A stretch of DNA of 64,000 bases from NCBI GenBank assembly GCA_010093995.1, contig ML992507.1:1449147-1513146 (forward strand). The letters are read 5' to 3'. Shown piece after piece: positions 1 to 64,000 of the stretch. Every line of letters starts with the position of its first letter. The first letter of the stretch is position 1. The notes under the pieces are model-generated. The model was given only the letters and a program-made list of their open reading frames with translations. It had not been told where the DNA came from and ran no database searches. Made by a program: the position numbers and the translations under genes. The stretch comes from Elsinoe ampelina (Eukaryota).

Positions 1-1482
1 TAATAGTTTCTTATAGTAAGAGAGATCTTTTCCTTTTACTAGTTAGAGGTTATATATTAAATAGTATAATAAGGAAGTTAATATCCTTATTCTATATATA
101 TATTAGTAGTTAATTAATATCAACTATAGGATTAAAGGTTAAGTGTAGTTTACTAATAACTTTAGGTAGTAGTATTATAAGGTCTTTACCTTTATAATTA
201 GTAATATTAAGTTGCTTCCTCTATTTATTAATAGGTTAAGAATCTAGTTCCGGATGTTAGTATTACTCCCTCTATTCTTTAATAGGGGTAGATAATTATT
301 ATTTATATCTAGAGATTAAAGGGTAGTTAGATGTTAGTTGTTTAGCTTAAGGTTATTTAGCCTAAGTAGTTTACTAATTCTTATAACTAAAGGGTAGTTA
401 ATTATAGCTATAGCCTTAATTATAATTACTACTAAATGTCTACTCTCCCTAAAGCTATAAAGCCTTAGGTTGTTATACCTATAGGATATATAGCTATTTA
501 ATAACTTATATTACCTAGTCTTTATAGATTATATTCTTATTAAATATTATATAGAGTAATATAATAATCTTTCTCTTCTAGGCTTACTAAGTATAATACT
601 AATAGAGTATCTAGATAAGGTAATTAGTTATTAAGTTATTCTATATACTAATATACTAACTAAGTAGTGCTCTAGCTTAGAATTTATATAATTTAGAAAC
701 ATGTTAGTTATAGATATAAGCTCTATAGCTAAAGTATCTAATATAAGTTAATAAGACTAGCCTATTATTATTAAGAAGATTCTTTCTTAGCTCTTATATA
801 GGGATCTTCTTAGTTTTAGTATAGGTAATCCTATTACTAATATAGATTATAAACTCTATAACTATATACTAGAGTTTAAGGGGTGCTCTATAATTAATAA
901 AGATATACCTTGTTCTAAGAATAACTACTTTGTTAGTAGCCTTAGATTTACTATTTTAGTATTAAGTATTAGGTATAGAGATATTCTATCTCTACCCTTT
1001 AAGATAAATAGCTATTACTAGTTTATAGTTCTTAAATTTACCTCCTCTATTAGAGATAAAGATAAATAAAAGCTTATTATAGGCTATTTTATTCCTTATA
1101 TAGATAAGTTTAATTACTACTAGTATATTACTCTTAAGAAAGAGAATAGTAACAAACTTATACTTACTCTTACTATATATTATAAAGAGAAGGTATTTAT
1201 AGCTCTTACTTAACTATAGTTTAATAGGACTAATAAGGTCTAGATAGAGCTTATCTAGTAAGTACTTTAGTATATCCCTTAGTTCTCTTAATACTACTCT
1301 CTATATCTTTAATATAGTATATAGTTTATAGTAGCTAAGATCTAATATTTAAAGTTCTTCTAATCTAATAGCTTAACTTTTAGTAAGGAAGAGAATAGTA
1401 TTACTAACATAGCCTAACCTCTAGTACTATCTTTCTAATGTTAGCTTTTAAGTAGTTATAATAGCTAGATTTACTCTTATAG

Positions 1483-1680
1483 TATAAGGACTAACGTAGT
1501 AAGTACGCTACGCTAGCTTACTCTAGAGATACTATTCTCCGTAGGAGAATAAAACACTTCTCGCCTATAGAATAGATAGAGTAGAGATTAGTCTTACAAC
1601 AATCGAGGGTATACTAGTATAACACCTATTCTACTCCTATATACTTGTCTTTCTAGCTCTAATATTCTACCTTCGTTATA
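1483..1680 (+). repeat. 5' LTR of gypsy element
   Basis: tataaggact...cgttata (RIP'd TG...CA). Aligns without gaps to 8577-8774 with about 18 differences, all transitions by manual alignment. Confidence 0.95.
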
Positions 1681-1729
1681 ATTCTAATCTCTCTTATATC
1701 CTATTAGATAGAGCTATATAGATAAGATA

Positions 1730-4700
1730 GTACTCTATACTTAGCGCTAGCGAAACGACTAACTGCCGCTAGAGTAGCACTAGTATAGACAACTCTCTAA
1801 TAGCTTAGCTATTAGTAAGACATTTACCGAATTAGCTATAACTCTAGAGATAACTCTTATTAAAGATTACTAGGCTAGGGAAGAGCTAGCGCTAAGGCTA
1901 TACTACGCTAATATAGCTCCTATAGGAAGTATAGCCGACATAGGAAATAATGCTATATATAAAGCGCTTCGTACTTATATTACTTAGCTTAAGAATATAC
2001 TTAGTAGTTGCTCCCTAGTTGTAGCGCTAGTACTATATAGTTGTTTCGATAATATATAACCTAACGACATTTGCCTAATAAACCTATAAATCGTAAGAGA
2101 GTATATACTAAACTTATACTACCCCGAGGCCTTAGAGTCTACTATTATAGCAAGAGTTAAGGAATTTATATATATGTATAATAACGTCTTTAAGATAGCG
2201 CTAAACATCTACTTTAAAGAAGTTACTTAGTGCTATATAGCTACTAGCTACTTAAAAGGTTAGCTTAGCTATAATTAGAACTTGTATACTAAGAGTACTA
2301 GTGTTATACTCTTGTAGAGCCTAATATAGTTCTAGCTTTAGAACTAAGCCTAGAGTTCTAAAAACTATAGTAATAGCTACGTAGTAAAGTTCTTTACGTC
2401 GCGCTAGTATAGAGAATAGTTAATTACTAATTTCTATATATTTCTCAATAGTTACGAGTTCTATATTAAGATAGTACTACTCCTAGACGACACTTGCTAT
2501 ATATAGCTTATTACCTATACTATACTAGAGCTACGCTCGGAAGTACTCCGTTAGAGAAACCTACTCCTAATTAAGGTAGAACTTCTAGTATATCTATTCT
2601 ATTTAGAGTAGAACCTACTAGGCTACTTTAACCCTATATAGAGGTAGTATAAGTATAACGCTAGAGAGAAGACTAATACTTTCGCTAAAAGGCCTTACTA
2701 TAATAAAGACTATAAGGGCTAAAAGGACTAGTAGAGTAGCGCTAACGCTACCCCTATAGCTCCCTAACCTAGCGCTACTTACCTTTATAACATCTATAAG
2801 AGCCTAGACTATTAGGCGCTAAACTGTCCCTAGAAAGACTCTTTAAAACGGATAGTGTCCTTATATTTGCTAATTCTAAGTAGCCCTAGCGTAATATAGA
2901 ATATATACTAAATTCGTACTAATATTATAGTTAACCTACCTAAAGGCCCTATCGAAGGGGTAGCTCTAATAGATAGTAGCGCCAATAGTAACTTTATTAG
3001 CTAGTATTTTACTATACGCTATTATATCGCCGTCGACCCCCTAATAGTATACTAAGTACGTAGCTTAGACAAATACGAATTAACTACCTATAGATATACC
3101 GAGTTAGTCTTTACTATTAAGGATAGTAAAGAAATAATATAGGCGTTGCGCTAGTAGTTTAAAAGTGTTAATATAACTAGTTATAATCTTATATTAGGCC
3201 TACTATAGCTATTGTCCTATAACTCCGAGATTTAGTAGAGTACTAGTATATAGAGGCATTATACTAGCGCTATATAGGTATTAATTCTAGATGTACTCTC
3301 CTTCTCCTAGGAGCTAAATTAGTCTAACGCCTAGCTCTACCTAGTATATATATACTAGGACAAACCTAGCGCCCTAACTCTACTATACTAGCTTAATAAC
3401 TACGTAGATGTTTTTAATAAGAGTATAGCGATAGCGCTACTAAGTAATAATTTTACTTACTCTATTAATATTAAAGAGAGAGAATAGCTACTCTAGGGAC
3501 CTATCTACCCCCTTAGTAAGAAGAAGCTTTAGGTACTTCGAGAGTATATAGATAATAGCTTAGTAACGAGTTAACTCTAGTATAGCACTAGCTCTATAGA
3601 GTCTTCTATCCTATTCGTTTCTAAGAAGAATAGTTCGCTACGCCTATATATTAACTATTATAGGCTAAACAATGTTACTATTAAGAACTATTACCTCTTA
3701 CCCCTAATTGCCGAGATACTTAATTATATTAAGGGCGTATACTTATTTAGTAAGCTAGACCTTATAGATGCCTACTACTAGGTATATATCTAGTATAGCA
3801 ATAAATAGAAGATAGTATTCCGCTATTACTATAGCTACTTCGAATATACTATTATACCTTTTAGCCTTACTAATGCTCTAGCTATGTTTTAGACTTATAT
3901 ATATTAGTACTTAAGTAGCTTAGTAGACTACTACTATATTATATACCTAGATAATATTCTAATCTACACTAGCGATAAGTAAGAGTATTACTAGGCTATT
4001 AGAAGCGTACTAGACTACCTATATAAGAATAGCCTCTATATAAAACTAAAGAAGTATATCTTCGAGGTAATATAGGTAGTATTTCTAGGCTACGTTATTA
4101 GTAGCAATAGCGTTATAATAGAGTAGCTCTAGGTGTAAGCTATTACTAACTAGCCTACCTCTACTAGCCTTAAGGAGTTATAAACCTTTCTTAGATTTAC
4201 TAATTTCTACTATTAATTTATTAAGGGCTTCTTCTATATAGCGCTACTACTAACTATACTTACGTAAGAGTTAGTCTAAGGAAAGTAAGTAGGCCTATTT
4301 CTATAGAGTAATAACGTAGCGTAGGCCTTTAATAGGCTTAAAGCTACCTTTACGTAAGTGTCTATACTATACTACTTTTTATTAGGTAAGCCTCTCTAGC
4401 TCGAGACTAACACTTTAGATTTTATACTTTCCGGAGTAATCTCCTAGTAAAATAAAGATAATACTCCTACGTAATACTAGTACTCTATAGCGTTCTAGTC
4501 CTAGAAGCTATAAGGTGTAGAACTAAACTACACTACCTACGATAAAGAGCTTCTTACTATTATAGAAGTAGTATAGTACTAGCGCTAGTACCTACTTAGT
4601 ACTACTACCTCGATTAAAGTCCTCTCTAACTATAATAACCTTAGGTATTTCCTAACTACTAAGAAGCTTTTATAGCGCTAGGCCTACTACGCTAAGGTAC

Positions 4701-6856
4701 TAGCGTAGTTTAATATTGTTATTTAGTACTATAGTAGAAAGACTAACCTAGCTAATAGTCTATCGCATAGGCCTAACTACTATAAGCATAAAGAAGATAT
4801 ATAGGAAGAGTACTATACGTTAGTCCCTCTCTTAGAGTAAGTATTATAAACGTAAAGTAAAGGAGTTACACCTATATCTATTATAGATAAGGAACCTAAG
4901 GCTAGTAGGGCCTAGGAAGACAGTAATAAAGCTAGTATAGCTTATATGCCTTAAACTACTCCCTAATATAACGCGCTTATATAATTCTAGCGTGCCTCTA
5001 GAATAGCGCCTATAAGTCTACCTATTACCTTAGGAGCGCTATAGCTATACTAAGAAGAGTTAGAGCCTCTAGAGTAAGAAGAGTAGTGCCTAGAGAGCAC
5101 TTATATAAATCTTTCTCTAAGCCTAACTAGTAATATTAAATTAGGACAATATATATCTACTCTAGTATCCTAGGACGTGCCGCTACTTACCTAGGAAATA
5201 ATAGAGAGCTAAGGGCATAAAGATAGTATAACGCCTACGTAACTCTAGAATACCTCTAGTAGAAAGCCCGCTATAATTTTAGACTAGAGTTAGTAGATTA
5301 TACACCTCTACGCTATGTAAGTACTAGTAGATAAGACTATATATACTTCTTCTACTCCTATATTACTTCGGGACCTTATCTATATAGTATAGTAAAGAGA
5401 TACCTTTACTTATAGCAAGAAATAGAAACTTCTAAAAGAGAGAACCTTAACTAGTAATAGTACTACCTCTAAGTAGAGCCTATCTAGTAATAGCTTACTC
5501 CGGAATAGAGATAGAGTATATATCCTAGAAGAAACTACCTTAAGAGTAGAGCTTATATAGCGTAATTATAATAACCTCTTAGGGAGTTACTTTAGCTATA
5601 CTAAGACCTACCTTAATATAAGAAGGAAGTACTAGTAGCTAGATATGTCCGTCGCTACGAAAGTGTATATTAAGCGCTATAATAGCTACTAAAGGCATAA
5701 GGTAACGCGGTATAAGTCTTATAGCCTCCTATAACTCTTACTAATTCTACCTATACTTAAGGCCTTATAACACTAGTTGCTTAATTTTATTACTAGCTTA
5801 CCCCTAGTAAAGCTCTAGCCTAGCGTTATTATAGACATAATTATCATATATATCTATCGCTTATCTAAGTTTAGTATCTATATACTAACGTTAACTAAGC
5901 TTAATACTAGAGACTTTACTAATCTATTTAAAATAGATATTATAACGTTATTTAGAACGCTAAAGACACAAGTCTTAGATAGAGAGTCTATCTTTATAAG
6001 CAAATTCTAGAGTGCGCTATACTAGTGCTAGAAGGCGTAATATAAGCTTAGTACTAGTTTCTATCTATAGATAGATAGCTAAACTAAAAGGCAAAACTAG
6101 ACGCTAGAGTAGTACCTATACTACTTTATTAACTATTACTAGATAGACTAGCTATACTAGGTTAAGTAGGCGCAATTCGTGTATAATAATACATATTAAG
6201 CGTTACTATATACTACGCTAGCGTAGTTCTTATTTATGTAGGAGATATGCCTACTTAATAATATTAAGGCGCTAGCGCTACCTAGCTACGCGCTAGCGTA
6301 TAACTCGTTAGTTAATAACTAAGTATAATCTATTACCGAAACGTATATAGAGCTTACCTAACACCTATATAAAGCATAGAAAGACTAAGTACTAGCTTAT
6401 AATAGAGGTCAATAAGTAAAAGTCTTCTATAATAGTAACAAGGTTATACTTAGCACTAAGAACCTTTATAGCGCTAGACCTAGCTATAAGCTATTAGCTA
6501 AGTATATTAGCCCGTTTATAATTATATAATAAATTAGTATATAGGTGTATAAGCTACACTTACTAGACAAAATAAAGCTAATCTATAACGTCTTTAACGT
6601 TACGCTACTAGAGCTATATAGGTATAGTAAGAGCGTACGCCTACTACCCCTAGAGGTAAAAGAGTAGGAAGAATACATTATTAAATATATCCTTAATAAG
6701 AGCTATACTAGTACTCTAAAGGCGCTATACTACCTAGTAAAGTAGTAGAGTTACTCTATAGAAGAAAGTATATAGGAGCTAGCAAAAAACCTTATAAACG
6801 CTAAGGAATTACTATATAAATACGAGGTAGCTTAGCGTAAGTATAGCGCTAGCTAA
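1730..6856 (+). pseudogene. gag-pol of the chromovirus (many RIP stops); boundaries approximate
   Basis: Knuckle 'YNIYKSLDY*ALNC' = CX2CX4HX4C ~2785-2830; protease 'ALIDSSA' ~2963; RT 'YLDNILIY' ~3944; RNase H 'ETNTLD' = ETDASD ~4403; integrase HHCC region ~5565-5700; chromodomain 'EEYII...YLVK**SY..EESI*EL..NL' ~6670-6810. Confidence 0.9.
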
Positions 6857-7033
6857 ACACTCTAGATACACTTAGGATTAATAAGTTAAAGGTATAAATT
6901 TTAAAGTAAAAAGTACTTAGGCGTAGCGCTAGGTTAGCTCGGAGTATTATTAGCTTATATAGGAAGAACGCTAGCGTAGTAAAAACTATAGAATTATACT
7001 AAAGTAAAGGGGGTATAGCGTAGATATAGTACC

Positions 7034-7919
7034 CTAGCTCTCCCTGCCTTAACTATCTATATTATCTACCTTAGTCTTATCCTTATTATCCTCCTTAACA
7101 CTATTAATACGCCTAGTTAGCGCTCTTATAGTATTATTAATCGCCTACGTAGTAGTAGCTTACTTGTTCTTAGTAACTATCTATAAGAAAGTTAGCGTAG
7201 CTTAGGCGTTATAGGGGCGCACTTCTAGACTTATATAACTAGCTAAAGCCTTAAGTATAAAGCTAGTATTACTAATTATACCTAGGCGTAGCGCCTTTAC
7301 TAGCTGCTTAGTGTCGACTTTAGAGGTAAAGAGCGTAGTAATAGCGCTATTATAGTGTAAAGAAGTTACACTATTACTATTACTCTTATTAACTACTTTA
7401 CTCTTGCCCTTAGCGTTAGACTTACTCTATATACGCTTAGTACTAGTCTTCTCGCGTATATAGTTAGTATAGGTAGTAATCTAGCGCTTTAGGAGAATAA
7501 CGTTCTTCTTAGGAGTAGTAGTATCGTTATAGAGTAGCGTATATATAGCAAAGTATTTGTCCTAGAGCCCCTTAGTAGTAGCTTAATCCTTAGAGTTAAG
7601 CTTAGTAGGCTACTAAGGTTAGTATAAAGTAGATATAGTATAGGTATAAAGTATACCTAGTAGTAGTATTTATTGCTATAACTATAACAATTATAGTAGG
7701 TAGTCTTAGCCTTAGTAATTTAGTAGAGAAGATTCTTAATAGAAAGTATACTATCTTTAAGCTAGAGGTGCTTATTAATAGTAATAGCGTAGCGTAAGTA
7801 TAGTATAGAGTACTAGTTCTAGTCGGTAAAATCGCTCTTATAAGGTCTATAAAAGGTTAGCGCTAGCGTAGCGTAAGTACTATATATAATACTTACTCCT
7901 TAGGAATTTTAGAGGCTAT
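7034..7919 (-). pseudogene. RIP-mutated antisense accessory gene inside the chromovirus; 3 exons, ~260 aa, Cys-rich (Zn2Cys6-like) N-terminus
   Basis: Exons 7919-7897, 7846-7657 and 7609-~7034. Intron 7896-7847 is gtaagt..gctaac..tag; intron 7656-7610 is gtatac..actaac..tag. Splicing keeps the frame, and all internal stops are TAA/TAG (RIP-type). Confidence 0.7.
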
Positions 7920-8576
7920 AGTTATTAAAGTGTATAAGCGTATAGGAGGTAAGCTAGCGTAGAGCCGGGATAATAAAGGGAAAAAAATTTACTACGTAGG
8001 TACTATACTAGGTTAGTAAACGAATAACTAAATAGATAAGCCCGATAGCTAGATCTATAGTAGCGTAGGCTTAGTATATATACTAAGCCTCCCCTACTAG
8101 CCCTTAGGCTAGTAAGGCCTAGTCTATACTATATAGTATCTAAAATAGGTTACTAGTATAGTATTAGACCTACGTAAGTATAGAGCTAGTATTAAGTAGA
8201 ATACTTATATAAAGGAAGTATTATAAAGGAGAAAAGAAAGAGAAAAGGAGAAGAGAAAGATATATATCTAGCTCTAAGCTAAGACTAATCTAGAGAATAA
8301 TAGGTAGTAGTATATAATAATTAGTAGATTCTTATATATAAAGATAATAACGTAAGAGCGCTATATTCTATATATAAAGAATTATACTATTGTTACTATA
8401 TCTAGTATACGAAGAATAGTATAGACTACTATAGGTGTACTATATACGCGAAGAGTGTACTATACCTAAGAGGTACTAGTAAGATACTCTTTCCTAGTCT
8501 TCTCCTATACTAGGTTTTCTAGGTTTTATTAAGGCTCGTAGGCGTAAGAGTATATCTCTCAAAGGGGGAGAATAAT

Positions 8577-8774
8577 TGTAAGGACTAATATAGTAAGTAC
8601 GCTATACTAGCTTACCCTAGAGATACTATTCTCCGTAGAAGAATAAAATACTTCTTGCCTATAGAATAGATAGAGTAGAGATTAGTCTTATAACAATTAA
8701 GGGTATACTAGTATAACACCTGTTCTACTTCTATATACTTATCTTCCTAGCTCTAATATTCTATCTTTGTTATA
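8577..8774 (+). repeat. 3' LTR of gypsy element
   Basis: tgtaaggact...tgttata, preceded by the PPT and followed by the TSD TATAG. Confidence 0.95.
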
Positions 8775-10447
8775 TATAGCCTATAGCTTCTATAAGTTTA
8801 GCCTTATAGGTAATTCCTTATAGTTCTTAAGCTTATAGACTTTAAAGTTCTTAAGCTATTTAACTCTTTTAAAGTGTTTAATAAGGCTAACTTCCTTTCT
8901 ATCCTTTATTAAGGATTTACTAACTATAGAGATACTAAGTTCCTCTTTATTCTAAAGATTAGATATAAGAGTATTTAGTAATAATAGTAAGTATATATAA
9001 TTATAAAGCTTAATAATTAACTTCTTACCTTTGCTATTAGTTAGAGTAAGCCTAACTATACTAACTTCTATATTAAGTAGCTTCTTTATACTAATAGCTT
9101 ATTTAAATTTAAAAACACCTTTATATACCTTAATTATTAAGAACTATAACCTGTCTTTAATAAAGTACCTTAATACACTAGAGTTATAGATTGCTCTATT
9201 CTTACTATAGGTTAAGGATAATAATATAGATACTACTACTACTCTATAGACTAGTATAATAATATTAATATTAGTGTTAGAGTATTTATCTAATTTACCT
9301 ACCTTAGTAGGTTCTCTAGATTCTTTAATAGCTACTTAACCTCTAACTTTCCTAGTCTTTAACTTATTACTTTTACCTTTAGCCTTTATACCTTTATTAT
9401 TTAACTTGTCTTTGTTATTTCTTTTACTTTAACTCTTTAGTACTTTCTTAGGGTACTACTTAAAGTAATCTATATTAGAGTAGATATAATAAGTATACTA
9501 AGTATATTAATCCTTAATATAACTAGCTACTCTATAAATAGAGTTTAGATTAGTTTTTCTATTATATAGGAGCTTCTATATTCTAAGAGAGTCTATTATC
9601 TCTTTAAAACTCTTCTTATAGTTAAGGCTAGATCTTTAGCTCCTTAACTATTTAGTAGTCTTTATTCCTATAATAAACATAGTCTTAATATAGTATAGAG
9701 AGAGCCTAAACTTATCTAGTTTAGTACTAATAGTACTTACTCTTTGCTCTATAGTAATAGTATATTAATAATAGTACTTTATAAAATCTTTATAGTACCT
9801 TTAGGTATTATAACTTGTTATAATTACCTTATTAAGGTTATAGATAGCTATATATAGCTTATATAAAATAACAGGTTTAAATATAGCTTTAATAGTGTCT
9901 AGAAGTTTCTTTAAAGTCTTCTAAGTTATACTATAATAAGGTCTAATAGATTTATAAATCCTTATTATAATAATACTATAAGTAATTTAGTTATTCTTAT
10001 ACTAGGTCTTATTCCTAACCTTATAGACTACCTTAGTGCCTTTACTAGTATCTAGGGCTAGTTCTTTAGGCTTTATAACTACTAGTATCTAGTCGATGTT
10101 ATAAATTATATATCTAAGTATATCCTTTTTAAGGAGAGCTACTTTAAGAGTTAATCTCTAAGTATTATAGTTACTTCCTCTCTTAAGAATCTAAGTCTTA
10201 AGTATTTTTACTAATCTAGATATAATAATAGTAATTAGCTAAAGGCCTATTAATTTAATTAATGTAATTAGCTTATTTAGGCTATTTAAGCTATTTAATT
10301 AAAGGGTTAATATAGACTACTATAAGTGTTTATCTTAATATAGCTAGTCTAGAATTTAGTATAGGCAGCTTAGTAATCCTTTTAATAATGACATGCTTAA
10401 TTTGCTATAGCTTTAAGTGCTTTTATAGAAGCGCTAGGCTTATAACC

Positions 10448-10589
10448 TGTTATAACTAGCAAACTAGATCGAGAGATGTGTATTTTATTTAGAGAGTTAT
10501 AATAACCAATTTATCTACTGTGCGTGCGCTGACTTATCAGTGCCAGTTCTTTAGTACCAGAGAAGCTGTACTAGCCTTCTATTACAACA
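10448..10589 (-). repeat. 5' LTR of the copia element (~142 bp)
   Basis: Bounded by TGTTATAA...TTACAACA (8-bp terminal inverted repeat with one RIP-type mismatch). Abuts a copia-type PBS: minus strand reads ...aca ggttataagcctagcgc. Confidence 0.7.
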
Positions 10590-10596
10590 GAAAAGG

Positions 10597-10628
10597 GCTA
10601 GTGGAGCTAGTGGAGCTAGTGGAGCTAG
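10597..10628 (+). repeat. Short tandem repeat (gctagtgga) x ~3.5 next to the copia LTR
   Basis: gctagtggagctagtggagctagtggagctag seen directly. Confidence 0.8.
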
Positions 10629-10898
10629 GGACAAGCAGAAGATAGCTTTATAGCGCTCCCTTTGTCTAAGAGTCCTCAAGCGTCATCTCCGGCTCTGACA
10701 CATTTTGCATAGAGTTCGAAGAGCCCGTCGAGAGCACCTGATGAAGCGCCACACTTTGCTGCATATAGATTGGAAGTGGATCAATGTTCAACGTTCCCGG
10801 AAGTATCAAACTGAACCTTTGCGTGCTTAGTCATGCAGACCACAACCTCAACTGACCATGCAGCACACTCGACCTCTCCTTCAACCTGAAACCATAGC

Positions 10899-12322
10899 AT
10901 GCTTCGTTATTTATGGCTTCGATCCCGACTCCTCTCCTTGAACAGCTCGAATGTCTGCCGTAACACTCGACTCTGGCGCAGGACCACCCACACACCCACA
11001 CATGGAGCTGGCGCGTCCAACAACTTCCAACGAATAGACGACAGCCTGCTTATTGAGGAAGAAACGTTACCAGAGTACCGCTCGAAAGACTACTTCCCAG
11101 TCACTATTGGACAAGTATTCAACGACCGCTACCGTGTTGCTGCGAAGCTCGGATATGGGACCGCATCTACGGTATGGCTGTGTAAGGATCAATACACTCA
11201 CCAATACGTCGCCTTGAAAATCTATATCAACTGCTCCAAGTTCCAGCGCGAATTGCCAATCTATCAGCACATCAACAGCATCTCATCCAATCATTCAGGT
11301 CGTGATCGTGTTCGCGCGCTGCTTGATTCGTTCGACGTCAAGGGCCCTCACGGTACGCACGTATGTCTCGTTCACTAACCAATGGGTATGAGTCTTAAAG
11401 AGATGCGAGGCTTGATCGATGCCAAAGTGATAGATGACTACATCTTGAGATGGGTATTTCGTGCTGTTGGCTCCGGGATGAAGTATCTCCATGAGGACGC
11501 GGGGATCATACATACCGGTCAGTTGCACGCCAATAATGTCGTCCTTCACACTGATACTTTTCATCAGACCTTCAGCCAAACAACATACTGTTAGGCATGC
11601 ACGACGCGGCAATCCTTGCGGACGTGGCGCGTGAAGAGCGCGAGAACCCATCTCCTCGCAAGGTGTTCGACGATCACGTAGTCTATCTCTCCCGCCTTCT
11701 GAGGATCACTCACGGGACCCCATGTATTAGCGATTTGAGCGAGGCACGGTTTGCGAACGTTAGTAATACCGAGCTTGTCATGCCTAATGTCTATCGTGCG
11801 CCAGAAGTTATCCTTGGAATGCCGTGGTCTTATCCAATTGATATATGGAGTTTCGGGATGTCGGTGAGTCGTGTCGTCGGAAGAATGAAATAAGTCAATT
11901 GACACGTGGTAGCTCTGGGATCTATTTGAACCACAACGACTGTTCGGCAAAGCAGCGTTCAACGGAAAGTACTCGGAGGAGCATCATCTAGCACAGATGG
12001 TGGCCGTTCTGGGTCCACCACCAATGGACTTCTTGGAACGATCTGATGAGTCCATGCGCTTCTGGGATTCAGATGGTGAGTATCAAGCGACGGCGAATAG
12101 CTATCCGCCAGCTTTCGTGTCGATTAACATGACGCAGGTAATTGGATAGGGAAAGTCGCAATCCCGCAGATGACACTTGATGGACTAGAGCAGCGCCTGG
12201 AGCATGAAGACAAGGCACGATTTTTAAGCTTAATGAGGAAACTGCTGAGGTGGAAACCCGAGGATCGACCGAGCTGGGAAGAACTGTCTCGAGACGAGTG
12301 GCTCATCGCGGACCTCATCTAA
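10899..12322 (+). pseudogene. SRPK-like (CMGC) Ser/Thr kinase with a premature TAA
   Basis: KLGYGTASTVWL, VALK, IIHT/DLQPNNILL, YRAPEV and IDIWSFG motifs; introns 11518-11567, 11864-11912, 12076-12137. In-frame TAA at 11376-11378 within GPHGTHVCLVH*PMGMSL. Confidence 0.85.
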
Positions 12323-12531
12323 GTCTGGTGACGTCGTCCTATTCGAATGAAATCAAGGATCGACAACGAATTCGTGACCGCATCGAGATACAAGCAGTGG
12401 ACGAAACGAAGTGGATGATCACGCTGCAAAGGCTGAGCCATGTCGGCTGCATCACATGCCACGATCGCCCTCACGAAAAGGACCAAGTATATATTGACAT
12501 CTTTACTCCTCTCACCTCATCGAACAACCAC

Positions 12532-12761
12532 GAGAGCGTAGCTCAAGTGGTTAAGTAGTAAAACCAAGTCTCTGCCGTAACAAGCAGTTGACCGAGTTTG
12601 GGCCACTTCCTATTCAGCGCAGCTCTGACACAGAGCAAAGGCCTCGGGTTCAAGTCAAGTTCGCCTCTCTCTACGACACCACAAATTAATGTGCGATGCG
12701 GTTGAGAGAGGAGAAGCCCTGGTACACCGGTCCAGTTGAGTAGGAAGATAAGAGCTTTTTT
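12532..12761 (+). ncRNA. tRNA-headed, structured putative Pol III transcript (ncRNA or SINE-like); not a canonical tRNA
   Basis: A box TAGCTCAAGTGG 12539-12550; B box-like GGTTCAAGTC 12647-12656; TATA-like tatata ~12488; T6 terminator 12756-12761; several internal helices. Confidence 0.55.
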
Positions 12762-13706
12762 GCCTCGTTGGTGGACATTTTGCCACCGACCGGCACGAAG
12801 TCAGCATTTGATGGGCAGAGGAGAACAGTCAGATAGCAGGTATCTCACGCTGGAAGAGATACGACATACGAATAGCTTTTTGACACGCGCCTGAACACCA
12901 TGCCCACCTCCTTCCCTGCATACTACCAGTACGTCGATGCGACATGCAAATGCCCTTTTGGCACCCGCTGAAGCACATCAGCCTCTCTCTTCACACTACC
13001 CACACCTCCCTATAAACTACCAGCAACTCCACATCCTTCTCCCTTCTACTCCGAGCCTTCGTTGCAAGGCACCATCCAACACGAAGCTCCTCCGGCACTT
13101 CGCACCACCTGCAAGCGTCGCACACCCCTTCACCACCCATCCCTGGTAAATTCCGACAGGACGGCCATCCTCCAGTAGAACCTTTGCAGGTAAGGACACA
13201 TCGACTCCAATCGCAAAGGCCGATTACGTGAAAGCCCCAGCGTCGCCATGCCCACAATCAGATACCAGGCCTCAGCCCTGCACGATCGGCGACAGCAGAC
13301 AAGCGCTACCGAGACTTGGACCCGCAAAGCTCACCCGAAGATCCAACAAGCGATGCGCAGGTTCACCACCTACCACACGATACGATACCCTACCACACGA
13401 CGGGACGCAGCCGAATGCCCCCGATCACAATCCCGAACTGCCATCGCAAAAAAGACGCCAATGTTTACCCCCCTCCGCCCTCCACCCAGGCGACACTGAA
13501 GAAGCCTTTGACCATCACGACGCTACACCCGCCGAGGGAAGAGGAGTCGGGAGCCTGGCTGGCAGTGGCTTTTTGACGTGCGCCCCTGCAAAACCCATCC
13601 GACCCAACATCCTGCTGTTTCGCCTTCCCGCCGAGGTGCGCTCTGGGTCGGGCGGGAGTGGCGCTTGGTTTGGCCCTGAGGAGTGCTTTAGGAGCTGGGC
13701 GACGCT

Positions 13707-13818
13707 GGAAGAGGGGAGGGGAGAAGAGAAGGGAGGGAGAGAAGGGAGGGAGAGAAGGGAGGGAGAGAGGGGAGGGAGAGAGGGAAGGGAGAGGGGGGAG
13801 GGAGAGGGGAAAGGGAGA
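13707..13818 (+). repeat. 112-nt uninterrupted polypurine (GA) tract
   Basis: No pyrimidine between 13707 and 13818. Confidence 0.9.
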
Positions 13819-14509
13819 CAGCGATGGAAGGAAGTAGAGAAAAGGAGGGAGCAGAAGTGGTGAAAGAGAAGCTGGCGTGCTTGACAGTGACTGAATGCTC
13901 CGGGCAGACATGCACGAGGGCATTGATAGTCGTACCATGAGCCGTGCGCTTCATCCGTTTCTTCGTTGGCGTAGCAGTGGCGGCGTGGTACAGAGGCCCG
14001 GGCTGGATTGGATATTCACATTGCATTACCATTAACTACCACTCCTCTCACAAGACTCCTCTCCTCTCTCTTTCCACCTCTCTTGCCCTCCCCTTCATTC
14101 CATCCACCCTGCACGCCCATCTCCCCACCGCCTCCTCCCTCCATCTCCACCATCGGCCTTCCGCCCGAGGCCCACCGTGCAAGACCGGCTCCTCTCTCTA
14201 GAACAAACACAAACATGAACTTCTCCGACGGGTATCCCTGCCTCCCCTTTCCGCAACAAAAGAGGTGGCTGCATGATGCAATTTCCCAAGCAGTAAAACC
14301 AAAAAAAAGGTGGCGGCAGCACAAACAAAGGTCGTTAAAGTCGTGTGTCACTCCTCCTCCCTCGTCCAGCATCCTTGTCGAAGGTAGACACGAGAACCTC
14401 TCTTCCTTGATTCCTTTCGTCCCATCTACATCTGGGTCGTATTTCTATTTTTGAGTTTTCTGGGTATACCGATATTATGCAAAACAAACACTCCTGCGCG
14501 CGAAGGCTA

Positions 14510-15711
14510 CTAGGTATACGCGCTCCCTCCAGTGACAGGGATTGGCCAGTCATCCTCGGTGATGCTGGACCAGAAGAGCCAGATCGTGACGACCGCGCCG
14601 AGGTTGAATAAGACCTGGAACAAACCGCCATTGATGGCGCCGTTGGTGCCGTTGCAGATGTGGACGGAGGCGACGAATTGGAAGATTTGACCTATCGCGA
14701 AGAGGAGGGCGGCGGAGAAGAGGTAGACTGTTTGTTATTAGTACTTGAAGACTGGGTGGGGATTGAATGGACGTACTCATTGGTCTGCGCTCACCGAGGA
14801 CGCGGAGGACGAGGTTGGCTTCGAGGACGAAGAAGATGAAGATGAAGACCAGTGGGACGAGGAGGTAGAGGGTGTAGATGGAGTAGTGTCTGTTCTGGAG
14901 TGCAGGGTCAAGCGTGTCATTCCAGTAGCCTGTCCAGCTGAATCCGGTGTCGAGAGCGATGTAGCCTGTGCCTACGAACAGGATGGCAGAGGAGCCAAAG
15001 ATAAGGCCGAGAGAGACAAAGGTGCCGTCGTCGAGGACTTGGTAGCCGACTGCGCCGTTCATGAGCAGGATCCATGATGTGGCTGTCACTGCGGCGATGT
15101 GGATGGCGGTAAAGGCTCGTCGGACTGCGCTGTCGAGAGGGAAGCCGCCGACGGTGAAGATTTCGCAGATGCTGATGAGCATGTAGCCGACGAGGAAGAG
15201 TTGCATTTCTCTGCGGGAAAGTCAGGCTTGATCGTTGTGGTTGAGGTTTTGGAGTGCATACCTTCGTCCTACAGCCGCCCGCTTGCGGTTCGACCGCCAG
15301 AAGAGAAATGCGCATACCGCCAGAGCAATGCCATCTAGGAGGATTGATCCTGGAAAATTGTCAATCACATATTCCTCAATCTCTTGTCACGAATATCGAC
15401 ATACCCAAATTTGCCAATCTTCGTCCTCCGCTCAATTGCAGGCCTTCTAACGTGCAGCCTCCAGCGAATTCGGTGGTCGGCGAATTAGGGGCTAAGAGGA
15501 AGAGCTGGGCGGACGTCAGTATCCTGAGCCTCGAGAGTGACATACTGGGCTGCGATGCAGCGATTGTCGACTCACATTGCATGGCGGTAATGTCGAAGCG
15601 GTATTGCCTGTGTCCCGGCAGAAATCCTGTTCGGCCTCGTCAGCGACCATTTGTCTGCAGCGCAAGCGATCGGCGGCCGCATACCTGGAAACGCCCGTAC
15701 TGGGTCGACAT
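14510..15711 (-). CDS. Chitin synthase export chaperone (Chs7 family), multi-exon
   Basis: Spliced product MSTQYGRFQ/DFCRD..TLPPCN/..ANLG/..RKRAAVGRR/EMQLFLVGYMLISICEIFTVGGFPL...FWSSITEDDW..*; five canonical introns; multi-pass membrane pattern. May be the CHS7 paralog rather than the ortholog. Confidence 0.88.
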
Positions 15712-17242
15712 GATTGTGAGAGGAGCAGTCCGTGTGAGCTACGGGCGAGGTCAAATAGCGAGCTGTCTGCCGTCGAGGGCAGCTGTTGTTTGCGAGCGGT
15801 CGTGGGTCGTAAATCGTTGAGAGCGAATGGAGATTGTAGCGAGAGCACAGATGGAGCGGCAGAGTCGAGGGTCTATGAGGCAAGGAAACCAGGCTATTCC
15901 TCGTGTGAGATGCTCCCAGCGGTGCGGCTCAAAAGCTGTGGCAGGGAAGATCGGGTCCGGCGCGCGCTAGTGTCCAAGGACAAAACAGGGTTTGGACCGC
16001 GATCAAGGAGTTTTTAGAAATTGCGTCGTCGTCGTAGATGCAGTGTTGGCTTCACTTTTATCATTGACGTGACTTGTCTCGGTCTGCGGAATGAATGATG
16101 TCGATGGATAATTCTGAACAAAAACGTCTGTGACGGAGTGTGTTCAGCTTGGGTTCGAGGTTGCCTGGTTTCTGTTTTCAGCTCCGACGCAGCGTTGTCC
16201 GGTGCATGTGCTGGAAGGGAACCACTTGCAGCTCCAGCCACGCTCTCCAGAGCTTGCGGTGAGTGCACGTAAAATCGCGGTTTGGAGCAAACGCGAAAAA
16301 ATTGCTGATCCCGGCTCTCTTGCGAGTGACGTCGCACCGTTTACCGTTCCGCTGTCGATTGTGGTAGATCCCATGACGATCTGTATATCAAGGATGCATA
16401 TACTTTGCACATGTGTCGCGATCAAGCACTCTTCATTATTGCTCCAATATTTCGATTTTGCTATACAAGCAATATCACACCTCCGTATCCATTCCACCTC
16501 ACGACTCACGCCGAGACACCTTCGCCTGTAGTAGCCATGACACTAAGCTTTAGCGCCTCGAGCTGAAACATGGCGATTCCTGACACTCGAACTGGAACGC
16601 GTTTGAGAGTGGTCTTTGGGGGACATATTCTGTCATCACATCGCTCTTCTCGCTATTGGATATTCTATGCTATTTCGCTTCCGTTCAGCATGAAAGAACA
16701 CGATGCGCAAACGCAATGAGTTCATGGTTGGCCGAACAGCGGCGGAAATTACACATGTCACCAAGCTCATTTCCCGCCGCTAAAGGCGCTACTCCACGCA
16801 TTGTCTCTCATGGAATGGTGGAAGAAAGTATGGGCTGTTTGTTTTTTACACTGTGCTTGCTGTATCTAGCTCTCTGCATGCCGTCGCTTACGATCATGCT
16901 GCATTTACTGGCGGTAGTAGTACAATAGGGTTTCCTTCCCCAATGCCTCCTCAGTACAGGTAAGAGGTTCGTCCTGCGATGCTGCGCTCCCGTTGCTATG
17001 CGAGCAGCAAAGTCGTGGAGTGAAGGATTCACGATCTTCTGAGACATTCATCTCACTCCCATCCCGCGACCATCACAGTGACGTGAAGCCATTCCCGCAG
17101 TTATCTTGGCTTGACAGCACTCGATGCCGCCTGTCAGAAGCTCTGTGCTACAACGGAACAGTCCATCTCTAGTCCTCTTGTGCATGAAGAAGCCAGTCTG
17201 CCCAGCAGTCTCTGGTCCTGCAATTAGAAGTAGGTAGGCAAT

Positions 17243-18111
17243 TCATGTATTGCAACACCCACCAGCCTGCTGTCGATTCGGCGCATCCCTCATGCCAAGG
17301 TTGAGCGTCTTTGCAGTATTCCGTCCTCCAGCTCCTGGTCCTTTGACGCCAGATCTTCTGTCATTCAAGTCATATTTGCCAGCCTCGATGTTCTGGTATA
17401 TCCGCTCTGCAACCTCCAGAAACGCCCTCTCCACACCATCTCCGCTCTTCGCCGACGTCTCGACGTATTGCATGACCTTGTTCGCCTTGCACCACTCTTC
17501 CGCCTCTTGTCGTGTGACCTGTCTCTGGTTCGGTGCCTCTGCGTCCCCGCTTGCTGTTGATGCATTTGCGAGATCGCTCTTGTTGCCAACTAATACTACC
17601 ACAATCCCTTCTTCTGCAATCTGCCGGAGGTCGTGTAGCCATTCCGTGACGTGGTTAAATGTGGCTCGTCGAGTTATGTCAAAGACGAGTAGAGCTCCGC
17701 TAGCGCCTCGGAAGTACGACCGTGTAATAGACTTGTACGTCTCCTGCCCAGCAGTATCCCACAGCGACAGCTTCATGTGCTTCTGTGGCCCAGTCGAACT
17801 ACCACTCTTCGCTGGTGTACTCAACGTTCCCCCTTCATTGGAGGCCGCATTGGGGTTGTTGATGTCGAGGGATAATGACGCGGGAGGCCCGACAGGTACT
17901 ATGCACGACCCGAACTCGACGCCAATAGTAACATCATGTATCGGCGAGAAGCGCTTCTCCGTGATCCGTATTGTCAACTACCAGTGCGCGACCGTCAGTC
18001 ATCATGCCCGAGGTCGTCATTGAGGAGAAGAGGAATACCCACCGAGCTTTTTCCGCTACCACTGTCACCGAGCGACACGATCTTCGCTATGTAGTCCCAT
18101 GGCTGGGACAT
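17243..18111 (-). CDS. Rab-family small GTPase (Rab2-like)
   Basis: GDSGSGKS (exon 1), TIGVEF, WDTAGQE, GNKSD, ETSAK and C-terminal CCNT prenylation motif; one intron ~17980-18042. Confidence 0.92.
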
Positions 18112-18735
18112 GAGGTATGATGCACTACCGTAGAAGCGATGTGAGTGAAAGAAGGTTGGCCTGCGATCAGATAATGACGTTCGAGTGTGCAGTACCTGCA
18201 AGACCTGCAGGCCACGCTAAGGGGTAAAGCTCTGCTAAGGCTAACACGCAAGCTCCAGTGACGAACGGTGCCGGGGTTGTGCAGTTAGGATGATTGGAGG
18301 GAGGAGGCTGACTTGGACCTTCAGAGGACGGGTCCTGCCGGTGAGCGGAGAAGGGTTGGAGACTCAAACCTTAAACATCGACGTCACTGTGCATTTGCTC
18401 GTCACCGAATACACCTCGCCGGAACGACTAATTTACCATTCTGCCCGTGGGATCAACAGGAACGCAGGAAAAGGCAATTTGCGCCTCAGTCGATCTGCAC
18501 GCTAGAGTCAGTCTTCTGCCCTTCTACGCCAAATGTAGCCGCAGCCGACCTCAACGTCGCGCCGTGGCGTTTTCCCGTCTGAAGGGGATGATTCATACTT
18601 GATGTCAGCATACTTAAGATCCTTCAGCCCAAGAGATTTCATCTGATTAGACCGATTGCTCTAGACCTGGCCATTGTATTTCCGCCTCTACTTCATCCCG
18701 TCCTATATCTCGATCGTTGACGTAAAGACCTCAAC

Positions 18736-19574
18736 ATGGCTGCAACGGTGGACGGCTCGGCCGCCGAGGGTGGCGCAGAAATAACCACGCCAGCACAGAC
18801 TGAGAAGAAGCGCCCCGTCGTGTGCGTATTGTGAGTTGAGCATTGCCCTGGTTCGTCGTAGCTGTCGCTGATCACCGACAGTTGTGGAGCTTCGCCAGGT
18901 ACATCGCCACTGCACATGGAAGCCGCCCGAGCATTGGCCAGGTTGTTCCACGACAAAGGCATCTCCCTAGTGTACGGAGGAGGAACGGTAGGCATCATGG
19001 GGGAGGTTGCAAAGACGCTAGTATCCTTATCCGGCCCAGATGCTGTACACGGGATCATACCCAAGGCTTTGGTTCGGTTCGAGCGAGACTGGGGTCAGGA
19101 GAAGAAGGTTGCAGATGTGATTGACGTATCACAATTTGGTCACACGACAGTAGTGGCTGACATGCATACTCGCAAGCAACTCATGGCCCAGGAAGTGATC
19201 AACGGTGGCGAGGGTAGTGGTTTCGTTGCTCTGAGTGGCGGGTATGGTACCATGGAAGAACTCATGGAGGTGACCACATGTAAGTGACATGGCGGCTACA
19301 GTCGCGTGCTTTTCCGATTCGGCTCCGCGGAAAACTGATTTTCCATGCAGGGAATCAATTAGGGATCCACTCTCGAGGTGTGATCGTTTACAATGTCGAT
19401 GGTTACTACGATGGACTTCTCCATTGGGTCAGAAATGCGGTGAAGAGCGGCTTCATCGCAGACAGCAACAAGAACATCATGATTGAAGCCAAGACGCCTC
19501 AAGAAGTATTCGACGCGTTACAAGACTACCAGATCGCTTCTGGAAGATTCAACCTTCAATGGGAGGAGAAGTGA
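18736..19574 (+). CDS. LOG-family nucleoside-monophosphate phosphoribohydrolase (lysine-decarboxylase-like fold)
   Basis: VVCVF/CGAS, LVYGGGTVGIMG, MHTRKQLM, SGGYGTMEE, TW/NQLGIH; introns ~18831-18880 and ~19280-19350. Confidence 0.92.
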
Positions 19575-19824
19575 AATCCATCAGTAGTCACGGATTGGAC
19601 GAAGAGATCGCAGTTGAAGTATTGCGATGAGCGCGCTGTGATTGTACTTTTTTCATGAAAAAATAGATCTGGTAAGGTTGAGACAGAACGCTTCGTGAAT
19701 AAGTATCGTGATCTCATGCTGGCCAGTGCTGATTCAAGGTTGGTTCATGCATATTTGGCAGGTAATGGAAACAAAGAACGGCCGAACTTTCCCTAACAAA
19801 TGATCGGGGAGGAGATCTGCATGA

Positions 19825-20379
19825 TCAGCTGTCTTGACCTCTTAGCACCTTGTTGGCAACTGCGGGCCAGTAGTCCCCGGTGTAACCATCAACGCGCAAG
19901 CATGTCCCGATACTGTCGGGGCCGTGGAAGCTATTTCGTCCGCAGTAAAGCAGGATCAAAGCGTCGGGTTCCGTCCCTTCGTGGATTCGATGGTATACGC
20001 TCATGGCGTTTCGAGCAAAGATTGTTTGTTGATCGACAGATGCCTGTTGTGCTTCAGACGAGTAGCCAGCCGGTTCGCACACGACGACCATAATCGTTGC
20101 TGTCTGGTCGATGTAATTGACATGCGTGTCCGTCACTCCGATCTTTGGAAGGTAAGGCACGTGGCGTATCGGCCCCGGATGAATGGACCCGAGAGCCCTC
20201 CCGAGATCTTCGAAAGGATCCTTTGATTGGCCGCTGCCATTGCTGCTTGGTGGAGGAACGACGGGCGTGAATAGGACTATCATCTCGTCATCGGGCAAGT
20301 TGCACCAGGCGATGGCAGTCTCGTCGAAAAGGGTGATTTCGTGAACTCGCTGTCCAATTGCATGTCCATTGGGAGCCAT
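19825..20379 (-). CDS. Hypothetical protein resembling the C-terminal domain of fungal GH3 beta-N-acetylglucosaminidase-like proteins; start uncertain
   Basis: 184-aa ORF with 'IVLFTPVVPP...DPFEDLGRAL..H...RHVPY'; family resemblance is from recall only. Confidence 0.55.
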   Translation of the reverse strand: MAPNGHAIGQRVHEITLFDETAIAWCNLPDDEMIVLFTPVVPPPSSNGSGQSKDPFEDLGRALGSIHPGPIRHVPYLPKIGVTDTHVNYIDQTATIMVVVCEPAGYSSEAQQASVDQQTIFARNAMSVYHRIHEGTEPDALILLYCGRNSFHGPDSIGTCLRVDGYTGDYWPAVANKVLRGQDS

Positions 20380-21931
20380 CAGAGACGTCTGGTCGGGGAA
20401 GAGTGCAAGGTAGTGGACTCAGGTAGCCAGTGTCAAGGTCGGATTTGCAACCCAAGAAAGCCTTGTACAATGTAGAGTTGCCCAGCCGAGACAGATATCA
20501 CGCTGGCAAAACCTGGAGTCGTGTCGAGGATCGTGATTGCGGCAGTCGAGACTTGCGAGACGCATAGGAGTGGTGGCCTTTGTGGGCGTTCGAATGGGTT
20601 ATAAGTGGTAGTCAAAGAAGGTTTAACAAGGGTCCAAAGTTTGTCCTGTTGGTAACCCACTGGAACAAGGTGATCGACAAAGTCAGTGAGAACGAACGTA
20701 TGTTTGGCGGAGCCTCAGTACGGGAGGTTAAGTAGTAGAGGACCCCGCGGCTCTTACCTGTGTCACAAGGCCTCACATCCAATATCGACCGCCTAATGTG
20801 GGCCGGAAGGTGACACAAGATATTAACACTCATCTTTGTGTGACAACATGTCGTGCAAGAATTGTGACACCAAACCCACTTAGCGGACATGAAGAGCACT
20901 AGGTAAAGGGACTAAGGTCCAGGCAGTGGCTCAAAGCTAAATCGGAGAGATAGACGAGGATTCGACCATTGTCAGCACATGGGGGAGGCGTCATAAAACG
21001 AAATGACGGGCAACATAGGCGACGAAGTGTGGTGGCGTGGATGTAGTAAAGGTAAGCGATGGGATGCATGAGCTGTCGTTGTGTCCAAGCTTTGGCTTCA
21101 GCTGTACGTCCGGAGGTACCCAGTGTGATAGCGTGGCGTTAGCTGTCGCCCGGGTATGGCGTTGACGAACCCTTGGAGGTCCGGGTAGGGGCTTCGCATC
21201 TGGATTAGGTAGAGGCGCTAGACAGTGTGATCCGATGTGCCGGAGGGGTTGCGGTACACAGGATGCAAGTGTCATTCGATACCGGTTTTCTCGAAAAATG
21301 ATAAAGTTGCGAGGCACAGTGTGTATTGACATATTGGGCCTCTTAACGAGCTAGTCGCGGTGGAGAAGATTGCTTAGCTGGAGCGGGCCTACTTGTGGGA
21401 CCTGTAGCAGATGGAGAGGAGAGAGGAGCCCTCGAGGAGCTGCAGTGAACGGGAGCATCGGGAGCACTCGGTCGGGTCACCGGCCACGTCATGGGCGCCT
21501 TTCCGGAGCTTCCCGCAACTCAAGCTCCACGTCGACTTCTCCCAATTCGACGTGCATCTTTCTTCTTGCATTATTATTCCCCGTGCCTCATGCAGGCAGT
21601 GTCGGTTCGCCCATGGCCTGCCAGAATCCTCACCGAGGTGCTGCAGTCGCGAGGACCCTTTCTATTTTTAAGGCGGCAGCTGCACCGAAACCCCTTCGGA
21701 CGTGGTCTCTTTCCCTACTGAGTGTGACCTGAGGGGACATCTTGAAGGGCAAATTCCCGTACGGAAATATCGAAATCTCCACGCTCAGACGGTGAAAGTC
21801 TTGCGACTTGAATTTACCCTCGGCACTCCCACGGACGTCGACAACATTCGCCTGCATCGAACCCCAACCTGTGGTCTGGCTGCCCACCTACTCACAGTCG
21901 GCTTTCTGCATGAAGACTTGTCAGCCCCGCC

Positions 21932-24337
21932 ATGGTAGTCGTGCAACCACTGGGGGCGAGCCTGTGTCGGAATCATGACCCCTTCTCACCCCCCACCCCC
22001 TCTCAATCCGCACTAAAGCCTTGGAGAACAAATCTGGTAGGTCATCCCGAACTTAATCTTGCATGATGCACTGCAACCTGCCGAGATCTCCGTTTCTTGG
22101 TCTGTTCACTCTCTACTGCACTATCTACTTTCGGGCAGTGCTTTGAGCTTGCCATCACTTACCTCTCCCCCGCCGGCTCGTGAGTATACTGCACGATGAG
22201 AGGCTTGCGGTAACGACCGGTCTAGACACACGGCTGATGCTGTCAGACCGGTCTGTCGAATACCCACAACCTGTACTTTGTCGCCCACGCAAGCGAGATC
22301 ATCGTCCATGAACCAAACTTCCCGGCTCAAGACATACCGAATTCCTTCAGCTTGGTAGTGAGCACACCGCCGTCATCGCGAGGTCTGAAAGGCCACATCG
22401 ACCCTCGTACCCCACATGCGATCAACAATCTCGTAGTCGATTACCTTGGATCTGAAGAAATTCTGGCCGTCGTTCGAGATGATGGAGATGTTGACGCATA
22501 TCTTACCAAGCACATATCGGCGGCAATTCAGCGCCGTCGGAGTACATCGAATTCGCTGTCCGTGGTTGCGACTGAAATACGACCATTGCTGCATCGTAAT
22601 GTCGGGAATAGCGCATGGGGACTGGCAGTTCATACCGAAGCTCGCCTGATAGCAGTCTCTTCAAACAACCACGACTGCAACATTTTCAAATTCGGCCTAG
22701 CGGACCACACTGGCGATGAGTCTGTCCATGGCTCATCTGGATATTCACAATTTTCAGATCGGGAAGAAGACGAGCACATCAGATTACCAAATGGTGGTGC
22801 GAATATTCCGTGCATTGCTTTTTGCAATACCGGTCACGATCCTGATGGAAGATATCTGCTTACGACCGACATATCCGGCCTGACCAGATGGTGGGATCTG
22901 CAATCAATGGCGGGTCCGCAAGGCATGTACACCGGGCGAACACCGCGGCAGACTAGCGCCTTCAGTGAAGATTGTGCGGGATGGGGCGTGGCATTCCTCG
23001 ATCCAAGATCTTTCGCCGAGGTTGACGACTTTCATGATGCAGCATTCCCGTCCGCAGCCAAGCACGCAGTAGATCTCAAATACGATTCAGCCGTTTGGGA
23101 TCTGACTGCGGCACGTCTCGGTCTCTCCGCTGCAGGGGATGCACACGCATCCCCAATGACATCCATTCCCTCGCCGAACGGTGATGGACACGAAAGGACA
23201 CCTCAAAGATCGTCGAGTCATGGATTCGGCGAGCGACGATCGACACGACGAACTTCGCAGCGCGATGTTGGCACACCGTCAAACGTCGGCGACGAAGTTG
23301 ATGTTTCGGTCGAAGAGGCATTTGTAGAACGAATCAGAAAAGTCATTTTGCGTGTTGGCGAAGACGGCTCGAACAGCATTACCAGCTCAGAAGACAGCTC
23401 TGAACAGGACGATGACGACGACGATGATGACATGCAGGACATCATGGATGAAGACGAAGAAGATATCGACGACAACAATGGAGTGCCACTAGACACTCGC
23501 GATTTACCCTCAAACACCATGACCACCACCACAGCCAGCACCGCCCTATCGCCTCCTCTCGACTCTGACGGCCCCGACCTCGTCCCCTTCAACACCCCAG
23601 CCCGCACCCCCCGCTCCCGCCTCCGCATCCGCCGCGAACTCACCATCCTCCGCCGCCTCTACGCCGACCAATACCCCATCCCCCGCTCCCCGTCCCCCTC
23701 CCCAGCAGAACAAAACTACCACCTCCTCTTCGCCAACGACACCGCCATATGCCCCGGCCTTCCCTGCCCCATCTTCACCGCCTCAGTACGAGACATGCAC
23801 CTCCTCCAGCCCGCCACCTCCCCTTCGCCAACCGCAACGGCCCACCTCCCCCTGATCCTCCTGGGCAACGCCTTCAAGATCCCCCTCTCCGCCGACGCCG
23901 ATGACTTCGCCTTTGACACTGATTTCTCCGAGCGCTGCTCTTTGCTCGCGCAGATCCCTTCCCTCGGCGTGCTGGTCGTGGGGAACCAGAAGGGTAAAGT
24001 GGCGGTGCTTTCGGGGTTCAAGACCAGGGAGAGGGTCAATATCAAGGGACCTGGAGGGACGCGGGTCAAGGGGACGAAGTGGGTGTATGGGTTGAGGTTG
24101 GAGGCGATGGTGCCGTTTCGTAGGCAGGAGAGGGAGGGGTTGAAGCCGGCTTGTCAGTTGTATGGGGTGGCGGTGGGGAGGATGCAGGGGTGTTTGAGGG
24201 GGAATGGAGGGGAAGGGAGGGAGGGAGGAGAGGAGAGGTGGAGGTTGATGGTTATGTGGATTGATGAGACGGTGTTGAGTTATGAGATTAGGAGGGGGGG
24301 AAAGGGGGGGTTGGGGGTAGAGGGGTTGCTGATCTGA
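21932..24337 (+). CDS. Crt10-family beta-propeller protein
   Basis: Exon 1 21932-22036 ends PWRTNL; intron 22037-22246; then TGLSNTHNLYFVAH...PHAINNLVVDYLGSEEIL..DDGDV..SAWGLAVH..RLIAVSSN, matching the Crt10 pattern. Confidence 0.8.
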
Positions 24338-24891
24338 GTGGGCATGAAGAGGTTGGCCACGCAGTCGGTACGAAGAATAGGAGCGAGTGAGCAGATACAG
24401 ACCTGTCGAAATGATACGGCTGTGTCATCTTCGCTTGTCCGTCGGCGAGATCAAGATCTTGCCATGCTGCACATGGTCCGTGTAGATCTCATTTGCCGCT
24501 TTGTGGGAATGCTAGTTCCATAAAGTCTCTTCCGGTGCATGTACAATATAATCTTGACCGAGTTACGAACACGGACCTGTTGGCAATACGTCTGACAAAT
24601 CCAAAGAAGGATATGCAAAACTTCAATAGCAGCATCTCAGCTGCCCTGGAGTGGTAATACACATTACACAGGATCTATACAGGAGCTTTTCTGTTGTTCC
24701 TCCGTCCGCTGTTTATGCATTCTATACCCGTCCATCCATAACGATGCAAACGCCGTGGTACACCCATATGCAACATCCCTTGTTCCATGTACCCAGATGC
24801 ATAGAACGCCCCCGAACCAATGCCTGTTCATCGCTCCCATCCTTCTACCCTGCCCATTCCTCGACTTTGTGTCCCTCTCCTTCTGTGCATT

Positions 24892-25417
24892 CTATTCCCC
24901 TCCCCCCACAACCCCCGTAACCCCCTCCCTCACCCCCTCCACCACCCCTCTCGTCTCCCCCAGCAACGAATCGCTCACCTCCTCCAACCTCTCCGCCACC
25001 ATCCTACCGACAGAGTCCAGCTCATGCGTGTCTCCAAGCAGATAATACCATCCTCTGCGAAGGACGTTTGATATTGACGCTGGTAGGTAAAGGGCCGTGG
25101 CGATCATGACCATTGCTAGGAAGAGGAAGAGGATGGAGTCTACTCATTGTTAGTGACTGGGGCGTAGGAAGGAAGAAGGCGATAGGAAAGGGGAGGGAAG
25201 GGAAGGGAAGAGGAAGCGTACTGAATATGAATTTCTCCGTTGGCGTGAGCATGTATAGACTGAATGTTACTTCGTATTGGTAGCGTTTGCGTTGGAACCA
25301 GCGGAGGACGCGCGAGGGGTAGACGGAGAGGATGAGGATTGGGACCAAGAGGGGGACGGCGAGGAGGTAGAGGTTGGTGGGTTGTGAGGGAGCGGGGGTT
25401 GTTGCTGTGGTGGACAT
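24892..25417 (-). CDS. Serine palmitoyltransferase small-subunit-like protein
   Basis: RWFQRKRYQYEVTFSLYMLTPTEKFIF/NSILFLFLAMVMIATALYLP; one intron ~25140-25221. Confidence 0.85.
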
Positions 25418-26141
25418 GGTTGTGGTTGCGGAGGTCTCGGGAGAGATTGGACGAAGATGCCGGAGAGACGGGGTCGCGGATCAGACGTATGAGGGAAGCG
25501 TTGGTGACTGCGGTGTCGTGTCAGGAGGCGCGCGGGGTGTTCTGCGCAAGCGATGTGTCGATGGGAAGGGAGTGTATAGAAAGTAGCAGGCCTAGAAACT
25601 TTGGAAGGAGATTACGATGTCTCCGCGCGCGATGTACGGATGTCCAAATATGCGCAGCCGCGAAAGCTGAGGTCCACTCATTATAAGCCGCAATTTACAC
25701 TCTCCATTTCCATGCTGAGTGAGTTGTTCCGGTGCTCTTCTCCCCTCGCATTGACGGACTTGCGCAAGACGGCTGAGGGTACTGATCTAGGACTTCCTGG
25801 CGTCTCGAATGCATAGCCAGCAGTTCGACGGAAGAAACTCCGTCATCCCACTCTTGTCGACAATGATACGTGGACCAATCAGAAGCTCTTACTACTCTCG
25901 ATCATCAGGTCAGGCTCCTAGTCATGGAGGTGCATACAAGGCAGGAGCTTGCGAATTAGGCACTGTATAGTCAGCTCAGCGTTATGGATGCACCAATCGC
26001 ACACAGGTCAAGACCGCACACGCTCAAAAGACCATGTCGAGGTTCTTTCGACGCCATTCCTATTGATCTCAAGTACTGGCCTGCTCGTCTTAACGTTTCA
26101 CGTCTTCGCGAGTAGTTGCGAAATCGGTCTGGACCGACACA

Positions 26142-28054
26142 ATGTCGACTCCAAAATATCGAAGTGACTTTCGAGTGGCGATCATCTGTGCTTTACCAGA
26201 GGAGAAGGAGGCTGTCGTTGCCGTAATGGACAGGCTGTACTCAGAAGAGGACATATATATTCCTGGCCATGTCAACGACACCAACACTTACACCTACGGT
26301 CAGCTTGGTGGCCAGCCTGTAGCACTCTGTAGCCTACGAGATGCAGGCACAAGAACTGCAGCGCAGGCTCTCGCAAAGATGGAAGTGTCCTTCCTGAAGC
26401 TCACCATCATATTTGTTGTTGGGATCGCAGGAGGAGCTCCGTTCAAGAAGGGAGGCACTTCAACTGGCATACGCCTTGGGGACGTCGTCATTAGCAATGC
26501 TATTTATCAGCACGACTTCGCAAAGCAGAATGAGGACGGAGTCGAGATCATCACGGATTACGATCGCCAGCTGCCGCAATTGCGTGGCAAAGCTGCAACT
26601 TGGATCAAGCATCTCTCCCCCAAGGATATCGCCAGAATTGCAAAGAACACAAATATTGATTTTGTGCTCTATGGAGATCTTCTGGCTGGAAAATACACCC
26701 AGCCAGCCCTGGAGACGGACCGAATCTACGATCGTGACCATCGCCACAAGCATCGAGTAGGATGCGAAATTTGCGCCCAGACGACAGAGACGACCGGCAC
26801 TGTCTGCTCTCTTGTCCAAAATGAAGCCTGCTCTGCCATCAATTGCAAGGCCGAAGCAATGCCACCAAGGACACGTTCCGGAACAGAGATCTTCATCGGA
26901 CCGTACGTGTCCGGCAGTCAAGTCATCAAAAGTGCACAGCATCGCGCAAAGCTGGTAGAACTTTTTGGGGCACTCGCTCTGGAAATGGAAGGGGCTGGGT
27001 CTTGTGGAGAATATCCAATACTAATTGTCAAGGGCATCGTCGACTATGCGGATAGCCACAAGAATAAGCATTGGCGATTGTATCCAGCAGCAATGGCCGC
27101 GTTGTGCACGAGAGCGATTATTCAGGACATGCAATTGGGCTCAGGTACGTATGCATGCTTGAGGTTCTACATCGACTGTTGTATGATTCCTTCATGGACG
27201 TGATTGACATGACTGACAAATATTGGTCAGAATTCTCTGTGCAAAAGAGCACAACCAAACTGGTGGAGCAGGGAGACGATTACTTGCGCCGTGGACAGTA
27301 CGATCGTGCTCTCGTCGAATACTCCTCCGCATACCGAGAAGCATACAAAGATAACGACGCCGTGTCGATGACGAAAGCATTGAAGAGTCGCGCCGACTGT
27401 CACCGCATGCTCGGTGAAGAAGTCGGCGGGGCGGAAGGTAATTCGAAGCTGACAGCCATTGGTGAGTTGAAGGCTGCAACAATACTGTATGAGAAATGGA
27501 TGCAGTTCACAGAATCTTCCTTAGATGACGGAGAGTCGCGTGAGACTGCCTTCAACCTTGCCAAATGCTTTGAGCTGTTGGAGCAATGGTCTAGAGCTCT
27601 GGAGCTCTATCAGAGCCTTTATAAGGTCTTGCAGTCCTCCCTCGAAGCACACACCATTACTGGAGGATATGCCGGTGATATCAGACTGGATATCATCCTG
27701 GCAAGACATGGCATGGCACTGGCTCTCTCTGGCCTGGAGCGACCCGACCTTGCAGTGGATTTTGGCGCAGGAAACCTTAAAGACTTGGAGCTGCTGACCC
27801 CTCAAGGACGCTGGGCTACCATGCAACGCTACAAGACTATGCTCCAGCTCGCCAGGGATTACTTCGAGGCTGGAGACGACGTGGCGGCGAAGTCTTACGC
27901 AAGCCAGTGTGTCACCCCCAAGATCCGGCCTGAGAACCTGGCAGAACAGCGTGATCTTGCAAATATCAAGACCTGGGCCACCCACATCTTCAAACAAATT
28001 GAAGAGTCAGAAAACGACACAGCGCTTCTTGCCGAAAGATCACCACAGACATGA
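26142..28054 (+). CDS. PNP_UDP (Pfs/nucleoside phosphorylase) domain fused to TPR-like helical repeats, ~608 aa
   Basis: VAIICALPEE, VVGIAGG, IRLGDVVIS, ALEMEGAG and KGIVDYADSHKNKHW motifs. Intron 27145-27230 (gtacgt..ctgac..cag) joins the two ORFs in frame; C-terminal part has TPR-like A/L/Y helices. Confidence 0.85.
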
Positions 28055-28888
28055 AGACAGGCGGAAAGCCATCGGTGTGATTATGCAGGTCAAAGAGCTG
28101 AGCATTATCTTGAGCATTCGTGGTTCCTTCTTGCGTTCAACAGTATCTGGGCGCGGTTTTCTGCGCACAAGTGGCCTGAAGGTAATACCGCCGGTCGTCC
28201 TTACCAACTGTCCACTCTCTTGCGGCTTGTCACTCTTCTTCTCCTTCTCATGTTGACGACTCTTGGTATTTGCGCTGACCATCAGTGGAGCTCCGCCGTC
28301 CCTGCGCGGCACGTACGCAATGTCTTTTCGTATTGTGTAAATATTCGGGCCGGAGGGGACTTCGCGCATTGTATCCCTATCCTTGTTCTGATTCTTCCTC
28401 TTCTTCCCCCTTTTCAACCTCTTCTTGTGTGGTCGTATCTCCAGCGTTCTGAGCATTTGGAGATCGTCCTCAGGAGGAGACTGGCCCGGCGCGTAGAGAG
28501 GCCTGCCAGGAGGGTTGAGTACAGTCCCCTTGCCATTCCCCTGTCGATTGGGATCGTAGCCAGTGCCTCCCCGGCAGTCGCAGCAGTCTCTGCGCGACCT
28601 TGCGGCATGATTTGCGTTACAATGGTGAGAGCAGGGACCGTAGAAAGCGTCGTCTTGCCGGCGACTGTCGGCACAGCCCAAGGAATCGTGATGACTGGTA
28701 CATCTCCATGCTCGACGTGAACTTGGGCTGGTCGACGTGTCGCCATTTTTCCTGATCGTTATCGCTGATCCGGGCGTGAACCCATCGCCTCGACGGTGGA
28801 GAGCCAAAGGCAGTGCATGCGTGGGTAACGACTCTGGTGTACACCTCATTCGCACGCGAAGAGCCAACTTGATCAGGATGCACACCAT
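28040..28888 (-). CDS. Possible orphan protein (Cys/His-rich middle, basic C-terminus)
   Basis: 282-codon ORF with no recognised domain; overlaps the PNP-TPR stop by 15 nt. Confidence 0.3.
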   Translation of the reverse strand: MVCILIKLALRVRMRCTPESLPTHALPLALHRRGDGFTPGSAITIRKNGDTSTSPSSRRAWRCTSHHDSLGCADSRRQDDAFYGPCSHHCNANHAARSRRDCCDCRGGTGYDPNRQGNGKGTVLNPPGRPLYAPGQSPPEDDLQMLRTLEIRPHKKRLKRGKKRKNQNKDRDTMREVPSGPNIYTIRKDIAYVPRRDGGAPLMVSANTKSRQHEKEKKSDKPQESGQLVRTTGGITFRPLVRRKPRPDTVERKKEPRMLKIMLSSLTCIITPMAFRLSSCLW

Positions 28889-29626
28889 TGATCAGCCGAA
28901 CGGGATAGCGTGCCTCGACATGCATTGGTCTGCATGCTTTGTGGACATCGAGGCAAAGGTCCCTTTGTATCATCCAATCCCGTCCGCCCGCAAACGCCAG
29001 ATCAGCACTATCCGGACTGTGGCGGGCTGGGTGTGCCTTTGGTGGGCTACCACTTCAACTCGCCCGTGTTAATTGCAATCGTGCTCGAGCCCACCTAGAC
29101 ATCGGCCTAAAAGATTTCGCGTCGCATATGGTGCTTGCATTACAGAGAAGCACGCAATTGACTACGACCACGCAGCGTGCTTTTCATAGGGATTGGGGAA
29201 AGAAATTCTGCATTTACCTGGAGATTGATGTAGCAGGTCTACACTTTCACTTGTGCAGCGACATCCTGTATAGTACTCCGTCTGAATGCGGGTCAATAGA
29301 GTGCTGAACATCGAGCTACTGATTCAGTGAACAGGACTTTACTGTTTGTATTTCGAGACAGTGCATCACATCCGATTTGCGTTGGACGAGATATGGGCAC
29401 CCGTAGCGTCACCCACCTCCTCTGGTGACATCTTCGTCGACGAGCACATGGTCATCGCGACCCCTTCGCTCATATTCCCATCCCTCGACAATATGAACAC
29501 TTCAGGGTCTGTTCAGGAACAAGCCTCCCAATGCTCCATCGAAACCCCTGACTCGACGCCGCCAAAGTCAACCACGACATGATCCACCACTTCGGCGGCC
29601 TCACCACCTCCTTCTCGCGGACCACC

Positions 29627-30178
29627 ATGCGCCTCCCCATCCGCCCTCTCTGGTCATCTCCACTCCCCTCCCGCCATCCCCCGCGGCCCCTCCTCCCCCC
29701 CCTCCCCCGCCCCTTCCACCCCTCCCCCCTTCCGCACGCCAAACCCCTCCCCCCACTCCCCCCCCTCCTCGACTCAGAAATCTCCGAAACCTTCATCAAA
29801 GGCACCGGCCCAGGCGGGCAAGTCATCAACAAAACCAGCAGCTGCGTGCAGATCAAACACCTGCCCACGGGTCTGATGGTGAAGAACCAATCGACGCGGT
29901 CGCGGGCGCAGAACAGGGGTATCGCGAGGAGGATACTGAGGGAGAAGATCGAGGAGTATTATTTGGGGGAGGGGAGTAGGGTGAAGAAGAAGGAGGAGAG
30001 GGAGAGGAAGAGGAAGTTGAGTGGCGGGAAGAAGAGGAGGAGGAAGTATAGGGCTTTGGCTGGGGGGAAGGGAGGGGAGGGGGAGGAGGGGGGGGGAGGA
30101 GGTGCAGGAGAGGGAGGAAGGGGATGTGGGATTACAGGGAGCAGAGGCGGAGGGGCCGGTAGGGCAGGGGGAGAATGA
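29627..30178 (+). CDS. Mitochondrial peptide chain release factor-like protein (RF-1 GGQ domain, C12orf65/MTRFR-like)
   Basis: Presequence-like N-terminus, ETFIKGTGPGGQVINKTSSCVQIKHLPTG..TRSRAQNR, basic tail. The G-rich C-terminus is uncertain. Confidence 0.88.
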   Translation: MRLPIRPLWSSPLPSRHPPRPLLPPLPRPFHPSPLPHAKPLPPLPPLLDSEISETFIKGTGPGGQVINKTSSCVQIKHLPTGLMVKNQSTRSRAQNRGIARRILREKIEEYYLGEGSRVKKKEERERKRKLSGGKKRRRKYRALAGGKGGEGEEGGGGGAGEGGRGCGITGSRGGGAGRAGGE

Positions 30179-31108
30179 CGGTGCAAGGTCAAGAAGCGAG
30201 GAGAGGAGAATTGCTCAGGAGATGGAGGTTGGGGTGGATGAGAAGTCATCTGACCCGAAGGGTAGTATGAAGAGGAGGGGAGGCGCTGGAATGGCAGGGG
30301 AGGGATGAAAAGCCAGCGTACAAATCCCCCATCGTAAACGGGAGGTACGCAGCTACTCGATAGCGGGCCAGAAGGGACCCCCGGGAGACCAAAAACAGGG
30401 CTGCGGTAGAGCGGAATCTGAAAGCGCCAGACAGCACCATGGACGCTACAGGTGGCAAAAGATGCTCACGAGCCATCGTCTGCAGCCACGCTGGGAACTC
30501 CCATCTCGGGATTCAGAACTCGACGCCCGTCCAAGTACCTGTTCAGGCCCCAACAGAGCACAACAAGCCCTCGAGAAAGTAAAGCTCCATCACCACTCGA
30601 CAAGCTTACAACCATCACACTCTCACACCGCAGCTCAGGCACAGTCTGTAAAAAGAATATACATTCCAGTCACTCAAACCGCTACCAACCAGCAGATTCG
30701 AAATTAGCAATAGCAAGCTACGCCTCTAGATATGCCCGATACATTTGTGTGATCAGACGATAAATGACCAGCGTTCCCAGGCCAAGTGGGAACGAAAGAG
30801 TAAGCGGAAAGAAGAAGGAGAAGGAAGAATATGTATGACCCACCCCGTCCTCATCCACAACACCGTGCAGTGCAGTCCGAGCTGTCATGCATCCTTCCCT
30901 GTCCCCGTCCCTGTCCCTATCGAGTGTCGCCTGTACCCCGTTCCCTAATGTCCGTCGAAAAGAAGATCATGCGTCATCACCGCCTCCCGTCTATCCTTGA
31001 CCCGTCCCGCCCAGTCCGTCCATCACTCCCCTTACACCATCCCCATCTCCTCCCATTCCTGCCCTTCAGGCCTTCATCCTCTCCCGTCTCCTTTGTGATA
31101 ATCTCCCC

Positions 31109-32651
31109 TCACGAATGGAACAAATCCCAAGCCCTCTCCACCAACCGCATAAACTCCTCCTTCTTCTCCCTCCCCCCCATACCCTGCCTCCAATCCTCCT
31201 CCTCCCCTCTGGCATGATGATGATGCCTCTTGAACTCTCCGGGGTAAACAGCCGGACTCCCTCCCTGGTCGCGCTCGTACTCGTCCCTCGTGCGTCTGCG
31301 CCCGCTCACGCTGTGAGTCCTCGCCAGATCTGGGCGGGAATCGTAGGCGTGGCCGCCCTGGGCGTGCGCAGCGTGGGGAGGCGGATGCGAGGCGTGGTGG
31401 GAGTAACTCTGGTGCCGTTCCGACGGGTGGTGCGATGGATGGTGGTGGTTGCCTGGAGACGGAGGGGTGGGGGGCTGTGCGCCGCCGTAGTGCACGACTT
31501 TGGGGAGGAGTTCCTCGCGGCCGCCGGCGAGGGATTGGACGGCTTCTTCTGCGCTGCGGAACTCGCGGGCGCGGGAGCTGGAGGGGGGTTGTTGTTGTTG
31601 TTGGTGGTGGGGAGGGAAGCCGGGAGATTGCATTGGTGGGTGGCCTGGGGAGGGGGCTGGGGGGCCGGCGGGGCGGAAGGAGGCCGAGGGTGGGGCGTCC
31701 ATGCGGTCATTGTGGGCGAAGACGTCGGAGATGGGGGGGAGGCGGTTGGCGGTCTGTTGGGCGGGGAGGTGGTGGACGTGGCTTGATTGTGCTAGGTGAC
31801 TTGGGGGGTGAGGGTGCTGGTTGTGTTGTCGGAGGCCGGTGAAGGACTGGCCGAGAGGTGCGGATTGGATCACACGCTCGTGGGAGAAGGCTGACGCAGC
31901 TGGTGCGTGGATGGAGAGTCCTGGGGGAGGTCCCTTTCTCCGCGATGTAGCTGGTCCATCGTCAAGTCTTTGCGAAGCTTCCGCGTTGGCTGTGAGAGGT
32001 TTCGTCGAGCCTTTTTGTCTCGCCTCGATCAATTGTCGCTGCTGATCTCGGACACTCAGACTCCGTTGCAGCTGTTCTCGTAGTGTGGGATCTTGAGTCT
32101 GGAAACCAGGCGATAAGCATGCAACTCCCAGATCTTTTATGGCGAGCCCTGCGGACTCTTTCGAAGGCAGAGGATTCGCTCCTGCGGTTTGCGGTCCGCG
32201 AAGTGCAGCTGAGCTGTTGGAGAGATCAAGGCGGCGGGGGCGGGGACGAGAGGACATTTGTGGGGAAGCAGGCTCCTTCTTCACGCGAATGAGAGGTGTA
32301 CGCTGTCTGTATAGCAGGTTAGCAGTCTGGAGAGACAAACGTGAAATGGACATACGCATTCGGGGAGGCTTTTCCATCTGAAGCGGTACGCGACGGCGGT
32401 GACCGCGCGGCAGATTCAGGTGAGCCATTGCTGTGTGGTGACGACCTCTGCGCTCTTGGAGCAGATGTGATATTCGGATTCGGGCTCGCATTGATATGAG
32501 GGGCAATTGGCACGCCCTCCCTACTAGAAGTAGACATTGACCGCGGCGGACCAGGATAACGCAGAGGACTGCTCCGATCTTTCGGTGGTGAACCCGACAA
32601 ACCTCCCAGAGTCGTCACAGTGGCTGGTGGAGCTGCCACGATGGTGGACAT
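31109..32651 (-). CDS. Probably conserved, largely disordered fungal protein (P/H/S-rich)
   Basis: Exon 1 32651-32356, intron 32355-32307 (gtatgt..ctaac..cag), exon 2 with GVACLSPGF..LQRSLSVRDQQRQLIE and terminal KKEEFMRLVERAWDLFHS. Confidence 0.8.
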
Positions 32652-34738
32652 TTCTTAATGGAAAGAATATGTTGAGGGTAGAGTTGAGTTGAGGATAGCC
32701 GCAGGCGGAGGCGAAAAGCGTAAGCGTGGGATGGGCGGAGAGTGGTGGGATAGTCAAAACCGAATCGCGTCTTTGGTGGTGAACTGAAAGAGCAGGACGG
32801 AGGAACTCAAATGGAAGACGGTGGTATTGGCGCACTCCCTTGGAACCGGACGTTGGGAGCGAACCGTCTTGTCGAGGAAGAAGCTGAAGACGTTTGTGGA
32901 CCGCGAGACAGGATTGTCTGCAAGTGGAACTCTTCTACTGTCCGTACAGCCTCGTTTCTTCTCAGGTACTCGTACTTCAGCTGGACAGGAATGGATCGAG
33001 GGGCGTGGCGCGGCTGAGAGGATGAGGTGAAGGGGTGCGCCGACGCTATTGAATACGTACGGCAGTAGTGTTGCTTGTATCCTGAATTATCTGACGCAGG
33101 CTCGCCAATCTGACACACGGGCAATTCACAGATCTGCTGGGCCAGGGAATATTACAGGCCGCCATAGGCCGCGACAGGCGACGCTGGAGATGGAGAATGG
33201 TTTCACCTGGGAGAGTTCGCGGCCTGTTCTGGTCTAGCCGCTAGTTTTAGGGCCATTCCGGTGTCGTGGGATCCTCTTTCTCTTGCGGAAGCAGACTGCG
33301 GAAACTCGAACGAGTGGGTTTGGCGGACATGCACCTCTTGCGTAGCGTTCCCTAGCCCGCGTAGCGTCCTGATTGTGGCTTGTTGTTCAGGCTTTGTTCA
33401 CGACGCAGACACATCCAGTAGTTTGTTCCGCTTCGTGCTCGACTTTTCACAAGATCATCGTTCAGCTCTGTCGATCCTGTTGTTTTCGTCTGCTACTCCA
33501 AAGAGACATGCAACTACTGGTGGTAGCTCTGTCGCGGAGAGTCATGTTTTGCATCCTTCCCACCGCAATCGCAATTATTCACGAGCATGGGGCTGTCTGC
33601 AGACTATTGTTTCAGGGCCTTGCCCGCTGCCCTGGACAATCTCGTTCCGGCTGCTGTCAGAGAACGAACGTCTAGCTTTTTCTCCTCTACTCCGTGGTTG
33701 GTGCCGGACCCCTCCTTTTGGTTCTCGGCTGGAGCCTTTTGACAGCTCTGACCATATTCATTCACAAGTGGTACGGATATTCTACCTACCTATTCTTCCA
33801 GTCCCACTCGTGAGGCAGTATTCAATTTCCTCGTAATGCTAAACGAGATGATGAGAGGCAAAAGTCAAGACGCCACAGGTCTTGTGTAATGATCATACTC
33901 TCAAGCGAGCATGGGATGGTCCAGTAGTGTCAGTGAAAATGCTCAATCAATATGTCTCGAAACCACTTGCAGGCCATGCACGAAAATACACCTCACGTGA
34001 CCCTCGACCTCGGCAAACCTTGATCCACCATCCCTACCATGAACCTCCTTCATCAACTCCAACCTACCACAAATCCTCCCCTCCCTCTGCGTGAATATCC
34101 GGCCCTCATCTTCTACGTTCCTTCCACGCTACCCACCACCCCTTCCACGCACCCTATCTGCGTCCCCCTCCCGGTCGAAAAAAATCTGAAACACCCCCGC
34201 CCGTTGACAACTGCTCCCCTAGACCATTCGCCGTTGCAAGGCTTGGTGTCGCACCATCGAAGGATTGCCCCGTACGGACGGAACTCATGACGCATACCTC
34301 TCCCCGTCTCCGCCGCTGCACCTCCTGGCAGGTCGTCTCGGGATGGGTGGGGAGGTCAGGCGTAGGGCCGAGCTTGGGCCTGGGTCTGCATGTTGCGTGC
34401 GCAGGTGATGCGTGGCTGGAGACATGCCTATTCTTGGTGGGACTGAGGGGGCATTGCGTGCGTCTGCAGGGCGGTGTGTTACACTTGTTCTAAAGGGCTT
34501 GCATGGTGAGCCGGGGATTGTGCATACGAGCACGGTCTGGGTTGGCCCTATGAAAGATGCAGTGGACTGTGCAAGTGTGTTGTGGTAGGTTCGTGACTAT
34601 CGTGTGTGGTCACGAAGTTTGTCTTACTTTGAAGTGTTCGAATTCTAATGCTGCGGAGGTGCTTCCTCCGTGTGGATACCATGGTGTAATCTGTAAATCT
34701 TCTTCTTCTTCTTCTCGTCGCCCAGACCGTATCTTATC

Positions 34739-36721
34739 TCACATCTTGATCAAATCATCCCACCTTAGGCCATTGACTTCATATGCTCCTTTCCAGTACT
34801 GCAACCTCTCTGCCGGCAGATGCTCGTCGTCCTCTCTCCTTACTGCAGCCAAGATACAGCACTTGATCCCACTGGTAGTTGCCATACCATTGACCAGGTC
34901 GTAGTGGTATCCTTCGTTCTTATTCATCATTTCTACCGCGTGATCGATCCTGTACACGTCGTCGGGACAATCCACAACCGTCTGGACGTCTAAAATCAGC
35001 AGCTCAAGTGAGGGAAAGATGGACTTGGCTCGAATGATCTCGATAGCACCCAACCAGATGGGCTTTCCAGGCTCAAATTCACCGTCTTCGCCGCTCTCAT
35101 CTCCTCCTTCCATCAGGCGCAGTTCTCTCAGGTTGGGAGGCAGAAAACCAGCCGGGCTGTTGAGTCGGAGAGGATGTGGATAGGTCCAGTGATTGAGGTT
35201 AACATTTCTAAATTGTCCACGCATCCAGTAGTATTCCCAAGCAAGATGCAATCGTCTCAATGCTGTGAAATCAGATAGGTTCTCGTCGTGGTCGTACACC
35301 ATCTGCAGATTGAGATCATTCCTGTCGATCGCCAGGGTCAACTCCAGCAGTGTACCTTTCAGTGGTCTGAGAGCGTTCACCACGTCTTTGAGGTTCGTCG
35401 GCACCCAGCCTCGCAAGTGCAGCCAATGCGTCTCCCAGCCAGCAGTTAATGTGATGACCACGGTTGTCAGATTCTTGCAGGGCGGGAGCATGATTTGCAG
35501 GTCCAGCACTCCATTGAAGTGCTGACATCGGTCGAATTCGATTCCTTGAAGTCCTTCTGGTAAGGTGTAGGGTAACAAACCAGAAATATTGCCTTTGAGA
35601 TCGTCCTCGGACAAGGTTCCAGGTCCATGATACCACTCGTAGGCAAGAATCGGTAGAGTAAGACCATGTAACACCAGATTCCGGAGAGAAGGGTGAGCAT
35701 CCACCATTTGAAGGGCCTCTGACCATGAGTAGCCCCCGGATCCGTCCTCATCGCCGCCAACGCCGCCAACGCCACGAATTGCAAGATATGTCAACGGTCT
35801 GCGCTGATGAAGTTTTGCATCCTCGATGTCTGTCATCTTTCGGACCATGAGCGGCAGTCGGAGCTCGTGACTGATGCGCGCAGAAGGTGGTGCTGGATTG
35901 AACGGTGAAAGCTCAATGTCAAGCATTTCGAGGTTCGGGAGCAGCATCAAGATCAGAGACTGCCAGGCATCGTCATAGCGAGTTCCACTCATGCGTGCGA
36001 TCCACTGCGTGCCGGTGGACCAGCTGATTCTTTCGTCGATCGTCTTACGGATCAAGTCTTCCAGTGCGACGTCCCCTTTCCAGCTTGAAGCTACGGCTGT
36101 GCTCGGCTTCTTCGTCCAGGGCTTTCTCCAAGTCTCAGGCTCTCGGAAAGGGCTTTCATGCACAAGCTCGTCGGTACTTGAACGAATGATGACCAGAGAT
36201 TTGACCAGTGATGCGAGATCTGGAGAGGCCATGAACAGCTCGGCAAAGTAGCGGAGGAATGGCCAAGGAGCAGAGAGGTCGACCTTGCGAGATTTATCGG
36301 TGACGGTCTTCTTGACGGATTCCTTCTCGTTTGACTTCTTCTTCGTCTTCTCCTTGGGCTTAAACAGCGACGACTTGGCGGTGTGATTGCCGGGGCAATG
36401 GCTTACACTTGCGATTGTCATGTCATGCCATTGAACAATCTCGACTGATCTCCAGAGTATCGAGCGACAGGCCACATGGGTTTTCTTGCATGCTTTCACG
36501 AATTGCGCCAAGAAGATCTTGCAATCGATATGCCCTGCAATGGCTGCGATGATTTCGTCAGGCAAGTCCGAGATGATGTTTCGAGGTGACATGGACGGCG
36601 CGATGATGGGCAAGTCTAGAGGAACGACGTCGTGATCCGCATCGATATCAGCCTTCTCGGACCCCATAACATTATGCTGCAAACCTGGACTCTCCTCTGC
36701 AGGCTCCTCGTGTGGTGCCAT
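34739..36721 (-). CDS. F-box protein with LRR-like C-terminal region (660 aa, intronless)
   Basis: ISDLPDEIIAAIAGHI F-box start; repeated LxxLxL segments (LPNLEMLDI, LRNLVL, LRRLHL, LPPNLRELRL). Confidence 0.8.
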   Translation of the reverse strand: MAPHEEPAEESPGLQHNVMGSEKADIDADHDVVPLDLPIIAPSMSPRNIISDLPDEIIAAIAGHIDCKIFLAQFVKACKKTHVACRSILWRSVEIVQWHDMTIASVSHCPGNHTAKSSLFKPKEKTKKKSNEKESVKKTVTDKSRKVDLSAPWPFLRYFAELFMASPDLASLVKSLVIIRSSTDELVHESPFREPETWRKPWTKKPSTAVASSWKGDVALEDLIRKTIDERISWSTGTQWIARMSGTRYDDAWQSLILMLLPNLEMLDIELSPFNPAPPSARISHELRLPLMVRKMTDIEDAKLHQRRPLTYLAIRGVGGVGGDEDGSGGYSWSEALQMVDAHPSLRNLVLHGLTLPILAYEWYHGPGTLSEDDLKGNISGLLPYTLPEGLQGIEFDRCQHFNGVLDLQIMLPPCKNLTTVVITLTAGWETHWLHLRGWVPTNLKDVVNALRPLKGTLLELTLAIDRNDLNLQMVYDHDENLSDFTALRRLHLAWEYYWMRGQFRNVNLNHWTYPHPLRLNSPAGFLPPNLRELRLMEGGDESGEDGEFEPGKPIWLGAIEIIRAKSIFPSLELLILDVQTVVDCPDDVYRIDHAVEMMNKNEGYHYDLVNGMATTSGIKCCILAAVRREDDEHLPAERLQYWKGAYEVNGLRWDDLIKM

Positions 36722-37825
36722 ATCATGTGAGTCAGTGTGACAGGGGTGAGTCGGCTAAGTTTTGGACCTTCGTCTATGACTCGTCTCGGTCTGCCATCGG
36801 CACATTCCAGTATGTTGTTGATTGTGTTGCTGTTCGTCTCGTGAAAAGGTGCGTGACTAAGGAGGCGGGTGGTAGGTTGACGAAGGAGTTGATGTAGAAT
36901 TAGGGAGCAAGCTTGAAGTACCTAGAGAAACTCACATGGGACAAACTGACGGGCCCAGCGTCACATGCAACGATTATCACATGTCCGCAGTGTAGCGCAA
37001 CAAGCCGATTGTGCTGCAGCATATTTGTGTTGGCGACTGACAAGGGATGAGGCTTTCCGTCTGCTCCGCCACCTTTGTCTCTGCGGTGTCCTTCTTGTAT
37101 TTTATAAGAAAGTGCAACTTTCTACTGCCCTCATCCGGAGCTGCAATGTTAGTGGTCCAAAATGGATACAGTACGTCCATGGTGCTACTTCAGAAGTCAT
37201 CGCCAATGAAACAGATTGGTTCATCGAGATGCTTGAAGCGATAAGTAGTCCCGACTAGGCCGTGCATTGCCCCATGTCGTCGAAGGCTGGTTCATCTCTG
37301 CTTTGGCTTCAGTCACAGGTGCCACCAATGATACCCTTGCGTTTCAATTTCTGTTGGCTGCGTATATCAACACGATACATAGCGTGGACGAACATGATGA
37401 TGCATAGCCTGAGCTATCTTGTTTTGACGTCGAATTCCGAAGCATCAAGATCGGCCAAGGACCGACTGATGGTCCTTGTTCCTGCATCGGAGCAAGCAGC
37501 GCAAACGACAAGCATGCAGTATACATAGGTATGTTGACGGAGGGGAGGCGATCTGAACAAAATGTAGTTGAGTAAAGAGAGAAGTCAGCCGCCGAACGAC
37601 AGGCGTCAAACGCAAGAGGGGTTGGAGCAAAAGTGTACATGGTTCATCGATATGATTCGTAGTCAAGCATAACAGGTCAGCATGTATTGCTGTAACACGA
37701 ACGTAATTGACGAGTACTCTATGCTATACTAGCGACAAGACTAGTGAAGTGAAGCAGCGATCCGCGCTAGTCGTCACCCTGTGCCAGGACCTCAAGCGGC
37801 CTGGTCGCAACCCTCTCGACAACAT

Positions 37826-39574
37826 TCAAATCTCCAGTACTGCTCGCCAGTCTGATCTGATATTCGGCATCTGCCTCCATGGTCGCAAACGCTCCGAGTC
37901 CGCTGGGATCAAGCCTTCTTCACCATTGCTCTCGATCACCAAGCACTCGACGCCACTGGAGAGACACTCCTCTCGTATCTTCTGCACATTCGCCGCCTCC
38001 GCACCCAATTCCAATACACTAGCTTGTAGTATCAATCGGGAGAATACACGGTATTCCATATCCAGCTCCTAGATCAAAGACGATACCTGCGCCACGAAAG
38101 CTTCGTCGATCCTAGGGTTCATCACGCGAAGCTCGACTAAGGAAGGCGGGAGCGCGTGTGCGAATGGTTCCCGCATATGTCGTCTCCCAGCTGAGCCGAA
38201 GGCTTGAAGAAACTTGTCGCTGACGTGTAGCCGCTCGAGTGCATCAAAATTCTCCACCATGCCATTTCCTGGTCTCACTGCGACCGTTGAGAATCCGTCT
38301 TCATCTCCATCAGGCAAGCAATCGGCAAGCACAATGTTCTCGAGGCAGGCGAAGCTCATTGCATTGATCAGATGATCCATGCCGACCTCATTGATATTGT
38401 ACCAGTCAGGGTAAAGTGGCAATTCCCAATCCCGAGCCAGAGTCAGACGTAACGTTTTCAAAACAGGGAGTCCAGCCAGAGTACCGGACAAGTGCCGAAA
38501 GTGTCGATCAAACTTGCAACGATACAGTTCCAGCACCACAAGTGTGCTACCGATCTCTATACCGTTCCAACCGATGACTGAAGTACCGCCTCTTGCGCGC
38601 TGAATAATCAACTCCTGGAGCATCGGTAGACAGTAGGCAGGTAGGATACAGACTTCAAGCGATGCATGCCACACGCTTTGAGGAAGGATTTCGCCTCGCA
38701 CGGCCAACTTTCGAAATTTGGACCAATGCTCTCTTGTGTTCGCGATTTCCGAATCAGTCGTGTTAGATTCAGAGAGACATAAGACGCTTGTGATGTAGCA
38801 AGGTACACCAGGGTCGTCCCCTTCGCCAGTATCGATGTCCGGAAAGTAACCACGTTTCGCCTCGCAGAAATCCAGAGATTCAAGATTGGCCGCGAGAACG
38901 ACCACCAGTATACCAAGATACGCATCATCGAATCGTACACTTGCCAGATCTCGCTCCCAAACCGTCGTACTCAGCCGCCTTGACTGGATGGTAGCTATCC
39001 TGTCGCGCACAAGGTCGGCAAATCCGCTAGGGGCACCTGGTATTGTTTCGAGCGCTGTGCTGCAATATCGACCGTAGGTTGATCTCGGTACTGTATCGAA
39101 GGCTTGCCTGGTTACTCTCAGATGTTTGACTAGACGAGCTAGTGCCGGTCGATGTAGTAATGTCCAGAGAAGTCCGAAGAGGTGTGGCCACGGCGTATTA
39201 TGGTCAACCCTGGTGAAGCGATCCACGATGGTAGGAAAGTAGCCGGCCGCAGGTGAGATGACTGGCGCATTGACAACACTCCATTCAGTCTGATGATGTC
39301 GTGATGCTTGAGCCGTCGTCTCGCAAGTGCTGGTCTTGCCGGCCAACGATGGCCGTGGAACAAGAAAGGAAGAGTGCTATTCCGCGATTTCGATGGTCTC
39401 CCATAATTTGCTTTGATATCTATCGTGGAAGGCTTTGGACGTGCGTGATAGGATTGCCACACAGTGCCGGCAGGAGATGGTATCCGTGATTCCAAAGATG
39501 ACCTCCCAGGGAAGTGCTGGTAATCGTCGGTTCACAGTCGACCCGCTGTCAGGGACTGCTCCTTCGTGGCTCAT
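37826..39574 (-). pseudogene. Second F-box/LRR-like paralog interrupted by two in-frame TAG codons
   Basis: ORFs 39377-39595, 38069-39346 and 37826-38059 share one frame, separated only by TAG at 39377-39379 and 38069-38071. LPALPWEVI F-box; motifs shared with the neighbour (PWP.L, LA.LVK.L, DDA, LPP.L.ELR). Confidence 0.75.
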
Positions 39575-40170
39575 CAGTAGAATAACGTGAGGCACTTGGC
39601 TGTATCAATAGCGTAGTGAGATTGATACAGGACTTGACCAAATATTGAGGTTCGGTATTGCTGTCAAGAGGGAAGATTTTCATCAAATACCAACTCTGAT
39701 CCTACCCGGAAGTTGCGACCTGGTCTGCACAATTGCTGAACGCAATCGCCTGGGGCATGTGATACTTGTAGTCACAGGGATGCTAGCAGCGACACCGTTC
39801 ACAAAGGGACGGTTTCTGATTCCTGAATTGCAATGCTGGAAGAGAGGTGTGATAGGAGCTCCGCGGTGAGTTGCGGGAAAGGAATGCGGCTCTGCGCATG
39901 AAGTTGGAAGCGGGCTTGCAAAAAAAAGCCATGGATGACGTCGGGGCAGGATGGCCAGGACATCACCGTGACTGCAAACAAGATCGACCCCCTCCCGTCC
40001 TCACCAGCCTCATCTTTCTCGTTTCTCCACGTACCTGAGCCACACTTCTGCTTCTCCAGAAATCTTTCCTTTCAAGGAGGCCAACCTGGTATACAGCACA
40101 GCAGCTCTTAAGCTCACCTTCAGCTTCAAGCTCACCCCGCACCGTTGGAACAGCTTCACCAAACTTCACA

Positions 40171-41021
40171 ATGGCCGAACAAAAAGAGCGCCCGCTCCAC
40201 GAGTACGTACAGCTTCCATGTCTCGCTTAACAAACCCAATTCCTCCCCCCTGGCATACGCAAAGGTACTGACCTATTCCCAGGCTCCTCTCCCGTGACAT
40301 GGTCGACATCTACGTCGGCTCCGAAAACACCCACTGGATTCTCCACGAGAAGCTCCTCTGCCACCGCTCCAAATTCTTCCGCAACATCTTCTACGCCAAA
40401 TCAGAGCACCGCAACCGCGCATTCGGCCTACCAGACGAAGACGATGAACCATTCCGCCTGTTCGTGGGCTGGCTGTACTCCGAAGCCGTGCCCGTCCCCA
40501 AGGAGGAGAAGGATTTGGGCAACCTCTTCGACCTGTACCTCATGGGCGAGAAGTGGGCGATCAAGGGGCTGATGGTCGATGTGCTGGATAGCGTGCGCAG
40601 GTTCTACAATGAGTCGCAGACATACCCAGGCCTCAGGAGGGTGCAGTACGTCTACGCCAACACGCAGCTCGACAGCCCTATGCGCCAATTCCTCGTCAAC
40701 GCAGTCGCTCGCGACTTGGTGTTCAGGGAAGGCATGCCGGCGCATTGGGACAAGGCGTTGCGCAAGAATGGACAGTTGGCCGTGGACATCATCCTGGCGG
40801 TACAGAAGTGGAAGTTCGACCAAGAGCAGGTCGCCGATCCCCGCGTCGACGACGTCGAGCCGGTTGTCGAGGAAGCTCTCCAGAAGGGGGCTATCAAGGC
40901 CGAGGAGGTAGACGGCGAGAAGCTGACGAACGGAGTCAACGGCGTGCACGAGGTTGATCAAGAGAAGCTTACGAATGGCGTCAACGGGGTGCACCTCGAG
41001 AGCGGTGACGACGAGGAGTAG
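40171..41021 (+). CDS. BTB/POZ domain protein
   Basis: MAEQKERPLHE, intron 40203-40282, then MVDIYVG...LHEKLLCHRSKFF...LPDEDDEPFRLFVGWLY; duplicated EKLTNGVNGVH near the C-terminus. Confidence 0.9.
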
Positions 41022-41175
41022 CACATCCCCAGCTCTCATCTTTCAGCGGCGTTCTACCTGCCTTGATTTCTGGCGTGACGGACCGTCTCTTGATCAGCGC
41101 AACAGACTGATACCTAGTCCCTTTGATATACCAAGCTTTAATCCACTTCCCCCTTCATCCCTCCTGCTTCCCCTC

Positions 41176-42249
41176 TCACTCCACCCTCCTCATAGCAGGC
41201 ATACTCTTCTTCTCCCTCTGCGCCTCCTTCAACCTCCTCCTCTCAATCGCTTTCTCCCTCTCCTTGCCCTTCATCCCCTCAAACTTACTCACAAGCGTCT
41301 GCTTCTTCAACTCCGCCCTCTTCAGATAGAACGGCTTCTTCCCCTGCTCCACCGCCTCTTTCTCCCTCTTCCTATGCTCCCTCAACACCCCCTGCTGCCT
41401 CTCCTTATCCACGCGTGACTTCTTCCTGTTCTCCATACTCATGAGCTTGCGCCTCAGCGTGATGCGGGCGTCTTCGTCTTTGGTCTTCTTGATTGCCGTG
41501 CGCAGTTCGGCCATTTCGTCGTCTTCGTAGCTGTGCAGGAAGGAGTAGGCTTTTTCGGTATTGGGGTTGGCGGGGGCGCCGGGGAGTGTGAAGCGTGGGT
41601 CGCGCGAGTGGCGCTTGGGGGCGTCGATGACGGTGCGTTTGCGTGTGACTTGGTATTTTGAGGATTGGGAGGTGGGGGCGTGTTTGGAGGAGCGGGCGCG
41701 GGAGGGGCCTGTGGTGTCGTCTTCGTCCTGGTCGTCGTCTGAGGAGGCGTCGCTGCTGGAGGCGGCCGAGTCGTCGGGCTGTGATGGCTTGGGGTCCTGC
41801 TTGTGGGACTTGGTCTTGTCGGGTTTGGAGTCTGGTCTCGATCGCTCTGGTTTCGACTTCTTCGATGGCTTTGTTTCTGTGCCTTTCGATCTTCTGATCT
41901 CCTCGAGTCGTGCCCTCAGTGCGTCTAGCTTCGCGTCCTGCTGCGGTGTGGCGTCGGAGCCTCGCTTCCTTTTGAGTGAGAGAGAGTCTTGTGCCTTTGC
42001 CAGTGTGCCGAAAGAGACGTTCTTCAATTGCTCTTCAGGTTCGACATCCTCATCTTCGTCCATATCGCTGCCCTCCCCATCAGAGCTCAACACATCCCCT
42101 CCCTCCCCAGTATCCAGAACCGAAGGCGAAGAGCCCCCCTCCTCACCAACCTCATCAAACCCATCCTCCTCCTCCCTTTCCGAATCACTGCCGCGGAGAT
42201 CCTCCACCCTTGGTCGTACGACCTTGTCAAACTTCTTGACACCAGGCAT
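41176..42249 (-). CDS. RRP36: rRNA biogenesis protein Rrp36
   Basis: VSFGTLAKAQ, RSSKHAPT..SSK..VTRKR, RDPRF, KAYSFL, GKKPFYLK motifs. Confidence 0.9.
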   Translation of the reverse strand: MPGVKKFDKVVRPRVEDLRGSDSEREEEDGFDEVGEEGGSSPSVLDTGEGGDVLSSDGEGSDMDEDEDVEPEEQLKNVSFGTLAKAQDSLSLKRKRGSDATPQQDAKLDALRARLEEIRRSKGTETKPSKKSKPERSRPDSKPDKTKSHKQDPKPSQPDDSAASSSDASSDDDQDEDDTTGPSRARSSKHAPTSQSSKYQVTRKRTVIDAPKRHSRDPRFTLPGAPANPNTEKAYSFLHSYEDDEMAELRTAIKKTKDEDARITLRRKLMSMENRKKSRVDKERQQGVLREHRKREKEAVEQGKKPFYLKRAELKKQTLVSKFEGMKGKEREKAIERRRLKEAQREKKSMPAMRRVE

Positions 42250-42644
42250 TTCTCGTTCCTAGTATTCCCGATGATTTATAAGAAACGTCAAAGTTTCTTG
42301 GAGAAAGTCCCTGCACCCTTCGCGCTTGACTCGGAAATAGCTCGCTGCCCCGCAAAAAAAAATCCCAAATGGCAAAGCGTGCCGGGCAGACAGCTTTGGG
42401 GAGCTCGCGGCGGCAGAGCATGACGTATCGGGATGTGATGAAAGAGTTTTGTCACCGAGTCCAGGTCGTCGAGATATACACGCGACCTCGTCCCGTCTTG
42501 CTCAATGGTTTTGGTTCCTGTACTATAGCACCAGCGTCGTCTCCAACACCCAATCGACCCCAGCAAATCCTCAATCCCTCCCTCCATCCAACCTCAACAA
42601 CCCATCCCTCCCACCCTCAACTCCACCACCTCCCGCCTCCCACA

Positions 42645-43539
42645 ATGAAGATCCTCACCAAAGAAGAAGAACAAGAGCACTACAAGTCCGTCCCTCCCCT
42701 CCCCCTCCCCCGCCCCTCCCCATCCTAACCCCCTCCCCAGCGCCACCCTCCGCGGCGGCATCGGCGGCGGCGCCATCGGCACCGCCCTCGGCGCAGCAGG
42801 CGTCTACGCCGCCGGCGCACGCTATCCCGCCTTCCGATCCCTCACCGTCCCCTTCCGCGCCTTCCTCATCGCCTCCACCGGCACCTTCACCGCCATCATC
42901 GCCGCCGACCGCTACAGCCGCTCGTATGAAGCCTCGCGCCACCCGGAGACCTCGTACACGGACGCCCAAGCCCGCAACGCGCGCGCCGTCGAGGGCCAGA
43001 AATCAGGCGTGCAGCGCGCCAAAGACTGGGCCAGCGAGAACAGGTACAGTCTCGTGTTTGGGTCGTGGGTGGCGTCCATGGGCACCGCGTTGGGCATTGT
43101 CGGACGGAATCCGTACTTGAGTGGCGCGCAGAAGTTGGTGCAGGCGAGGGTGTACGCCCAGGGACTCACGCTCGCGGTTGTGGTGGCGAGTTTGGCGCTC
43201 GAGGGTAAGGATATGAATCAGGGCAAGGGTAGGTGGCAGACGGTCAAGGTGTTGGATCCGAATGATCCGACGCATAAGCATTTGATTGAGAAGAGGGTGC
43301 ATAAGGAGAGTTATAGTGGGGAGGATCAGTGGATGGGTGAGTACTTGTGGATCAACGAGGGGGGGATGATGGGCTGACTTGGGATAGATATGGTGGAGGC
43401 CGAGGAGCAGAGGATGAAGGAGAGGGAAGCGGCGGTCAAGGCGCAGGAGGCAAAGGATAAGAAGAAAGGGAAGAAGGTGCATCATGAGGAGTTGAAGGAG
43501 CATGGAGAGTCGAAACCGAAGGGGCACAATCTGCCTTAG
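42645..43539 (+). CDS. RCF2: Respiratory supercomplex factor Rcf2 (HIG1 domain)
   Basis: MKILTKEEEQEHY, WASENRYSLVFGSWVASM, QKLVQARVYAQGLT, YSGEDQWM/DMVEAEEQR; introns ~42686-42740 and ~43338-43387. Confidence 0.9.
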
Positions 43540-44239
43540 ACGAACTTGTCGCAGGACCTGCGTAGTGAGCTGGAGATTCTCGGATGAGACTTGGTCGACA
43601 CAGAGCTGCCATATATGATTCGCTGGCAGGTCTCACAGCAGGGTTGAAGGATACCAGATCCATCCGCCATGGAAGGAAAGCAGGCGTGGGATCCACCATT
43701 TCATATCACAATAGAGAGCGTTTGGCGCATGTACCATATTGGATCGAATGAACATCATCCCAAGACACGAAAAAGCATCGATCAAAGTATTTCATTACCA
43801 CTTCCTCCCCATAGTCTTCCGTTCCGTCTCAGTATCCTACCATCCAGCCGTGAACGTATCCTTGAAGGGAAAGTTGTAGATAATATACACGTCGACTGAT
43901 TCATTAGTCTTGTTGATCGGTAAAACAGATGCATGCATGAATGGAGTAGCCGTAAGATCCTTCTTGTCGCAAAGGGATACGTCAGCGTCCTCTGCTCGGG
44001 GAAGAAAGAGTCCAGATGCCTTGGTCCGTGGAAAGGCGATTATACATTACTTCGGCCGTTTGACAGGTTGCTATCGTAATAGAATATGCTTGCTGTTCTA
44101 AAACTCTGCTTTGTTGGTGTTACAGTGCAGGAAAGTGAAGTGAAGATGCTTTTGACGCTGAAGCGGTGGCGGACAGGCGGAATAGCGGGACCTGGGATCC
44201 GGTGTGATGCCATGTGGGGGGTACGTTGGCATGAGAAGA

Positions 44240-44381
44240 TGGTTCACGTGTCATAGTAGTGTGTTCGCGTATCGTGGCAGTGTGTTTACGTATCATTGTA
44301 GTGCGTTCGCGGGTCATCTTGATGCGTTGTTGTATCGTTGTGGTGCGTTGGTGTATCGTGGTAGTACGTTGATGTATCGTG
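44240..44381. repeat. Degenerate 21-bp minisatellite, ~7 units
   Basis: gtgttcgcgtatcgtggcagt / gtgtttacgtatcattgtagt / gcgttcgcgggtcatcttgat / gcgttgttgtatcgttgtggt / gcgttggtgtatcgtggtagt. Confidence 0.8.
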
Positions 44382-45129
44382 TTTTAATATCAAGAATTTG
44401 TCGTGGATCGTCGGATCAGGCAAAGATTGAGGTGATAACGAATTGGTTTTCTCGATTAAAGCGAATGATCGTTGATTCATGCATCCTTCTTTCGTGTAGG
44501 CCGTGGTCGGTTGGGTCCTACTGGAGCTGTGTAGGATCGTGATCTTCTTGACCGGGAATACCGCATGGCGATAGCACGTATGCCTATTCTTGGGTTGATG
44601 ACCGGTTTGGTGCTGGCGGTCTGGTCTGGTCGTTAGGTCCTTGTGGTCGTCTAGTAGGAAACGAGTAGAACGCTATGGGCGGTAGTTGGTGGGCTTGAGG
44701 AGCAATGGGAAGTGGCCCAGTCGGGGTATTGATAGGCGTCCAAACGACGCCTCCTCCATGATTATGGATATGCTGAGGAGCAACTGGAGGGTGATTGGGT
44801 CGGCGCAAACGGGGAGGTGATGGTACGGTCGGATGATGCTGAATCCTACCGGGACTAGACTTGTGAATTGACCGTGCCTGGGCTTGGATCATTGCCTGCT
44901 CCCGCCTCTCACGCCAGATGGTAGTGTCTCCTTGAGGCTCAAGAAAAGGTGGAGCCGATTGAGGTGTGCTCGTGGTATCATGAGGTCCACCCTGTACTCC
45001 TCGAGGAGCCTGCAAGGGCGAATGCCTCTCGTCCAGCGATCGTATCCGGCGGTGCGAAACATCGTCCAGTCTTGGTTCAAGGAAGCGTGGTGGGGAAGAT
45101 GCAGCCCTGGTCATCTCTTGAGGCTCGTC

Positions 45130-46077
45130 CTACTCGCCTCGAGGGGCACGAAATGACGACGGCCCCTCATCTGGTTGTCGCGTAAGAATATCAGGATAAC
45201 CGCGTGAGGGTGTTCGAGCATGACCAGCGGCACCAGGACGTCCTTCCTGCAAATCCTCTTCTGATTCCGGTGGTGGTCGTGATTCTGCTTCATCTCTTAT
45301 CATCTTCAGTCTCTTACGCTTTCCAGATGATGTTTCTTGCGGGGCGGTGGGTTTTGGAAGTGATTGTAGTGTTGGAGTCATGACTGCTTGCGCCGCCTGT
45401 TGTGCTATAAGTGACGGCATACCGCTCGGTCCAGCTGTGAAGACGGTGTCGCGCCTAACGTTTGAAATAGAGTCTCCGCGTTGACGAGCTGCTTGTTCTT
45501 TGCGCAACTCTGACTCAGCTTTGGTGGGTCTACCACGTTTCTTCTTTGGCGGTTCTGAGGACTCTGAAGGGTTAAGCATGGGACCCAATCCGGCTGGTTT
45601 GGGTTGAATGTCCTGATATCGTTGACCAGACATGGGTGCCGAAGACGGCCCTTCCATACCATAGGGACGCTTCATGCCAGCAATGTCCAGTGGTCGAGGG
45701 ATCTCGCGCACGCTGGTGGAACGAGAAAGACCTATAGGTGGCGCCGGACTTTGCCTTACATAGTCGTAGTACAGTTGTCGGCATTGGTTGAGGGAACGTC
45801 CTGGCAAATATTAGTCTCATGATCTCCATGAGACTCTCGTTGAAACAAGGCGGCTGCATTACATACCCCTCGGTAATGGTAAATCCTCCCATCTGGGTTC
45901 AGGTAAGTTGCGAACGATTGGAAGTATTGTCTCCGGTGCGACCGGATTAGCTTTGAGTATCTCGGCAAGAAGTTCAAGCTATAGCATATTAGCGTGATCG
46001 CAAAGAAAATGAGATCGAACAAAGCATACTCTCTCAGATGGACTCCATGGTGGAATTGGAGGAGGAGGAACATTCAT
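45130..46077 (-). CDS. Putative DNA-binding protein with a Myb/SANT-like N-terminal helical domain and an AT-hook
   Basis: Spliced MNVPPPPIPPWSPSER/LELLAEILK..PRWEDLPLPRG/RSLNQCRQ with two canonical introns; KKKRGRPTK AT-hook. Confidence 0.8.
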
Positions 46078-47964
46078 TGTTCGACCACCTGATCGCCCAA
46101 GCTCCGCTCCCCGTTGAATTTCATGGGAGCCCCGCAAATCAACAGCAATTCATCCGCCGACGTTGAACGTAGGGTTTTTGAGAAACGCAGAGGATGACAG
46201 TGACCAGCGATTGCTCTGGAATGAAAAAAGACGCGACGTCAATTGCAATAATCGAAGCCAAGCGAGCGACTCGAATGAACAAATTCCAAGATCAAACGAA
46301 GGTAGGGCCGAATTTCAATTTGGGTGGAAAGGGTCGAGTCTCTAACAATTGAAACGAAGGGCAACCGGGGGAAGAAGAAAGACCGGAAATGTGAGGCTAT
46401 GAAGGCGCGCCAGGGGAGAAGAAGCAACGAGCGACTGCGCAGAACGAAGAAGTGAATGGAAGGAGAAGAAGATAATGTCTAATGACGAGGAAAGAAGAGA
46501 TGGCGGGAACAAGATGGGGCCTGCATGAGACTGTTACAAGAAATGCATCACCCTAACAAAAAATTGTGTCGCTGGCAAGTCCCTCTTCCTTTGGATGCTG
46601 CAGTAGCGGCCGAGGTGTCCAAGCCGCATGCCCGTCATATCTTGCCTTTTACTGCCTCTCCACGATGCAAGAGCGCACAGGCATTCATCTGGGGAGGGAC
46701 AATGGCTGCCGACTGGTCGATTGCTTCATCGCGCTGCACCTTGCCTTTCTTGTGTCCAGTGTTCAGAGGAGGGGAGGAAACTCGGAGCTGGCCGTGTTCC
46801 ATGGATTCAAGATCGCAAAGACCAAAGGAGGGGCAGGGCGGGCAGAGTCCTTGGTTCCTCTACGAGTGGACAAGGGCGTATGCAATTTGATGAGCAGAGT
46901 TAAGCATGGCACTAGGGATGATGACAGGACGATCCGACACCAGCTAAGCGTCAACCGGAAAGACTTCGTGGGTCTTGTAATCTTCCAAGACGGTCGGGCA
47001 GAAAGTCGGTGAATGCAGGCCCCTAACCTTGTCCCTGAATGATGGAATGACTGGAGGTGATTTCTCACATTATATTCCACCTCTTGAAGCTTCTTGTTGC
47101 GTCTGTTGGCGGCAGTCCTACGGCAAAGATGGAGCAAGATTGAGGGAAAGCCCCCAGCCACCGCGATATTGTGTATCCGGAGATGCGACAGGGATGTACA
47201 GATCGTGTTGGCGGGCAGCGGGCAAGAGCTTGACGAGAAAGTCTAACGACGAGAGACTTTGGTAGGAACAGTAGATCCACGGACATCAGCCACGCGCAGA
47301 AGCCAGCAGAAGCCTTGTCTGTCGAACTCTGTCCTCCCTCTGATGAAAATCCTCGTCGCAACCCAGTTCGTCGGGACCTCTGCATCCTTTGCTTGCTCGA
47401 ACGGGCCAAGTCGAGGCTCCTTCATGCAAGCTACGTATCAGCCTGCCCGGGACTCGCCAATGAAAAGGCATTGCTATGCCCGCGAACAAGCCCTGCGCCG
47501 AACGATTTTCGGATCTTTCTCGCCGACTCGCTCAACCCTTTTATCCACGATCCCACGGGTTCCACAAGCTCCTTCGACGTCGACTGGCGGTTTGGTCGCA
47601 CTTGACGCAACTTCTGACATGATACTGATGGCCAATCAACAGCTATTGTATCTTCATACCGACTTTGACAGCATGGTGGATCTGGCGCTACCCCGCCTTT
47701 GACGATGGGATGATATGCCCATGAAGGCATTCGCGGTCAGCATGTTCTCATAACCTGGAGCTCTCCATGCCATCCGAGGCATCACCATGACTCTCTGCGA
47801 GTGGCAGCTATGGTGCCAAGTAGCTGTCTTAGGACGCCGTGCGTGTCACCTCCTCTCGATGCTGACCTCTCATTCATACAATGTTCATTCGTGTTCCATT
47901 CAGGACATCTCCCCGTCTGTCAACACCTTTTCGTTTTGTAGTATCTTTCCATACAACAAGAACC

Positions 47965-49018
47965 ATGTCTGCTGATTCAAGACAAAAGCTGGCGCTACCT
48001 CCGAACCAGAGCACTTCATGTTCACTGAGGTAGGTACCGACTCTGTATGGTACCATGGCGACCCCTACGGCATCTCCACGGCATATGAGCTTGTCAAGCG
48101 GAGGACAAGTGTAATCATGCTTGAAGCCAGGGAGGTCCTTTCTGGAGAAACTGATCGTACTTCTGGCCATCTATCAAGTGCCTTGGATGACTGGTACACC
48201 AACATTCAATCTAAACACGGTCACGATGGTGCCGCCACTGCTTACGAGAGCCACAAATTTGTCTTCGAGCATGTGGGCGAGATTGCCAAAGAGCTAAAGA
48301 TCGACTGCGAGTATCGCATCCTGCCAGCATGAGAAGTGTCAGAATACCGTCCCGGCGGGCAGACAGACGACGAATCCACCCGCTTCGGCCAAGTCGAGAA
48401 ATGGGCCCGGGACCGCTGGCCCCAATGCAGCGCGCTCGAGTACCAATGATCCAGACAGATCTACGACCCGCACGACTATGTTGCCTTCATCGGGCTCAAC
48501 CAGGGGAAGAAGCGCACGTGGACCGCAACAGGCGACTCGGGTAACGGTCTCACCCACGGCGTGCTCGGGGCGAGGATCATCGCCGACGGCATCACGGGCG
48601 GGATCAATCCCTGGCAAGACCATACAGCCCGCAACGCGTGACGAGCCTGCTCGCTTCTGCGGTCGACCTCGTCAAGGACAATCTACAAGACGACATGCAG
48701 TTCAAGCGCTGGGCGCAGACAGACATTAACGACATCGAGGACCCAGGGCGGGGCGAAGGTGGAGTGCTGAACAAGATGGGGAAGAAGCCTTTGGCAGTGT
48801 ACAAAGACGAGGATGGGCAAGTGCGGACTCTGAGGGCGATTTGTCCCCATATGATGGGGGTCGTGTGCTGGAATCATGCCGGGAAGAGCTGGGATTGTCC
48901 AGTGCATGGAAGTAGGTTTAGTACCGACGGGGTTTGTGTTACAGGGCCGGCGAAGAGTAATTTGAATCCGGAGTGTCATATTTCGAGGAGGACGCAGGAG
49001 GTGGCTGCTGGGGGATGA
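47965..49018 (+). pseudogene. FAD-dependent oxidoreductase-Rieske fusion (YhfW/PuuB-like), internally deleted and frameshifted
   Basis: GISTAYELVKR..EAREVLSGET.RTSGHL, TGDSGNGLTHG and Rieske CPH..CWN..SWDCPVHGSRF. The GxGxxG region is missing; TGA at 48447-48449; frameshifts near 48330 and 48620. Confidence 0.85.
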
Positions 49019-49697
49019 ATTTTTGTGGAGATGTAGAGATGGTGGATTGGGGGAAGGACGCAGAGGGTGATGGGTGCAAAAGGTGACGGGTGTAGAGGTC
49101 AGTGGACAGGGGTAGGCAATAGAAGAAGCAGAGAGAGAGGGGGAAGTTCCACACGTCGAATGGTGGTGCGGAGGGTAAGGGGATATGCAGGCTTGAACAT
49201 ACAGTGAGAAGAGCCTGCAGCTAGAATGCGAATCGTTATCACGGGATTTCTCGTATGCGTGCATATGCAGGTCTGGGATTGATAGGTCGAGACGTCTTTA
49301 TTCCGGTAGGAGGCTGGTTCTGGCGGAGCTGGAGTGAGTGCATGGACCTTTCGCATATGGTAAGTACGAATAGAAGAGATTCGCTCGCAGGGAGCTCGAA
49401 AGGATGCTCCGGGACCGGCAATGGTAGCAAATCTCCGGACGATGAGCTAGACAACCTGTGGCCATAACGAAGTGGGATTGAACCAACAATCTAGGTGGCA
49501 TGATGTCGAACCAACCCAGGTGCGGTGTGCCGGCCGCACTTCGTCCGGCAAAAGATAGCTCTGACAAGCGTTGTGAAAGGGAGATCGTGGTTTTATAAGT
49601 ACTCGAGTTGTTTGACCCATTCCTCTGAAAATGCGTATCGTGCGATGAATGAAGTGTAGATTTGCTAACAGCACAAGTTATTATACAAGAGCCAGAA

Positions 49698-50234
49698 TTA
49701 TACCATTATTTTGGGGCACTCTGACTGGCTGCGGAGAACATGTCTTGGCATTGCGCTTTCGGAGGCTCGCTGTGCAGCAGGAATTATGGTCATCATGTAC
49801 TTTGATCGCCACGACACAAATTTCAGGATCAACTGTCGAGGATTGTGGTCGCCGGATGGATCTCTGTATCTACTATCTGTGAATTCACTACATCGTCCCT
49901 CTTCCGACCGGAGCGACCTGGTAGACTGCTGGCAGACGACCTCCGGGCGAGCATTACCATATTTGGAGACTGCTGGACGATAAACGATCCTAAGACGACT
50001 ACTGGAGTCGGGAGATACGATATCATACCTTGCTGGATACTCGGTAACCTGATCCGAGGACCAAAAGTCGTCCAGAGCTTCCGTTACTGCACCTGGAATT
50101 GAGCTCCTCTGCCGACTAGCAAGGTACTCTGCCATAGAACTCTGGACCGAGTATAGCCTCAAGCGGCGATAGTCGCTCGAGCGCTTGACGAAAGCGATTG
50201 TCGTTTGCGAAAGACGGGACTGTACGAGTAGCAT
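49698..50234 (-). CDS. Possible hypothetical gene divergent from SET2; structure unresolved
   Basis: Open frame of ~180 codons with a possible gtatga donor near 50028; no recognised domain. Confidence 0.25.
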   Translation of the reverse strand: MLLVQSRLSQTTIAFVKRSSDYRRLRLYSVQSSMAEYLASRQRSSIPGAVTEALDDFWSSDQVTEYPARYDIVSPDSSSRLRIVYRPAVSKYGNARPEVVCQQSTRSLRSEEGRCSEFTDSRYRDPSGDHNPRQLILKFVSWRSKYMMTIIPAAQRASESAMPRHVLRSQSECPKIMV

Positions 50235-50384
50235 GTCGTGGACAACAAAGTGGTGCGGAAAGGTCATAGTGCTTGGATTTTAGCACTTCTCTCGAGCTTC
50301 GACTCGCTTCCTACCTTTCTCCCTCCACCCGCGCACATTCATCGAGTCGCGCAGAGCTGCTCGGCAGCTTCAGCTCCTTTCAAG

Positions 50385-53300
50385 ATGAACGACAATATAG
50401 ATGTCAAGATGGAGGATGATGGGGCGGAGGATAACATCAAGCTAGCGTCGGTGCCTGCTGTGCAGCCAGATTCTCTCCGCCAGATCAAGACAGAGTCACG
50501 GCCGAGTCCTTCCCGACGTTCTACAAAAACTCTGCATTCACCTTCAAGTCATTCACACTCACCTTCAATCAAGCCTGAAGCACAAGAGACGGTCGGAGGG
50601 GATATTACACTCAAGATGGAGCCGGGTGAGCCTCCAAAGCTCTCAAGGAGGACATCACAGAAGGTACCAGTGCGACCGCCGCAGCTGTTCACACATCTGC
50701 CAGATGCGACGGCAGAGGCGAAGACGTCCTTTGACGTTCTCACTGGCTGCACGTATGCGAACAAAGGCCTCGGGTACACTGAGCCCCCACTAGAGTGTGA
50801 CTGCAACGAAGAATGGGGTAAGTTCTTATAGTAAACACGCGATTGACCGTCTTGTGAAAGCTGACCGACCTAGACCCATCTACCAAGACCAACAATGCCT
50901 GCGGCGAAGACTCGGATTGCATCAATCGTGCCACCAAGATGGAATGCGACCCAGACTGCGGCTGCGGCAACAAGTGTCAAAACCAGCGCTTCCAACGCAA
51001 GCAGTACGCCAACGTTTCGGTCATCAAGACAGACAAGAAAGGCTACGGTCTTCGCGCAAATGTTGACTTGGATGCTAATGATTTTATTTTCGAGTACATT
51101 GGCGAGGTCATTGGAGAGGCCGCTTTCCGCCGCCGCATGCATCAATACGACGATGAAGGTATCAAGCATTTTTATTTCATGTCACTCACAAAGGGCGAAT
51201 TCGTGGACGCGACAAAGAAAGGCAACCTCGGTCGATTCTGCAATCACTCTTGTAACCCGAATTGTTATGTCGACAAGTGGGTGGTGGGTGAGAAACTCCG
51301 CATGGGCATTTTTGCCGAGCGCAACATCAAAGCTGGAGAGGAATTGGTCTTCAACTACAACGTCGATCGTTATGGAGCCGACCCACAACCTTGCTACTGT
51401 GGTGAACCAAATTGCGTCGGCTTCATCGGTGGCAAGACACAAAGTGGTGAACGCGCCACCAAGCTGTCATGGCAGGTCGTCGAGGCTCTTGGTCTCGAGG
51501 ATGCCGACGACTGGGACTCGGCTGTCGCGAAGAAGCCGAGAAAGAGGAAGACTGGTGAAGAAGATGAAGAGTATATCAACGACATGCAGACCCGAGCTCT
51601 CGATCTCAATGGTGTCAAGAAGGTCATGGCCACACTCGCGACCTGCAAGGAGAAGTGGATCATCGTCAAACTGCTCGATCGTATTCAGGAATGCGAGGAT
51701 GAGAACATTCGCTTCCAAGTCATCAAGATGCACGGCTACAGGATGCTCAACACTGTCCTCAAGTCTTTCAGCAGCGACACCAACGTCTGCCAACAAATTT
51801 GTGACATCCTCTCACGATTTCCTATGCTTACGCGAAACAAGATCGCCGACTCTGGGATCGAAGAGACCATGGCCAAGCTATCCCTCGAGGCCGATGATGA
51901 GGATCTTCGCGACCGCGCCAAAGACCTTTCTGGCAAGTGGAGCAGCCTCGAGATGGGCTTCCGGATAAAGAAGATCAAGCGTGATCCCAACGCTGTACCA
52001 GAAGAGAGGAGAGTGGACCGCAGGGATACCGAAAGGACTCGAGCTCGTTCTCGATCACGGTCAAAATCTCCAGAAGCGCCGAAAGGCCCCGCTGCTCCTA
52101 CCGGTCCACGCAACAACGTTCCACAACGTGGTCCTGGTTTTGGGCGCCCGCCTCCTCCATTTCGCCGACCTGGAGCACTGCCGGATGGATGGTTCCAAGC
52201 AGTCTCTGGCAACGGATCGACCTACTACTACAATGCCACAGGACAGACGACATGGCAGCGGCCAACCCAGCCGGCACTTTCTGCACCACCTCCGCCTCCA
52301 CCCAAAGCTGTCACGGACCAGGAAGTCCTTCAAAATCTCATCAATAACATTATTGCGAACAAGAAAGATTCCGACAAGCCATCCGAGTCTTCTGGGACAG
52401 CCACGCCAAGTGCTGCGCCGAAGGAAGACGTCAAGAAGGATAGCAAGGAGGAGCGGTGGAAGTCGTACCCTGAAGAAAAGAGGAAGAAGCTATATGAGAA
52501 CACAGTAAGTGCTCTGAGTTGTACCGTTATTGCCGGTACTGACATCTGGCAGTTACACCCTCACATAAGCTACGTCATGAACAAGTACAAGAAGTATATT
52601 TCGCGTGATGATATGAAGAGATTCGGCAAGCAGGTAAGTTCAACAGACCAGGTGGCCAAGGAATTCCTCTGACTCTTCCAGATCGCAAAGAAGCTGGTCG
52701 ACTCTGACTTCAAGCGCGGTCGAGTCGGTGATCCTCGCAAGAAGCTCGATCCGAAGCAAGAGAAGATGGTCAAGTCATATGTCAAAGACTTCTTCGACAA
52801 GGTCGCTCAAAAGCAGAAAGAGCGTAAGCGGTATGAAGAAAAGCACGGTATCAAGAAGGACGAGCAGAAGGAAGTCAAGCCTGATGAAGCCCCGGCCCAG
52901 TCGGCTAGCAAGCCAGACAACAATGCAGAGGCAGCGGACGACGTCCAACTATCCGAGAACGAAATGGAGGACGAAGACGACGAAGCGCCAGCAGCGACAC
53001 CAGCGACTTCAGAACAGAGCTCGTCCGCTCTCAAGAGACCCCACGACGGCAACGGTGGGAGGGAGGATGGAGCAAGCGACGACTCGAAACGACCAAAGAC
53101 AGAAGCACCTCCACCACCTCCTCCGCCTCCGCCGCCTGCAGATGACTCTCCCTTCAACGGCGAAATGCAAGTCGACACCACGCCCAAGGAAGGCAGTGCT
53201 CTCACCAACGGCCACAACGGAGACGCCATGGACGTCGATTCTGCACAACAAGCTGCTTTCTCAAGCGGCTATCAGTCCGTCACGGAGGAGAAGGCGAGCA

Positions 53301-53395
53301 GTACCAGTCCAATGCAAATGGCCACTCCGCCGACGACAGGTAGTACGGAGCAGGATACGGAGAAGAGGTCCAATGGCACGCTGCAGACTGTCTAA
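50385..53395 (+). CDS. SET2: Histone H3K36 methyltransferase Set2
   Basis: AWS ([17 protein letters not shown]), SET ([19 protein letters not shown]), post-SET (CYCGEPNC), WW (LPDGW..YYYN..TTWQRP) and SRI-like end; introns ~50818-50873, ~52505-52551, ~52633-52681. Confidence 0.96.
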
Positions 53396-54209
53396 TTCTT
53401 GAGTCTGTGAGCACAGTCGGGAAGATCGCGACCGAAAGGAATTGCACTTGTGGGTCAAGAGGAATAGGCGGGTGTGTACTATTGGCATCGATACCCGGGT
53501 AGCGCTGAGATGGAATGAATGCGCTTGATTCCAAAGCCCTTACCCCTCGTCTCCCAGGGTGAAGCATGCTATCTATATGTAGCATGAGAACGCCCTACCA
53601 ATCATCGAGATCATGAGGCAGCACCAGCAGCAGAGTCTCGCTCAACCATCTTCGACCCAGCCCTATAAGTGCGAAGAGGTCGCCATCCAGGCAGCTCTGC
53701 CCGTAGCATTCGAGCGTGAAGCCATCGCCTCGGACCCCAACCATGAATGCTAGATCTACCCGGACCTAGAAGCGCATCTAAGGCTACATCAGCCTAGCCG
53801 GCGAGCAATCCGCCCCTTCACAATTCTTTTCCTATGACGAGAGGACCCATGCCACCTTCAGGGTTCTTACTAGCAAGCTCGAAACCCAATGTAGAGTTCA
53901 TCCAGGGACGTCAGTCATCTTCAATGGAAGGCTAGATAGTCCACTCACAGTAATCCAGCACTACCCGCCAACTACAGCGACGCAGCACCAGCGCTTCAAT
54001 ACAACCACGGATCCGACTGACGGCTACATGCGGTCTATTGCACACAAGCTTGACCTAGAGCTCAGCACGTCCGGAATGGCAGATGGCACCTTGCAAGGGG
54101 CACACGATGGGGTCCAACCTTGCGGTACGTTGAGACAAGCTGGGAGAAGGCAGACTCTGTCGAATGCTGGTTGAAATGGGATTGCAGGATCTCGCCCTTT
54201 GGACAAGGA

Positions 54210-54653
54210 TTCCAGGATTCAAGACGGATACCTCCCCAGACAGATGCCGACCTGGTGGACTATCTCGGCATGGCGTATGGCTTTGAGGGCTTACAACTTG
54301 TTCTCGCACTCGGCGAGCGTGTCCCTCTAGGTGTCCTCGTTAGGATGGTGGGCGACGAGAACACGGAGTCGATCTTGGCGGAAAGCGACATAATCGATGC
54401 CGCCCGGTTCACGACCTGCAGAGAGCGCACTTGTGGCAAGAATGGTACCGTCCGTCGATTCGATGAAGTGAGGATAGGTGATGCTCTCTGAACCCGTGGT
54501 CTGGTAGATGGTATTGTTTGCGAAGAAACCGAACGGCTTAGGCTTGCACGGGGCAGGTGCTGGCGGAGCAGGAGGTGCTGGCCCACCTGGTGGCGGCAAT
54601 GCATTGACGGAGGTGGCGGCAAGGACCGCAGCTGCAACAGGAAGGGAGATCAT
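54210..54653 (-). pseudogene. Truncated secreted BNR/GH93-like fragment running into unrelated decayed sequence
   Basis: Signal-peptide-like MISLPVAAAVLAATSVNA, then NNTIY...TYPHFIESTDGTILAT; frame stops at TAG 54327-54329. Family assignment is from recall. Confidence 0.45.
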
Positions 54654-55467
54654 GGAGGCTGTTCCTGGTTTCCAAAATCCCCAATGCTTGACTTGGCCAG
54701 CCCGTGGCCATCTTGGCTGGGGGTATATATACCCAATATCTGATTGCACCTTTTGGAGAAGAGTCTTGCATGCTCACCATCGTGTATCCGCCTTCTCACA
54801 GTATTCAGGCTAAGTATGTGGTGCGAGGTTGGCCGTATATGGGGAATCGGCCCTTTTACTATCAGCTAGATGGCTTTCTACAGAATGACCGTATAACCGG
54901 TCGATCTTATGTGTTCAAATACGAAAGCGTCTCGAGTGTTTGAGACTACACCTACAGCGATTCGTGGTGGAAAAGCAAAAGGGAGGCTTAACAGCACCTA
55001 CAGCATCTGCACTGTTGTTTAGCCGCACATGTTGTCCAGATATGTCTGCATACGTCGTTGTGGGTCACCCCTTTCAGAGGGATCGATTTTGCTCATCGGC
55101 GTCTATCAATGGCGAAATCCGAACAGAGTCTTTTGCCCTCGAACGCCAATGCATCACCTTTTGGTCAACGTTGATACCAGGACAAGATAACAAGCATGAC
55201 GATGCGGATGTCGAGCTCAACGCCGGAAAGCGGGAATAACATAAACCACAATCTTTTTTCGGCTCCGAGATTTAGGAGCAAAAGATAGGGTGTAACCCTA
55301 CATATCCGCAAATCGGAGGCGGCCAGGCGTTATCATTTTTGGGTCCGAGACACACGTAAATCAGGGTCCTGACGTGTCCGAACTCCGTATACTACCCCGC
55401 GTTATCTATAGTAAAAGATATCTCTCGGCTTGAGAACGCTTTGTTTCTCTTTCAACCACTTCACAAC

Positions 55468-57042
55468 ATGGCCAGCATCTCACGAGCTTCACGATTAGTG
55501 TCGCCTGCCCTCAGGGCGCCCAGAGCAGCGCGGGCTGCTGTTTTCACTCAACAAAGGCTTCTTGCCTCCCAGACCCCACCAAAGAACGCAGCAGCAGCAG
55601 CTACCGCCACGAGCGAGGCCTCCTACCAAGATGCCGCCGCTTCAGACTGGTTCTTCCCAGAGGAGCCCGCGAAGCCTATCGTCAAGACACAGATCCCAGG
55701 GCCGAACAGCGTGAAAGCGATCAAGGAACTAGATCAAGTGTTTGACACACGAAGTCTGAATATGATCGCAGACTATAGCAAGAGTTACGCAAACTACATC
55801 GCTGATCTCGACGGCAACGTACTTCTCGATGTCTACGCTCAGATTGCCTCCATCCCAGTCGGCTACTCCAACCCCACCCTTATCAATGCCAGCACATCCC
55901 CCGCCATGATCTCAGGAATTGTCAATCGTCCTGCTCTGGGCAACTTCCCTCAGCACGATTGGAAGTCTATCCTCGAGAATGGTATCTTCCGAGCCACTCC
56001 AAAGGGCATGAACCAGGTCTTCACCTCCACATCCGGCTCCGACGCCAATGAGCTTGCCTACAAGGCCGCCTTCATGTACCGTCGACAACAAGAACGTGGT
56101 GGCTCTACCGTCGAGTTCACCCAGCAAGAGATGGACACCAGCATGAACAACCAGGCCCCTGGCTCCCCCAACATGTCCATCATGTCCTTCGCAAAGGGCT
56201 TCCACGGCCGTCTCTTCGGCTCCCTATCCACCACACGCTCAAAACCCATCCACAAGCTCGACATCCCCGCCTTCAACTGGCCCCAAGCCCCCTTCCCCGA
56301 ACTCAAATACCCCCTCTCCGAACGCGCCCGCGAGAACGCCGAAGAAGAAGCCCGCTGCCTTGCCGAAGCCGAACACATCATGACTACCTGGCCCTCGCCC
56401 GTAGCAGCCATCATCATCGAACCCGTCCAATCCGAAGGCGGCGACAACCACGCTTCCCCCGCCTTCTTCCGCGGCCTGCGCGAGATCACAAAGAAACACA
56501 ACATCCTCATGATCGTCGACGAAGTACAAACCGGCGTCGGCGCCACCGGCAAGTTCTGGGCCCACGAACACTGGGACCTTCCCACCCCCCCGGACATGGT
56601 CACATTCAGCAAAAAAGCCCAAATGGCAGGCTACTTCTTCGGCGACGAGGCGCTCCGCCCCAACAAGGCTTACCGCCAGTTCAACACCTGGATGGGCGAC
56701 CCCGCCCGCGCTATCCTCTTCGGGGGCATCATGGACGAGATTGAACGACTGAACCTCGTCGAGAACACAAAGATCACCGGCGAATACCTGTACCAAGGCC
56801 TCGAGGGACTGGCGAAGAAGTACCCCGACGAGATCCAGAATTTGCGCGGACAGGGACAAGGGACGTTTATCGCGTGGGACTCACCGAGGAGAGACGATGT
56901 GCTGAAGCGTGCCAAGGGGGTGGGGATTAATATTGGTGGATCGGGCGCGAGCGCGGTGAGGTTGAGGCCGATGTTGATTTTCCAGAAGAGGCATGCGGAT
57001 TTGTTCCTCGAGGGGATGGAGAAGGTGTTCAAGAGCAAGTAG
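55468..57042 (+). CDS. UGA1: 4-aminobutyrate aminotransferase (GABA transaminase) with N-terminal presequence
   Basis: LDVYAQIASIPVGY, GSDANELAYKAAF, FHGRLFGSLSTTRSK, IVDEVQTGVGATG, VTFSKKAQ (PLP lysine); intronless. Confidence 0.96.
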   Translation: MASISRASRLVSPALRAPRAARAAVFTQQRLLASQTPPKNAAAAATATSEASYQDAAASDWFFPEEPAKPIVKTQIPGPNSVKAIKELDQVFDTRSLNMIADYSKSYANYIADLDGNVLLDVYAQIASIPVGYSNPTLINASTSPAMISGIVNRPALGNFPQHDWKSILENGIFRATPKGMNQVFTSTSGSDANELAYKAAFMYRRQQERGGSTVEFTQQEMDTSMNNQAPGSPNMSIMSFAKGFHGRLFGSLSTTRSKPIHKLDIPAFNWPQAPFPELKYPLSERARENAEEEARCLAEAEHIMTTWPSPVAAIIIEPVQSEGGDNHASPAFFRGLREITKKHNILMIVDEVQTGVGATGKFWAHEHWDLPTPPDMVTFSKKAQMAGYFFGDEALRPNKAYRQFNTWMGDPARAILFGGIMDEIERLNLVENTKITGEYLYQGLEGLAKKYPDEIQNLRGQGQGTFIAWDSPRRDDVLKRAKGVGINIGGSGASAVRLRPMLIFQKRHADLFLEGMEKVFKSK

Positions 57043-57205
57043 CCAAGTTTGTTGTTTGAGGGCAAAGGGAAAGCGTAATGGGATACCACGATTCGATTGT
57101 TCTGCACAACCCGTTCCTCCTTTCCTGTGTGATATGCAACTCATGCCACGTACCACCACTCAAAACCAACCCGACCCGAGGGACCCACAACCACAGACTC
57201 CACCA

Positions 57206-60200
57206 TCAATACACCCCCTCCCCGACCCCCACCCCCATCCCCTGCGCCCCCTCCTCCTCCTCCTCCCCCTCCTCCAACCCCACCCTCCCCTCCATCCTCT
57301 CCAACTCCCTCTCAAAAAACCCCCTCTCCTCCCTCCCCACCCCCCGCTCCATAACCTCCGGATACCCCCTACAATTCCACCAATACGTCAACGCCCTCAG
57401 ACTCTGCTCAAGCGGCAACGCCTCCTCCACGGTGCCATCCACATCGCCGGGGCCGGCACCGCCCATGCCCCCTCCCCCTCCGACGAGCCAATCGTCGCGC
57501 AGTTCCGCCGGCACGCTCAACCACACCGCCGTGATGATCTTCATGTTGCTTTGCCGCCACTTGCGGCCGCAGTAGGGCACTTGCGACTTGAAGAGCTTGA
57601 GCGTGTAGTACCGCAGCTCTTCCACCGGGACGCGCAGGGATTTTTTGAGGTGGTTGCTGGATTTGTAGCTCACGAGGAGGAGGGAGCGGTGGGCTTTGCG
57701 GCGCGTTACTTTTTGGAGGATGCGGAGGTGGTTGATGAGGGAGAGGAGGTTGCGGGCCGAGTAGGTTGTGAGTGGGGAGGGGGGGAGGGGCGTGGTTGGG
57801 TAGCCGAGTTCGTCAATTTCGGGGGGCTGGGTGGTGTAGTCTGTTGGGGAAGAGGTGGTGGAGTAGGTTGAGGTGCGGGGGAGGGAGGCGGCTGAGGAGG
57901 TGCGCCGGTGGTATTTGATTGGCGGTGGGGCGGCGGAGTCAAGGGAAGAGAGCGAGGCGGAGGATTGGTGTGATTTTCGACGGGTCGGGGATTGGGAGGC
58001 GCAGATGGTGAAGAAGTTGTGGGAGGGTCGGTCGAGTTTGAAGTGAACCGCACGGGAGATGTCTTGGGTTTGCCAGAGTTTGAGAACCAAGGGGATGTAA
58101 TTGCTGTCGAGGAGGAGTTGAGTTAGATACTCGTATCGTAAAATGTGTGATAGCTTGAACCATTTGAGCAGGAGCAGAAGACTACCGGTCAGCGCTTTGT
58201 TGGTGATCTCTTGGGACCGCATGTTGTCGATCTGGTCGAGCGTGTTGAGATTCTCGTCTAGATGACCACTTGACCCATTCTCCGTAGGAGGCAACCCGTT
58301 CTGGTCTTGGTACCCATTGGGAACACTCAGCCTGCCACCGTTTGCTGCAACCAGATCCGTAACAAGCTTCAGTACAGCTTTGAGCGAGACGATGACATAC
58401 GACTGCAAATGAGGCAGTGATTGTCTCTGTATGCGATGTCAGCCGTAGCCATACATGGTCACGACAGGCACTTACGTAGAACTCGGCCACCTTCGGCAGC
58501 GGATCGATCCTCTCCAACTCGTCCTCTTCCTGATCGTCTTCACCAGCTGTGGCTTTGGCGGATACGTCTGTATCTGTCTTGTCCGCCGAGCTGCGTTGGT
58601 TGCTGTTATCAAGCCCGCCGAACCCATTCACCAAGTCAGCCCGGAGATCATCAGGAAGACTGTCCAAGCTCAGCCGTCCGTTCGCAGCGTCTTGGTCGTC
58701 CTTCCACCCTCGGTCATACTTCATAAAGTCCACACGAGCGCCCCATAGCTGCTTCATCGCCCTGGTAGCCTTCATTCGCTTTGCAAAGAGCTCAGCTGCT
58801 TCCAGAATCGAGGTCGGAACGTCACTACCCTGCCACTTCCGGCCGACCAGAGCGTCTTGCAATTCGGTAGATCCTTTGCCACCAATGTCATTACTAGAGT
58901 CATCGAGAGGCGGATACATGAAAGGGAAGAGTTGGTTAGTCTGGTAGTTCTGCTTCTTGCCGCCTTTGCCGCCTGGACCGGCTGGAGAAGGCGGAGGAGA
59001 GGGAGCTGGCGTTGCGATATGCACTGGTTGATGCATGATCGAGCCTGTGGGTAATGGTGCTGGCCCTGGCCCTGGCTGAGTCGCATTGCTATCGTACTTG
59101 CTCTGTCGATGTCTGAGCGGCGGCAAGATTGAGTTATTGTCCGGCTCGAACGGGAATGTAGGCTTAGGGGCTTGATAAGCTGGATATTTTGAGCTGATCT
59201 CCTGACGGAAGAGATGATAGTCCAAGGGCGATGCTGTTATCACCGGCTGACCTCGAACGTCCTTCTCTTGCACGTCATCCTTGAACTTGGATTTAACCCT
59301 GTCAACATCCTTGATCCCGCCAAAGCCTAGCAAGATTGACTTCCAATGCAATGTGAAGATCTGGACTTGTTACTACTTGAGCGCTGCTTATGCGGTCATT
59401 GGGTATACCTTTCCGATCGGAATTGGTGATGCTTCATCCCATCTAAGTTTGCTGATAATGTTTGTCAGAGTAAGCAGATACTGGGGCGTAAATATTGCTG
59501 AGAATCGTCAGCAGGTGGCCCCATCATGCATATCCCCACACTGACAGATCTGTTTTCGTATGAAATCGGCGTCATCGGTGTCTCCGCCTAGTCTAGCAAC
59601 TTCGAATAGCGCATGTATGATCGTAAGGCATGTCCATAATTCATCGCTAACATCATGCTCGTCATAAGATCGTGCCGCTTCTGGGGTATCCGCTGAAAAC
59701 TGTAAGGACGCCTCACTGCCAATGATCAGTATTGTGATACACATCAAGGCCCATTTAACGGAGTCTGCTGCTGTGGCGTGGTACCGGACTTACGTATCAC
59801 GATCGCTAATGCTCTTCAACACCTTGTGCAAAACATCCAACGCTCCATATCGAAACATAAGCACAGAATTCTCAATCATAGTCCTGATCTGCAACCCAGC
59901 AGCTTCCTTTGCCCCCAGCTTCGGCGGTTCAGCATCCTTGAACAGTCGAGTGCAAGGGTTGTCATCTTGCTGACCAGCCGTCTCTTGGAATAACCCCAAG
60001 ACCAGATAGCAGAGGCAAAACAGTGCCTGGGCAGTCGACTTTTCACTATCCTCGGCAAGTACTTCCAGCAGGTGTTCCACAAAAAGCTCCTGGCTGTCCG
60101 AATCTTTCCACTTTAGCATCGGTTCTTCGCCCCTGGCTTTGTTGCCAGCTCCCCACCAGCGCATGTATGTATCCGGCAGACTAATGATCCTTGAAACCTC

Positions 60201-60743
60201 GCCCTGGCTGTAGCTGAACCACTCTTCAATCTCTGCTGCGAAGCTCTGCGCATCTGTATACTGGAAATCGTAGACATTCTGCAAAGTGGGAATCTCCTGC
60301 TTCGTGTTTGGTGTGATTGGGAATCCGTCTCGTAAGCGTCTGAGGTCAGCGAGAGTGAGAGAGTCTGGCGGGTCTTGCGGCGAGTCCTGGCTCTCTGGGA
60401 TCTGCACTGCGCTGAGTTCGAGTGGTCGTGGAGCTGAGGCTTCTCGCTTGAGCGGTGGTCGCGTGGGCAGGGCGACTCTGTCTTTCGGCAATGGCGGTTT
60501 GAATGTCCCGGTGTTGCTTGCTCCTTGCTCTGCTATTGTGGTTCCCTCCTTCTGCTCGCTGTCCAGTAGTGTTTCAACGGAGCCCTGCAAAAGAGGCTCC
60601 GCGTGGACCGAAGCTGCGATATCTGCTTCCAATGCTTCTACGCCTTCCGGTACTGGTTCTTCCGGTGTCGGGACGTCCTCATCCCTTAGCATCGGAACAG
60701 TCTGCCCGGTGGCAGAGACCTCGGGGTTCTCAACCTCGTCCAT
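57206..60743 (-). CDS. FAR11: STRIPAK subunit Far11/HAM-2/STRIP, multi-exon
   Basis: YDFQYTDAQSFAAEIEEWFSY, LTASPLDY-like ITASPLDYHLFRQEISSKYPAY, LLKWFKLSHI..LLDSNYIPL, LKLFKSQVPYCGRKWRQSNM. Confidence 0.93.
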
Positions 60744-61159
60744 CGTAGCTGGCTACAGGCATTGCTTGCCCTCCAATTGTCGCGCGTTCAGTCCACCAAG
60801 AGCGAGGTAAGCGTATGGGCAAGGTCGAGCTGAGAAGCTTGAAGACCAAACAATTGACACGACGTGTTCAGCTCCCCCAAGTCGTCGTGTAGTAGCGGAT
60901 GTTGTGGAGTGTATGCCGGGTCAGGAAGCGCGGCCGAAGTTTGAAGCATGAGGAAGTTCTTATCGATAAGCTCGGGTGGCATGTATGTATGCAAGCAGAG
61001 CGCCAATATGGCAAAGGAGCTTCCTGTGCAATTCATTTCAGAGACATGATACTATTCGTTTGAGGCACGAGAAGACGACTGATTCTCAATCACAATTCGT
61101 TCCAAAATACCGCTGGCTAATGCTTGTCTACCCGAACTCGACTCATGACCAAAGTGTCT

Positions 61160-64000
61160 CTATATCCCCTGAACCTTCCGATAATTGGGCGGCTTCACTT
61201 TCCTTCTTATACATTTCCCTCCCCATACTGGGACCAATGACACCGCTGCGATAGCCGCAACTCTCCACCAGAAACCGGGCCTGATCAACCAAGGCAAGTC
61301 GAAGTAATCTCCTAGGAAGGGCAGACTGCCAAAGTAAATGCCTGCTGTTCCGAGAATGCTAAAGATCATGACCGGGTGCCACGTTGTGATCTCAGCTGCT
61401 ACCATGACCAGCTCGTTGATGACTAGTACGGTGAAGCTGACGCTTACCATCCTCTTGAAGTCCGTGAGATCTTTGGCTGGGTCGCTGGCATCAGGCAGGT
61501 CCTCGTAGAATTTTGGCACGAGAACCTGAGCTCCACCTTGGATGACGAGGCCTTGGTAGACACTGATTGCTACCCAGACGAAAAATGTGCGGTAGCTCAA
61601 GCTTCGTCCGCTCGTGAGCTCTTTGTATAACTCTGGATAGAGGTTTGCAAGTCCTTCATCCACATCTCGATCCAATGTCAAGGAGAAGACAGGCATCATG
61701 GTGTAGACTGTGGCGTAACCAACCAGCAGCCAATCTCTGTAAAGTGCCGTCGGCTCGAACCGCGCTGCAATGCTGAATATCGTCTGACAGACAGCTGCGA
61801 TCAGACCACGATGAATGACGAACTGTGCAAGCTTTGCGCTCCGCTTGTAGCTGTTTCGACCGTGCCACACGAGCAGCTTCGTCAAATGGGAGAATTGAGT
61901 GATGGAGAAGTCGGCAGCGAGGGACGCTTGTCGACCTTCTTTACCCACTATGCCAACTCCAACGTCGGCCGCTTGAATCATGCTCACATCATTTCCGCCG
62001 TCACCAATACAGGCTGTCCGGCGACCAGTGTGAGATCGGATGAGGAGCGCGATCGACGCCTTTTGCGTAGGAGAGCATCGACATGCGATCACAGTTGGCA
62101 ACGTGACTGCCAAAGAAATGAATGTCTGCTGATGGTGTTGCAAGAAAAGTGCAAGCGATTGACCATCAATCAGAAGGCAAGCGGAGGGCTGAGAATGCAG
62201 TACCGAAAGTGCGTCGAGTGCAGCATCCTTTCGCTTCAGATTTGCGATGGTATGGATGTACTGACCTCGAGCGACAAGCTTCGAGCTCACAGCAACGCAG
62301 CGAGCAGTCTCAACTTTGTCTCCAGTCAACATCCAGATCTTGATACCAGCGTTGCGCAGTAGCTCCAGTGATGGCTTGATGTTCGCCTGCAATTTGTCCT
62401 CCACTCCGGTAACTCCCAGAAGCTCCAAATCGTGCTCCAGATGACTCTTGACGGTTCTTGCCATCGACGCTTCGCGGTTCGATAGGCTCAAAGACGCAGC
62501 ATTGTACTCCGTGAGGAAAGATTGGTACTGTCCGGCCGATAGAGCTCGTCGACCGATGACCAGCGTTCGTAGACCTTCTCGTGCCATATTTCCAGTCTCT
62601 TCGTCAAGCCAGTCATTGGCGGCGACGATCGAGGTCATGACGGTATCTGCACCCTTTTGGAAGAAGTAGATATCGCCTGTGCTCGAATCGGATGTGATGA
62701 ACTTGGCAATGATACCCATGCGCTTGCTATCGGAGGTGAAAGGGAAGATGTTCAAAATGGATATCTTGACGACAGTCCGCTCGTCTTTAGCATATTGCAG
62801 GGTGATAGTCTTCCTGTCTCGGTGTAGCAGCCGCAAACCAACTTGCTCTGTCCAACGAACGATGGCTATCTCGTCAGGCGAGGAAGCCTGATATGATGTG
62901 ATGATTTTGCCATCGATCTCTTCGTTTGTTGGCGTGACATTATGACATAGAGCCAGCGCAAGCACGAGGTCCCTGACTCTGGATCCAATCTCGCGTCTCG
63001 TACGAGTACCTGTCACAGGCCCAACTCCAATTGTGGTCGATGGATTGAATAGATCTTGAGATTCGCCAGATGCAGAAGCGAATGCTTGCTTGATGTACGA
63101 TGCTACTTCATCCATGGCTTCGTTTGCGTACGAGACCGTCCCGACGTGGACCTTCTTTAGCTCCATCTCATTTTGCGTTAGGGTTCCAGTCTTGTCGCTG
63201 AGCAGATATTCGATCCGTCCCAGATCCTCTGGAATTGTGCTAGTGCGAACAACTGTCTCAGGTATGCCCTTATCTCTCTGAATAAACCATGCGTACACGG
63301 ACTTGCCCATGTCTAAATTGACACGAAGACTGATGGGTACAATCGTGGAGAATAAGATTAGGAAGCGCATGACAGCGACGTACCACTTCATATTTCCATC
63401 TAGGTTGAATCCGTGCACTGCAACCAGGCCAAAGGATAGAGCCAAGGTCAAGAAACAGAGAATCTTCGTCAATGAATTGATCTCGTACTCCAACAGACCA
63501 GTCTTTGATCTTGACGATGAGGTGGAAAGAGCCGCCCGTGTCTCGCTACCCGTATATATCACCACCGCGAGGACCGTAGAGCTGGAGGCCAAGACGGTAT
63601 TTGCCCAAGCAGTGTTGTCGATGGACAGAGGCTGAGACTTTGGCTGCTCGTTTTCTGTGTCTTCTGCCCCTTGTCCTTCCGCGATATCCGGTTTGGCGAC
63701 ATGAGGGTCGTAATGGGTAGTCTTTGAGGGTATCAATTCCAGAGTGCCGACAAAGTCATTGACTTTTCGATCAGGTTTGCCAGCCACAAGACGAAGTCGT
63801 GTGAACTCCTCCACAGAGAGATTTTGTGATAGAGGTGCTGCGAGACGAAGCTTCCAGTCTGTCTCTCCATCGAGCTGATCCGTTCGAATAAAGGCTTCAC
63901 CACCAGCGCTGGGATCCGAAGAAGTGGTTTCGTTCACAGTTTTACCATCGACCTTGTCAGGTTCGCCGATTGTATCGATGAGATCAGCTGCAATATCTGC
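61160..64000 (-). CDS. NEO1: P4-ATPase phospholipid flippase, Neo1/ATP9 class (5' end beyond the window)
   Basis: RTDQLDGETDWKLR, PISLRVNLD, DKTGTLTQN, MLTGDKVETA, IGDGGNDVSMIQ. Confidence 0.95.
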   Translation of the reverse strand, partial: ADIAADLIDTIGEPDKVDGKTVNETTSSDPSAGGEAFIRTDQLDGETDWKLRLAAPLSQNLSVEEFTRLRLVAGKPDRKVNDFVGTLELIPSKTTHYDPHVAKPDIAEGQGAEDTENEQPKSQPLSIDNTAWANTVLASSSTVLAVVIYTGSETRAALSTSSSRSKTGLLEYEINSLTKILCFLTLALSFGLVAVHGFNLDGNMKWYVAVMRFLILFSTIVPISLRVNLDMGKSVYAWFIQRDKGIPETVVRTSTIPEDLGRIEYLLSDKTGTLTQNEMELKKVHVGTVSYANEAMDEVASYIKQAFASASGESQDLFNPSTTIGVGPVTGTRTRREIGSRVRDLVLALALCHNVTPTNEEIDGKIITSYQASSPDEIAIVRWTEQVGLRLLHRDRKTITLQYAKDERTVVKISILNIFPFTSDSKRMGIIAKFITSDSSTGDIYFFQKGADTVMTSIVAANDWLDEETGNMAREGLRTLVIGRRALSAGQYQSFLTEYNAASLSLSNREASMARTVKSHLEHDLELLGVTGVEDKLQANIKPSLELLRNAGIKIWMLTGDKVETARCVAVSSKLVARGQYIHTIANLKRKDAALDALSVLHSQPSACLLIDGQSLALFLQHHQQTFISLAVTLPTVIACRCSPTQKASIALLIRSHTGRRTACIGDGGNDVSMIQAADVGVGIVGKEGRQASLAADFSITQFSHLTKLLVWHGRNSYKRSAKLAQFVIHRGLIAAVCQTIFSIAARFEPTALYRDWLLVGYATVYTMMPVFSLTLDRDVDEGLANLYPELYKELTSGRSLSYRTFFVWVAISVYQGLVIQGGAQVLVPKFYEDLPDASDPAKDLTDFKRMVSVSFTVLVINELVMVAAEITTWHPVMIFSILGTAGIYFGSLPFLGDYFDLPWLIRPGFWWRVAAIAAVSLVPVWGGKCIRRKVKPPNYRKVQGI

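Follow-up and report, generated by a model that had tools for sequence, protein, structure and literature searches.

A tRNA-headed, structured element with related copies in Elsinoe ampelina: a candidate RNA polymerase III gene that no longer encodes a tRNA

Several kinds of genetic unit that combine a tRNA-like promoter with a different product have been described. To our knowledge, the products of RNA polymerase III (Pol III) in filamentous fungi have been little catalogued beyond tRNAs, 5S, U6, RNase P and SRP RNA. In the tRNA-miRNA (TMER) units of the gammaherpesvirus MHV68 and in the plant tRNA-snoRNA dicistrons, Pol III transcribes about 200-250 nt that open with a tRNA-like head carrying A and B boxes and continue into hairpin RNA and a T-run. 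Among the tRNA-related SINEs of filamentous fungi are Mg-SINE and Foxy, in addition to the AfuSINE2 type. AfuSINE2-type elements begin with a tRNA-related portion that contains A and B boxes, the rest of the body being unrelated to tRNA; they measure 140-493 bp and occur in low copy number, according to the available part of PMC5063351. For yeast, the available part of PMC5356446 describes non-tRNA Pol III genes in which the boxes lie either in the 5' leader (RPR1 and SNR52) or inside the mature RNA (SCR1), and two ancient tDNAs, ZOD1 and iYGR033C.

The element analysed here lies at positions 12532-12761 on the plus strand (230 nt) of a 64-kb window of Elsinoe ampelina, the window being the whole stretch of DNA that was analysed. 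It is comparable to the TMER units and the plant dicistrons in its general plan, from which it differs in that its head cannot be folded into a cloverleaf, the length of its central hairpin varies between copies, and no convincing C/D or H/ACA snoRNA boxes were seen by eye. Similarly to the yeast RPR1, SNR52, SCR1, ZOD1 and iYGR033C, as far as the available part of PMC5356446 describes them, it would join a tRNA-style internal A/B promoter and descent from a tDNA to a non-tRNA product; unlike that set, it matches no RNase P, SRP or snoRNA model and is multi-copy, with mosaic paralogs. The AfuSINE2-type SINEs are likewise built of a tRNA-related head and an unrelated body (PMC5063351, available part), and the differences from them are considered below together with the other explanations. 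No description of this family, or of Pol III non-coding RNAs in Elsinoe or the Dothideomycetes, was found in the literature; the family is previously undescribed, its copies being known from contigs of public sequencing runs of two organisms.

The element begins 210 nt past the stop codon (about 12320-12322) of a kinase-like gene on the plus strand, one exon of which matches Pkinase with an E-value of 3e-6, below the Pfam cut-off. It is placed within a convergent intergenic region, whose minus-strand gene, from 14550, encodes the chitin-synthase chaperone Chs7. Bases 1-10500 of the window form an AT-rich block (GC 0.23-0.35) with only four stop-to-stop frames of at least 70 aa, which fits a RIP-degraded repeat block, and the distance of about 2 kb between this block and the element bears out the position beside a RIP-like region that the earlier note had given it. 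The window was assigned to Elsinoe (Dothideomycetes, Myriangiales) because the best matches of a CRT10-like frame at 22238-24337 are to Elsinoe/Sphaceloma; this frame shares 83% identity with an Elsinoe batatas protein, and the next best matches come from other Elsinoe/Sphaceloma. The features of the element and its borders are the following, X8 designating one of the public runs and pair probabilities referring to the predicted RNA:

12489-12495 (feature 12489-12496), plus strand: TATA-like element TATATAT, from the sequence, with a putative role as TFIIIB site
12521-12529, plus strand: upstream block CGAACAACC, a 9-mer also seen by eye just upstream of the high-depth paralog, offset by one base
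12532-12761, plus strand: whole predicted Pol III unit, from the tRNA-like head to the T-run, based on motifs, fold and paralog likeness
12539-12550, plus strand: A box-like TAGCTCAAGTGG, from the sequence
12572-12575/12584-12587, plus strand: small hairpin CUGC/GCAG with an 8-nt loop, pair probability 0.95
12606-12618/12735-12747, plus strand: 13-bp long-range helix with 2 G-U pairs, pair probability 0.98
12621-12667, plus strand: 47-nt block (hairpin 12622-12636 and B-box region), common to the second paralog with 2 unlisted differences
12622-12627/12631-12636, plus strand: hairpin GCUCUG/CAGAGC, pair probability 0.99
12647-12656, plus strand: B box-like GGTTCAAGTC, from the sequence
12660-12715, plus strand: central hairpin with 28-nt arms, 75% complementary
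12664-12671/12704-12711, plus strand: stem CCUCUCUC/GAGAGAGG, pair probability 1.0
12680-12683/12690-12693, plus strand: cap CACA/UGUG, pair probability 0.95
12711-12732, plus strand: 22-mer, identical in the second paralog and differing only at 12727 in the third
12756-12761, plus strand: T6 run, predicted Pol III terminator, with T5-T6 at the matching place in both other paralogs
12762-12775, plus strand: downstream block whose likeness persists in X8 record 10, of the third-paralog type, from another organism

Direct reading of the sequence recovers the TATA-like element, the A box, the B box and the T6 run where the earlier note had reported them. The TATA-like element stands about 40 nt upstream of the element and about 25-30 nt upstream of the putative start of transcription (about 12520-12522). 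When extended to 12647-12657, the B box (GGTTCAAGTCA) agrees at 10 of 11 positions with the general consensus, and the A box doubles as one half of an imperfect inverted repeat whose 5' arm is 12526-12537 (12-nt arms, 83% complementary). The 96 nt that separate the end of the A box from the start of the B box slightly exceed the span of 31-93 nt that the available part of PMC5356446 quotes for the tRNA genes of yeast, a range that is yeast's own and may not be that of this fungus. No T5 run occurs from the A box to just past the B box, after which the T6 run follows at the end of the unit. Both strands of the 64 kb were scanned for an A box followed 30-130 nt later by a B box and, within 150 nt, by a run of five or more T, with no T5 inside, the boxes being defined by general consensus patterns and not by those of a tool; this element was the single site found. 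Of 300 block shuffles that preserve composition, 1 contained any such site. The joint presence of the two boxes and the T-run is more than chance, and its single occurrence and rarity among shuffles support the layout of a type-2 Pol III gene that had been read from the sequence before.

Similarly to canonical tRNA genes, the element has an A box within a D-arm-like remnant (a 3-bp GCU/AGU stem with a GUGGUUAAG loop), a B box, an acceptor-like pairing, in which the 5' strand 12532-12538 is able to pair with 12662-12671, and a T-run, the pairings having been traced by hand. In contrast to such genes, it yields no tRNA with either ARAGORN or Rfam. ARAGORN found 0 tRNA genes in the 64-kb window and 0 genes in 12401-12900 when introns of up to 200 nt were allowed at default stringency; a call obtained at the 80% threshold (-ps80) was discarded as junk, its 'intron' of 170 nt being implausible. 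By hand, only 2 of the 5 pairs of the T-stem form around the B box, so that this stem is left unpaired, no valid 7-nt anticodon loop with U33 was found in any register, the would-be variable region measures about 44 nt, and the distance between the boxes exceeds that of canonical tRNA genes by about 65 nt. A register resembling an intron-containing tRNA-Glu(CUC) was rejected for its wrong loop positions and 44-nt variable region. The absence of a cloverleaf, already remarked upon, is upheld by the ARAGORN result, the incomplete T-stem and the missing anticodon loop, and the likeness to tRNA is, as judged from the sequence, essentially confined to the promoter boxes and fragments of arms.

Comparison with Rfam 15 leaves the element unclassified, as it had been called: none of 4227 families matched the whole window at the gathering score, and no family, tRNA included, matched 12300-13000 at E<=10. 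Two shorter permissive Rfam searches, one of them over 159 nt, gave 5 noise-level matches of 8-14 bits, against gathering scores of 35-69, and none of these 5 was to a tRNA, ribozyme, RNase P, MRP, SRP, 5S, snRNA or snoRNA. The suggestion that the element contains a ribozyme finds no support, no Rfam ribozyme being matched even at E<=10. Other candidates were considered and rejected: the resemblance by eye of 12711-12745 to 5S rRNA and that of 12708-12725 to the CR-I motif of RNase P/MRP have no Rfam support in an element that is multi-copy; a minus-strand Sm-site-like motif, AAUUUGUGG (12687-12679), lies inside 43 nt that are absent from the second paralog; and no terminal inverted repeats of the kind that mark a MITE-type element were seen by eye. 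The element has no coding potential, since its 85-aa minus-strand frame found 0 relatives in a protein-database search.

The 230-nt RNA has a predicted minimum free energy of -75.4 kcal/mol (z -2.9), and none of 200 shuffles was equally stable. An independent shuffle control gave the element a z of -2.7, against +1.1 and -0.8 for equal-sized left and right flanks, and the strong long-range structure that had been described stands out from its unremarkable surroundings with z between -2.7 and -2.9. An equally stable fold is predicted for the minus strand (-76.2, z -2.9). Folded alone, neither end is out of the ordinary, the 5' 141 nt giving a z of -0.4 and the 3' 86 nt one of +1.5, so that the signal is attributed to the long-range helix together with the central hairpin. 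All helices that the earlier note had named are present at their coordinates, those given in the list above having pair probabilities of 0.95-1.0 in the partition function, and the predicted fold also includes a 5' helix between 12564-12572 and 12594-12601. The B-box block and the 22-mer, with mean unpaired probabilities of 0.58 and 0.38, are predicted to be loosely paired, partly with each other.

No second copy lies inside the 64-kb window, as judged by BLASTN and by the 22-mer, which is unique there. A search of public runs with 12400-12900 as query returned 10 runs under four organism labels, none of them recorded as RNA, and contigs of four of these runs were aligned to 12250-13050 with at least 80% likeness (five contigs from X2, one each from X4 and X5, and three from X8); X8 is labelled with another organism (C) than X2 (A). 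Contigs identical to the window locus itself were found alongside three variant forms. The first of these, form (a), is X2 record 2, a contig of 1086 nt whose flanks are unlike those of the window; it matches 12534-12571 at 35 of 38 positions and, apart from 8 substitutions and 2 gaps, the 88 letters of 12677-12764, and between the matched parts 102 unrelated letters replace 105. It is also represented by X8 record 10, where the alignment reaches 12775. Form (b), found in X2 record 3, X5 record 7 and X8 record 9, begins to match at 12560 or 12563 and differs from there on by 9-15 letters (12560-12650 with 9 other letters and 7 gaps in the X2 record); its head, seen in X2 and X5, is different yet tRNA-like, the loop motif shared with the window copy being closed by a GCU/AGC D-stem. 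Form (c), found in X2 record 4, X4 record 6 and X8 record 9, matches 12621-12667 and 12711-12732, with 10 letters standing for the 43 nt of 12668-12710, and its diverged tail retains a 3' helix strand of the AGTTGAGT type and ends with a T5 run. The same variant types thus recur in organism C (X8). Lack of homologs had been named beforehand as grounds for giving the reading up; related copies are present both in the same organism and in the run of another. A scan of metagenomes with the head motif gave 14 loci, 0 of which are related, their BLASTN alignments covering at most 24 nt, the motif only; a scan of prokaryote contigs with the 22-mer gave 0 matches, as expected and uninformative.

These contigs suggest that organism A has three or more loci. 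P1 is the window locus; P2 is composed of the head and 5' part of form (b), the shared 47-mer and the 3' part of form (c); and P3 is form (a). X2 records 1 and 3 both end at 12650 and record 4 begins at 12621, an overlap of 30 nt that we take to be a branch node of a graph built, presumably, on 31-mers. X4 record 6 joins the left flank and 5' part of the window locus to the 3' part of P2, and X5 record 7 joins the 5' part of P2 to the 3' part and right flank of the window locus; the two are probably reciprocal assembly chimeras through the shared 47-mer, and could possibly be real recombinant alleles instead. The model of three paralogs depends on the two records being chimeras. The window-type stretch 12651-12705 is left uncovered by the X2 contigs, a gap that carries no weight.

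The paralog sequences are available as tables of differences and 30-letter loose ends, from which the pattern of conservation was read by hand. Likeness between copies starts at the tRNA-like head and stops at or just after the T-run, so that the extent of the repeat is that of the predicted Pol III unit. Within it, divergence is unevenly distributed. Many substitutions and indels separate P1 and P2 in 12577-12620; the CUGC/GCAG hairpin of P2 has lost 5 of its 8 loop bases (gaps at 12577/12582 or 12579), its stem being unchanged; and the 56-nt central hairpin is reduced in P2 to a stub, the 10 letters in place of 12668-12710 allowing a 3-bp stem. In P2, as traced by hand, the long-range helix has lost its outer 3 bp and gained insertions in each strand, and it can still form in two segments of 4 and 6 bp separated by a small internal loop. 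Two pairs of the helix 12564-12572/12594-12601 are lost in the same paralog, and a G12633A change in X8, at a depth of 3.4 and possibly an error, breaks a pair of the hairpin 12622-12636. Only one pair-keeping double change was found by hand, in the acceptor-like stem. Upstream of the head, P3 shares CGAACAACC with 12521-12529 and is alike by eye at about 17 of 22 positions, and past the T-run the likeness between paralogs continues for 3-14 nt. The flanks shared on both sides favour duplication at the DNA level, together with the promoter context, over retroposition, because the copy of a Pol III transcript should not carry upstream promoter-proximal DNA. Such patchy conservation would fit the manner in which an RNA gene is conserved.

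In X2, mean depths taken over whole contigs of 335-1623 nt, which give no strand, ends or local level, were 29.9 on one side of the window locus and 10.1 on the other, 48.8 (record 3) and 264 (record 4) for P2, and 1426.5 (record 2) for P3. The RNA labels of X2 and X4 are guesses; the unequal depth on the two sides of one locus suggests that X2 is an RNA library. If so, the depths indicate that at least one member of the family, P3, is highly expressed. The high depth, a mean over 637-1086 nt, could instead come from a neighbouring mRNA, or from a repeat in a DNA run. The window locus may be weakly expressed, with the high-depth paralog as the main gene.

The observation itself is real and non-random. 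The explanation that we favour, and to which we give about an even chance of being right, is that P1, the locus of the element, belongs to a small family of Pol III genes for non-coding RNAs, confined to this lineage, which descend from a tRNA gene and no longer encode a tRNA. It is supported by the rarity of the layout, the significance of the fold, the existence and patchy conservation of paralogs, their shared flanks and the lack of coding potential and, provided that X2 is an RNA run, by the depths of 1426 and 264 against 29.9 and 10.1. It is weakened by the guessed RNA labels, the low depth of the window copy, the 96-nt spacing of the boxes, the strand symmetry of the fold and the broken pairs, as well as by the finding of relatives in these runs only and by the count of one pair-keeping double change. 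Judged from the observed motifs, predicted structure, paralogs and conservation pattern, transcription by Pol III, the ends of the RNA and a possible function might be envisaged as follows, the mechanism resting on the type-2 Pol III promoter precedents described in the available part of PMC5356446. TFIIIC would bind both boxes (B, 12647-12657; A, 12539-12550) and would place TFIIIB over the TATA-like region 12489-12496; Pol III would start about 10-12 nt upstream of 12532 and stop in the T6 run at 12756-12761, and the product would be a U-tailed, non-tRNA RNA of about 235-240 nt. In this RNA the 13-bp long-range helix would close a domain of two hairpins, leaving the B-box block and the 22-mer loosely paired. 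These two segments would be the constant functional sites, putatively promoter and protein- or RNA-binding site, and the middle of about 100 nt would be a variable module. The earlier proposal of a tRNA-derived non-coding RNA of about 230 nt is in this way sustained as regards layout, fold, absence of a cloverleaf and existence of copies; the ribozyme that formed part of it is unsupported, and the SINE, its other component, is weakened.

A low-copy tRNA-derived SINE, that is, a Pol III transcript copied by the reverse transcriptase of a LINE, with the variants as subfamilies, would account for a tRNA-related head on an unrelated body, for the mosaic variants and for the dispersal of several copies among different flanks. 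The AT-rich block of degraded repeats lies nearby, and 230 nt may be short enough to escape RIP. Aspergillus fumigatus provides the precedent of low-copy, tRNA-related elements of 140-493 bp with Pol III promoter features (PMC5063351, available part). Unlike such SINEs, however, the element has no target-site duplication at either narrow or extended boundaries (by eye, and with no flanking direct repeat listed) and no A-rich, simple-repeat or LINE-like tail; it ends in a T6 run that keeps its position in the copies, and its flanks are alike between copies. A retrocopy would not be expected to bring along the roughly 22 nt before the head and the 14 nt after the T-run over which the paralogs are alike, divergence is patchy and not even, and BLASTN found no similarity to the AT-rich block or to the rest of the window. 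The near-complete genome of E. fawcettii lists 0 SINEs and 43 tRNAs in the available part of PMC12941528, which weighs little against a SINE, since masking with a library would miss a new family. Of the SINE that had been proposed, the multiple dispersed copies stand, whereas the missing duplication and SINE-type tail and the likeness extending past the transcript on both sides speak against it, and we consider this origin rather doubtful.

Two further explanations do without an RNA function or without Pol III. The element could be the decayed relic of a tRNA gene, with no function as RNA and at most weakly transcribed or bound by TFIIIC as a chromatin landmark; the low depth of the contigs of the window copy would agree with this, as would a position 2 kb from the AT-rich block, between that block and the gene-rich region, and the ancient tDNAs ZOD1 and iYGR033C of yeast are weakly transcribed or only bound by TFIIIC, according to the available part of PMC5356446. 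A relic would not, however, be expected to have several paralogs that share a 90-nt part after the tRNA-like region, the 22-mer and a terminator at the same position, nor a significant long-range fold, and this appears improbable. The box likeness could also be accidental, in a repeated module unrelated to Pol III such as a fragment of some other repeat, or an element of Pol II transcripts that is intergenic or forms a structured 3'-UTR. This would suit a start 210 nt after the kinase-like stop codon and X2 record 1, a single contig of 1623 nt that runs from the side of the kinase gene into the element up to 12650; the A box region as half of an inverted repeat with the upstream leader, the strand-symmetric fold energy and the failure of the tRNA model to match even at a loose threshold point in the same direction. 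Against an accident, both boxes and the T-run are jointly rare by chance, the paralog with a different head retains the tRNA-type D-arm motif, and likeness between copies sets in with the head and ends with the T-run; a module of this kind appears likewise improbable. As a relic or a low-copy SINE, the element would be an ordinary feature.

If the favoured reading of a family of tRNA-derived Pol III genes is true, a gene family with mosaic paralogs, one of them possibly very abundant, would represent a new class in the fungal Pol III transcriptome and a tractable case of a tRNA gene turned into a new RNA gene and not into a SINE. Annotation pipelines miss the element, since tRNA finders and Rfam are silent on it and repeat masking gave no SINEs in a related genome. 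A broader proposal, which we put forward only as a speculation and hold to be rather unlikely, is that Elsinoe, and perhaps other Myriangiales, make an abundant, lineage-restricted family of structured Pol III RNAs of about 230 nt that is modular on a fossil tRNA promoter. Such a family, if abundant and modular, would be a fungal counterpart of the animal Y, vault, BC1 or snaR-type RNAs; if the modular reading holds, the 22-mer and the B-box block would serve as a binding platform, and the differing middle of about 100 nt could set the target or partner of each RNA.

The element (12532-12761, plus strand), a putative tRNA-derived Pol III RNA unit, lies on the gene-rich side of a sharp edge, at about position 10500, beyond which the DNA changes character. 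The block from 1 to 10500 is AT-rich (GC 0.23-0.35, vs about 0.5-0.6 elsewhere), holds only four stop-to-stop frames of at least 70 aa and looks like repeat DNA degraded by RIP. The features on the gene-rich side, around the element, are as follows:

10890-12322, plus strand: multi-exon, protein-kinase-like gene with a single-exon Pkinase match
13150-14450: low-complexity, strand-skewed stretch separating the element from the Chs7 gene
14550 (start), minus strand: Chs7 gene

The Pkinase match of the kinase-like gene comes from one exon and is below Pfam's cut-off (E 3e-6); its last exon encodes a C-terminal end ...EELSRDEWLIADLI, with the stop at about 12320, and the element starts 210 nt downstream of the gene's end. 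On the other side, the GC skew of the low-complexity stretch is -0.37 and then +0.36, and the purine-rich tract inside it translates into a GREGRE-type repeat; no Pfam match was found in 13150-14450.

Two further foldings were noted at the borders of the predicted RNA:

12526-12552: imperfect 12-nt inverted repeat, 83% complementary, with a 3-nt loop
12765-12790: 8-bp hairpin directly after the T-run, with arms GUUGGUGG / CCACCGAC and an AUUUUG loop

The 3' arm of the inverted repeat is the A box region and its partner consists of the leader and the acceptor-like strand, so that the 5' end of the predicted RNA could adopt a hairpin in place of tRNA-like arms. As for the hairpin after the T-run, its 5' arm is part of a short stretch of downstream DNA whose similarity extends to the third paralog type. 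The loop of the predicted central hairpin (12660-12715), when read on the minus strand, gives AAUUUGUGG (12679-12687), a word resembling an Sm site; it was judged a chance occurrence, since it falls in the 43 nt absent from the second paralog.

For a filamentous fungus, 43 tRNA genes is a low number. This is the count given, along with 0 SINEs, for the near-complete genome of the related Elsinoe fawcettii (PMC12941528). Genes of an unusual, tRNA-derived type may be going unrecognised in Elsinoe.

In the public sequencing runs X4 and X5, two contigs over 12250-12881 carry the window flanks fused reciprocally to the halves of the other paralog, and in both the junction is the 47-mer (12621-12667) shared by the window locus and the second paralog. 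These mixed contigs are either assembly chimeras or the product of real recombination or gene conversion among family members.
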